Shown here: piece by piece, positions 1 to 32,000 of the stretch
How the letters are laid out: the number at the start of each line of letters is the position of its first letter
Numbering within the stretch: the first letter of the stretch is position 1
Source: Megasphaera elsdenii DSM 20460
Lineage (GTDB): Bacteria; Bacillota; Negativicutes; Veillonellales; Megasphaeraceae
Direction: 5' to 3'
NCBI RefSeq assembly: GCF_003010495.1
Contig: NZ_CP027570.1
Span: 600,001-632,000, forward strand
Length of the DNA stretch: 32,000 nt
Program-made: the position numbers and the translations under genes
Notes under the pieces: model-generated
What the model was told of the DNA's origin: nothing
The model's input: only the letters and a program-made list of their open reading frames with translations
Database searches by the model: none

Positions 1-594
1 GCCGAGTTCCACTTCTTCCCGTTCTACGGCATAGCCCCGGCGGCGGATTTTTTCCAGTTCCTGGAGCAAATCGCCCCAGTCGGTCACGGTATACTCAGTA
101 AACTTCTGTAGCGTACATCCCGTGTAGGTGTGCAGGTATTCCGGTGAAAAAGCGAGCAGGCACTTGCCCGACGCCGAACAATACGCCGGACGGACGGCAC
201 CGACAGGTGGTGCCGTATCAATCGTCCTGGGCGACTTTATCTTTTCTAAAATGATGTGCTGCGGATAAGGCGCTCCGTTATGGGCAAACGTCGTGATGTG
301 GACGCCTTCGTTGCATTGCAGGGACAAGGCCTTGGCATAGGGATAGGCGACTTTGGGGAATTTATCCTTTTCCCGGAACAGCATCCCCAGGGCATAGACC
401 TGGAGCCCCAGCCAGTATTTCCCCGTTTCGTTGTCTTTTTGGACGAATCCGCGCCGTTCCAGCGTATCCATAGTACGGCTGACCGTACTCTTATGAAGTT
501 CCATCATCTTGCTGATACTGGTCACACTGAGGGGCCTTTCTTCTTTTAAAAAGAGCTGTAAAACGGCCAGGGCCCGGTCAATCGATTCAATCAT
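1..594 (-). CDS. IclR-family transcriptional regulator, C-terminus cut by window edge
   Basis: Absent from the ORF track (no stop in window). My reverse-strand translation from the ATG at 594-592 stays open for all 198 codons: MIESIDRALAVLQLFLKEERPLSVTSISKMMELHKSTVSRTMDTLERRGFVQKDNETGKYWLGLQVYALG...LQELEKIRRRGYAVEREEVELG. This is a winged HTH plus the start of an IclR effector domain. G-rich SD-like GGGGGAACGAGG lies immediately upstream. Confidence 0.8.
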   Translation of the reverse strand, partial: MIESIDRALAVLQLFLKEERPLSVTSISKMMELHKSTVSRTMDTLERRGFVQKDNETGKYWLGLQVYALGMLFREKDKFPKVAYPYAKALSLQCNEGVHITTFAHNGAPYPQHIILEKIKSPRTIDTAPPVGAVRPAYCSASGKCLLAFSPEYLHTYTGCTLQKFTEYTVTDWGDLLQELEKIRRRGYAVEREEVELG

Positions 595-644
595 CCTCGT
601 TCCCCCGATCCGGCATCTTCACGACGCCAAGAAATAATATACTT

Positions 645-672
645 ATTATAGGGAATACTCCTATAATGTCAA
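645..672 (-). promoter_or_regulatory. Promoter of the IclR gene with embedded palindromic operator candidate
   Basis: Minus strand reads TTGACA (672-667), 16-nt spacer, TATAAT (650-645). Inverted repeat TATAGG-N7-CCTATA (647-665) spans most of the spacer and overlaps the upstream end of the -10 hexamer. Confidence 0.5.
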
Positions 673-703
673 GAGGGAAGGCCAGGCAGTCTCCTGAAAC
701 CCA

Positions 704-1756
704 TCAATGGCAGGCCTCCCGGGAAGCCTGGCTATGGTCGTACAGGCACTGTGACAGCTTGCGGATCAACGCTTCACATTCCAAATGGCCGCGCCAGCTC
801 TTCGGAATGGCCTGGACTCCATCCTGAGCGCCCATGATATTCCCGCAGATGGCGCCGCACGTATCGCTGTCACCATCCTGATTGCAGGCCATGAGGACAG
901 CATCTTTCAGATGCCCCGTCTTGAGGACGCAGTACACGGACAGGGCCAAGGCTTCATCGCCTTTCTTGCCCAGTCCCAGCTTCTTCATGGAGTGAACCGG
1001 GTTGCGGTCGGTCACGGCTTCGTCAACAGCCCGCAGGATGGTCTTCATGAGCGGCGTCCCTTCCGGGTCCCCCTGTAAGATGCGCAAGGCGCCTCCCAGG
1101 GCCGTGCTGATATCCTTTCCTGCCGCCAGGAAAGCGATCATGGCACCCAGTGTCGCCGTCGGCAAATACGCTTCCGGACCGCCGTGGGTCAGGCTGGCAG
1201 CCTGGCAGCCGACGGCAAAGGCCTTTTCCGGGTCACCGGCGTAAAACAAGCCAATGGGCGCCGCCCGCATGACCGTGCTGCTGCCACAGCTGTGGTTCAT
1301 CGGTTCCTGACGGGACAACTTTTTCCCTGAGGCCAGGGATGTCAGGCAGGTCTTTCCCGGCGAGCGGCGGGCAAAGAGTTCTTCTTCTCCCATGATGTCG
1401 TAGTCGCAATCGACTTCATGGGGCTGGCGCTTCATCCATTTTTCCTGTTCCGGATGAATGATGCGTTCTGTCTGCGTATAGTACCAGCGCATGTACGACC
1501 GATACAGTCCATCTGAAGGTTCCAGTCCGTCGTGGTCAGCCCACAGCATGCCGTCAGCCGTGAACAAAGCCAGCTGCGTATCGTCCGAAATCAGGCTCTT
1601 ATTGCCATTTTTAGCCGATTTTAAAACAGTACGCAATCCATAAGGACCATATTTCTTATGAATCGTCTTCAAATCATCACATTCAATGACGAAACCCAAA
1701 GCGTCACCTACAGCGCCACCAAACATGCAACCCATAAACCGATCTAGCCCATCCAT
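704..1756 (-). CDS. ADP-ribosylglycohydrolase family protein (DraG/ARH-like)
   Basis: Track ORF 704..1822. Start moved to ATG 1756-1754 (MDGLDRFMGCMFGGAVGDALG...), 7 nt after AGGAGGA. N-terminal GGAVGDALG and C-terminal NQDGDSDTCGAICGNIMGA motifs are typical of the ARH fold. Confidence 0.85.
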   Translation of the reverse strand: MDGLDRFMGCMFGGAVGDALGFVIECDDLKTIHKKYGPYGLRTVLKSAKNGNKSLISDDTQLALFTADGMLWADHDGLEPSDGLYRSYMRWYYTQTERIIHPEQEKWMKRQPHEVDCDYDIMGEEELFARRSPGKTCLTSLASGKKLSRQEPMNHSCGSSTVMRAAPIGLFYAGDPEKAFAVGCQAASLTHGGPEAYLPTATLGAMIAFLAAGKDISTALGGALRILQGDPEGTPLMKTILRAVDEAVTDRNPVHSMKKLGLGKKGDEALALSVYCVLKTGHLKDAVLMACNQDGDSDTCGAICGNIMGAQDGVQAIPKSWRGHLECEALIRKLSQCLYDHSQASREACH

Positions 1757-1851
1757 GTAGCATCCTCCTATCCGTAATCCTGCTTTTCTTTTTCTCGAAA
1801 AAAATTTTACATTTTCGTTCAAGTAGTATATAATAAAAAGTTTATATATCC

Positions 1852-1880
1852 ATTATACAGGTTGCGATAGGAATTTGCAA
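1852..1880 (-). promoter_or_regulatory. Promoter for the ADP-ribosylglycohydrolase gene
   Basis: Minus strand reads TTGCAA (1880-1875), 17-nt spacer, TATAAT (1857-1852). It sits about 95 nt upstream of the start codon. Confidence 0.5.
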
Positions 1881-1882
1881 AT

Positions 1883-1914
1883 AAAAAAAACGGGCCGCCC
1901 TTTGGGACGGCCCC
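1883..1914 (-). terminator. Intrinsic terminator of the aminotransferase gene (REP-like hairpin with GTAG head)
   Basis: Minus strand reads CGTAG-GGGCCGTCCC-AAA-GGGCGGCCCG followed by TTTTTTTT, 16 nt after the stop at 1931. The hairpin belongs to the same family as those in the 21691-21966 repeat. Confidence 0.75.
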
Positions 1915-1930
1915 TACGAACTACTAACAT

Positions 1931-3199
1931 TTATTTTCCGGCTACGAGGAGATCGGTCTTTCCTTCTACGCGGTCCATGGCTTTCTTTACGATAGCGGCC
2001 AGGCCTTGCATCTTGATTTCCGGGATGGAGCAGACGCCGAGGCGGACGCCCTGAGCCAGGGGGCCGGCAAAGACCAGGTCGTCTTCCAGGGCCTGGCAGA
2101 CGGCAGCTGATTTCTGGGTCGGGATGGAAATGAAGAAGCCCCCTTTATAAGGCACATAAGAGAGACCGCAACGGTCGGCTTCATATGTAAAGATATCGGC
2201 ACGGCGGAGCAGGCTCTTGGCGAAGGCCAGGCGTTCCAGATCGAGCTGGGCCATGAGGTCGCGGTCGCTGCGTATCCGGGTCAGGAGCGTCATGGCTGCG
2301 CGGTTGATGTTCGACCAGGCCGTGCGGGCGGAATATTTGCCCAGATTGGCAAATTCTTCGATGACAGCTTGGCTCGACGACAAGCCGACGAGGGCCCCAG
2401 CGCGCTGGCCGTACATCGTATAGCCTTTGGACATGCTGAAAGCAAACATGGTAAAGATATGTTCCGGAAGGCCTGCGAACTGGGTCATGAACGAGCGGAC
2501 GCGGTTCTTTTCGCCGGCATAGGCAATATAGGCGATATCGACGAGGATACTGATGCGCTTGCCGTTCTTTTCATGAAGGCGGCAGACTTCGAGGACATCG
2601 GCCCATTCTGCATCGGACAGAGCAAAGCCCGTTGGGTTGTTGGCCGGCGTATTGAGGATGATGAGCAGCGAATCCTGGCGGTGCAGGATATGGGAAACAG
2701 CTGCCGAGAACGCGGCCGTATTGAAATGGCCCTGGTCATCCATCATCGAGAACGTATGCAGATCGCGGCCGATTTCCTGGCACAGGCAGTCATAGATGTT
2801 CCAGCGCCAGTCCGTCGTCAAGACGGCATCGCCGACTTCCGAATAGTTGGCAATGGCAATGTGGATGGCACCGGTGCCGCCTGACGTAGCTACGGCATCG
2901 ACATAGCCGTCGGGCCGACAGCCTTCAAAGGTTTCATCGATGACGGCTTTCCGGTAGCCTTCCAGCCCCATGGGCGGCGCATAAGTGATGAAATCGCTCA
3001 TCGGCAAAGAGCGGTATAACTGTTCGACGACAGGCAGACAAGCCAGTTTTTCATCTTCACCGGCATAACAGCCAACAGTCGCGTTGATAACTTTCTCTTC
3101 TCCATACCGCGCTGCCGCCTCCCGGGCTGCCGCTCCAGCGGCGAATACCACGTCACGTAAAGTCTTGCCTTCTCGGCTCGATGCTGCCATAATCGTCAT
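1931..3199 (-). CDS. PLP-dependent class-I aminotransferase (aspartate/aromatic, AspC/TyrB-like)
   Basis: Track ORF 1931..3256. Start set at ATG 3199-3197 (MTIMAASSREGK...) after GAGAGGGG. Family motifs present: NTPANNPTG and SMSKGYTMYGQRAG (PLP-lysine S-x-S-K). Confidence 0.85.
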   Translation of the reverse strand: MTIMAASSREGKTLRDVVFAAGAAAREAAARYGEEKVINATVGCYAGEDEKLACLPVVEQLYRSLPMSDFITYAPPMGLEGYRKAVIDETFEGCRPDGYVDAVATSGGTGAIHIAIANYSEVGDAVLTTDWRWNIYDCLCQEIGRDLHTFSMMDDQGHFNTAAFSAAVSHILHRQDSLLIILNTPANNPTGFALSDAEWADVLEVCRLHEKNGKRISILVDIAYIAYAGEKNRVRSFMTQFAGLPEHIFTMFAFSMSKGYTMYGQRAGALVGLSSSQAVIEEFANLGKYSARTAWSNINRAAMTLLTRIRSDRDLMAQLDLERLAFAKSLLRRADIFTYEADRCGLSYVPYKGGFFISIPTQKSAAVCQALEDDLVFAGPLAQGVRLGVCSIPEIKMQGLAAIVKKAMDRVEGKTDLLVAGK

Positions 3200-3354
3200 A
3201 ATGAAAAACCCCTCTCTGCATGTAGTGTTTACTCCGTGGACACTTGTTCTCCCCAAATGTCCTGACGTCCTACATTATAGCACTATGAAAAGAGTTTTTA
3301 TATAGCGAAAAGCATAAAATACTGTATACACAAAAAGTATCTTGTATACAAAAT

Positions 3355-4077
3355 TCAGTGTCCATGATTTTCCTGTCCCTGACTACCGTCATCGACATGG
3401 AACGTCGCCTGTTTGATGCCCTTCATCGCCAGGAGCTGACTGATGATTTCCGTCTCATCCATGTGATGGGCCGCCTTCAATTCGATGTCGATATCTGCCA
3501 AAGGCGCGTCATCATCATTATGCGAATGGAACGTTTTGATATGCATATGATGATCGTGGATGAACGTCGATAATTTCCGGGCCTGGCCGATATTGTTCTT
3601 CATGACTAGGTGCATGACATACTTCTTGTGGAAGCGCCCTTCCAGGCGGGCATCGAGGCGGACGAAGACCGTCAGGACCAGGAAAATCAGGGCCGTCGCC
3701 ACACAGGCAATGGTGAGATAGCCTGCACCGACGACGAGGCCGATGGCCGAAACAGCCCAGAGGCCGGCAGCCGTCGTCAAGCCGCGGACGCTGCGGTCCT
3801 TCTGATTGGCCAGGATCGTACCGGCACCGATGAAACCGACACCGGATACGACTTGGGCCGCAATCCGTTCGGGGTCGGAATTGTTGTAGCCGAAGGTGAA
3901 ATAGTAATCCATGGCGATGTTGATGGATATAATCATACACAAGCAGGAACCGACGCAGACCAGGGTATGCGTCCGAAGGCCGGCAGACTTGCTTTGGGCC
4001 TGCCGTTCATAACCGATGAGTCCGCCCAGGATAAGGGCTATAATCAGGCGGATGATGCTGTCTTCCGTAGAAATCAT
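3355..4077 (-). CDS. MgtC/SapB family membrane protein
   Basis: Track ORF 3355..4098 starts at a TTG. I prefer ATG 4077-4075 (MISTEDSIIRLIIALILGGLIGYERQ...), the canonical MgtC N-terminus. It has 4-5 TM helices followed by a soluble C-terminal domain. Confidence 0.8.
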   Translation of the reverse strand: MISTEDSIIRLIIALILGGLIGYERQAQSKSAGLRTHTLVCVGSCLCMIISINIAMDYYFTFGYNNSDPERIAAQVVSGVGFIGAGTILANQKDRSVRGLTTAAGLWAVSAIGLVVGAGYLTIACVATALIFLVLTVFVRLDARLEGRFHKKYVMHLVMKNNIGQARKLSTFIHDHHMHIKTFHSHNDDDAPLADIDIELKAAHHMDETEIISQLLAMKGIKQATFHVDDGSQGQENHGH

Positions 4078-4105
4078 AATAGGCTCAACTTCTTTCAAAA
4101 TATTT

Positions 4106-4133
4106 TTTACATCCGTTAAGAAAACGTTATAAT
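4106..4133 (+). promoter_or_regulatory. Promoter for the AT3-like membrane protein gene
   Basis: TTTACA (4106-4111), 16-nt spacer, TATAAT (4128-4133), in an AT-rich divergent intergenic region. Confidence 0.45.
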
Positions 4134-4207
4134 GATATTATAGTATAGAGAGGAAGGAAAGAACAAGCAAAATGTTTTCTCCGCCTCAAAGAAAGAAGGT
4201 CATTCCC

Positions 4208-5158
4208 ATGAACCGCTTCATTTATTTCGATAATCTGCGCAGTGCCGCCGTCGTATTGACGCTGGCCGCGTTATTGCTTCAGCCTTGGCACGCTTTCTAT
4301 GAGGAAAGTGCGGTCATCGCCATTTCCATCGTCTTTTTCATCAGTGCCTACTTCGGAGCCTCGGCCCTGCGCATCCGCACGATATCCTTCTTCCTCAAGA
4401 ATAAAGGGAAACGCCTGGGCTGGCCGGGCCTGGTCCTGCTGCTCCTGGGCATGGAGGAACAACTGGTGACTGCCAGCCTGCCGGTCACGTCATGGGTCCT
4501 GCCCTGGCTCTTCCTGCTCTTTGCCGGATTAGCCCTGGTCAAACAGCTCAACCATAACATCTTGCAGCATCGCATCGCCTCGAAGCCCTCCGTCCCGTTC
4601 CTGCTGGCTTTCATCGTCATCCTGGCAGCGGCCCTCTTCTTCTGCCAGGCCTGCCTGCCCCAGTCCCTGGCTATCCCCTATATCGCCCAAGTCCGTCCGG
4701 ACTGGCTGGTCCTGTCTTTCTTCTCCTTTGGCTTAGGCGTCTATGCCTTCCGCCATCGCTGGTTCACGCCGTCCGGCTATCAGCCCAAGGGCAACGGGCT
4801 CCTGGGCTTTGCCATCATGGTCGGCGTCTACGCGGCCTGGATGCCCGGCAAAGGCGCGACGATCCTGACGGCGCTGACACCGACGTTATTGCTCATCGCT
4901 TCTGTCCTGGGCCTGTCGGCCTGCTTCCGCCAGCAGTTCAACGCGCATACGGCCTGGTCCCACACGCTGCACCGCATTTCCTACGGCCTGTTCTTCGTCA
5001 GCGAACCGATCATCATCCATTCGATGTGGTTCTTACAGCCTCTGGCCGTCGCCCTATGGCTGAAAATCGTCATTACGGCCCTCGTCCTGGCGATTTATGG
5101 CTACCTGCTCTGCCGCTATGCCCTGCTCCACATCCCATGCTTTAAAAGCAAGGGATAA
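4208..5158 (+). CDS. Polytopic membrane protein, acyltransferase-3 (OafA/OpgC)-like
   Basis: Track ORF 4172..5158. Start at ATG 4208 after AGAAAGAAGG. About 9-10 hydrophobic helices. N-terminal YFDNLRSAAV and C-terminal ISYGLFFVSEPIII resemble AT3 family signatures. The family assignment is tentative. Confidence 0.45.
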   Translation: MNRFIYFDNLRSAAVVLTLAALLLQPWHAFYEESAVIAISIVFFISAYFGASALRIRTISFFLKNKGKRLGWPGLVLLLLGMEEQLVTASLPVTSWVLPWLFLLFAGLALVKQLNHNILQHRIASKPSVPFLLAFIVILAAALFFCQACLPQSLAIPYIAQVRPDWLVLSFFSFGLGVYAFRHRWFTPSGYQPKGNGLLGFAIMVGVYAAWMPGKGATILTALTPTLLLIASVLGLSACFRQQFNAHTAWSHTLHRISYGLFFVSEPIIIHSMWFLQPLAVALWLKIVITALVLAIYGYLLCRYALLHIPCFKSKG

Positions 5159-5247
5159 TGGTCCGAAATACTAGCCCCGGCAAGCCATCTGTGCTATGAT
5201 AGATAGCAAGTTTGTTTCTTTACATTATGGATAAGGAGTGTGCCTAC

Positions 5248-5841
5248 TTGGATACATTATTACAACTCATGGAATCGTATGGCTATATCGCTATGTTCGT
5301 GGCTATGGCATTGGAAAATGCCAATATCCCCATTCCCAGCGAAGTCGTACTCGGGTTCGCCGGTTTCCTCATTTCCCAGCAGATTTTTTCATTCTGGACG
5401 ACCTTTGCCGTAGCCTGCATCGCCGGTGTCGTCGGCTCGATCATCAGCTACTGGCTCGGCTCTTACGGTGGCCGGCCGTTACTGTTAAAGTATGGCAAAT
5501 ACATCTTCTTCAATGAACGCAAATTCCGCATGGCCGAAGACCTGTTCAACAAGTACGGCGGCATCGCCGTCATTATCTGCCGCTGCCTGCCCGGCGTGCG
5601 CACGTTCATTTCCTTCCCGGCCGGCGTAGCCCGCTATCCTTTCTGGCGCTTCGTCATTTTCACCATCATCGGTACCATCCCCTGGACGCTGCTCCTCGTA
5701 TGGGCCGGCTCTCTCTTGGGCAGCCATTGGCGCGACCTCATCCAGTACAACCACATCTTCCTCATGGCCGTCGCTGCCCTCTGTGTCGTCGCCGCCGTCG
5801 TATTCGTATGGCATAAACGCCGCCGGAGAAATGTAGCATGA
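5248..5841 (+). CDS. DedA family (SNARE-associated/VTT domain) membrane protein
   Basis: Track ORF 5212..5841. AAGGAG (5233-5238) lies 9 nt before TTG 5248. The alternative ATG 5227 has no SD. Sequence ...LMESYGYIAMFVAMALENANIPIPSEVVLGFAGFL... is a classic DedA core. The stop overlaps the next gene's start (ATGA at 5838-5841). Confidence 0.85.
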   Translation: MDTLLQLMESYGYIAMFVAMALENANIPIPSEVVLGFAGFLISQQIFSFWTTFAVACIAGVVGSIISYWLGSYGGRPLLLKYGKYIFFNERKFRMAEDLFNKYGGIAVIICRCLPGVRTFISFPAGVARYPFWRFVIFTIIGTIPWTLLLVWAGSLLGSHWRDLIQYNHIFLMAVAALCVVAAVVFVWHKRRRRNVA

Positions 5842-7397
5842 AACAATGGTTCTTAAAAAATCGGTACGGCTTGACCGTCGCCTTAGTGGCAGCAATCATC
5901 TTGCTGCCATTTTTAGGTGCTGCGCCCCTCATGGACCCGGACGAACCGGTCTACGGCGAAACGGCGCGGGAAATGCTGTTGGCCGGGGATTGGCTGTCGC
6001 CGCGCATTTTCGGCCAATATTGGTACGATAAACCACCACTCTTCTACTGGCTTGAAATGCTGTCATACAGCTTCTTCGGCATTTCCGACATCTCGTCCCG
6101 CCTGCCCAGCGTCATCATGGCCCTGGCCACGACACTGTACGTCTATGTCCAGGGGAAAGAATTATTCAATAAACCCATCGCCTTCCTCTCAGCCCTGCTC
6201 CTGGTGACCAGTGCGGGCTTCATGTATATCGGCAAGGCCGCCGTCACCGACATGACCCTCATGTTCACCCTGACGGTGACGATGATTTCCTTTTACCGTA
6301 AAAAGTATTATATAGCCTATATTTTCTGCGGCCTGTCACTCCTGGCCAAAGGCCCCGTCGGCTATGCCTTCCCGGCCCTGATCATGCTCATCTACCTGGC
6401 CTGGACACGGCAGTGGACGCTCATGAAACACATGAAGATCCCCCAGGGCATCCTGCTGGCTTTTGCCGTCGGCCTGCCCTGGTACTTCCTGATGTATAAG
6501 GTCCACGGCGAAGTCTTCCTGGACACCTTCATCGGCTATCACAACATCACCCGCTTCGCCGCGCCGGAACATCCGGGCCAGAACAGTATTTTCTTCTTCA
6601 TCCCCATCCTCTTCGCCGCTATGATGCCCTGGACAGCGGCCTTGTTCCCGACGCTCTGGCGACTGTTCAAAAAACGGGACCCCTTCCGGGATACGCTGCA
6701 GTACTGCCTGGTCTGGGCCGCGTTCATCTTCCTCTTCTTCTCCTTCTCCAAGACCCAGCTGGTCACGTACATTGCCCCCATGTTTCCGCCGACGGCTTAC
6801 CTGCTGGGCTGGTACGGCTACCGCTGCTATATCGAACGAAAATTCTCACGGCCCCTGCTCCTGACCTTATATCTCCTGGGGCTGGCCGTCCTAGCCTGTA
6901 ATGCCATCCCCCTCCACGAGGAAGCGTCCTTTTTCCGTCCGGCCATCCTCTGGGGTTCCTGCCTGCTGGCAGCGGCCTTGTTCCTGCCGGCGGTCTGCTT
7001 ATGGCGCCATTATTATCGGGCCGCTTTCATCGCCGGCATCGTGACCATGACCGCTTTCTCCTGGGCCGTTTTCGGCTTCATCATTCCCCAGTTCAAAGAC
7101 CATGTCACCTCCTATGACACGGCCCAGATCCTGCCGGACGTCTACGACGGCCATTCCATGCTCTATATCGAAAAGTTCCTGCGCCCGGGTATCTCCTATT
7201 ACAGCGGTATGTACGGGCGCGAGTGGGACCCCGTCAAGGACCCGGACCTGGAAGCCTTATTACAGACAAAGGATAAGATTTTCCTCATCATGTCGAAATC
7301 GACGTTCCACAAACTGGCCAAGTCCCAACACTTGATCGACCGCTTCGGTATCGCCGCCGAAACGCCGACGCAGGTCATCCTCATCAATCATCCCTAG
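5838..7397 (+). CDS. ArnT/PMT-like GT-C glycosyltransferase (PMT_2 type), copy 1
   Basis: 519 aa, more than 10 TM helices. N-terminal loop DPDEPVYGETAREMLLAGDWLSPRIFGQYWYDKPPLFYWL closely parallels the ArnT catalytic loop (DExxYxExxREM...W...KP). Translationally coupled to the DedA gene. Confidence 0.85.
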   Translation: MKQWFLKNRYGLTVALVAAIILLPFLGAAPLMDPDEPVYGETAREMLLAGDWLSPRIFGQYWYDKPPLFYWLEMLSYSFFGISDISSRLPSVIMALATTLYVYVQGKELFNKPIAFLSALLLVTSAGFMYIGKAAVTDMTLMFTLTVTMISFYRKKYYIAYIFCGLSLLAKGPVGYAFPALIMLIYLAWTRQWTLMKHMKIPQGILLAFAVGLPWYFLMYKVHGEVFLDTFIGYHNITRFAAPEHPGQNSIFFFIPILFAAMMPWTAALFPTLWRLFKKRDPFRDTLQYCLVWAAFIFLFFSFSKTQLVTYIAPMFPPTAYLLGWYGYRCYIERKFSRPLLLTLYLLGLAVLACNAIPLHEEASFFRPAILWGSCLLAAALFLPAVCLWRHYYRAAFIAGIVTMTAFSWAVFGFIIPQFKDHVTSYDTAQILPDVYDGHSMLYIEKFLRPGISYYSGMYGREWDPVKDPDLEALLQTKDKIFLIMSKSTFHKLAKSQHLIDRFGIAAETPTQVILINHP

Positions 7398-7407
7398 GAG
7401 GTATCCC

Positions 7408-9018
7408 ATGAAACAGCGCACCTTCCTGGCCGTCATCTTCATGGCGGCTTTCCTCTTCCTGGCCGCCGGCATCTCCCAGCTGGCCGTCACCGACCCGGTC
7501 GAATCGAATTACGCCCTGACGGCTTTAGAAATGGTCCGCAGCGGCGACTGGCTCTCTCCGCAGATTTACGGCACCTACTGGTATGATAAGCCCATTTTCC
7601 TGTACTGGCTCCTGAGCCTGTCCTACAGTCTTTTAGGTACGACCGACCTGGCTGCCCGCCTGCCGGCCGTCCTCTTCGGCGCAGCTTCATGCACCCTGGC
7701 GGCCTGGTTCGCCCTGCGCCAGACAGGACGCCGCCTGACAGCCATCCTCTTCGCCGCCATGACAGGCACGTCCCTCATCGGCTGGTTCATCAGCCGTTCT
7801 GTCATCACCGATCAGCCCTTGTATTTCTTCAGTGGCGCTACCTTGTTCTTCGCCTACATCGGCCTGACCGAAGGAAAGAAAAGCTACGTCACGGCAGCTT
7901 ATGTCATGGCAGCCGGCGCCGTCCTGACCAAAGGCCCGGTCGGCCTGGTCCTGCCCGGCCTGTTCCTGCTGCTCTTTATCGCCATCCAGCGCCGGTCCGA
8001 TTATCTTAAAAGACTTTTCCCGCCAGTCGGCATCGTCCTCTTTCTCCTCCTCTGCCTGAGCTGGTACGGTCCCATGTACAACCGCCATGGCATGGACTTC
8101 ATCGACGGCCTGCTGGGCTTCAACAACGTCGTCCGGGCCACCGTATCGGAACATCCCGAATACGATGTCTGGTATTATTATATCGTCCTCGTCCCGGTCA
8201 GCCTCCTGCCATGGACCGGTCCCTGCCTGTACGGCCTGTGGCGGCGGCGCAGCCATCACGATGAATACGTCTTCATGGCACTCTGGGCCTTGGGGACGAT
8301 TTTGTTCTACAGCCTCATGGCGACGAAATACCCGACATACGCGTACATCGCCAACTGGCCCCTCTTATATCTCGGCGCCTGCACGATGCAGGACTGGCTC
8401 GACGAAGACGCCCGCTATGCCTGGCTGGCAGCCCTCATCCCGGCTTCCCTTTACGGCCTGCTCTTCGCTTCGCTGACGGCCTTTACGGGAAAAACTCCTT
8501 TTCCGGTCCCGAGCCTGCTCTTGTTGACTGTCTTCCTGATCATCATGGCCATCCTGACCTGGCTGGCCTGGTGGCAGAAAGCTTATCTGGCCCTGCCCTT
8601 TTTCCTCGTCACGGCGACAGCCGTCACTTACCTCATCGTGACCTTCCAGGTCTTGGTGCCCTTCTATCAGTACCGGTCGGCCCAGACCTTGACGAGCCTG
8701 GCCAATCAGGGCCCGGTCTATTTCTTTGAAGAATACCGCACGTCCTATCCCTATTATACGGGACAGCCGGCATACTGGACGGCACCGGCGGACTACGATG
8801 AAAGCGCCCGGCTCCAGCGCGATGCCGTCTGGGCCAAGAAACACGTCTACCCGACAGAGGCAGAAGCTCAGGTCTTGACCAGACTGACCCAGCATCAGTC
8901 CCTGACGATCGTCGTCCCGGAAGGGAAATATAAGGATTATAAAGCCTCGAAATTTTTCAATCTGACCCATGAAACCGGCCAATCCGGCCCATACCACGTT
9001 TTCAAGCCCATTCCTTAG
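7408..9018 (+). CDS. ArnT/PMT-like GT-C glycosyltransferase (PMT_2 type), copy 2
   Basis: 536 aa. AGGAGG lies 6 nt upstream of the start, which is 10 nt after the copy-1 stop. The loop DPVESNYALTALEMVRSGDWLSPQIYGTYWYDKPIFLYWL is paralogous to copy 1. Confidence 0.85.
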   Translation: MKQRTFLAVIFMAAFLFLAAGISQLAVTDPVESNYALTALEMVRSGDWLSPQIYGTYWYDKPIFLYWLLSLSYSLLGTTDLAARLPAVLFGAASCTLAAWFALRQTGRRLTAILFAAMTGTSLIGWFISRSVITDQPLYFFSGATLFFAYIGLTEGKKSYVTAAYVMAAGAVLTKGPVGLVLPGLFLLLFIAIQRRSDYLKRLFPPVGIVLFLLLCLSWYGPMYNRHGMDFIDGLLGFNNVVRATVSEHPEYDVWYYYIVLVPVSLLPWTGPCLYGLWRRRSHHDEYVFMALWALGTILFYSLMATKYPTYAYIANWPLLYLGACTMQDWLDEDARYAWLAALIPASLYGLLFASLTAFTGKTPFPVPSLLLLTVFLIIMAILTWLAWWQKAYLALPFFLVTATAVTYLIVTFQVLVPFYQYRSAQTLTSLANQGPVYFFEEYRTSYPYYTGQPAYWTAPADYDESARLQRDAVWAKKHVYPTEAEAQVLTRLTQHQSLTIVVPEGKYKDYKASKFFNLTHETGQSGPYHVFKPIP

Positions 9019-9034
9019 GACAGGAGGATTTCCC

Positions 9035-9715
9035 ATGGAAGAACTCATCCAAAAACTCTGCACCTATCATCGCCCAGGCGTCTTCAATCCCTGGTCCGAA
9101 TACGACGAATCCTGTGACCTCGGTCCGGACGCCCCGGCCATCCGCTGCCAGCAGCTGCGTGACTACCTGGCGCCGCGCCTGTCCAAGGCCCGCATCGTCC
9201 TCGTCGCCGAAGCCGCTGGCTACCAGGGCTGCCGCTTCACAGGCATCCCCATCACCTGCGAACGCATGCTCCTGGACCAGCATAAACAGATAGGCTCCGC
9301 CATCATCCTGGGCCATCGCGGCCAGCGCACGAGCCGGCCCGACAGCCCTTACATGACCAGCCGGCCCCAGCGGGAAAAAGGCATGAATGAACCGACGGAC
9401 ACCTATGTCTGGGGTGCCGTTGTCGATAACGGCCTGGATCCGCGCGACGTCCTGTTATGGAACATCTTTCCCTTCCATCCTTATAAGGCTTCGCCTTTTT
9501 CCAACCGCACGCCGACGGACAGCGAGCTGGCCGAAGGCCTCGTATACGCCAAAGCCCTGCTGCAGTACTGCCGTCCCGATATCCGCCTGGCCGCCATCGG
9601 CAGGAAATCGGCAGAAACCCTGCAAAATGCCGGCTTCCCGGCCCTGGCCATGCGCCATCCGGCAAACGGTGGTGCCAGCCTCTTCCGGGAACAGTTCGCA
9701 CGTTTTTCCCAATAA
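9035..9715 (+). CDS. Uracil-DNA glycosylase superfamily protein (divergent)
   Basis: Track ORF 8969..9715. Start at ATG 9035 after AGGAGGA. Motif-A-like VLVAEAAGYQGCRFTGIPIT and motif-B-like RHPANGGA. Only 16 nt separate it from the upstream GT-C gene. Confidence 0.6.
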   Translation: MEELIQKLCTYHRPGVFNPWSEYDESCDLGPDAPAIRCQQLRDYLAPRLSKARIVLVAEAAGYQGCRFTGIPITCERMLLDQHKQIGSAIILGHRGQRTSRPDSPYMTSRPQREKGMNEPTDTYVWGAVVDNGLDPRDVLLWNIFPFHPYKASPFSNRTPTDSELAEGLVYAKALLQYCRPDIRLAAIGRKSAETLQNAGFPALAMRHPANGGASLFREQFARFSQ

Positions 9716-9792
9716 TTCCTTTAAAAAATCGGTTAAATTTGATTTTTACATTAAATTTATCAGCGTTTTTACGAAAACATGCAAGAAAATCA

Positions 9793-9821
9793 TTGCATCG
9801 ACTTCACAAATTGTTTATAAT
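9793..9821 (+). promoter_or_regulatory. gltB promoter
   Basis: TTGCAT (9793-9798), 17-nt spacer, TATAAT (9816-9821), in the AT-rich 187-nt gap before gltB. Confidence 0.6.
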
Positions 9822-9902
9822 CATAGGTACACCACAGTATATACGAGCCTTCTCTCTCATACAGTGACGGCTCGTTTTTGTATACCCAAAGGGGGATTAC
9901 GT

Positions 9903-12900
9903 ATGAATAAAGAAATGCGCGATCTGCCGAGCCCGCAGGGCCTGTACGATCCGTCATATGAACACGATGCCTGTGGCATCGGTATCGTTGCCAATATAAA
10001 AGGGAAGAAGTCCTACGGCATCATCGACGATGCCCTGACCATCCTGGAAAACCTCCGTCACCGCGGTGCCGAAGGGGCCGACGCCAACAGCGGCGACGGC
10101 GCCGGCATCCTGGTCCAGATTCCACACCAGTTCTTTAAACGCGAATGTGAAGTCCTGGGCTTTTCCCTGCCCGACGAAGGCGAATACGGCGTCGGCATGA
10201 TTTTTGCCCACCGCTATGAAACGTTCCGCAAGAAACAGATGGAAGCCTTTGAAGACATCGTCCGCTCCGAAGGCCTGTCCATCCTCGGCTGGCGCGACGT
10301 CCCGGTCGATGAAAGCCTGATCGGCAATATCGCCAAACAGACGTGTCCCCATTTCCTGCAGGTCTTCATCCGCAAAGACCCGACCATGAAGACCCAAATG
10401 GACTTTGAACGGAAACTGTACGTCATCCGCAAACTGGCCGAAAAAGCCATCGTCCCGGAAAGCCAGAAGAACGGCACGGACTTCTACATCGCCAGCCTGT
10501 CGTCGAAGACCATCGTCTACAAGGGCATGCTGACGTCTATGCAGCTGCGCCACTTCTTCCTCGACCTGTCGGACCTGGATTTCGTCACATCCATGGCTCT
10601 CATCCATTCCCGTTTCAGTACCAATACCTTCCCCAGCTGGGCCCGGGCCCATCCGAACCGTTATATCGTCCACAATGGGGAAATCAACACTATCCAGGGC
10701 AATATCAACTGGCTCAACGCCCGTGAAGGCAAGTCGAAATCGGACTTCTTCCCGGATATGGAAAAAGTCTTCCCCGTCGTCGACGATACGGGCAGCGACT
10801 CGTCCATGTTCGACAACTGCCTGGAATACTTGTACATGACAGGCCACTCCCTGCCCCACGCCATGATGATGATGATTCCGGAACCTTGGGAACGGGATCC
10901 CCTCATGAGCGATGAAAAACGTGATTTCTACCGCTACCATAACTTCATGCTCGAACAGTGGGACGGCCCGGCAGCTATCGGCTTCTGCGACGGCACGGTC
11001 ATCGGCGGCATGCTCGACCGCAACGGCCTGCGCCCGGCCCGCTACTATGTCACCCGCGACGACCGGGTCATCGTAAGTTCCGAAGTCGGCGTCGTCAACA
11101 TCCCGCCGGAAGACGTCCTCTATAAAGGCCGCCTGGAACCGGGCAAGATGCTCCTCGTCGATACGAATAAACAGCGCATCATCGACGACGACGAAATCAA
11201 GCATGAAATCGCCACGGAACACCCCTACCATGAATGGTACAAAGAACATATCGTCAACCTCGACGATCTCATGACGGGCCAGAACATCGCCAACAGCGAT
11301 GCCATCATCCCCTATGACCTGAAGGAACAGGAAAAGGTCTTCGGCTATACCCAGGAAGACATGGACAAAGTCATCCTGCCCATGGCCCGCGATGCCCAGC
11401 ACGCCATCGACTCCATGGGCGTCGACGTACCTTTGGCCGTCCTCAACGACCGTCCGCAGCTCCTCTATGATTATTTCAAAGAAAACTTTGCCCAGGTCAC
11501 CAACCCGGCTATCGACGGCGTCCGCGAAAAGACGGTCATGTCGTCGGCAGTCATGGCCGGCAACGTCGCCAACATCATGGAACCGAACGAAGCATCGACG
11601 GCAGCCTTATACCTCAAAGGACCGATCCTGACCAACGAACAGATGTCGGTCATCAAGTCCCTCATGACGCCGAAACTGCGTGCAGCCACGCTGTCCATGC
11701 TCTATCCCGTCAACAGCGGTGCCGAAGGCATGGAAACGGCCATCGAATCGCTGTGCATCGACGCCTTGAAGGCCATCAAGAACGGCGCCAACATCCTCGT
11801 CCTGTCCGACCGCGGCGTCAACTCCCGCATGGCCGCCATCCCGGCCCTCCTGGCCTCGGCAGCCCTGCACCATTACCTCATCGACAAGGCCGTCCGTTCC
11901 GACGTCGGCCTCATCCTGGAATCGGGCGAACCGCGCGAAGTCCATCACTTCTGCACCCTCATCGGCTACGGCATTACGGCCATCAACCCGTACATCGCCC
12001 TGGAATCGATCAAGGAACTCATTGCCAACAAGAAGCTCCAGAAAATCGATTATGAAACGGCCAAACAGAACTACATCGACGCCGCCGTCAAAGGCATCCT
12101 GGCCGTCATGTCCAAGATGGGCATTTCTACAGTCCACAGCTACCACGGCGCACAGATTTTTGAAGCCGTCGGCATCAAGCAGGACTTGATCGACAAATAT
12201 TTCTGCAACACGCCGTCCCGCATCGAAGGCCTGGGCATTGCCGAAATCGCCAAAGAAAACGCCCTGCGCCACGAAGAAGCGTACAGCACAGGCGATAAAT
12301 TGGAACGGGGCGACTTCTATCAGTACCATAAAGGCGGCCAGCCGCACATCATCGACCCGGAAACGGTCCAGCTCCTGCAGAAGGCCGTCCAGAACGACGA
12401 CTATGCGACGTATAAGAAATACGCCGACCACGTCAACCGCCAGACTATCTTCCGCCTGCGCGACCTCTTGGATTTCGAATATCCTGCCGGCAGCAGCATC
12501 CCTATCGAAGAAGTCGAACCGGTCGACTCCATCGTCAAGCGCTTCCGCACTGGTGCCATGAGTTACGGCGCCCTCAGCAAGGAAGCCCATGAATGTGTCG
12601 CTACGGCCATGAATCGCTTAGGCGGCATGAGCAACACCGGTGAAGGCGGCGAAGACTCGGCCCGCTTCAATACGGAAACGAACGACCGCATCAAACAGGT
12701 CGCCTCGGCCCGTTTCGGCGTCACCAGCGATTACCTCATCCACGCCGACGAACTGCAGATTAAATGCTCGCAGGGGGCAAAACCGGGTGAAGGCGGCCAT
12801 CTGCCGGGCAATAAAGTCTACCCGGACATCGCCAAGACCCGTCATGCTACGACCGGTGTCGCCCTCATTTCACCTCCGCCTCATCACGATATCTACTCCA

Positions 12901-14465
12901 TCGAAGACCTGGCCGAACTTATCTTCGACCTCAAGAACGCCAACCGCAAGGCTACGATCGGCGTCAAATTGACGTCCGGCGCCGGCATCGGCACGATTGC
13001 AGCCGGTGTCGTCAAAGCAAAAGCCGACGACATCGTCGTCAGCGGCTATGACGGCGGGACCGGCGCTTCGCCGCGTACCAGCCTGCGCCATGCCGGCCTG
13101 CCCTGGGAAATCGGCCTGTCCGAAGTCCAGCAGACACTGCTCCTCAACCGCCTGCGCGACCGCGTCACCCTGGAAGTCGACGGCAAACTGCTCACCGGCC
13201 GCGACGTCGCCATCGCCGCCCTCTTCGGCGCTGAAGTCTTCGGTTTCGGTACGGCGCCGCTCCTGGCCATCGGCTGCCATATGCTGCGTGTCTGCCACCT
13301 CAACACCTGCCCGTACGGCGTCTGCACACAGGACGAAAAACTGCGCAAACGCTTCAAGGGCAAACCGGAATACATCATCAACTTCATGCGCTTCGTCGCA
13401 CAGGACCTGCGGGAAATCATGGCCCGCCTGGGCTTCCATACCATCGACGAAATGGTCGGCCGCTACGATTGCCTGAAACAGCGCGATCACTTCGGCAACT
13501 GGAAAGCCAAGACGGTCAACCTGAAGAACCTCCTGTACCGTCCGTACACCGACGCTTCCGTCGGCCAGCACTTCACAACACCTCAGGACCACAAGATCAA
13601 CACGACCCTGGATATGTCCAAACTGGTCCGCATGTGCCGTCCGGCCCTGGAAGAACAGAAACATATCCGCGCCCGCCTGCGCATCAAGAATACGGACCGC
13701 GTCACCGGGACCATCCTGGGCAGTGAAATCACCAAACGCTATGGCGAAAAAGGCCTGGCCGAAGACACGATCATCTTGTCCTTCGTCGGTTCGGCCGGCC
13801 AGAGTTTCGGCGCCTTCATCCCCCATGGCCTGACACTGACCCTGGAAGGCGATGCCAACGATTACCTCGGCAAAGGCCTGTCGGGTGGCAAGATCATCGT
13901 ATCGCCGCCGCGGGAATCGGTCTTCCCGGCGGAAGACAACATCATCATCGGCAACGTCGCCTTCTACGGCGCGACCAGCGGCGAAGCTTACATCAACGGC
14001 ACGGCCGGTGAACGCTTCTGCGTCCGCAACAGCGGCATCAGCGCCGTCGTCGAAGGCGTCGGCAACCACGGCTGCGAATACATGACCGGCGGCCGGGTCC
14101 TCATCCTCGGCCAGACAGGGCGCAACTTTGCTGCCGGCATGTCCGGCGGTATCGCCTACGTCTATGACCTGGATCCGAACAAATGCAATAAAGACCTGGT
14201 CAAACTGGAACCGCTCACGGATGACGATGAAAAAGCGGCCGTCAAGACGATGTTGGAAAAACACGTCAAATACACGGACAGCAACTTGGGCCATATCCTC
14301 TTAGAAAACTGGGACGACACCGTCACTCACCTGACCAAAGTCATCCCCGAAGCCTATGAAGAAATGGTCGCCCTCATCGCCCAGGCGGAAGCCGAAGGCC
14401 ATACCGACCAAGAAGCACACATGATTGCATTCGAAAAGAAACACGGAAAGAACGGAAAGAAATAA
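9903..14465 (+). CDS. gltB: Glutamate synthase large subunit
   Basis: Track ORF 9387..14465. The real start is ATG 9903 (MNKEMRDLPSPQGLYDPSYEHDACGIGIVANIKG...) after AAGGGGGA, giving 1520 aa. It has the Ntn-amidotransferase Cys (HDACGIG), the FMN/3Fe-4S central domains and the C-terminal GXGXG beta-helix region. Confidence 0.95.
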   Translation: MNKEMRDLPSPQGLYDPSYEHDACGIGIVANIKGKKSYGIIDDALTILENLRHRGAEGADANSGDGAGILVQIPHQFFKRECEVLGFSLPDEGEYGVGMIFAHRYETFRKKQMEAFEDIVRSEGLSILGWRDVPVDESLIGNIAKQTCPHFLQVFIRKDPTMKTQMDFERKLYVIRKLAEKAIVPESQKNGTDFYIASLSSKTIVYKGMLTSMQLRHFFLDLSDLDFVTSMALIHSRFSTNTFPSWARAHPNRYIVHNGEINTIQGNINWLNAREGKSKSDFFPDMEKVFPVVDDTGSDSSMFDNCLEYLYMTGHSLPHAMMMMIPEPWERDPLMSDEKRDFYRYHNFMLEQWDGPAAIGFCDGTVIGGMLDRNGLRPARYYVTRDDRVIVSSEVGVVNIPPEDVLYKGRLEPGKMLLVDTNKQRIIDDDEIKHEIATEHPYHEWYKEHIVNLDDLMTGQNIANSDAIIPYDLKEQEKVFGYTQEDMDKVILPMARDAQHAIDSMGVDVPLAVLNDRPQLLYDYFKENFAQVTNPAIDGVREKTVMSSAVMAGNVANIMEPNEASTAALYLKGPILTNEQMSVIKSLMTPKLRAATLSMLYPVNSGAEGMETAIESLCIDALKAIKNGANILVLSDRGVNSRMAAIPALLASAALHHYLIDKAVRSDVGLILESGEPREVHHFCTLIGYGITAINPYIALESIKELIANKKLQKIDYETAKQNYIDAAVKGILAVMSKMGISTVHSYHGAQIFEAVGIKQDLIDKYFCNTPSRIEGLGIAEIAKENALRHEEAYSTGDKLERGDFYQYHKGGQPHIIDPETVQLLQKAVQNDDYATYKKYADHVNRQTIFRLRDLLDFEYPAGSSIPIEEVEPVDSIVKRFRTGAMSYGALSKEAHECVATAMNRLGGMSNTGEGGEDSARFNTETNDRIKQVASARFGVTSDYLIHADELQIKCSQGAKPGEGGHLPGNKVYPDIAKTRHATTGVALISPPPHHDIYSIEDLAELIFDLKNANRKATIGVKLTSGAGIGTIAAGVVKAKADDIVVSGYDGGTGASPRTSLRHAGLPWEIGLSEVQQTLLLNRLRDRVTLEVDGKLLTGRDVAIAALFGAEVFGFGTAPLLAIGCHMLRVCHLNTCPYGVCTQDEKLRKRFKGKPEYIINFMRFVAQDLREIMARLGFHTIDEMVGRYDCLKQRDHFGNWKAKTVNLKNLLYRPYTDASVGQHFTTPQDHKINTTLDMSKLVRMCRPALEEQKHIRARLRIKNTDRVTGTILGSEITKRYGEKGLAEDTIILSFVGSAGQSFGAFIPHGLTLTLEGDANDYLGKGLSGGKIIVSPPRESVFPAEDNIIIGNVAFYGATSGEAYINGTAGERFCVRNSGISAVVEGVGNHGCEYMTGGRVLILGQTGRNFAAGMSGGIAYVYDLDPNKCNKDLVKLEPLTDDDEKAAVKTMLEKHVKYTDSNLGHILLENWDDTVTHLTKVIPEAYEEMVALIAQAEAEGHTDQEAHMIAFEKKHGKNGKK

Positions 14466-14501
14466 AAAAAAGGCGCTGTCGCGATGCGACAGCGCCTTTT
14501 T
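14464..14501. terminator. Bidirectional intrinsic terminator after gltB
   Basis: A8 run, GGCGCTGTCGC-gat-GCGACAGCGCC, T5 run, directly after the TAA stop. Confidence 0.85.
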
Positions 14502-14535
14502 AGTGGTTAGCAGCTAGTGACTAGGGGTTAGCGGA
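14501..14535 (+). repeat. Five phased heptads, each starting with TAG
   Basis: TAGTGGT TAGCAGC TAGTGAC TAGGGGT TAGCGGA. The TAG triplets fall at 14501, 14508, 14515, 14522 and 14529 (exact period 7). Confidence 0.7.
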
Positions 14536-14594
14536 TGGCCAAACCTTCGTGTGACATTCTTTTTAAATTGTTCGTTGTTCGGGATAAAGTGCAG

Positions 14595-14880
14595 GAATAC
14601 AAAAGGCTCCCATACTAGGGGAGCTGGCCGCCAACGGCGGTCTGAGAGGTTCTTCTGGAGAGGTTACCGTCGGCCGCCTGGCCCCTGGCTGGTTCGCGTG
14701 CTCCACTCCTCTTGCCGAGAGTGCCATTTTCTGGCGTGCTGAAACTCGCTACGCTCAAACAAAGCAGCACGCCGGACGCAAATAGCACGCACGGCATCCT
14801 ACACGGTCCATAATGACCGTGCAGGCCGAGGTCGTTCCCGCAATGTCACCAGCCAGGGGCCAGGCATCCGACTTGATTTG
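14595..14880 (-). ncRNA. Candidate orphan structured RNA (family unknown, strand tentative)
   Basis: GC-rich island flanked by AT-rich DNA with no credible ORF. A perfect 18-bp long-range helix (14676-14693 with 14848-14865) extends by 5 bp (14669-14673 with 14868-14872). It encloses hairpins 14812-18/14825-31 (7 bp), 14733-41/14765-73 (9 bp), 14696-702/14784-90 (7 bp) and 14704-08/14719-23. On the minus strand a GCUCCC/GGGAGC hairpin followed by CUUUUGUAUU (14621-14595) resembles a terminator. Confidence 0.35.
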
Positions 14881-14906
14881 CTATACTAATAATAAATTGA
14901 TATAAG
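14878..14906 (+). promoter_or_regulatory. Extended -10 promoter for the YjbR-like gene
   Basis: TTGCTA (14878-14883), 17-nt spacer, TGaTATAAG (14898-14906). Confidence 0.45.
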
Positions 14907-15003
14907 GATTTTTCTGATATATAATTAATGAAACAACAAATTCTCTTTGAGTTTGCTGCTTCATTTTTGGGAGATAGTATTTAGAAAAAGAGGTGCTGGC
15001 CCG

Positions 15004-15690
15004 ATGATTCCCATCGAGGAAACTGTCTTTTCCCGCAAACGGTGGATAGAAAGTAAAATGCTCGCCTATGGCTTTCATAAAGCAAACAAAACTTATATTC
15101 TTGAAAAACCATTTCTTGACGGAGATTTCAAAACCGTCCTTTCCGTTACCCCCAAAGGACAGGTGACGGGCAAGGTCATCGATTCGATGACCCAGGATGA
15201 GTACTATCAGCTGCGACAGGAAACGGCTACTGGGCCTTATGTGAACCGGGTCCGTTCTGCCTATCGCTCCCTGCTCACGGATATTGCAGATTCCTGCTGC
15301 AGCGACGTCCTGTTTGCTTCATCTCAGGCCAACCGGCTGACCCAGGCCATCTTGGACCATTTCCAGGTCAAACCGGATTTTCCCTGGGAACATTCCGCCC
15401 GGTATCAGTCATACGGAGCCTTTCGCCATAGGTCCAACCGGAAATGGTTTGCCCTCATCATGAATGTAACAAGAGATGTGCTGAATAAAGATGGAAACAC
15501 GTCTCCCATCGATATCCTAAATGTAAAGATTTCCCCAGCACAGGGAGAAGAGCTACGGAAAACCCCCGGCATCTATCCCGCTTACCACATGAATCACAAG
15601 ACATGGATTTCTGTGGTCCTGGATGAAACCTTAGCGGATGAAAAGATTGGGGAGCTCATCAACACCAGCTATCAGTTAACGACCACTTAG
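15004..15690 (+). CDS. MmcQ/YjbR family DNA-binding protein with N-terminal extra domain
   Basis: Track ORF 14947..15690. Start at ATG 15004 after AAGAGGTG. The C-terminal half (...FRHRSNRKWFALIMNV...YPAYHMNHKTWISVVLDE...) matches the YjbR/CyaY-like fold family. Confidence 0.7.
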   Translation: MIPIEETVFSRKRWIESKMLAYGFHKANKTYILEKPFLDGDFKTVLSVTPKGQVTGKVIDSMTQDEYYQLRQETATGPYVNRVRSAYRSLLTDIADSCCSDVLFASSQANRLTQAILDHFQVKPDFPWEHSARYQSYGAFRHRSNRKWFALIMNVTRDVLNKDGNTSPIDILNVKISPAQGEELRKTPGIYPAYHMNHKTWISVVLDETLADEKIGELINTSYQLTTT

Positions 15691-15707
15691 CCTGGTGGGA
15701 TAAGCCC

Positions 15708-15736
15708 TTGCACCCCTCCTTTCCCTCGTGTATACT
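15708..15736 (+). promoter_or_regulatory. Promoter for the EamA transporter gene
   Basis: TTGCAC (15708-15713), 17-nt spacer, TATACT (15731-15736). Confidence 0.5.
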
Positions 15737-15777
15737 ATAGGGACAAATAGGTAGCCGCAGGCAGAGGAGGTCTTAGT

Positions 15778-16677
15778 ATGACAAAAACGCAGCATGGTAT
15801 CATAGCTTGTGTCATCGGGGCGACATCATGGGGTTTCAATGGGGTCGTCAGCCAGTTCCTGCTTTCTCATTATACCGTAGAACCGTCGTGGCTGGCGTCG
15901 ATACGCATGTGCCTGGCCGGCCTGTTCCTGACCCTCATGATTTGGCCGACAAAGAAGGCCGAAATACGTCTTATGCTTCATGACCCGATCAGCCTGCGCC
16001 AATTAATTCTTTTTGCCCTCTTCGGTCTTATTTTGAGCCAGTTTTCTTATTTATCAGCCATAAAGAACTCGAATGCCGGCACGGCGACGGTCTTGCAAAC
16101 ATTAAGTGTCGTTTTCATGTCTCTTTATTTAGCCGTCCGTTTTCACAAACGGCCCACAGCCAGGGAAATCATATCGGTCTTCCTGGCCTTTGGCGGCGTC
16201 TATCTAGCCGCAACAGATGGGACTCCATCGGCAATGGTCATTTCCCCTTTAGGACTGACTTGGGGGCTTATTGGCGCCGTTGCCTGTGTCACCTATCCCG
16301 TCTTGTCTCAAGGGCTGGCCGCGAATTGGGGCGCCGCTGTCGCCAACGGGTTAGGCATGATGATCGGCGGGCTGTTCCTGAGCGTATCTTGTCAGGTCTG
16401 GACACTCTGGCCTGTTTTGGACCTGACGGGCTGGCTGGCCGTCGCTTTTATCATCATCATCGGCACGGCCTTGTCCTTTACGGCTTTCGTCACAGGCATC
16501 AGCGAAATCGGACCGATGAAAGCGACGCTCCTGGGAACGCTGGAACCGGTCATCGCTTCCGTAGTTTCGGCTATCGCCTTGGGCACGACCTTCCATACGG
16601 TTGAACTCATCGGTTATGCCTGCATCATCGCGACGGTCTTCATCATCATCTTGCAGAAGAAACCAGCTATTTCGTAA
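15778..16677 (+). CDS. EamA/DMT superfamily transporter
   Basis: 299 aa with 10 predicted TM helices arranged as two EamA-like halves. GAGGAGG lies 7 nt upstream of the ATG. Confidence 0.8.
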   Translation: MTKTQHGIIACVIGATSWGFNGVVSQFLLSHYTVEPSWLASIRMCLAGLFLTLMIWPTKKAEIRLMLHDPISLRQLILFALFGLILSQFSYLSAIKNSNAGTATVLQTLSVVFMSLYLAVRFHKRPTAREIISVFLAFGGVYLAATDGTPSAMVISPLGLTWGLIGAVACVTYPVLSQGLAANWGAAVANGLGMMIGGLFLSVSCQVWTLWPVLDLTGWLAVAFIIIIGTALSFTAFVTGISEIGPMKATLLGTLEPVIASVVSAIALGTTFHTVELIGYACIIATVFIIILQKKPAIS

Positions 16678-16750
16678 TACGTACTTTTCGTGTATAATAA
16701 GAGATGAACGACTAATGTTTTTTTCATCTTTGAAGAAAGGTGTGTTACTT

Positions 16751-17638
16751 ATGATTATTGATGATGCTGGCGGCCTTGTCTTCCGCCCGCCTAGTGAAGC
16801 CCGCAGCTTCATTCTGCGCGTTACTATCGGCTGTTCTCACAATACTTGCCGTTTCTGCGATATGTACAAAGCTTCTAAGTTCCGCATCCGTCCCATGGAG
16901 GAAATCGAAGGGATCATCGAGCGCGGCGCTTATGCCATGCCCTTTATCCGCCGTATCTTTCTGGCCGATGGCGACGCCCTGGTCCTGCCAACGGACAAGC
17001 TCATCGCTATCATGAAGAAGTGCTACGAAAAATTCCCCAACCTGAACCGCATCGGCGCCTATGCGACGCCGGCCGACCTGGTCCGCAAGACCCCGGAAGA
17101 ATTGAAACGTCTTCGCGAAGCCGGTCTGGCCATCGTCTACATGGGCATCGAAAGCGGCGACGATGACGTCCTGAAACTCGTCGATAAGGGGACGACAGCG
17201 GCCCTCACCATCGAAGCCGGGAAAAAAGCCCTGGCTGCCGGCATGAAACTGTCGACGATGATCCTCCTCGGCCTGGGCGGTCAGGAACGGACGAAAGAAC
17301 ACGCCCTGCATACGGCCCAAGTCGTATCGGCCATCAATCCGACCATGCTCAGCGCCTTGTCGCTCATCATTCCTCACGAAGTCCCGCTCTATCAGGATGT
17401 CGTCGAAGGGACGTTCACGCCCTTGACGGCACGGGGTTTCCTCAAGGAACTGGACATGATCCTGCGCCATACGGAAATGACCAAGCCCTGTATCTTCCGC
17501 AGCAACCACGTTTCCAATCTCCTGCCTGTCGGCGGCACCCTGCCGATGGACAAGGAAAAGATGCTGGCCGCCTTGGAACGCTACATCCCGCAAGTCGATG
17601 ACACGCTGCCACTACTCAACGATAACGGCAATTTCTGA
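16751..17638 (+). CDS. Radical SAM domain protein (about 295 aa, stand-alone)
   Basis: Track ORF 16601..17638. Start at ATG 16751 after GAAAGGTG. Cluster motif read directly from the DNA: GCSHNTCRFCDMY (Cx4Cx2C). Followed by FLADGDAL and YMGIESGDD (Elp3/MiaB-like TIM-barrel signatures). Confidence 0.75.
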   Translation: MIIDDAGGLVFRPPSEARSFILRVTIGCSHNTCRFCDMYKASKFRIRPMEEIEGIIERGAYAMPFIRRIFLADGDALVLPTDKLIAIMKKCYEKFPNLNRIGAYATPADLVRKTPEELKRLREAGLAIVYMGIESGDDDVLKLVDKGTTAALTIEAGKKALAAGMKLSTMILLGLGGQERTKEHALHTAQVVSAINPTMLSALSLIIPHEVPLYQDVVEGTFTPLTARGFLKELDMILRHTEMTKPCIFRSNHVSNLLPVGGTLPMDKEKMLAALERYIPQVDDTLPLLNDNGNF

Positions 17639-17661
17639 TTTTTTGCTGGAGGTGTTGCCTC

Positions 17662-18288
17662 ATGAAAAAACTCTGTCTCCTGCTCCTTCTCTGTTTCCTG
17701 TCGGTCACGACGGCCCTGGCTGACAGCCCGCGCTTCGATAACATGCGGACCGTCGTCATCGCCGATACGACCCAGGACAGCTATGCGGCCCGTTTCATGA
17801 AAAGCCGGCTGAAACAGCCCTTCCGCATCCCCTACTGGGACCGCATCGAAACGGATACCGCCCTGTCGCCGTCCGACGTCAATATCGATACGCTGCGCAC
17901 CCTGGCGGCTCAGTATAAAGCCGACGTCGTCCTGGTCCCGGTCGTCCAGACCTGGTACTGGCGGCAGCACATGGCCGGATTCTGGCGCTATGATGACGAC
18001 GAAATCATCACGGAATGTCTCTATCACCTGACGGTATATGCCTACGATAAGCGGAGCGATACTTTCAGGAGCTATAGCGACAAAGGCCGTGAAGTCGAAT
18101 CGGCATCGATTCTGAACGACCCCAACGAAATCCTGACGGAATCGATGGACCGCATTATGAAGAAGCTGCCCTATAAGCGCATCCCGACGGACATCGAAGA
18201 CATCGCTGCCGGTGGCACGACATTGCAGACCCGGACCACCGAAGGCGGAGCAAAAATCCTGACCAACACCTTCCCGCAGGCCATTTGA
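17662..18288 (+). CDS. Secreted hypothetical protein (Sec signal peptide)
   Basis: 208 aa. MKKLCLLLLLCFLSVTTALA|DS signal peptide. GGAGGTG SD. Only 23 nt after the radical-SAM stop, so probably co-transcribed. I recognise no family. Confidence 0.6.
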   Translation: MKKLCLLLLLCFLSVTTALADSPRFDNMRTVVIADTTQDSYAARFMKSRLKQPFRIPYWDRIETDTALSPSDVNIDTLRTLAAQYKADVVLVPVVQTWYWRQHMAGFWRYDDDEIITECLYHLTVYAYDKRSDTFRSYSDKGREVESASILNDPNEILTESMDRIMKKLPYKRIPTDIEDIAAGGTTLQTRTTEGGAKILTNTFPQAI

Positions 18289-18316
18289 GGTTAGGGATTA
18301 GTGGCTCGTGGCTCGT
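18289..18316 (+). repeat. Four phased heptads between stop codon and terminator
   Basis: GGTTAGG GATTAGT GGCTCGT GGCTCGT. Shares the TAGTGG(C/T) and GGTTAG words with the 14501-14535 array. Confidence 0.55.
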
Positions 18317-18356
18317 AAAAAAAGAGGCTGTCGCACGTGCGACAGCCTCTTTTTTT
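18317..18356. terminator. Bidirectional terminator shared by convergent genes
   Basis: A7 run, GAGGCTGTCGCAC/GTGCGACAGCCTC (perfect 13-bp palindrome), T7 run. The T-run overlaps the GGDEF gene stop. Confidence 0.9.
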
Positions 18357-19572
18357 ACGAACTTTTATTGATCCATGTTGCCATTTCGTGCAGGCCGGCT
18401 TCGGCTTTTTCCATATCGAAGGGCTCACCAAAGACGCGGTTCCGCCCGGCAGCTTTGGCTTTATAGAGCAATTGGTCGGCCCGGGCGAACATCGTCCGCA
18501 AAGAAACAGCTCCTTCACAGTATCCCCAGGTATAACCGCCGCTGACGGTGGGATGGCGCTGCACGGCCTCGAAGGGCTGCTTACACAGCTGATTCTGGAA
18601 GATTTCGACATAATGCTGGAAGCCGTCATGGGGCATAAAGGAGATAATGAGAAATTCGTCGCCGCCATAGCGGTAGACGCCGGTATAGCCAAAGTGCTTT
18701 TGAAAGAGCCGGCTGACAACGGATAAAATCTCATCGCCCCGGATATGACCATAGGTATCATTGTAGAATTTGAATTGGTCGATATCACAGATCATGACGC
18801 AAAGGGCCTTGCCAAAATACTGTTCAAAATCTTCCCGCAGTGCTTCGCGGTTCAGAAGGCCCGTGAGCTCGTCGGTCCGGCTACGCTGATAGAACTCTTC
18901 ATTGCGGGACCGGAGAGTCATGCGGACCTGAGCAAAAGATAAAGCCAGATGACGCCTGGAAAAGATGATGACCAGACAGACCAGGTAAAATAAGACGATA
19001 TCATATTGATCCTGCCAGGGCACTTCATGCCCCGTCACATCGATGACAGCGAACGTCGTGACCAGATTGACGGCGATGATGGGAATCAAGACCTTGATAT
19101 TATCATAAATAGGCAGTAAATAGACCAGGATGAGTATGAGCAGGTATTCAAAGAAGAAACTGCTCCCGTTCTGGGTCGTAAAAAAGGAAAGACACGCCAG
19201 CGACGAATCGATGAGCAAAAAAACGTAGACCAAGTCATCTAACAGTTCCTCATCTTTTACGACTTCCCGAAGACATTGATAGAAACAGGCCAAAAAGACG
19301 AGATTGATGCCAAAAATCACCAAATAGACAGTCGTCGAATTAATAGTCGTCAAAACGGCGCCTACTGCCCTTGGCGCATAGGTTCCAACAAAACCGGTCA
19401 TGGAAATGATACACAATAAACAGGCAACAAAGCTGCAAGCATAGAGATTATCCCGGATTTTCCGTTTTTTAAATTCCGGGTCCGATAAAATAGCCTGGAT
19501 ATCTTGAAAATCCCCTAGCGTCCTTTGGAACAGCTGCTGGATATATTTTTGTAAATATATGATAAATTTCAT
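18355..19572 (-). CDS. Membrane-anchored diguanylate cyclase (GGDEF domain)
   Basis: 405 aa. The N-terminal half has about 6 TM helices. The C-terminal part reads RTDELTGLLNR...ICDIDQFKFYNDTYGHIRGD...YRYGGDEFLII with an intact GGDEF motif. No RxxD I-site lies 5 residues upstream of it. Confidence 0.9.
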   Translation of the reverse strand: MKFIIYLQKYIQQLFQRTLGDFQDIQAILSDPEFKKRKIRDNLYACSFVACLLCIISMTGFVGTYAPRAVGAVLTTINSTTVYLVIFGINLVFLACFYQCLREVVKDEELLDDLVYVFLLIDSSLACLSFFTTQNGSSFFFEYLLILILVYLLPIYDNIKVLIPIIAVNLVTTFAVIDVTGHEVPWQDQYDIVLFYLVCLVIIFSRRHLALSFAQVRMTLRSRNEEFYQRSRTDELTGLLNREALREDFEQYFGKALCVMICDIDQFKFYNDTYGHIRGDEILSVVSRLFQKHFGYTGVYRYGGDEFLIISFMPHDGFQHYVEIFQNQLCKQPFEAVQRHPTVSGGYTWGYCEGAVSLRTMFARADQLLYKAKAAGRNRVFGEPFDMEKAEAGLHEMATWINKSS

Positions 19573-19644
19573 GCAAAAGCCCCCAATTGTATATACTTAT
19601 CGTATCAAAACAAATGGGGGCTTGCAAGGGCTCATGTAATGAAC

Positions 19645-20649
19645 TTAATGATTTCCTGGTACCGCTTCGATAAGGGGCTTCGCTTCAGCAGCCCGTTCCT
19701 TGGCTTCATGGGCTTCCATGTGACGGGCAAAGATACCCGCCAGGATAGAGCCGGTTACCTGATGGATAGCGGCACCGACAGCGGCAGGAATGGCGACGGC
19801 AGGCGCAAAGAAGACCGAAACCAGCGAAATGGCCAGGGCGTCGTTCTGCATGCCGACTTCCAGTGTAACCGAATGTTGCTGCTTTTTCCCTAAGCCCAAT
19901 TTCCCCGTAACAAAATAACCGATGAGGAAACCACCGAGATTGTGCAGGAGGACCATGAGAATGATAAAGATGCCCATGTCCAGGATCTTAGCCCCATTGA
20001 TGGCAATAACGCCGCCGACGATGACCAGGACACCAAAAGCGGATACGAGGACCAGTACCTTCGACAGGGAGGCAATATGCTTTTCCCCCATCAGGCGGTG
20101 CGTCAACAAGCCGAGGACCAGGGGAACCAGGATGACTTTCATGACCGTCATGGCCATAGCCATAAAGGAAACTTCGACCCACTGGCCGGCCAGGCCCCAG
20201 ACGATGAAAGGCATCATAATGGGCGCCAACAACGTCGAACAAGTCGTAATGGAAACGGACAAGGGGACATCCGCCTTGGCCAGGAACCCCATGACGTTCG
20301 ACGCCGTCCCACTGGGACAAGAACCGAGGAGGATCATGCCGACGGCGATTTCCGGCGGCATTTCAAAAGCCAGGACCAGGGCATACGCCAGCAGCGGCAT
20401 AATCGTATAATGAGCCGTACAGCCGATGAGGACTTCCTTCGGCCGCTGGACGATCAACTTGAAATCCCGGGCGTGGAGCGTCATGCCCATACCGAACATG
20501 ATGACGCCTAGCAACAAGACCGTATGCGGAACGGCCCAGAGAAAGGCATTGGGCATGAAATACGCCCAGATGACGACGAGAAAGACGATATACGTCAAAT
20601 TTTTCCCAACAAAACCGCTTAACTTTCCAATGAAATCCATCATAGTCAT
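19645..20649 (-). CDS. Bile acid:Na+ symporter (BASS/SBF) family transporter, paralogue 1
   Basis: Track ORF 19645..20685. Start at ATG 20649-20647 (MTMMDFIGKL...) after GAAAGGA. Family signatures GMGMTL, LLGSCPSGTASNV and EVGMQN are present. Confidence 0.85.
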   Translation of the reverse strand: MTMMDFIGKLSGFVGKNLTYIVFLVVIWAYFMPNAFLWAVPHTVLLLGVIMFGMGMTLHARDFKLIVQRPKEVLIGCTAHYTIMPLLAYALVLAFEMPPEIAVGMILLGSCPSGTASNVMGFLAKADVPLSVSITTCSTLLAPIMMPFIVWGLAGQWVEVSFMAMAMTVMKVILVPLVLGLLTHRLMGEKHIASLSKVLVLVSAFGVLVIVGGVIAINGAKILDMGIFIILMVLLHNLGGFLIGYFVTGKLGLGKKQQHSVTLEVGMQNDALAISLVSVFFAPAVAIPAAVGAAIHQVTGSILAGIFARHMEAHEAKERAAEAKPLIEAVPGNH

Positions 20650-20709
20650 GCACATCCTTTCCAAAATAAGACCTGATAAATACAAATACGCAAACGGTTT
20701 TGATGGAGC

Positions 20710-20989
20710 AAAAAAAAACTTTGCCTCTAAAAAGAGACAAAGTATTCACTCTGCGGTACCACTCTCATTGTCGTAACGACCACTTTTCCAGCATCTCCGG
20801 GACAGCCCATGTAATGCCTGGCAAGGTAACGGTTGCCTGCCGGCTGCGTCTACTAACAAAATGCGTTCGGGCAGCAGCTCCTGGACGACTTCACGCCGGG
20901 ATCCCATCCTGCCTCTCAGCCACCAGCAGGTCTCTGTCATAGTTTCCCAAACCTTACTACTTCCATTCAACACTGTTTTGTATTTGTTG
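20710..20989 (-). promoter_or_regulatory. T-box leader (probable Val specifier GUC) upstream of BASS paralogue 1
   Basis: Minus-strand elements: AGUAGUA specifier-loop 5' side; AGAGA bulge plus distal loop CCUGC-UGGUGGCUGAGAG-GCAGG; GAA-GUC-G at comp(20887-20889); T-box sequence AAUGAGAGUGGUACCGCAG (20769-20751); terminator CUUUGUCUC-uuuuu-AGAGGCAAAG followed by U9 (20742-20710). Confidence 0.8.
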
Positions 20990-20995
20990 GTGCTT

Positions 20996-21024
20996 ATTAT
21001 ATCGCGTCACCTCTGAATTGTCAA
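20996..21024 (-). promoter_or_regulatory. Promoter of the BASS T-box leader
   Basis: Minus strand reads TTGACA (21024-21019), 17-nt spacer, TATAAT (21001-20996). Confidence 0.7.
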
Positions 21025-21083
21025 TAAGATTTTAGGTTCGTTATACGTTACACCGATTAAGTTAAAGGTTTAATCTTAAAATT

Positions 21084-21656
21084 TTACAATATTTCATGGA
21101 CTCGTTTTTGTAATTCCGGCACGACGTCGGCCTCGAACCAGGGATTCCTGGCCTGCCAGCGGAAGTTGAGCGGACTGGGATGGACGATGGGAAAATAGTC
21201 CGGCAGATAGGCCTGATAATTCCGCACGGTTTCCGTCAAATTGCGCTCTTTCCGGCCTTTTAGATAATAGTCGATGGCGTACTTGCCGACGAGGATAGTA
21301 AGTTTCAGGTCCGGCATGAGCTGCAGAATTTCACGATGGTATTCCTGGGCGATGAACCGTCTCGGCGGTTTGTCGCCCGTTTTGGCTTTGCCGGGATAGT
21401 AGAAATCCATGGGCATGATGGAGATGGCCGGCGAATAGAAAATCTGACTGTCGATGCCCATCCAGGTCATCAGCTTTTCGCCGGATTTATCATGGAAAGG
21501 AATACCCGATTCTTCGACCTTTTTGCCCGGAGCCTGGCCGATAATCAGGATTTTCGCTTCCTCGTGAATCTGAAAAATCGGACCGATACCGCGGGCCGTA
21601 TACGCCGCGTTCCGTTCGTCCGTTTTTAATTGATCAATGATCTCCTGCAAATGCAT
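21084..21656 (-). CDS. Uracil-DNA glycosylase family protein
   Basis: Track ORF 21084..21713. Start at ATG 21656-21654 (MHLQEIIDQL...) 6 nt after AGGAGG. Motif A ILIIGQAPGKKVEESGIPFHDKSGEKL and motif B VHPSPLNFRW. Confidence 0.8.
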   Translation of the reverse strand: MHLQEIIDQLKTDERNAAYTARGIGPIFQIHEEAKILIIGQAPGKKVEESGIPFHDKSGEKLMTWMGIDSQIFYSPAISIMPMDFYYPGKAKTGDKPPRRFIAQEYHREILQLMPDLKLTILVGKYAIDYYLKGRKERNLTETVRNYQAYLPDYFPIVHPSPLNFRWQARNPWFEADVVPELQKRVHEIL

Positions 21657-21690
21657 AAAACGCCTCCTAAAGGGTAAAAAGCTTACCATA

Positions 21691-21966
21691 ATACACGAAT
21701 AGGCTGTGGTCAATCATCACAACGGGCCGTCCTGGCCGGGACGGCCCCTACGCAGGCGGCATATAGCCGCATTATTTTTCATCGCCTATATGCGATGCCA
21801 TAGGGGACGCCCAAAGGGCGTCCCGCTTGATACACGGATAGGCTGTGGTGGAATATCACAGCGGGCCGCCCTGGCCGGGACGGCCCCTACGCAGGCGGCA
21901 TATAGCCGCATTATTTTTCATCGCCTGTATGCGATTTCGTAGGGGACGCCCAAAGGGCGTCCCGCG
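21691..21966. repeat. Tandem 2 x 139-bp direct repeat made of nested hairpins (REP/BIME-like)
   Basis: Unit 1 spans 21691-21829 and unit 2 spans 21830-21966, roughly 90 percent identical by eye. Each unit contains CTGTGGT/ATCACAG, GGGCCG(T/C)CC-tggcc-GGGACGGCCC, GCGGC-atata-GCCGC, ATCGC-ctrtat-GCGAT and GGGACGCCC-aaa-GGGCGTCCC. Confidence 0.85.
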
Positions 21967-22027
21967 TGCAATCCTGTAAATGGCCAAAGCATGTATGATG
22001 AGGGGGCACATAATCGCAATACCCTCA

Positions 22028-22705
22028 TCATACGATTAAATGATAGTATATGATAGGTATGAACAGGGCCGGCAGGAAGTCGGCTACTTTCAATTTCGTC
22101 AGCTGGAACATGTTGAGAGCGATGCCCAGAATCATGACGCTGCCGACGGCATTGAGTTCACGGACGACATCCGGTGTCATGAGGGGCATGACGAAGGTCG
22201 CCAAGAGGTAGAAAAATCCCTGATAGAGGAAGAGGACGATGCCGACGGGGACGACGCCTAAGCCATAAAGAGTCCCGAAAATAAAGGACGATGTAAAATC
22301 GAGGGCGCTCTTGAAATACAAAAGGTCGTTACTTCCCAGCGCTGCCTGGACTGGACCGATAATGGCCATGGCGCCGATGACCTGCATGATGGATAAGGTG
22401 ACGAAGCCCCGGACGAAGCGCGAGTCATCTCCGCGGCCCATTCGTTTCTTGAGAAATTCGCCGAAGCGGTTCATGCCATCTTCGATGCCGATGAGCGTCC
22501 CGACGAGGGTCCCGATGACCATGCTGGCCAGGACCAGGAGCAGGTTCTGACTCTGGACGGCCCCTTGTATCCCCATGATGGCCACACACAGCGAAATGAC
22601 GCCAAAAATAGCTTTGGTAAAGCGCTCCGGTATGCCGCGCTTCAAAAAAAATCCCAGTAACGCTCCCAAAGAAGACGTCACGGCATTGACGATGACAGCA
22701 AACAT
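22028..22705 (-). CDS. DUF554 family membrane protein (YdfK/YqgA-like)
   Basis: Track ORF 22028..22891, but its upstream part crosses a terminator. Start at ATG 22705-22703 (MFAVIVNAVTSSLGALLGFFLKRGIPERF...) after AGGAGGA. Confidence 0.8.
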   Translation of the reverse strand: MFAVIVNAVTSSLGALLGFFLKRGIPERFTKAIFGVISLCVAIMGIQGAVQSQNLLLVLASMVIGTLVGTLIGIEDGMNRFGEFLKKRMGRGDDSRFVRGFVTLSIMQVIGAMAIIGPVQAALGSNDLLYFKSALDFTSSFIFGTLYGLGVVPVGIVLFLYQGFFYLLATFVMPLMTPDVVRELNAVGSVMILGIALNMFQLTKLKVADFLPALFIPIIYYHLIV

Positions 22706-22748
22706 GTAAATTTCCTCCTGACAAGTGAATTTATATTTATTATAGCAG

Positions 22749-22785
22749 AAAAAAGGGCTTGCCGCATGTGCGACAAGCCCTTTTT
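22749..22785. terminator. Intrinsic terminator after BASS paralogue 2
   Basis: A6 run, GGGCTTGCCGC-atgt-GCGACAAGCCC (one mismatch), T5 run. On the minus strand it is followed by TTTTTT. Confidence 0.8.
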
Positions 22786-22819
22786 GAGTTTGAAGTTTGA
22801 AGTTGAAAGTTTGATGTGG
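22786..22819 (+). repeat. C-free phased heptads of GTTTGAW type
   Basis: GAGTTTG AAGTTTG AAGTTGA AAGTTTG ATGTGGA. There is no C for about 35 nt. It lies between the BASS-2 stop (22830) and its terminator. Confidence 0.6.
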
Positions 22820-22829
22820 ATAATCGAAT

Positions 22830-23837
22830 TTAATGGGCTGCTGTGGGTGATACGGCAGCGGCTTTCTGGTCGGCTTCGTAGTTAGAATCAAAGCGTTTGT
22901 TCAGATAGTTGACGTAAAGATAAGCCAGGACGGCGCCGGAAATGTTATGCCATGCACTGAAGACAGCCCCGGGGACACCAGCCATGGGCAGCGAGGCAAA
23001 GTGAGCTTTTGCCAGGCCCGTAGCCAAACCGGAGTTCTGCATGCCGACTTCGATGGACAAGGCGACCATTTTCTTCCAGCTCATGCCGCAGAGATGGCCG
23101 ATGAAGAATCCCAGGGCATAGCCCAGGCAGTTGTGCAGGATGACGACCAGCAGGATGATACCCGAACTGTTGAGGATAGCATCGCGGCTGGCGCCGATGA
23201 TGCCGGCAATGAGGAAGGAAATAGCCAGAGACGAAACGGCCGGCAAGTAGTCCGTCGCCGTATCAGCCAGCTTCGGCAGGAAGCTCTTGACGACGAGGCC
23301 CAGGGCAATGGGGACAATGACGATCTGCAAGATAGATAAGAACATGCCCACAGGGTCAAAAGAAATACGCTGACCGATGATAAGGTACGTCAAGAGCGGC
23401 GTCATGATCGGCGAAATGAGCGTCGACACACTGGTCATCGTAACCGACAGGGGGACATCTCCTTTACTCATGAAGGTGATGACATTGGACGACGTACCGC
23501 CCGGGCAGGTGCCGACGAGGACGACGCCGACGGTCAGCGCCGGGTCGAGATGGAACAGCGTCGAAAGGACGTACGCCAGGAAAGGCATAACGAGATACTG
23601 GGCACAGGCGCCAAAAAAGACATCTTTCGGCCGCTTGAGGACCAAGGCGAAATCGTGGACGCTCATGGTCATGCCCATACCGAACATGATGATGCCGAGA
23701 AGGACAGAGAGGACGGAAACACCGCCGACTTTTCCGAGGACCCAGGAAAAGCTCGTCGGCAGGGTCATGCCGATGATGAGGAAGATGACGGCGAGGACGC
23801 CGAAATATTTGCCGATGAGGGCACAGACTTTTTTCAT
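22830..23837 (-). CDS. Bile acid:Na+ symporter (BASS/SBF) family transporter, paralogue 2
   Basis: Track ORF 22830..23954. Start at ATG 23837-23835 (MKKVCALIGKYFG...) 7 nt after AAAGAGGT. GMGMTM, LVGTCPGGTSSNV and EVGMQN motifs. Clearly paralogous to 19645..20649. Confidence 0.85.
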   Translation of the reverse strand: MKKVCALIGKYFGVLAVIFLIIGMTLPTSFSWVLGKVGGVSVLSVLLGIIMFGMGMTMSVHDFALVLKRPKDVFFGACAQYLVMPFLAYVLSTLFHLDPALTVGVVLVGTCPGGTSSNVITFMSKGDVPLSVTMTSVSTLISPIMTPLLTYLIIGQRISFDPVGMFLSILQIVIVPIALGLVVKSFLPKLADTATDYLPAVSSLAISFLIAGIIGASRDAILNSSGIILLVVILHNCLGYALGFFIGHLCGMSWKKMVALSIEVGMQNSGLATGLAKAHFASLPMAGVPGAVFSAWHNISGAVLAYLYVNYLNKRFDSNYEADQKAAAVSPTAAH

Positions 23838-23875
23838 AATGAATACCTCTTTTAACACAGTATGTTTATAAATGC

Positions 23876-23945
23876 AGAAAAAGAAACCTCCTGCCCCAGA
23901 AGGGAATTCTCCGAAGTTCCGAAGAAGCCCTGCCGGGGCAAGAGG
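23876..23945 (-). terminator. Large-loop hairpin plus U-tract between ilvD and BASS-2 (possibly a leaky terminator)
   Basis: Minus strand reads CCUCUUGCCCC (23945-23935), a 37-nt loop, GGGGCAGGAGG (23897-23887), then UUUCUUUUUCU. The stem is 11 bp including one G-U pair. Confidence 0.45.
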
Positions 23946-23961
23946 TGAAATCAAAGACGGT

Positions 23962-25623
23962 TTATTTCATGACAGCGCCAGTGTTGGCAGACGTGACGAG
24001 TTTGGCGTAGCGGGACAGATAGCCTGTCTTGACTTTCGGTTCCGGCTGTTTCCATTCAGCCTTGCGTTTTGCCAATTCTTCGTCGCTGACTTCCAATTCC
24101 AGCTTACGATTGGGGATATCGATGGAGATAGTATCCCCGTCGTGTACCAGGGCCAGCGGACCGCCTTCCATGGCTTCCGGCGAGATATGGCCGATGCAGG
24201 CGCCACGGCTGGCACCGCTGAAGCGGCCGTCTGTCAGGAGAGCGACTTTCAAGCCCATACCGGTGATGACAGCTGTCGGGTTTAGCATTTCGCGCATGCC
24301 CGGACCGCCTTTCGGGCCTTCGTAGCGGATGACGACGACGTGGCCTTCTTTGATTTCACCGCCGATGATAGCGGCAATAGCAGCTTCTTCCGAATCATAG
24401 CATTTAGCCGTGCCCTTGTAGACCAAAAGGTCCGGTTCGACGGCACTTTCTTTGATGACCGAACCGAGGGGAGCCAGGTTGCCTTTGAGGACGGCAATGC
24501 CACCTTTATGCATATAAGCATCTTCGACGGAATGAATGACTTCGTGGTTGAGGATCTTCGCGTCTTTGATGCGGTCGCCGACCGTACCGGTAATGGTCTG
24601 GGCATCGGTATGGATGAGGCCTAATTTAGAGACTTCTTTCATGACGGCGCAGATGCCGCCGGCTTCATCGAGGTCCTGCATATGGTAGGTGCCGCCAGGG
24701 CTCATCTTGCAGATATAGGCGGCCTTACGGCTGATTTCGTCAAATTCGTCGAGCGAGAGGTCGACGCCGGCTTCATGGGCAATAGCCGGTAAATGAAGGG
24801 CCGTATTGGTCGAACCACCGATAGCCATGTCAACGGCAATGGCATTTTCAAAAGCTTCGAGAGTCATGATGTCGCGCGGTTTGATATCCTTGCGGACCAA
24901 ATCCATGACGACCTGGCCGGCTTTCTTAGCCAGCATGCGGCGCAAGCCCGTGTAGGCAGCCGGAATGGTGCCGTTGCCGGGAAGGCCCATGCCGAGGACT
25001 TCGGTCATACAGTTCATGGTGTTGGCCGTGAACAGACCGGAGCAGGAACCGCAGCCCGGGCAGGCCTGAAATTCCATCTGGTGCATTTCTTCCGGCGTCA
25101 TCTGGCCCGATTCCACTTTACCAGCGGCTTCGAACATGGTGCTGACGCTGATGTTCTTGCCGTTGTGGCGGCCGGCGAGCATAGGACCGCCACTGACGAC
25201 GACGGTCGGGATATTGAGACGGCCGGCAGCCATGAGCATGGCCGGTACGATTTTATCGCAGTTCGGGATGAGGACCAGGCCGTCGAAAGCATGAGCTGTG
25301 GCAACGGCTTCGATGGAGTCGCAGATCAGTTCGCGGCTCGAAAGGGAGAAGCTCATGCCGCGATGCCCCATGGCGATGCCGTCGCAGACGCCGATGGACG
25401 GAAATTCAATCGGTGTACCGCCGGCAGCGGCTACGCCGAGTTTGACAGCTTCGGCAATATCGCGTAAATGGATATGGCCGGGAATGATTTCATTGAAGGC
25501 ATTGCAGATGCCGATCAACGGCTTCTGTAAATCTTCGTCACTATAGCCCATAGCGTGGAACAAAGTACGATGGGCGGTTCGGGTAACGCCCTTTTTAACA
25601 ACATCACTGCGCATGGTATTCAT
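23962..25623 (-). CDS. ilvD: Dihydroxy-acid dehydratase
   Basis: 553 aa: [27 protein letters not shown]...CDKIVPAML...[17 protein letters not shown]... Full-length IlvD/Edd family protein with Fe-S cluster cysteines. Confidence 0.95.
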
Positions 25624-25631
25624 CCTTTCTC

Positions 25632-26135
25632 TTACATATCTTTAACAGCTTCTTCGCCGCGAGACAGGGAAATCTGGCCGGTCCGGGCAATTTCAATAAT
25701 ATCATAATCTTTCAGCATTTCCAGAAGGGCCTCGATATGGTCTTCCCGGCCCGTCAGGCGCAGGACCAGGGAACGGCGCTGGACGTCGACAATCTTGGCG
25801 TTGAACAGCTGAGCGATATTTGTCAATTCTTCGCGGGTCTGGGGCGTCGGGCTCTTGACTTTGATCATGGCCAGTTCGTAGCTGACGAAAGGCGCGTCGT
25901 CGAGATTGACGACTTTGATGACGTCGATGAGCTTGGCCAGCTGGTTGACAGCCTGGTCGAGTTCCCAGCGGTTTTCGACGGAAACGACGATATTGATCCG
26001 CGTGACGTCGGCTTCTTCAGTATAGCCGGCGTTGATACATTCAATATTGATGGCTCTGCGGCTGATCAGGCCGGATACGTGGGTCAGTACGCCCGGTTTG
26101 TTGTCGCAGAGAATGGCGATATGTTGTCTCATCAT
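25632..26135 (-). CDS. ilvN: Acetolactate synthase small (regulatory) subunit
   Basis: 167 aa. ACT domain [34 protein letters not shown]... The start overlaps the ilvB stop (ATGA). Confidence 0.9.
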
Positions 26136-27829
26136 TTCCCTTCACCTCCCAACACCATCTGGTCCAGGCGCTTACCGCCGGGAACCATGGGATAGACATT
26201 TTCATCGGCCGGAATGAAGACATCGAGCAGTGCCGGACCTTCTGTCTGGAACAAGTTTTCTACGGCTTTGGCCAGGTCTTCCGGCTTATGGACGGCTGTC
26301 CCGGGGACCCCCATGGATGCCGATACGGCCGTCAAATCGGGATTATCGTTGATGACGGATTCGGCACAGTGGCCGTTGTAGAACATGCGCTGCCACTGAT
26401 TGACCATGCCCAGGACATTGTTGTGGAGGACGATGGTCTTGACATCGACGCCATATTTATGGAGGGTTGCAAATTCCTGGCAGTTCATCATGATACTGCC
26501 ATCACCAGTGAATAAGACGACTTTCGACTTGGGACAGCCTAATTTAGCTCCCATAGCAGCCGGCAGGCCATAGCCCATGGTGCCTAAGCCGCCAGAGGTG
26601 ACGAAGCGGCGGGGCTTGTTCAGGTCAAAGAACTGAGCCGCCCACATCTGGTGCTGGCCGACGTCGGTGACGACAATCGTGTCATCATCAGTCCATTTCT
26701 GGACTTCTTCAAAGAGCTTCTGCGGCGAAACGGCATCGGCAAGGTCCCGCGTGGCGAAGGGATGAGCGGCCTTCATATCGAGGACGAAAATCCGCCATGC
26801 TTCGTAGCGGTCAGCCAGGTGCGTTTCATGGGCCGCCAGCTTTTCGTCGAGGAGCGGCAGGGACCAGCGGAGGTCACCGTTGACGCTGATGTCAGCGTGG
26901 ACAATCTTGTTGATTTCTACTTTATCGATATCGAAGTGAACGATCTGCGCGTTCGGTGCGAAATTTTCGACGTCGCCTGTGACACGGTCGTCGAAACGGG
27001 CGCCGATAGCGACTAAGAGGTCGCATTTGGTAACAGCCATGTTGGCCGCATAGGAGCCGTGCATGCCGACCATGCCCAAGTGGGCGTCATACGTGTCGGG
27101 GACGCAGCCCTTGCCCATGAGCGTCGTCACGACAGGGACATGCATTTGCTGGACAATGTGTTTCAACCGATCCGACATGTTGGAAAGGACGACGCCGCCA
27201 CCGGTAAGGATGACCGGGCGCTTGGCCTTTTCAATGGCTTCGACAGCGCGGTCGACATCGGCTTCACGGCCGACGTGACAACCTTGATAGCCGCGCAGAT
27301 GAACTTCTTCGGGATATTCAAATTCAAAAGGTGTATCGAATACATCCTTGGCAATATCGACAAGGACCGGCCCGGGCCGGCCTGTAGTTGCGATGTAAAA
27401 GGCTTCTTTCAAGACCCGGGGCAATTCCTTGACGTTCTTTACTAAATAGTTGTGTTTCGTAATCGGTGTGGTAATACCGGAAATATCAGCTTCCTGGAAG
27501 GAGTCGCGCCCGATGAGAGGCGTAGCCACCTGGCCGCTGATGACGACGAGAGGAATGGAATCCATGTTGGCCGTGGCAATGCCGGTAACCATGTTGCAGA
27601 CGCCAGGTCCGGACGTAGCAAAGCAGACACCGGGCTTACCCGTGGCACGGGCATAGCCGTCAGCGGCGTGGACAGCTCCCTGTTCGTGTCCTGTCAGGAT
27701 ATGGGGAAATTTGGCTTTATATAATTCATCATATAACGTCAGGACAGCCCCGCCGGGATAGCCGAAGACGACTTGTACCTGTTCACGTTTCAAGCATTCG
27801 ATCACTGCTTGTGCTCCGGTCATTTTCAT
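26132..27829 (-). CDS. ilvB: Acetolactate synthase large subunit (biosynthetic type)
   Basis: Track ORF 26132..27853. Start at ATG 27829-27827 (MKMTGAQAVIECLKREQVQVVFGYPGG...) 6 nt after GAGGTG. ThDP motif GGLGTMGYGLPAAMGA...GDGS..MN. Confidence 0.95.
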   Translation of the reverse strand: MKMTGAQAVIECLKREQVQVVFGYPGGAVLTLYDELYKAKFPHILTGHEQGAVHAADGYARATGKPGVCFATSGPGVCNMVTGIATANMDSIPLVVISGQVATPLIGRDSFQEADISGITTPITKHNYLVKNVKELPRVLKEAFYIATTGRPGPVLVDIAKDVFDTPFEFEYPEEVHLRGYQGCHVGREADVDRAVEAIEKAKRPVILTGGGVVLSNMSDRLKHIVQQMHVPVVTTLMGKGCVPDTYDAHLGMVGMHGSYAANMAVTKCDLLVAIGARFDDRVTGDVENFAPNAQIVHFDIDKVEINKIVHADISVNGDLRWSLPLLDEKLAAHETHLADRYEAWRIFVLDMKAAHPFATRDLADAVSPQKLFEEVQKWTDDDTIVVTDVGQHQMWAAQFFDLNKPRRFVTSGGLGTMGYGLPAAMGAKLGCPKSKVVLFTGDGSIMMNCQEFATLHKYGVDVKTIVLHNNVLGMVNQWQRMFYNGHCAESVINDNPDLTAVSASMGVPGTAVHKPEDLAKAVENLFQTEGPALLDVFIPADENVYPMVPGGKRLDQMVLGGEGK

Positions 27830-27900
27830 CTCATTCACCTCATCATAAAACATAACGCATACTTACAAAGAAGCTATTCTTCACTCAACCCGCTTCTTGG

Positions 27901-27961
27901 GTTTGATGTCTGATGTTTGATGTTAAAAGTTATCTCCAACTTCAAACACCAAACATCAAAC
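27901..27961 (-). repeat. 24-bp imperfect hairpin built from GTTTGAT heptads in the ilvC-ilvB spacer
   Basis: Arms at 27901-27924 and 27938-27961 with a 13-nt loop. As minus-strand RNA, 23 of 24 positions pair (2 are G-U). As plus-strand RNA the same two positions become C-A and A-C mismatches. Confidence 0.7.
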
Positions 27962-27974
27962 TTAAAACTATCTT

Positions 27975-29015
<1,041 letters not shown>

Positions 29016-29056
29016 TTATCTCGTTGGGATTTAGAGATTCGTCGAAAGAGGCCAAC

Positions 29057-29366
29057 AAAAAAAACTCCGCCCCTCACTGAGGGACGGAGTACTATTCCGC
29101 GATACCACCCTGATTCCCGGTGCATTGCTGCAACCAGGCTCTCTACAACGTACCAACATACGCGTTTCCTATAACGTGGAAAAATCGTCAGTGCTTAATC
29201 TTGCTTCAGCACTTCTCTTCGGGGATGATTTTCAATCGCCATTCATTACCGGCTCGCACCAGCCGCCGGTTCTCTGGGAATGTCCGGACGAACTACTCTT
29301 TCCCGTCATCAGATTTCACTATATGCTTTTGCGAGCCGTTATCGTTGCGGCCCGTTTGAAAAGCTT
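29057..29366 (-). promoter_or_regulatory. T-box leader of the ilv operon (probable Ile specifier AUC)
   Basis: Minus-strand elements: K-turn CUGAUGA; AGAGUAG; CCAGAGAACCGGCGGCUGGUGCGAGCCGG distal Stem I; GAAA-AUC-A at comp(29227-29229); T-box AAUCAGGGUGGUAUCGCGG (29115-29097); terminator ACUCCGUCCCUCAGUGAGGGGCGGAGU followed by U8 (29092-29057). Confidence 0.85.
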
Positions 29367-29372
29367 GAACAC

Positions 29373-29401
29373 ATTCTACAAAAACCTGCGCCGTTTGTCA
29401 A
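29373..29401 (-). promoter_or_regulatory. Promoter of the ilv T-box leader
   Basis: Minus strand reads TTGACA (29401-29396), 17-nt spacer, TAGAAT (29378-29373). Confidence 0.7.
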
Positions 29402-29459
29402 TGGCTTTGGGGAAATTTTCCGAAAAAAGTTTGGTTAAACGTTTTTCTACCTAAAATCA

Positions 29460-30695
29460 TTAAGCCCGACGATTGCCAAGATACCATTTCACAAACTGCT
29501 GGGCAATGCGGCCATTGCGGCCGGAGTGTTCCATTTCCCAGCGGACGCCTTCGACGCGCAGTTCTTCCGGATCCAAGGTAATCCCGACTTTTTTCAATTC
29601 ATGGGCGATGATCTGCAAGTATTCGTCCTGTGTCGGTGCCGAGTAATGGAGGATGAGGCCGAAGCGGTCCGACAGGGAAATGGATTCGTTCGTGCTGTCG
29701 TCGCGATAGACTTCATCCAGTTCATCATTGCGGTCACGCCACGTTTCCTTCAAGAGGTGGCGGCGGTTGGACGTCGCATAGATGAGGACGTTCTTCGGCT
29801 GCGGTGTGACGCCGCCGTCGATGGCCGATTTGAGATATTTATACTCTTTTTCATTTTCATCAAAGGACAGGTCGTCGAGGAAGAGGATGAACTTCTTGCT
29901 GCCGATGTCACCGAGCCGTTCCATGAGCTGCTGCAGGTTATGGAGCTGGCCGCGCTGGACCTGGATGAGGCGCAGTCCCTGTTCGTGATAGCGGCAGACC
30001 AGGGCCTTGACCGCCGTCGACTTGCCCGTCCCGCGGGAGCCCGTCAGGAGGACGTTATTGGCTGACCGGTTGGCCAAAAAGGCCGTCGTATTGGCCAGGA
30101 GCTTTTCCTTCTGGGCCGCATAGCCGATGAGGTCATCCCATTCGAGATGCGGGAAGTTTTCGATGCCGATGAGGTTGCCGTCGTCGCCGATACGGAAGGC
30201 CATGAACTGAGCCAGTTTGCCCCGACCATAGACTGCATAATGATGCAGTAAAGCCTTGGTCGCTTCTTCCGGTGTCGATGCCGTCATGAGAGCCGTTTCC
30301 AAAGTCTGGACATAGCCATAGACTTTGGGGACAGCCGGCTCATAGTTGTCGAGGAAATCGACATCGAGGAAATCCGAAGCGGACTGTTGCAGATACGGCC
30401 AGAGTAAGGTCATGTCCAGCAGCAGGGCCTTGGTCATGCCCGTGCCGGCCTTCCCCGACCGTTCGATGGCTTCGGCAGCGACGGTATTGCCTTCCCCCAA
30501 GAGGTAGAGGAAATACTGGCGCAGGATGTTGCCGCTGAGGCCCAGCTGTTCAGCCCGTTCCAAAAGGACAGCCGCTGCTTCATGCTTGCCAAAGGGATTA
30601 TCCCCCTGTTCCTGGACCGCCAGCAGTGCCTTGATGACGGAATCATTTAAAAAATTGCGGCACACGACGAGGCCGCGCAGACTCTTATTTTCCAT
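29460..30695 (-). CDS. DUF815-type AAA+ ATP-binding protein
   Basis: 411 aa. Walker A LLTGSRGTGKST and Walker B FILFLDDLSF. The C-terminal part is typical of the DUF815 family. GGGGAGG SD. Confidence 0.75.
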   Translation of the reverse strand: MENKSLRGLVVCRNFLNDSVIKALLAVQEQGDNPFGKHEAAAVLLERAEQLGLSGNILRQYFLYLLGEGNTVAAEAIERSGKAGTGMTKALLLDMTLLWPYLQQSASDFLDVDFLDNYEPAVPKVYGYVQTLETALMTASTPEEATKALLHHYAVYGRGKLAQFMAFRIGDDGNLIGIENFPHLEWDDLIGYAAQKEKLLANTTAFLANRSANNVLLTGSRGTGKSTAVKALVCRYHEQGLRLIQVQRGQLHNLQQLMERLGDIGSKKFILFLDDLSFDENEKEYKYLKSAIDGGVTPQPKNVLIYATSNRRHLLKETWRDRNDELDEVYRDDSTNESISLSDRFGLILHYSAPTQDEYLQIIAHELKKVGITLDPEELRVEGVRWEMEHSGRNGRIAQQFVKWYLGNRRA

Positions 30696-30732
30696 ATGAA
30701 AACCTCCCCATAACCCTTTACATATTGGGGCT

Positions 30733-30762
30733 ATTATACCGCCGCCAGGCCACGGTGGTCAA
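30733..30762 (-). promoter_or_regulatory. Promoter for the DUF815 gene
   Basis: Minus strand reads TTGACC (30762-30757), 18-nt spacer, TATAAT (30738-30733). Confidence 0.5.
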
Positions 30763-30803
30763 GGAAGTTTCGTCATATTTATACGGTAAAAGGTTTTACT
30801 CAA

Positions 30804-31640
30804 CTACTTTTCCGGACGCAGGGCGTCGGCCATCTTGCACATGCGGACGATGGGTTTGACATCGTGGACCCGGACAATGGTGCAGCCTGCCAAAACGCCG
30901 GCTACACAGGTCGTCTCAGTCCCTTCCATCCGTTCCGTCACCGGCAGGTCCAGGATCTTGCCGATGAAGCCTTTCCGGCTCGTTCCCAGGAGCATGGGAT
31001 AAGGCAGGGCCGTCAGTTCCTGCAAATGTTTCATAACGTAGACATTCTGGTCAAAATCCTTGCCAAAGCCGATGCCCGGGTCAGTGATGATCTGGTCCTG
31101 GCTCATGCCTGCCTGGTCAGCAATGATGGCCGAGCGGATGAAAAAGCGTTTCATATCTTCGATGATATCGTCGTATTCCGTACCCTCCTGGTTATGCATG
31201 ACGACGACAGGGACGCCGTATTTGGCGGCGACAGCAGCCATCTTCCCCGGTTCCGGCGCGTATTGGAGGCCCCAGATATCATTCATGATATGGGCGCCCG
31301 TACTCATGGCATATTCAGCCGTTTCCGCCTTGTACGTATCGACAGAAATGGGCACTGGGCAGGCTGCGACCAGGCGCGGCAAAATCGTTTCCAGCCGGGC
31401 GATTTCTTCAGCTGCCGAAATCGGCGTAAAGCCGGGACGTGCCGATTCAGCACCGATGTCGATGATATCGGCGCCGTCAGCTACCATCTCTTCCATATGC
31501 TTCAAGGCCACATCGACGTTATTCCATTTCCCGCCATCCGAAAAAGAATCGGGCGTATAATTGAGGACGCCCATGACCAGCGTCCGTTCCCCAACGGTCA
31601 GCGATTTTCCATCTTTCCAATGATAATGACGAACTTCCAT
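30804..31640 (-). CDS. folP: Dihydropteroate synthase
   Basis: Track ORF 30804..31682. Start at ATG 31640-31638 (MEVRHYHWKDGKSLTVGERTLVMGVLNYTPDSFSDGG...) 6 nt after GGGAGGA. Pterin-binding domain motifs DIGAESARPG and GTSRKGFIG. Confidence 0.9.
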   Translation of the reverse strand: MEVRHYHWKDGKSLTVGERTLVMGVLNYTPDSFSDGGKWNNVDVALKHMEEMVADGADIIDIGAESARPGFTPISAAEEIARLETILPRLVAACPVPISVDTYKAETAEYAMSTGAHIMNDIWGLQYAPEPGKMAAVAAKYGVPVVVMHNQEGTEYDDIIEDMKRFFIRSAIIADQAGMSQDQIITDPGIGFGKDFDQNVYVMKHLQELTALPYPMLLGTSRKGFIGKILDLPVTERMEGTETTCVAGVLAGCTIVRVHDVKPIVRMCKMADALRPEK

Positions 31641-31656
31641 GCTAATTCCTCCCAAC

Positions 31657-31735
31657 AAAAAAGAGATAACGAAGGCGCCCAAAAGGACGCACAGTCGTTA
31701 TCTCTAAAAACTCAAGTCCGTAACCTGTACGTTAC
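31657..31735 (-). promoter_or_regulatory. folP leader containing a strong intrinsic terminator (candidate attenuator or riboswitch)
   Basis: Minus strand reads AGAGAUAACGA (31672-31662) and UCGUUAUCUCU (31705-31695), a perfect 11-bp stem. It is extended by GCGUCC-uuuu-GGGCGC and followed by U6, ending 16 nt before the folP ATG and lying downstream of a consensus promoter. Confidence 0.5.
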
Positions 31736-31741
31736 CCGTCC

Positions 31742-31770
31742 ATTATAACAAAAGAAGCGTATCCTCACAA
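31742..31770 (-). promoter_or_regulatory. Promoter upstream of the folP leader
   Basis: Minus strand reads TTGTGA (31770-31765), 17-nt spacer, TATAAT (31747-31742). Confidence 0.55.
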
Positions 31771-31803
31771 GTAAACGGAAAATCCTACTACTATACTAGT
31801 TGA

Positions 31804-32000
31804 AATTATGGAATAGAACGCATTATCGGATATGCCCTTAGCAGTATCGGCCACGTTTTCAGTGCTTCTAACATCACAAAATACTTGAAGAGTGAACATC
31901 GAAAAGTTTCTAACGATACCGTAATAAAGACATAAAGGACAATTACCCCAAATACGTCGTTTCTATGGATGAACTCGACTTTAGTCACGATGGAATCCAA
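31804..32000 (+). pseudogene. Remnant of an AAA ATPase (DUF4143 / COG1373-type) gene, internally deleted and frameshifted
   Basis: Plus frame from 31810 reads GIERIIGYALSSIGHVFSASNITKYLKSEHRKVSNDTVIKT*, with the stop at 31933. A different frame from 31935 reads KDNYPKYVVSMDELDFSHDGIQ. These resemble the mid-region and extreme C-terminus (DNYPKY..(S/T)(M/L)DE) of this ATPase family, but roughly 100+ aa between them and the whole N-terminal ATPase domain are missing. Confidence 0.5.

Follow-up and report, generated by a model that had tools for sequence, protein, structure and literature searches.

The GC-rich island between gltB and the YjbR/MmcQ gene belongs, as one copy, to a multi-copy family of mobile intergenic elements that are non-autonomous, specific to Megasphaera and not described before. 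The conserved cargo of this family is, with a probability that we put at roughly 60%, a structured, Y-shaped minus-strand RNA of ~270 nt that is likely to be an independently transcribed sRNA. The first-pass annotation had called the island an orphan, which is true only within the window (the whole 32,000-nt stretch of DNA analysed), where BLAST and nhmmer detected no further copies; relatives are carried in ~20 distinct Megasphaera contexts, counted over contigs collected with an interior 23-mer and other fetched loci.

The gltB–yjbR island and its predicted fold

The description of a GC-rich island inside a non-coding gap beside gltB is borne out by the GC profile, with values of ~0.58-0.65 in the island and 0.29-0.32 immediately to its right. 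The gltB-yjbR spacer is tri-allelic and strain-variable, a hotspot rich in indels and islands, and many M. elsdenii-group strains lack the element and carry a 72-nt empty spacer, so that the element is dispensable. Homologues of the YjbR protein of the window are 93-98% identical to it, which places the window in the M. elsdenii group, and the stretch at 14891-14990 is retained in element-less alleles that carry an ORF island (L105-L109). The features of the region, from left to right, are as follows.

14466-15004: non-coding gap flanked by gltB and the YjbR/MmcQ gene
14467-14501, strand-neutral: bidirectional intrinsic terminator of gltB, stem core CTGTCGC...GCGACAG (context)
14501-14535: five TAGnnnn units with an exact 7-nt period, read from the sequence (context)
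14596-14624, minus strand: terminator-like hairpin hp2, GCUCCC-CUAGUAU-GGGAGC (14624-14606), with the tail CUUUUGUAUU (14605-14596), from the terminator scan
14602-14870, minus strand: conserved family core of ~270 nt, common to all other Megasphaera copies by BLAST and nhmmer
14628-14640, minus strand: small hairpin hp1, CCGCC-GUU-GGCGG (helix 8, 98.8% paired)
14644-14665, minus strand: CU-rich single-stranded linker with AACCUCUC motifs at 14658-14665 and 14644-14651, unpaired in the consensus
14669-14693, minus strand: closing helix P1, 3′ arm in the minus-strand RNA, including the perfect 18-mer 14676-14693
14694-14847, minus strand: branched interior, in which P2 and P3 lengthen P1 up to a three-way junction
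~14712-14795, minus strand: P5-P7, long hairpin at the three-way junction (predicted fold)
~14798-14825, minus strand: P4, short hairpin at the three-way junction (predicted fold)
14848-14872, minus strand: closing helix P1, 5′ arm in the minus-strand RNA (inverted-repeat search, alignment A1)
14897-14925, plus strand: promoter-like site of the YjbR/MmcQ gene, TTGATA-17-TATAAT, outside the element

The perfect 18-bp closing helix, which had been annotated without coordinates, is formed by GCCTGGCCCCTGGCTGGT at 14676-14693 pairing with 14848-14865 and extends into inverted repeat arms of 25 nt each that are 92% complementary and lie 154 nt apart, two such arm matches being given by none of 100 shuffled sequences. 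The 286-nt stretch folds with -141.5 kcal/mol (z -7.4) on the plus strand and -149.2 kcal/mol (z -7.6) on the minus strand, and 0/200 shuffles folded as well. A 154-nt multi-branch interior with several inner helices, as proposed earlier, is predicted by folding, with the single-sequence fold and the RNAalifold consensus concurring on the branches.

Both CU-rich copies of AACCTCTC are present on the minus strand at the positions first given for them (14644-14651 and 14658-14665). The motif is semi-conserved, reading AACCUCUUC or AACCCCUC in other copies and CAACCUCUCAG in the stand-alone ‘small module’ copies, and the linker is a candidate seed or protein-binding site. The GGCGG/CCGCC and GCUCCC/GGGAGC pairings were likewise located, the latter as a hairpin at 14606-14624 that is followed by CTTTTGTATT and was flagged as terminator-like on the minus strand. 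All copies retain this hairpin, in the form GCUCCCC/GGGGAGC or GCUCUCC/GGAGAGC, the U-rich tail after it being restricted to M. elsdenii-type copies, and 14596-14624 is the predicted 3′ end of a window-type RNA. The 3′ module of the family is also found alone. These stand-alone modules keep the pairing of hp1 with other sequence (UCAGC/GCUGA, UCCGC/GCGGA), and at other loci they are flanked by heptad arrays similar to the TAGnnnn array beside gltB.

The earlier view that the island belongs to no known RNA family stood up to searches with the Rfam models. Against Rfam 15 the whole window gave only two T-boxes at the gathering threshold, both outside the element; at E up to 10, positions 14400-15050 gave chance-level matches only, the best within the element being c-di-GMP-I-GGC (16 bits against a threshold of 59), and the full-length copy L138 gave nothing relevant at E up to 1. 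As first annotated, no strong promoter is seen on the minus strand, scans of the window and of the full-length copies L138 and L145 agreeing in finding no convincing sigma-70-type promoter upstream of P1, where there is a short conserved AAT-rich stretch (alignment columns 1-11). The weak plus-strand promoter TTGTTC-17-TACAAA suggested at the same time found no support.

Copies elsewhere in Megasphaera and the mobile unit

The core was matched at 87-99% identity in 50 other loci by BLAST and nhmmer. Extra copies were collected by scanning with one exact interior 23-mer, which yielded 41 metagenome contigs with the core; this stretch is invariant among them by construction and diverged members are missed. 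Neighbours of the core include gltB, gdhA, typA, cobQ, an ilvB-like gene, lptF/G, a tRNA, an RT-like ORF and an FAD oxidase, with attribution to Megasphaera based on the source names of neighbour proteins in five contexts and on the YjbR of the window. Two of the contexts (L138 and L145) come from a single sample with equal coverage. A scan of GTDB species representatives with the 18-mer arm found no Megasphaera locus and 87 single chance matches in GC-rich taxa, none with both arms, the exact 18-mer being too strict a probe as the arms depart from it at 1-3 bases in other copies. No real match to the element came from phages, plasmids or viral contigs, and the literature on Megasphaera sRNAs, repeats or terminator-targeting repeats yielded nothing specific.

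In other Megasphaera species the full-length form carries the core within a unit of 460-540 nt. Its insertion is best seen at typA, where the same TypA protein is encoded both at empty loci (L161, L164) and at loci filled (L169, L170) by 459 nt placed within the stem of the typA terminator, which is rebuilt on both sides. The insertion point lies between AAAAGG and CTGTC in CTGTCGCA...TGCGACAG-type terminator stems, and a terminator is thereby left on each side so that the element is insulated. The terminator of gltB in the window is the same kind of hairpin as that targeted by the mobile form at typA. Among full-length copies with a readable left junction, at 14 different loci, the left end GCCTGTCGCACG (once CTGTCGCACG) is preceded by a host A-tract whose last letters are GG or GGAG, the host left flanks themselves varying (AAGAGG, AAAAGG, AAATGG, TAACGG). 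The left end of the unit is constant (hairpin GCCTGTCGCACGTAATCGTGCACAGGC) and the other end is variable in extent, giving a short and a long form; read by eye, the full-length 3′ end is a terminal hairpin followed by CCUUUUCU, a site that the promoter and terminator scans did not flag. The typA junctions, read from one clean empty/filled pair only, can be read in two ways, as a GG repeat of 2 nt or as a CTGTC repeat of 5 nt to which a GC is added.

As the family is mobile with an empty/filled polymorphism, the mobile, MITE-like origin that had been raised as the main alternative to an RNA is largely right. Mobility, multiple copies and presence/absence polymorphism all held, but a classical MITE did not, since the unit ends GCCTGTCGCACGTAATCG... 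and ...AAACAAATCCGG are non-complementary, hence not terminal inverted repeats, and the 25-nt inverted repeat is internal, ~220 nt and ~65 nt from the unit ends. No parent IS with the same ends was found, both end sequences occurring only with the element (174 loci). Other mobile DNA was considered and rejected: the IS1182-family element that lies next to many copies has inserted into the right arm of the long form, with L138 as the empty form, and is no parent IS; the IS200-like Y1 transposase elements in the same contigs have ends unrelated to the unit; and the integrase and other islands downstream of typA (L163-L168), which at first sight resembled integrations beside the element, are tRNA-targeted and lie in alleles without the element. 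Judged from its sequence, the window copy is a core-only copy without the mobile ends.

Strand-specific pairing and the explanations weighed

Pairing was counted in 34 distinct copies (alignment A1) over the 83 pairs of a consensus structure derived from this same alignment, so that there is circularity in the counts, with 99.6% of cells paired on the minus strand vs 89.5% on the plus strand and RNAalifold energies of -128.3 and -91.0 kcal/mol, respectively. Pairs that vary on one side yet remain paired as G·U number 22 on the minus strand vs 2 on the plus strand, while those that depart by unpaired cells only number 3 vs 24. The unpaired columns have no transition bias (12 C/T and 11 A/G sites). 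Covariation among homologues, to which the first-pass annotation had looked, takes the form of compensatory double changes at 5 pairs (24 cells), with 0/500 shuffles reaching this count or the covariation score. P1 (helix 1, 21 pairs in A1) is 99.3% paired with one-sided G·U at 6 pairs and compensatory doubles at 3, pairing on the minus strand reaches 99.5-100% in helices 2-7, and P4 has compensatory changes at 2 pairs. The 15 gltB-locus copies alone have 12 variable pairs kept and 4 broken on the minus strand, with the reverse on the plus strand.

Comparison of the gltB locus with its sister lineage gave 96-97% identity over the 3′ end of gltB, 90-91% over the core with no gap columns and 50-65% over the flanks with many gaps. 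The minus strand is the strand that the comparative data favour, and with it, through G·U-preserving and compensatory changes, the model first drawn on that strand of a closing helix, a CU-rich stretch, a small hairpin and a terminator-like hairpin. We infer from these comparisons that RNA-level selection acts on the fold of the core and continues in copies from which the mobile ends are gone.

The window copy would then probably specify a minus-strand sRNA of ~265-280 nt, as modelled. Its transcript would start near 14873-14880 and form a closing helix of 21-25 bp leading to the three-way junction, followed by the CU-rich single-stranded stretch with its two AACCUCUC motifs and then the small hairpin, with the 3′ end near 14596 at the GCUCCC/GGGAGC hairpin and CUUUUGUAUU. 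The unit, in inserting into a terminator stem and leaving terminators on both sides as at the typA locus, would be insulated from its neighbours, and the independently transcribed sRNA would use its rigid Y-shaped body to display the anti-Shine-Dalgarno-like CU-rich stretch, which may act by pairing to ribosome-binding regions rich in G or by binding a protein. The anti-Shine-Dalgarno-like reading of AACCUCUC is itself a generic candidate, pairing with generic Shine-Dalgarno sequences being non-discriminating.

Strand-specific pairing that tolerates G·U is also compatible with a single-stranded DNA transposition intermediate, in which G·T would be tolerated. It has to be considered that the fold serves such an intermediate, moved by an HUH enzyme of IS200/IS605 or IS91/ISCR type, with the window copy a decaying relic. 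The unit would suit this in having neither terminal inverted repeats nor a clear target duplication, and in having one constant end (the GCCTGTCGCACGTAATCGTGCACAGGC hairpin) and one that is short or long; Y1 transposase genes (PF01797) are present in the same Megasphaera contigs. The IS200-like ends in those contigs are nevertheless unrelated to the unit, no HUH gene is consistently adjacent, the conserved domain of 83 pairs with its three-way junction sits mid-unit rather than as a subterminal hairpin, and structure-preserving changes continue in gltB-locus copies that lack the mobile ends, making this explanation unlikely.

A second explanation keeps the RNA but sets it to work in the mobility of the element, as a guide or template acting in trans for an enzyme whose gene lies elsewhere, a recombinase or a reverse transcriptase, by analogy with IS110 bridge RNAs, IscB/TnpB omega RNAs or group II introns. 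In its favour are RNA-level selection on the core, a unit without terminal inverted repeats and site-specific insertion, which is into a single type of terminator stem and has GG (2 nt) at each junction; the CCUCUU of the single-stranded stretch complements AAGAGG in the left flank of the typA target, and the left-end hairpin resembles the target stem. Yet none of the ~20 contexts has a recombinase, RT, IscB or TnpB gene next to the element, the neighbours being housekeeping genes or unrelated islands, and the RT-like ORF that adjoins one subfamily is read from the opposite strand, no intron RNA domain being detected there. The fold is without the large internal loops used by bridge RNAs, the variable host left flanks oppose a long guide pairing, and core-only copies remain under selection. 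Such a role in mobility is on balance rather improbable.

The family might also be a functionless remnant of a mobile repeat whose structure was inherited from a founder copy and is unselected. The dispensability of the element, with empty spacers in many strains, the hotspot of indels and islands in which it lies and the failure to find a promoter would all be in keeping with this, but such decay sits poorly with one-sided helix changes that overwhelmingly preserve pairing on one strand when the loops have no such bias, with compensatory doubles at 5 pairs and with a gap-free core at 90-91% identity between flanks at 50-65%, and we regard it as doubtful.

ORFs of 63, 60 and 54 aa are present in the island, those of 60-63 aa having been thought implausible in composition, and the 60-aa ORF on the minus strand has no coding signature among the copies, with variable sites spread 11:13:14 over the codon positions, the frame broken by a nonsense codon in L102/L103 and shifted in L139, L159 and L133, and the stop missing in most copies; from this variation it is not coding, and the 8 times that gene finders called such an ORF among 5.8 billion proteins are spurious. 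A small hydrophobic 60-aa peptide (MPCVLFASGVLLCLSVASF...) translated from the long-range-folded mRNA of a type I toxin, for which the hydrophobic N-terminus, the highly structured mRNA-like fold and the multi-copy family might be cited, is on these grounds scarcely credible, all the more so as AGGA abuts the ATG with no spacer for a Shine-Dalgarno site. Equally hard to credit is an invertible DNA switch (inverton) controlling the YjbR gene, which inverted repeats of 18-25 bp lying 154 bp apart and adjoining a promoter region might suggest, as the interior has the same orientation relative to the 3′ tail in 51/51 copies and is GC-rich without a promoter-like site, the two arms covary in the manner of an RNA helix, G·U being seen on one strand, and YjbR has its own promoter in alleles without the element.

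Comparison with known systems and significance

A close parallel is bcr1, a dispersed intergenic repeat of ~155 bp in the Bacillus cereus group that is patchy between close strains, maintains an RNA-level structure through compensatory changes and has no transposase of its own (PMC3184786). The Megasphaera element shares the dispersal, the variability among close strains, the structure-preserving substitutions and the lack of a transposase of its own. It differs in that bcr1 is half the size, with two independent stem-loops, 5-bp direct repeats and demonstrated transcription, whereas the Megasphaera element, known from sequence alone, has a Y-shaped domain of 83 pairs, an ambiguous junction repeat and a terminator stem as target; no sequence relationship is claimed. 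BOX elements are modular, non-autonomous and transcribed, with a predicted RNA structure (PMC3184786). Like the pneumococcal SPRITE and BOX repeats, the Megasphaera family is found at terminators and has a 3′ module that also occurs on its own, but it is not homologous to them, its unit breaks up a terminator that is already there and restores one on either side, and its core is much larger and more conserved than the BOX modules.

MITEs such as Correia/NEMIS, RUP and ERIC resemble the family in being small, non-coding, multi-copy and presence/absence polymorphic with long hairpins. Their defining marks are terminal inverted repeats and target-site duplications that match those of a parent IS, whereas the Megasphaera unit has non-inverted termini, its long inverted repeat internal and no parent IS among the 174 loci.

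Firmicutes sRNAs of the RoxS/RsaE type are ~100-115 nt long, occur as a single copy in conserved synteny and carry their C-rich motifs in loops. The likeness to these lies in a single-stranded C/U-rich motif complementary to SD-like GAGAGG beside a terminator hairpin, and the difference in an RNA that would be ~270 nt, mobile and multi-copy and is not matched by the Rfam models. The IS110 bridge RNA, the IscB/IsrB omega RNA (HEARO) and group II introns are comparable as structured RNAs of 200-300 nt on mobile elements that insert site-specifically without terminal inverted repeats. In those systems, however, the cognate protein gene is always adjacent, whereas it is absent at the Megasphaera element, the fold of which is without large guide loops and has no HEARO or intron match in Rfam.

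The family marks strain-variable spacers such as gltB-yjbR, and it explains an island that gene callers have occasionally turned into spurious small proteins. Insertion within a terminator stem, with terminators rebuilt on both sides, insulates the element and spares the adjoining genes. Having neither terminal inverted repeats nor an adjacent transposase, the family offers an entry point to an undescribed route of mobilisation, and if the RNA did act in mobility the element would be a trans-mobilised ‘RNA-only’ relative of the bridge-RNA, omega-RNA or intron systems and so a new type of mobile element. If the RNA is expressed, Megasphaera, an important genus of the rumen and the human gut, would have a new family of structured RNAs of unusually large size.

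The gltB–yjbR spacer and its element

The element (14595–14880) lies within a 539-nt gap between the end of the gltB ORF (glutamate synthase large subunit; 14465) and the ATG of the YjbR/MmcQ gene (15005). Orthologous contigs confirmed which Pfam domains the two neighbors contain. The features of the region are:

14467–14501, bidirectional gltB terminator
14669–14693 and 14848–14872, inverted-repeat arms of 25 nt, 92% complementary and 154 nt apart (repeat finder)
14676–14693, perfect 18-mer core GCCTGGCCCCTGGCTGGT, reversed at 14848–14865 (pattern search)
minus strand, two AACCTCTC motifs and a CCGCC/GGCGG hairpin
minus strand, GCTCCC/GGGAGC hairpin followed by CTTTTGTATT, scored terminator-like by scan
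14897–14925, good promoter-like site of the YjbR gene

Two matches of the 18-mer were obtained in 0/100 shuffles, and either strand folds much more stably than its shuffled counterparts (z = -7.4 for plus, z = -7.6 for minus). The closing helix proposed in the first-pass annotation was borne out as an 18-bp perfect core within the 25-nt arms, its motifs and 3′ hairpins were all found where it had placed them, and its finding no signatures of tmRNA, RNase P, SRP, 6S or common riboswitches agrees with an Rfam scan giving no match at the element even at E up to 10. Promoter scans found no minus-strand promoter for the element RNA. Elsewhere in the window two T-box leaders on the minus strand (20730–20979 and 29077–29318; 103 and 126.7 bits) exceed the Rfam gathering threshold. 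Five TAGnnnn units with an exact 7-nt period (14501–14535) immediately follow the gltB terminator, such that TAG occurs in all three frames.

Comparison of window 14466–15004 with other loci (L105–L109, L113, L118, L120, and L146) revealed a polymorphic spacer, with three or more alleles in the M. elsdenii group; YjbR homologues of 93–98% identity carry the name Megasphaera elsdenii. The alleles are:

empty, a 72-nt spacer with terminator and ribosome-binding site only, in sister species and in some strains resembling M. elsdenii
element, ~97% identical to the window element with extra small indels, in other strains
island, AT-rich ORFs replacing everything left of 14891

In L120 and L146 the element and a 3.5-kb island occur together in this spacer. 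An ORF of the island encodes an 80-aa peptide that may be a piece of an Rpn/PDDEXK-type protein. Some strains (L001:2522–2560, also L100 and L104) have, at the equivalent of window ~14560, a perfect 37-nt palindrome, GTGAACGTACTCCCGCC-TATAG-AGGCGGGAGTACGTTCAC, which is missing from the window, and L097–L103 have a separate 39-nt AT-rich indel at ~14881.

A non-autonomous family inserting at terminators

The element had been described as an orphan. Scanning one genome per species with the 18-mer arm gave chance hits only, none in Megasphaera, and scanning metagenome contigs with an interior 23-mer identified 41 contigs, only some at gltB, so that the orphan claim gave way to ~20 Megasphaera contexts sharing the core (window 14602–14870) at 87–99% identity. 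Other contexts lie after gdhA, typA, cobQ, an ilvB-like gene, lptF/G, a tRNA, an RT-like ORF and a FAD oxidase, and the sources of the neighbor proteins looked up (five contexts and the window YjbR) name Megasphaera. Two contexts occur in one sample at equal coverage, indicating that one genome holds several copies. In these other Megasphaera species the repeated unit is 460–540 nt, starting with the hairpin GCCTGTCGCACGTAATCGTGCACAGGC ~150 nt left of the core and extending 45–90 nt or more past it.

Contigs with identical TypA protein allowed empty and filled alleles to be compared. The empty allele, CAAAAAGAGG|CTGTCTTCATGCGACAGCCTCTTTTTTT, is the typA terminator, while the filled allele has a 459-nt unit at the bar, within the 5′ arm of the terminator stem. 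The unit's left hairpin and own T-run rebuild a terminator for typA, with its right end (...AAAAAAACAAATCCGG) completing the old stem as a second terminator. At 14 different loci with full-length copies, a host A-tract ending GG (GGAG in one) precedes the left end, the typA junction repeat being readable as GG or as CTGTC. The family consists of non-autonomous elements inserted at terminators, and no parent IS with the unit's ends was found among the loci examined. The unit termini are not inverted repeats, such that the 18–25-bp inverted repeat is an internal helix rather than a MITE terminus. Of the MITE-like origin previously offered as the main alternative, the mobile origin stands on the empty and filled typA alleles, while the terminal inverted repeats that define MITEs are absent.

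Megasphaera intrinsic terminators repeatedly have a CTGTCGCA...TGCGACAG stem core (window 14467–14501; L002:2930–2965; L161:4355–4392; L140:5050–5115), and it is into this core that the mobile unit inserts. Downstream of typA a tRNA gene (L161–L168, ~4770–4840) is an island hotspot in alleles without the element, with an integrase (L163), a PemK-like toxin (L165), and an HTH/Peptidase_S24 repressor (L167 and L168). An apparently fragmented RT ORF of group II intron type lies ~170–370 nt upstream of one subfamily, 88% identical to the window (L123, L128, L155, L157, and L159), and no intron RNA domain beside it passed the Rfam threshold. An IS1182-family element (~1.72 kb, 544-aa transposase; L140:3304–5025, oriented coordinates; also L139, L153, L156, L158, L160, and L171) is found at a constant point, TTATG^GAACG, of the long-form right arm at ≥6 different loci, L138 being the empty form; either this sequence is its target or the composite moves as one.

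Structure on the minus strand

Alignment of 34 distinct copies in both orientations, with the same 83 pairs counted per strand, distinguished the strands, bearing in mind that the copies were collected through an exact 23-mer, that the structure derives from the same alignment and that cells are not independent events.

Pairing in the two orientations (minus; plus)
RNAalifold consensus energy: -128.3 kcal/mol; -91.0 kcal/mol
Cells with standard pairing: 99.6%; 89.5%
Pairs kept despite variation on just one side: 22; 2
Pairs departing only by unpaired cells: 3; 24

Five minus-strand pairs (24 cells) show compensatory double changes, for example C-G to U-A via U·G in the closing helix P1 and in P4; neither this cell count nor the covariation score was reached in any of 500 shuffles, and pairing falls to ~40% when partners are slid. 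Unpaired columns have 12 C/T vs. 11 A/G polymorphic sites, indicating no mutational bias, while paired columns have 21 C-to-T vs. 10 G-to-A, most G-to-A being compensated. Among the 15 gltB-locus copies alone, which are without mobile ends, the minus strand keeps 12 variable pairs and breaks four, with the plus strand reversed. Identity to the sister lineage is 96–97% for the gltB 3′ end, 64–65% for the left spacer (44 gap columns), 90–91% for the core (no gaps) and ~50% for the right spacer. These patterns show that structure is under selection in one strand only, the minus strand, and that this persists in immobile copies. The original interpretation is retained as to a structured, RNA-like minus strand, though not as an orphan, and the mobile alternative is real.

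From its helices to its 3′ end the minus-strand RNA would comprise:

P1, 21 pairs (25 in the window)
P2 and P3, extending P1 up to a three-way junction
P4, a variable, covarying hairpin on the junction
P5–P7, a long hairpin on the junction
3′ of the branched part, a single-stranded CU-rich stretch of ~30 nt with two AACCUCUC
after this stretch, the small hairpin hp1, then hp2

In M. elsdenii-type copies hp2 followed by CUUUUGUAUU is a plausible 3′ end; full-length copies differ, their RNA strand running on ~150 nt to a terminal hairpin, read by eye and not flagged by terminator scans. The 3′ module (AACCUCUCAG-hp1-hp2) also stands alone at other Megasphaera intergenic sites (L124:8100–8126 and 10847–10873; L144:1083–1109; L145:559–585; L147:3014–3040). 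This ~55-nt module, in which CAACCTCTCAG is followed by a 5-bp hairpin and then by CAGCTCYCC...GGRGAGCC, is the same as the element's 3′ tail, its stems (the 5-bp hairpin included) covary, and its flanks carry 7-nt periodic arrays (TAGTGGY one side, CCACGAR the other) like window 14501–14535. It looks like a second, smaller repeat family.

Alternative readings and a possible role

The fold could instead be an ssDNA structure for an HUH-type transposase, or the RNA may have a part in its own mobility; both have to be set beside the selection seen in immobile copies, as has the reading of the element as a functionless relic. A type I toxin was rejected: although the 60-aa ORF of the minus strand begins with a hydrophobic stretch, no spaced Shine-Dalgarno site was found for it, its variable sites spread 11:13:14 over codon positions, nonsense and frameshift variants occur among copies and its stop is not conserved. 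On this evidence, in keeping with earlier doubt over its ORFs, the element has no coding capacity. An inverton was also rejected.

No paper on Megasphaera sRNAs or repeats was found. The closest working parallel is the RNA-structured intergenic repeats, of which the element is a member of none: bcr1 of the Bacillus cereus group, which varies in distribution among strains and shows RNA-level compensatory changes, and the terminator-like, modular and transcribed SPRITE and BOX of pneumococci (PMC3184786). Compared with these, the element is set apart by the size and complexity of its conserved fold, by having no terminal inverted repeats and by an insertion that splits terminators. In the favored reading, the core would be transcribed as an sRNA whose working surface would be the CU-rich, anti-SD-like stretch, which may pair with G-rich ribosome-binding regions or bind a protein.

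Follow-up and report, generated by a model that had tools for sequence, protein, structure and literature searches.

A T-box leader with a valine specifier precedes a bile acid:sodium symporter family gene in Megasphaera elsdenii and points to a transporter branch linked to branched-chain amino acids

Results

BASS1 and its promoter, leader, and terminator

The window analyzed here (32,000 nucleotides of Megasphaera elsdenii DSM 20460) carries on its minus strand a gene for a 334-aa protein, BASS1 (19645..20649), whose ATG lies at 20649, with alternative in-frame ATGs at 20643 and 20640. As originally predicted, the product is a permease of the BASS/SBF family, TC 2.A.28: it matches Pfam SBF PF01758 with 142 bits (cut-off, 24.3) and shows full-length similarity to ASBT_NM (3zux/3zuy/8oyf; 250 to 253 bits, residues 3 to 315), and its closest named homologue, from M. 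massiliensis, is 92 to 93% identical. Two narrower models score below their cut-offs, namely, NCBIfam TIGR00841 "bass" (233 bits against 326.3) and the PanS equivalog NF047939 (221.7 bits against 400), the latter being the second-best match. The Na+-site positions 114, 115, 128, 132, and 260 to 264 are conserved in BASS1; with Gln77 of the Na2 site being His, Na+ coupling may differ in this protein. Other than for Ser114 and Asn115, the assignment of residues to the Na1 and Na2 sites is presumed to be that reported for the ASBT_NM structure. Ser114 and Asn115 have been assigned to the Na+ site of ASBT_NM (PMC10645422).

Upstream of the gene, the proposed consensus promoter is found as a sigma-70-type element on the minus strand (TTGACA-17-TATAAT, 20996..21024) that agrees with the consensus at 12 of 12 positions. 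It is the top-scoring site in an 11-kb scan (19000 to 30000), and ∼17 nt separate it from the beginning of the Rfam T-box match downstream. The intrinsic terminator with its U9 tract is likewise present (20709..20743, minus strand): an 11-bp stem (20743..20718) is followed by nine U's (20717..20709), the hairpin folds with −14.1 kcal/mol (z = −5.9; a stability equaled by none of 200 shuffles), and three basal stem pairs covary (alignment columns 285 to 287 with 316 to 318). Since the genes flanking the orthologous loci are not conserved and lie mostly on the opposite strand, the transporter unit is monocistronic.

The leader spans 20730..20979 (minus strand) and, by RF00230 and covariation, comprises Stem I, Stem II, the IIA/B element, Stem III, and the antiterminator. 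The claim that it is complete is borne out by an RF00230 match at 20979..20730 on the minus strand (E = 6.3e-22; 103.0 bits, with gathering set at 93) that covers the full model (1 to 219 of 219, not truncated); the three motifs described for Stem I (AGUA, AGAGA bulge, and distal loop) all align to the consensus. The T-box sequence, AGAGUGGUACCGCAG, was located as proposed (20751..20765, minus strand) and is identical in 25 of 25 orthologous leaders; its UGGU (20761..20758) is predicted to pair with the tRNA 3′ ACCA. UGGU is compatible with A73, the discriminator base of tRNA-Val, -Ile, and -Leu in bacteria. A search for tRNA genes in the window found none, the cognate tRNA-Val(GAC) included. 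The antiterminator helix (20732..20766, minus strand) folds with −8.3 kcal/mol, less stably than the terminator; it leaves a 7-nt UGGUACC bulge exposed and agrees with what the Rfam consensus shows for its 3′ element. Its 3′ arm is at the same time the 5′ arm of the terminator, so that both folds of the alternative on which the original prediction depended are found, sharing one strand.

Across 25 orthologous leaders, 96% of the cells in 43 pairs can pair, compared to 37 to 47% when the partners are slid, and the covariation score of 0.404 (≤0.113 when slid) was reached by 0 of 500 shuffles. A minimum free energy fold of the leader in its entirety (281 nt) failed to reproduce the T-box architecture (z = −0.16, no better than shuffles), and in folding the terminator alone was robust; we therefore judged the leader structure by the covariance model and by covariation. 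By these measures the leader is a bona fide transcriptional T-box, and it would be expected to depend on tRNA.

A transporter clade under Ile, Val, and Leu T-boxes

A T-box precedes 25 of 25 genome orthologues with ≥57% identity, from Megasphaera, Acidaminococcus, and Phascolarctobacterium, with its core 113 to 147 nt upstream of the gene; RF00230 scores above the gathering cut-off in 24 of these 25 loci. Among more distant homologues (≤48% identity), a T-box was found upstream in 0 of 55 loci. The specifiers of the clade are AUC (Ile), GUC (Val), or CUC (Leu) in 37 leader-gene pairs, some of which come from low-coverage metagenome contigs; two tandem leaders of locus L095 with internal deletions, probably the product of assembly collapse, were left out. 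In the neighbor-joining tree, which carries no support values, the Ile specifier is apparently ancestral and Val derived. Specifier switches often seem to come after duplication: the two genes of a tandem pair with 87% identity are preceded by an Ile and a Val leader, respectively, M. cerevisiae has one Leu and one Ile copy, and the metagenome-assembled genome CAVKOP has one Val and one Ile copy.

In M. elsdenii the 3′ side of the specifier loop reads GAA-GUC-G (20886..20892, minus strand), with GUC at 20889..20887 and the flanking purine at 20886. The loop is bounded by the helices UGGA/UCCA and columns 32 to 37/92 to 97 of alignment A2, both of which show compensatory changes. According to the TBDB rule, the specifier consists of nucleotides 2 to 4 of the Stem I bulge, counted from its 3′ end (PMC7778990); GUC sits in this standard frame, in agreement with the tentative valine call of the original prediction. 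The frame of the clade specifiers also fits the preference of T-boxes for codons ending in C (PMC7778990), and an internal calibration is provided by the leader of ilvCBND in the same window, where an identical loop architecture reads AUC. Conservation of GUC and its purine, which had been expected among orthologous leaders, holds for the closest of them (L001 to L006, L008, L009, L011, L086, and L087) but not for the clade at large, where AUC or CUC takes its place. Codon variation is confined to the first base, no UUC specifier occurs among the clade leaders, and the codons appear as GUC-R, CUC-R, and AUC-A, or as AUC-C in Phascolarctobacterium, where the base after the codon is C instead of a purine.

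Two other frames were considered and rejected. The +1 frame (UCG, UCA, or UCC) would specify Ser in every copy, but (i) no base would then stay unpaired ahead of the helix, (ii) the varying base that covaries with the protein would fall outside the codon, (iii) the ilv-operon loop would then read Ser too, and (iv) UGGU suits A73. UCA and UCG are moreover rare among Ser specifiers (6% and 3%; PMC7778990), which also counts against this frame. In the −1 frame, the amino acids specified form no coherent set.

A diverged pocket and a residue that follows the specifier

In the solved ASBT_NM structure, pantoate is contacted by Ile203, Asn265, Gly267, His294, and Asn295 (PMC10645422). Every T-box copy keeps Asn265 and His294 but carries I203V, G267A, and N295Q. 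Positions 203/267/291/295 read V/A/A(G)/Q in all T-box copies. ASBT_NM, the window paralogue BASS2, and almost all of the 55 relatives that lack a T-box have I/G/S/N at these positions; among the latter, the nearest outgroups (L024, L034, and L047) carry one or two clade residues, and L041 also deviates, at three pocket positions. Presumably the clade pocket differs from that of PanS, too, at the pantoate-contact positions. The copies of Megasphaera and Acidaminococcus additionally carry S266D and Q77H, S266D being present in most but not all of the clade. We considered Asp266 as a partner of an alpha-amino group and set this idea aside as speculation: the residue is not conserved in Phascolarctobacterium and could be a mere helix N-cap.

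The codon of Val211 (20017..20019, minus strand), which corresponds to Ile207 of ASBT_NM in TM7, a binding-site helix, covaries with the T-box specifier. In ASBT_NM numbering, used from here on, leaders with GUC or CUC go with V at position 207 and those with AUC with L (M in Phascolarctobacterium) in 37 of 37 leader-gene pairs. This coupling spans at least three apparently separate switches, a number that gene conversion between tandem copies could blur. When the specifier was predicted prospectively from residue 207 alone, the prediction was correct in seven of seven cases, and in the 25-locus genome set residue 207 is one of only two columns that divide all Ile from all Val/Leu copies. V207 is retained in Leu-specifier copies, so that the residue cannot tell Val from Leu, and the size logic is not obvious, with the larger residue (Leu) paired with the larger substrate (Ile). 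Residue 211 was a candidate for a second determinant that split Val and Ile perfectly in the genome set only; it failed when metagenome and prospective cases were considered, since AUC leaders precede L207/I211 copies there.

Branched-chain context in the window and beyond

The second T-box of the window, with the AUC specifier (29077-29318, minus strand), drives ilvC-ilvB-ilvN-ilvD, and ilvD is followed by the paralogous BASS gene BASS2, with a terminator-like hairpin between the two. BASS2 is 35% identical to BASS1 and has an ASBT_NM-type pocket. T-box-ilvD-BASS2 operons also occur at L136 and L102, and at L099 a T-box lies directly upstream of a BASS2-like gene. In other Megasphaera, a BASS paralogue with an ASBT_NM-type pocket stands behind the pan motif RF01749. 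With AUC and CUC relatives, a covarying binding-site residue, and an ilv T-box with BASS2 nearby, the link of BASS1 to branched-chain metabolism is stronger than the original prediction could see.

Discussion

In this study, we find that a BASS-family gene of M. elsdenii stands behind an intact T-box with a valine specifier, and we consider it likely, on the evidence of leader and protein sequences, that BASS1 is a Val-tRNA-controlled importer of valine or of a 2-oxo or 2-hydroxy acid with the valine skeleton. For the T-box BASS branch as a whole, the probable cargo is branched-chain amino acids or the corresponding carbon skeletons, not bile acids. In the mechanism that we propose, polymerase would start at the consensus promoter and transcribe the T-box leader, in which the GUC of Stem I would pair with the tRNA-Val anticodon and the UGGU of the T-box bulge with the 3′ end of uncharged tRNA-Val. 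The latter pairing would stabilize the antiterminator, the weaker of the two folds, at the expense of the terminator and thus allow read-through into the transporter gene. The product would be an elevator-type BASS carrier, probably Na+ coupled, from a Negativicutes-specific branch in which every member is under its own Ile, Val, or Leu T-box and in which the pocket has diverged from the pantoate-binding type, with the pocket-lining residue 207 shifting with the specifier. Import of valine or of its 2-oxo or 2-hydroxy acid would set in once valyl-tRNA charging drops, and the sister copies would play the same role for isoleucine and leucine. The anatomy of the RNA, its conservation, the specifier switches, and the covariation of RNA and protein are seen in the sequences themselves; we infer the dependence on tRNA, the transport direction, the coupling to ions, and the chemical identity of the substrate.

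No characterized BASS member is known to carry an amino acid, a view based in part on PMC10645422. It is possible, if somewhat doubtful, that the clade comprises the first BASS carriers of amino acids—that is, of zwitterions—with paralogues tuned to Val/Leu or Ile by a TM7 residue, 207, that has coevolved repeatedly with a single specifier nucleotide. In a weaker form of this idea, the clade and the ilvD-linked BASS2 clade could both scavenge cross-fed branched-chain intermediates (2,3-dihydroxy, 2-oxo, and 2-hydroxy acids) in gut communities. As the substrate of the clade we rejected pyruvate and other common precursors, because residue 207 tracks the specifier and hence the side chain.

The coupling at residue 207 also bears on whether the paralogues differ in regulation only and perform the same activity under different tRNA sensors, as Wels et al. 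proposed for T-box-regulated BrnQ/LIVCS paralogues (PMC2494555). The 87% identity of the tandem Ile and Val copies and the common residue 207 of Leu- and Val-specifier copies are what this explanation would lead one to expect. Against it, residue 207 follows the specifier without exception, through at least three apparent switches and seven of seven prospective cases, and is among only two columns that distinguish Ile from Val/Leu copies at the 25 loci; this pattern is hard to account for without some functional tuning, and we regard a purely regulatory difference as unlikely.

Side-chain tuning at residue 207 would also fit if the cargo were a short branched-chain fatty acid—isobutyrate for BASS1, 2-methylbutyrate or isovalerate for its sisters—that is then converted by reductive carboxylation and transamination. 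M. elsdenii (then Peptostreptococcus) reportedly makes valine from isobutyrate by reductive carboxylation, as Allison and Peel are said to have described in 1971, and such acids are abundant in gut and rumen; a match for reductive carboxylation in Megasphaera did not turn up in the literature searched. The crossover helices of ASBT_NM read the carboxylate and the C2 substituent (PMC10645422), and a substrate that lacks a C2 substituent fits this type of recognition less well. Short fatty acids can moreover pass membranes carrier-free, and no linked oxoacid:ferredoxin oxidoreductase gene occurs among the loci examined, so that fatty acid import seems to us improbable.

Valine and pantoate share the precursor 2-oxoisovalerate, and a PanS-like transporter of pantoate or ketopantoate under valine control might thereby spare 2-oxoisovalerate for valine synthesis. 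The second-best match to NF047939 and the end-to-end alignment with the pantoate-binding ASBT_NM speak for such a role. However, the 221.7 bits are far under the cut-off of 400, the pantoate contacts 203, 267, and 295 are all altered in the T-box clade, the Ile and Leu specifiers and the coupling of residue 207 would be left unexplained, and a separate ASBT_NM-type paralogue stands behind the pan motif in other Megasphaera; we hold this alternative to be very improbable. Finally, the family name, its bile acid-related human members, and a gut-dwelling host might suggest an exporter or a carrier of bile salts or xenobiotics with an incidental or relic T-box, which is hardly credible given that the T-box is intact in 25 of 25 genome loci from at least three named genera, that its specifier evolves among branched-chain codons only, and that a pocket residue covaries with it.

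Bacterial BASS proteins are widespread and usually bear the annotation of bile acid symporters; substrates are known for almost none of them. The preferred reading, an importer of valine or its carbon skeleton, illustrates how an attached RNA switch can name the pathway: one branch is tied to the charging of Val, Ile, or Leu tRNA, its sister is linked to ilvD, and yet another branch lies behind the pan motif. Substrate predictions of this kind concern a family that serves as a structural model of human NTCP/ASBT, and the single-residue specificity hypothesis for position 207 is open to mutagenesis. The clade would also offer a clean case from nature in which a leader that senses tRNA and the protein under its control shift specificity together after gene duplication; if it does carry amino acids, riboswitch and cargo protein would have changed specificity in step. 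For the gut ecology of Negativicutes, our results suggest that branched-chain amino acids or precursors of these are acquired by a dedicated route.

Among related systems, plant plastid BASS5/BAT5 carry 2-keto acids, including chain-elongated amino acid skeletons, and plant BASS2 carries pyruvate. Their likeness to BASS1 lies at the level of the family, with small 2-oxo acids as a possible cargo; unlike BASS1, they are eukaryotic, organellar, and free of RNA-switch control. Related as well are the pantoate/ketopantoate carriers ASBT_NM and PanS (from Salmonella): BASS1 shares full-length homology with ASBT_NM, the crossover motifs TASN and EVGMQN, and residues 114, 115, 128, 132, and 260 of the presumed Na1 site, but differs by I203V, G267A, S291A, and N295Q, plus S266D/Q77H in Megasphaera and Acidaminococcus, and is under a T-box, not tied to pantothenate genes or the pan motif. 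The ilv-operon unit of the same window resembles the BASS1 unit in leader architecture, with AUC as its specifier, and in tying a BASS protein to branched-chain control, whereas the ASBT_NM-type pocket of BASS2, an identity of only 35%, and the terminator-like hairpin behind ilvD set it apart.

The original prediction had placed BASS outside the known T-box-regulated transporter families. In agreement with this, Wels et al. listed ABC, APC, DAACS, LIVCS, MFS, NHAC, and NSS transporters in 2008, without BASS (PMC2494555); our full-text literature search returned no prior description of a T-box on a bile acid symporter gene, and the supplements of the RegPrecise RNA-regulon paper do not mention BASS. 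A close regulatory counterpart is BrnQ/LIVCS of Bacilli, Lactobacilli, and Clostridia (PMC2494555), where a T-box likewise directly precedes a secondary transporter gene, the specifiers are Ile, Leu, or Val—as is the GUC found here—and paralogues in one genome stand under different branched-chain specifiers. The logic of uptake switched on by uncharged tRNA would then apply to BASS1 as well. The carrier itself, with its BASS/SBF elevator fold, belongs to a family unrelated to LIVCS, and covariation between a pocket residue and the specifier, not reported for LIVCS, is seen in the BASS clade.

Results

The unit formed by the T-box and BASS1 runs from 21024 to 19645 on the minus strand, and each detail of the original prediction was found there: a perfect TTGACA-17-TATAAT promoter (21024..20996), a T-box leader (20979..20730), a terminator consisting of an 11-bp hairpin (20743..20718) followed by nine U residues, and a 334-amino-acid open reading frame (20649..19645; Pfam SBF/PF01758, 142 bits), all on that strand. 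The proposed search with the Rfam T-box model matched the full-length model (positions 1-219) at 103.0 bits (E = 6.3e-22) against a gathering cut-off of 93 bits, and the cmscan alignment placed the 3′ side of the specifier loop as predicted, at GAA-GUC-G, with a UGGA/UCCA closing helix. The T-box sequence AGAGUGGUACCGCAG (20765..20751, minus strand) can fold into an antiterminator that exposes the UGGUACC bulge (-8.3 kcal/mol); the terminator (-14.1 kcal/mol, z = -5.9) draws on the 3′ strand of this structure and is the more stable, so the default state would be off, as expected for the T-box class, of which this T-box is itself an ordinary member.

A GGDEF-domain gene on the same strand (18355-19572, minus) begins 72 nt past the BASS1 stop codon, and the spacer (19573-19644) contains, as judged by eye, a long-loop hairpin, AGCCCCCA...UGGGGGCU, followed by UUUUGC; read-through from the T-box/BASS1 unit into this gene may occur. 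The GGDEF neighbor is absent at the Megasphaera massiliensis locus (L001). Between the start of a UDG-family gene and a DUF554 gene lies a tandem duplication of 139 nt (21691-21968), with two 91% identical copies that each carry GC-rich palindromes and a terminator-like hairpin.

The nearest named homologue of the BASS1 protein is that of M. massiliensis (92-93% identity). Among 80 fetched genome loci encoding BASS homologues, the T-box core TGGTACCGC stands 113-147 nt upstream of the gene in each of the 25 that share 57% identity or more (hosts are Megasphaera, Acidaminococcus, Phascolarctobacterium, and uncultured Veillonellaceae or Selenomonadales) and is absent within ~450 nt of the gene in all 55 with at most 48% identity. 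In the Rfam scan, 24 of these loci score higher than the T-box gathering cut-off and the remaining one, L008, falls short of it. When these 25 leaders are aligned, 96% of helix cells are paired, compared to 37-47% with the partners slid; compensatory changes occur in 21 pairs, and covariation scores 0.404, a value that none of 500 shuffles reaches and that lies well apart from the slid controls, whose maximum is 0.113. Since the flanking genes vary between loci and mostly lie on the opposite strand, T-box and BASS1 constitute a self-contained single-gene unit.

Two covarying helices bound the 3′ side of the specifier loop in the leader alignment. The sequence there is GAA-GUC-R for the window and the nearest relatives, GAA-CUC-R in two lineages (M. 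cerevisiae L007, and L170), and GAA-N-AUC-A in the remaining leaders, with AUC-C in Phascolarctobacterium. The T-box database TBDB applies this frame by default, taking nucleotides 2-4 as counted back from the bulge's 3′ end, and Ile and Leu T-boxes usually carry AUC and CUC, respectively (PMC7778990). Frame and bounding helices bear out the predicted Val reading of GUC; conservation of GUC and its flanking purine holds in the nearest relatives and gives way to AUC or CUC elsewhere. Variation is confined to the first codon base, and all three variants specify branched-chain amino acids; the +1 frame, Ser in every copy, was rejected. It would leave the closing helix with no unpaired base before it, call on uncommon Ser specifiers (UCA 6%, UCG 3%), sit poorly with UGGU, which matches an A73 discriminator, push the variable base that covaries with the protein out of the codon, and turn the ilv leader into a Ser reader too.

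The T-box-linked proteins form one clade in a neighbor-joining tree, and because its basal branches (Phascolarctobacterium and one Acidaminococcus copy) read Ile, Ile appears to be the ancestral specifier and Val a derived one. Two copies are present in M. cerevisiae (Leu, L007; Ile, L018) and in the metagenome-assembled genome CAVKOP (Val, L005; Ile, L012), and AUC in L090 and L091, a sub-lineage adjoining M. massiliensis, represents a switch within the Val clade. One lineage has tandem T-box/BASS units (L015 2103-4990; also L162/L163), with 87% identical proteins and leaders closely alike by eye, the first unit pairing AUC with L207 and the second GUC with V207; this naturally occurring pair is compact and lends itself to swap experiments.

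BASS1 aligns end to end (250-253 bits) with ASBT_NM, the Neisseria BASS protein whose numbering we use, verified on nine residues that the paper on the pantoate complex identifies (PMC10645422), and it keeps the crossover-helix motifs and Na1-site positions. In the ASBT_NM structure, pantoate is contacted by Ile203, the Gly267 backbone, and His294 with Asn295 (PMC10645422). Every T-box-linked copy has V203, A267, A/G291, and Q295; I203, G267, S291, and N295 are found in ASBT_NM, in BASS2 (the second, ilvD-linked paralogue of the window), and in nearly all 55 non-T-box relatives, the exceptions being the nearest outgroups (L024, L034, and L047), with one or two T-box-clade residues, and L041, in which three positions likewise depart. 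The T-box copies of Megasphaera, and most of those of Acidaminococcus, have Q77H and S266D in addition. Family models score below their cut-offs on BASS1 (PanS equivalog, 221.7 bits versus 400; TIGR00841, 233 bits versus 326.3), and together with the ASBT_NM-like fold and the changed pocket this classifies BASS1, by sequence, as a BASS-family member and not a PanS orthologue. His80 of BASS1 corresponds to Gln77, the Na2-site glutamine of ASBT_NM; histidine is also found here in a few relatives from Clostridium and Sporolactobacillus, with glutamine elsewhere, and the ion coupling of BASS1 might differ.

In the genome set, exactly two columns tell every Val/Leu copy apart from every Ile copy, namely 207 (Val211 of BASS1) and 211, both in TM7 and, respectively, one and two turns of the helix away from Ile203. 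Fourteen columns distinguish Ile copies from the main Val clade; of these, only 207 and 211 also differ, and in the same sense, between the two members of the tandem pair, which was derived separately. With metagenome data added, position 207 holds and position 211 fails; L207 is present in the sub-lineage that reads Ile within the Val clade. In a prospective test, proteins were chosen by TM7 sequence alone, their contigs were then fetched, and the specifier was read last: V207 went with GUC in P0097 and CUC in P0060, and L207 with AUC in five out of five (P0078, P0080, P0101, P0110, and P0111). Altogether the rule is obeyed without exception in 37 of 37 leader-gene pairs. Three cautions apply: the tree carries no support values, tandem copies may have undergone gene conversion, and Val and Leu copies have V207 in common.

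A second T-box (29318..29077, minus strand; 126.7 bits), with an 11/12 promoter match (29401..29373, minus) and the specifier loop GAAAAUCA (AUC, Ile), precedes ilvC (27975-28985), ilvB (26132-27853), ilvN (25632-26135), and ilvD (23962-25623), all on the minus strand. Its architecture is that of the BASS1 leader, making it an internal control for specifier reading, and a biosynthetic operon under Ile control thus shares the window with a transporter under Val control. After ilvD follows BASS2 (22830..23840, minus), 35% identical to BASS1 and with the ASBT_NM-type pocket kept; a terminator-like hairpin between them (23903..23887) makes co-transcription in the window uncertain. The adjacency is kept down to 72% identity (loci L082-L096, L102, and L136-L146), with a T-box directly before ilvD-BASS2 in L136 (AUC) and L102 (CUC); in L099, a T-box (AUC) stands directly upstream of a BASS2-like gene. 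A third BASS paralogue, in M. elsdenii, Megasphaera sp. MJR8396C, and one metagenome contig, lies directly downstream of the pan motif RF01749 (L052 3782-3877, L070 3757-3848, and L148 5099-5196), in Rfam a candidate pantothenate-related cis-regulatory RNA. At L089 (~6580-7890), in the syntenic position behind the UDG-family gene, a BASS1-type leader (specifier loop GAAACAUCA, Ile) precedes a BASS gene with an ASBT_NM pocket, 42% identical to BASS1 and 52% to BASS2; this is either a natural leader-gene swap or an assembly chimera (coverage ~2.6x).

Discussion

T-box logic points to an uptake function for BASS1 that would raise the valine pool. The structure paper expects Ile207 to come into contact with the substrate as the elevator moves, and its definition of the ASBT_NM binding site includes residues 199-207 (PMC10645422). 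We take the tracking of the specifier by residue 207 as evidence that the predicted substrate bears the amino acid side chain and that the copies are tuned accordingly, which would exclude a common precursor such as pyruvate. Valine or an acid with the valine skeleton would fit, and valine and 2-oxo-, 2-hydroxy-, and 2,3-dihydroxy-isovalerate are candidates alike on this evidence. Retention of Asn265 and gain of Asp266, the latter not universal, lean slightly toward a hydrogen bond-donating C2 group, amino or hydroxyl. A weak hint at 2-hydroxy or 2-oxo acid metabolism comes from a single Ile-type lineage (P0111; L165/L166 1-240), where a same-strand gene for a D-2-hydroxyacid dehydrogenase stops ~460 nt before the BASS gene.

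Three BASS lineages under three kinds of RNA control suggest that regulatory RNAs sort the paralogues by pathway. In these organisms the genuine PanS-like carrier of pantoate is probably the pan-motif paralogue. Since pantoate resembles the IlvD substrate 2,3-dihydroxy-isovalerate, uptake of dihydroxy acids by BASS2 is a testable idea.

In line with the original prediction, BASS is missing from the T-box-regulated transporter families listed by Wels et al. (PMC2494555). Full-text searches combining T-box with bile-acid symporter returned nothing relevant, nor did the best 12 of 64 matches for bacterial BASS with a branched-chain or 2-keto link. Specifier switching following duplication is a known theme (Vitreschak 2008, as conveyed by a citing paper), and the literature searched yielded no description of a cargo residue changing in lock-step with the specifier. 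The T-box beside these BASS genes is probably already visible in database annotations, and what is new is the interpretation of the T-box/BASS pairing rather than its detection.
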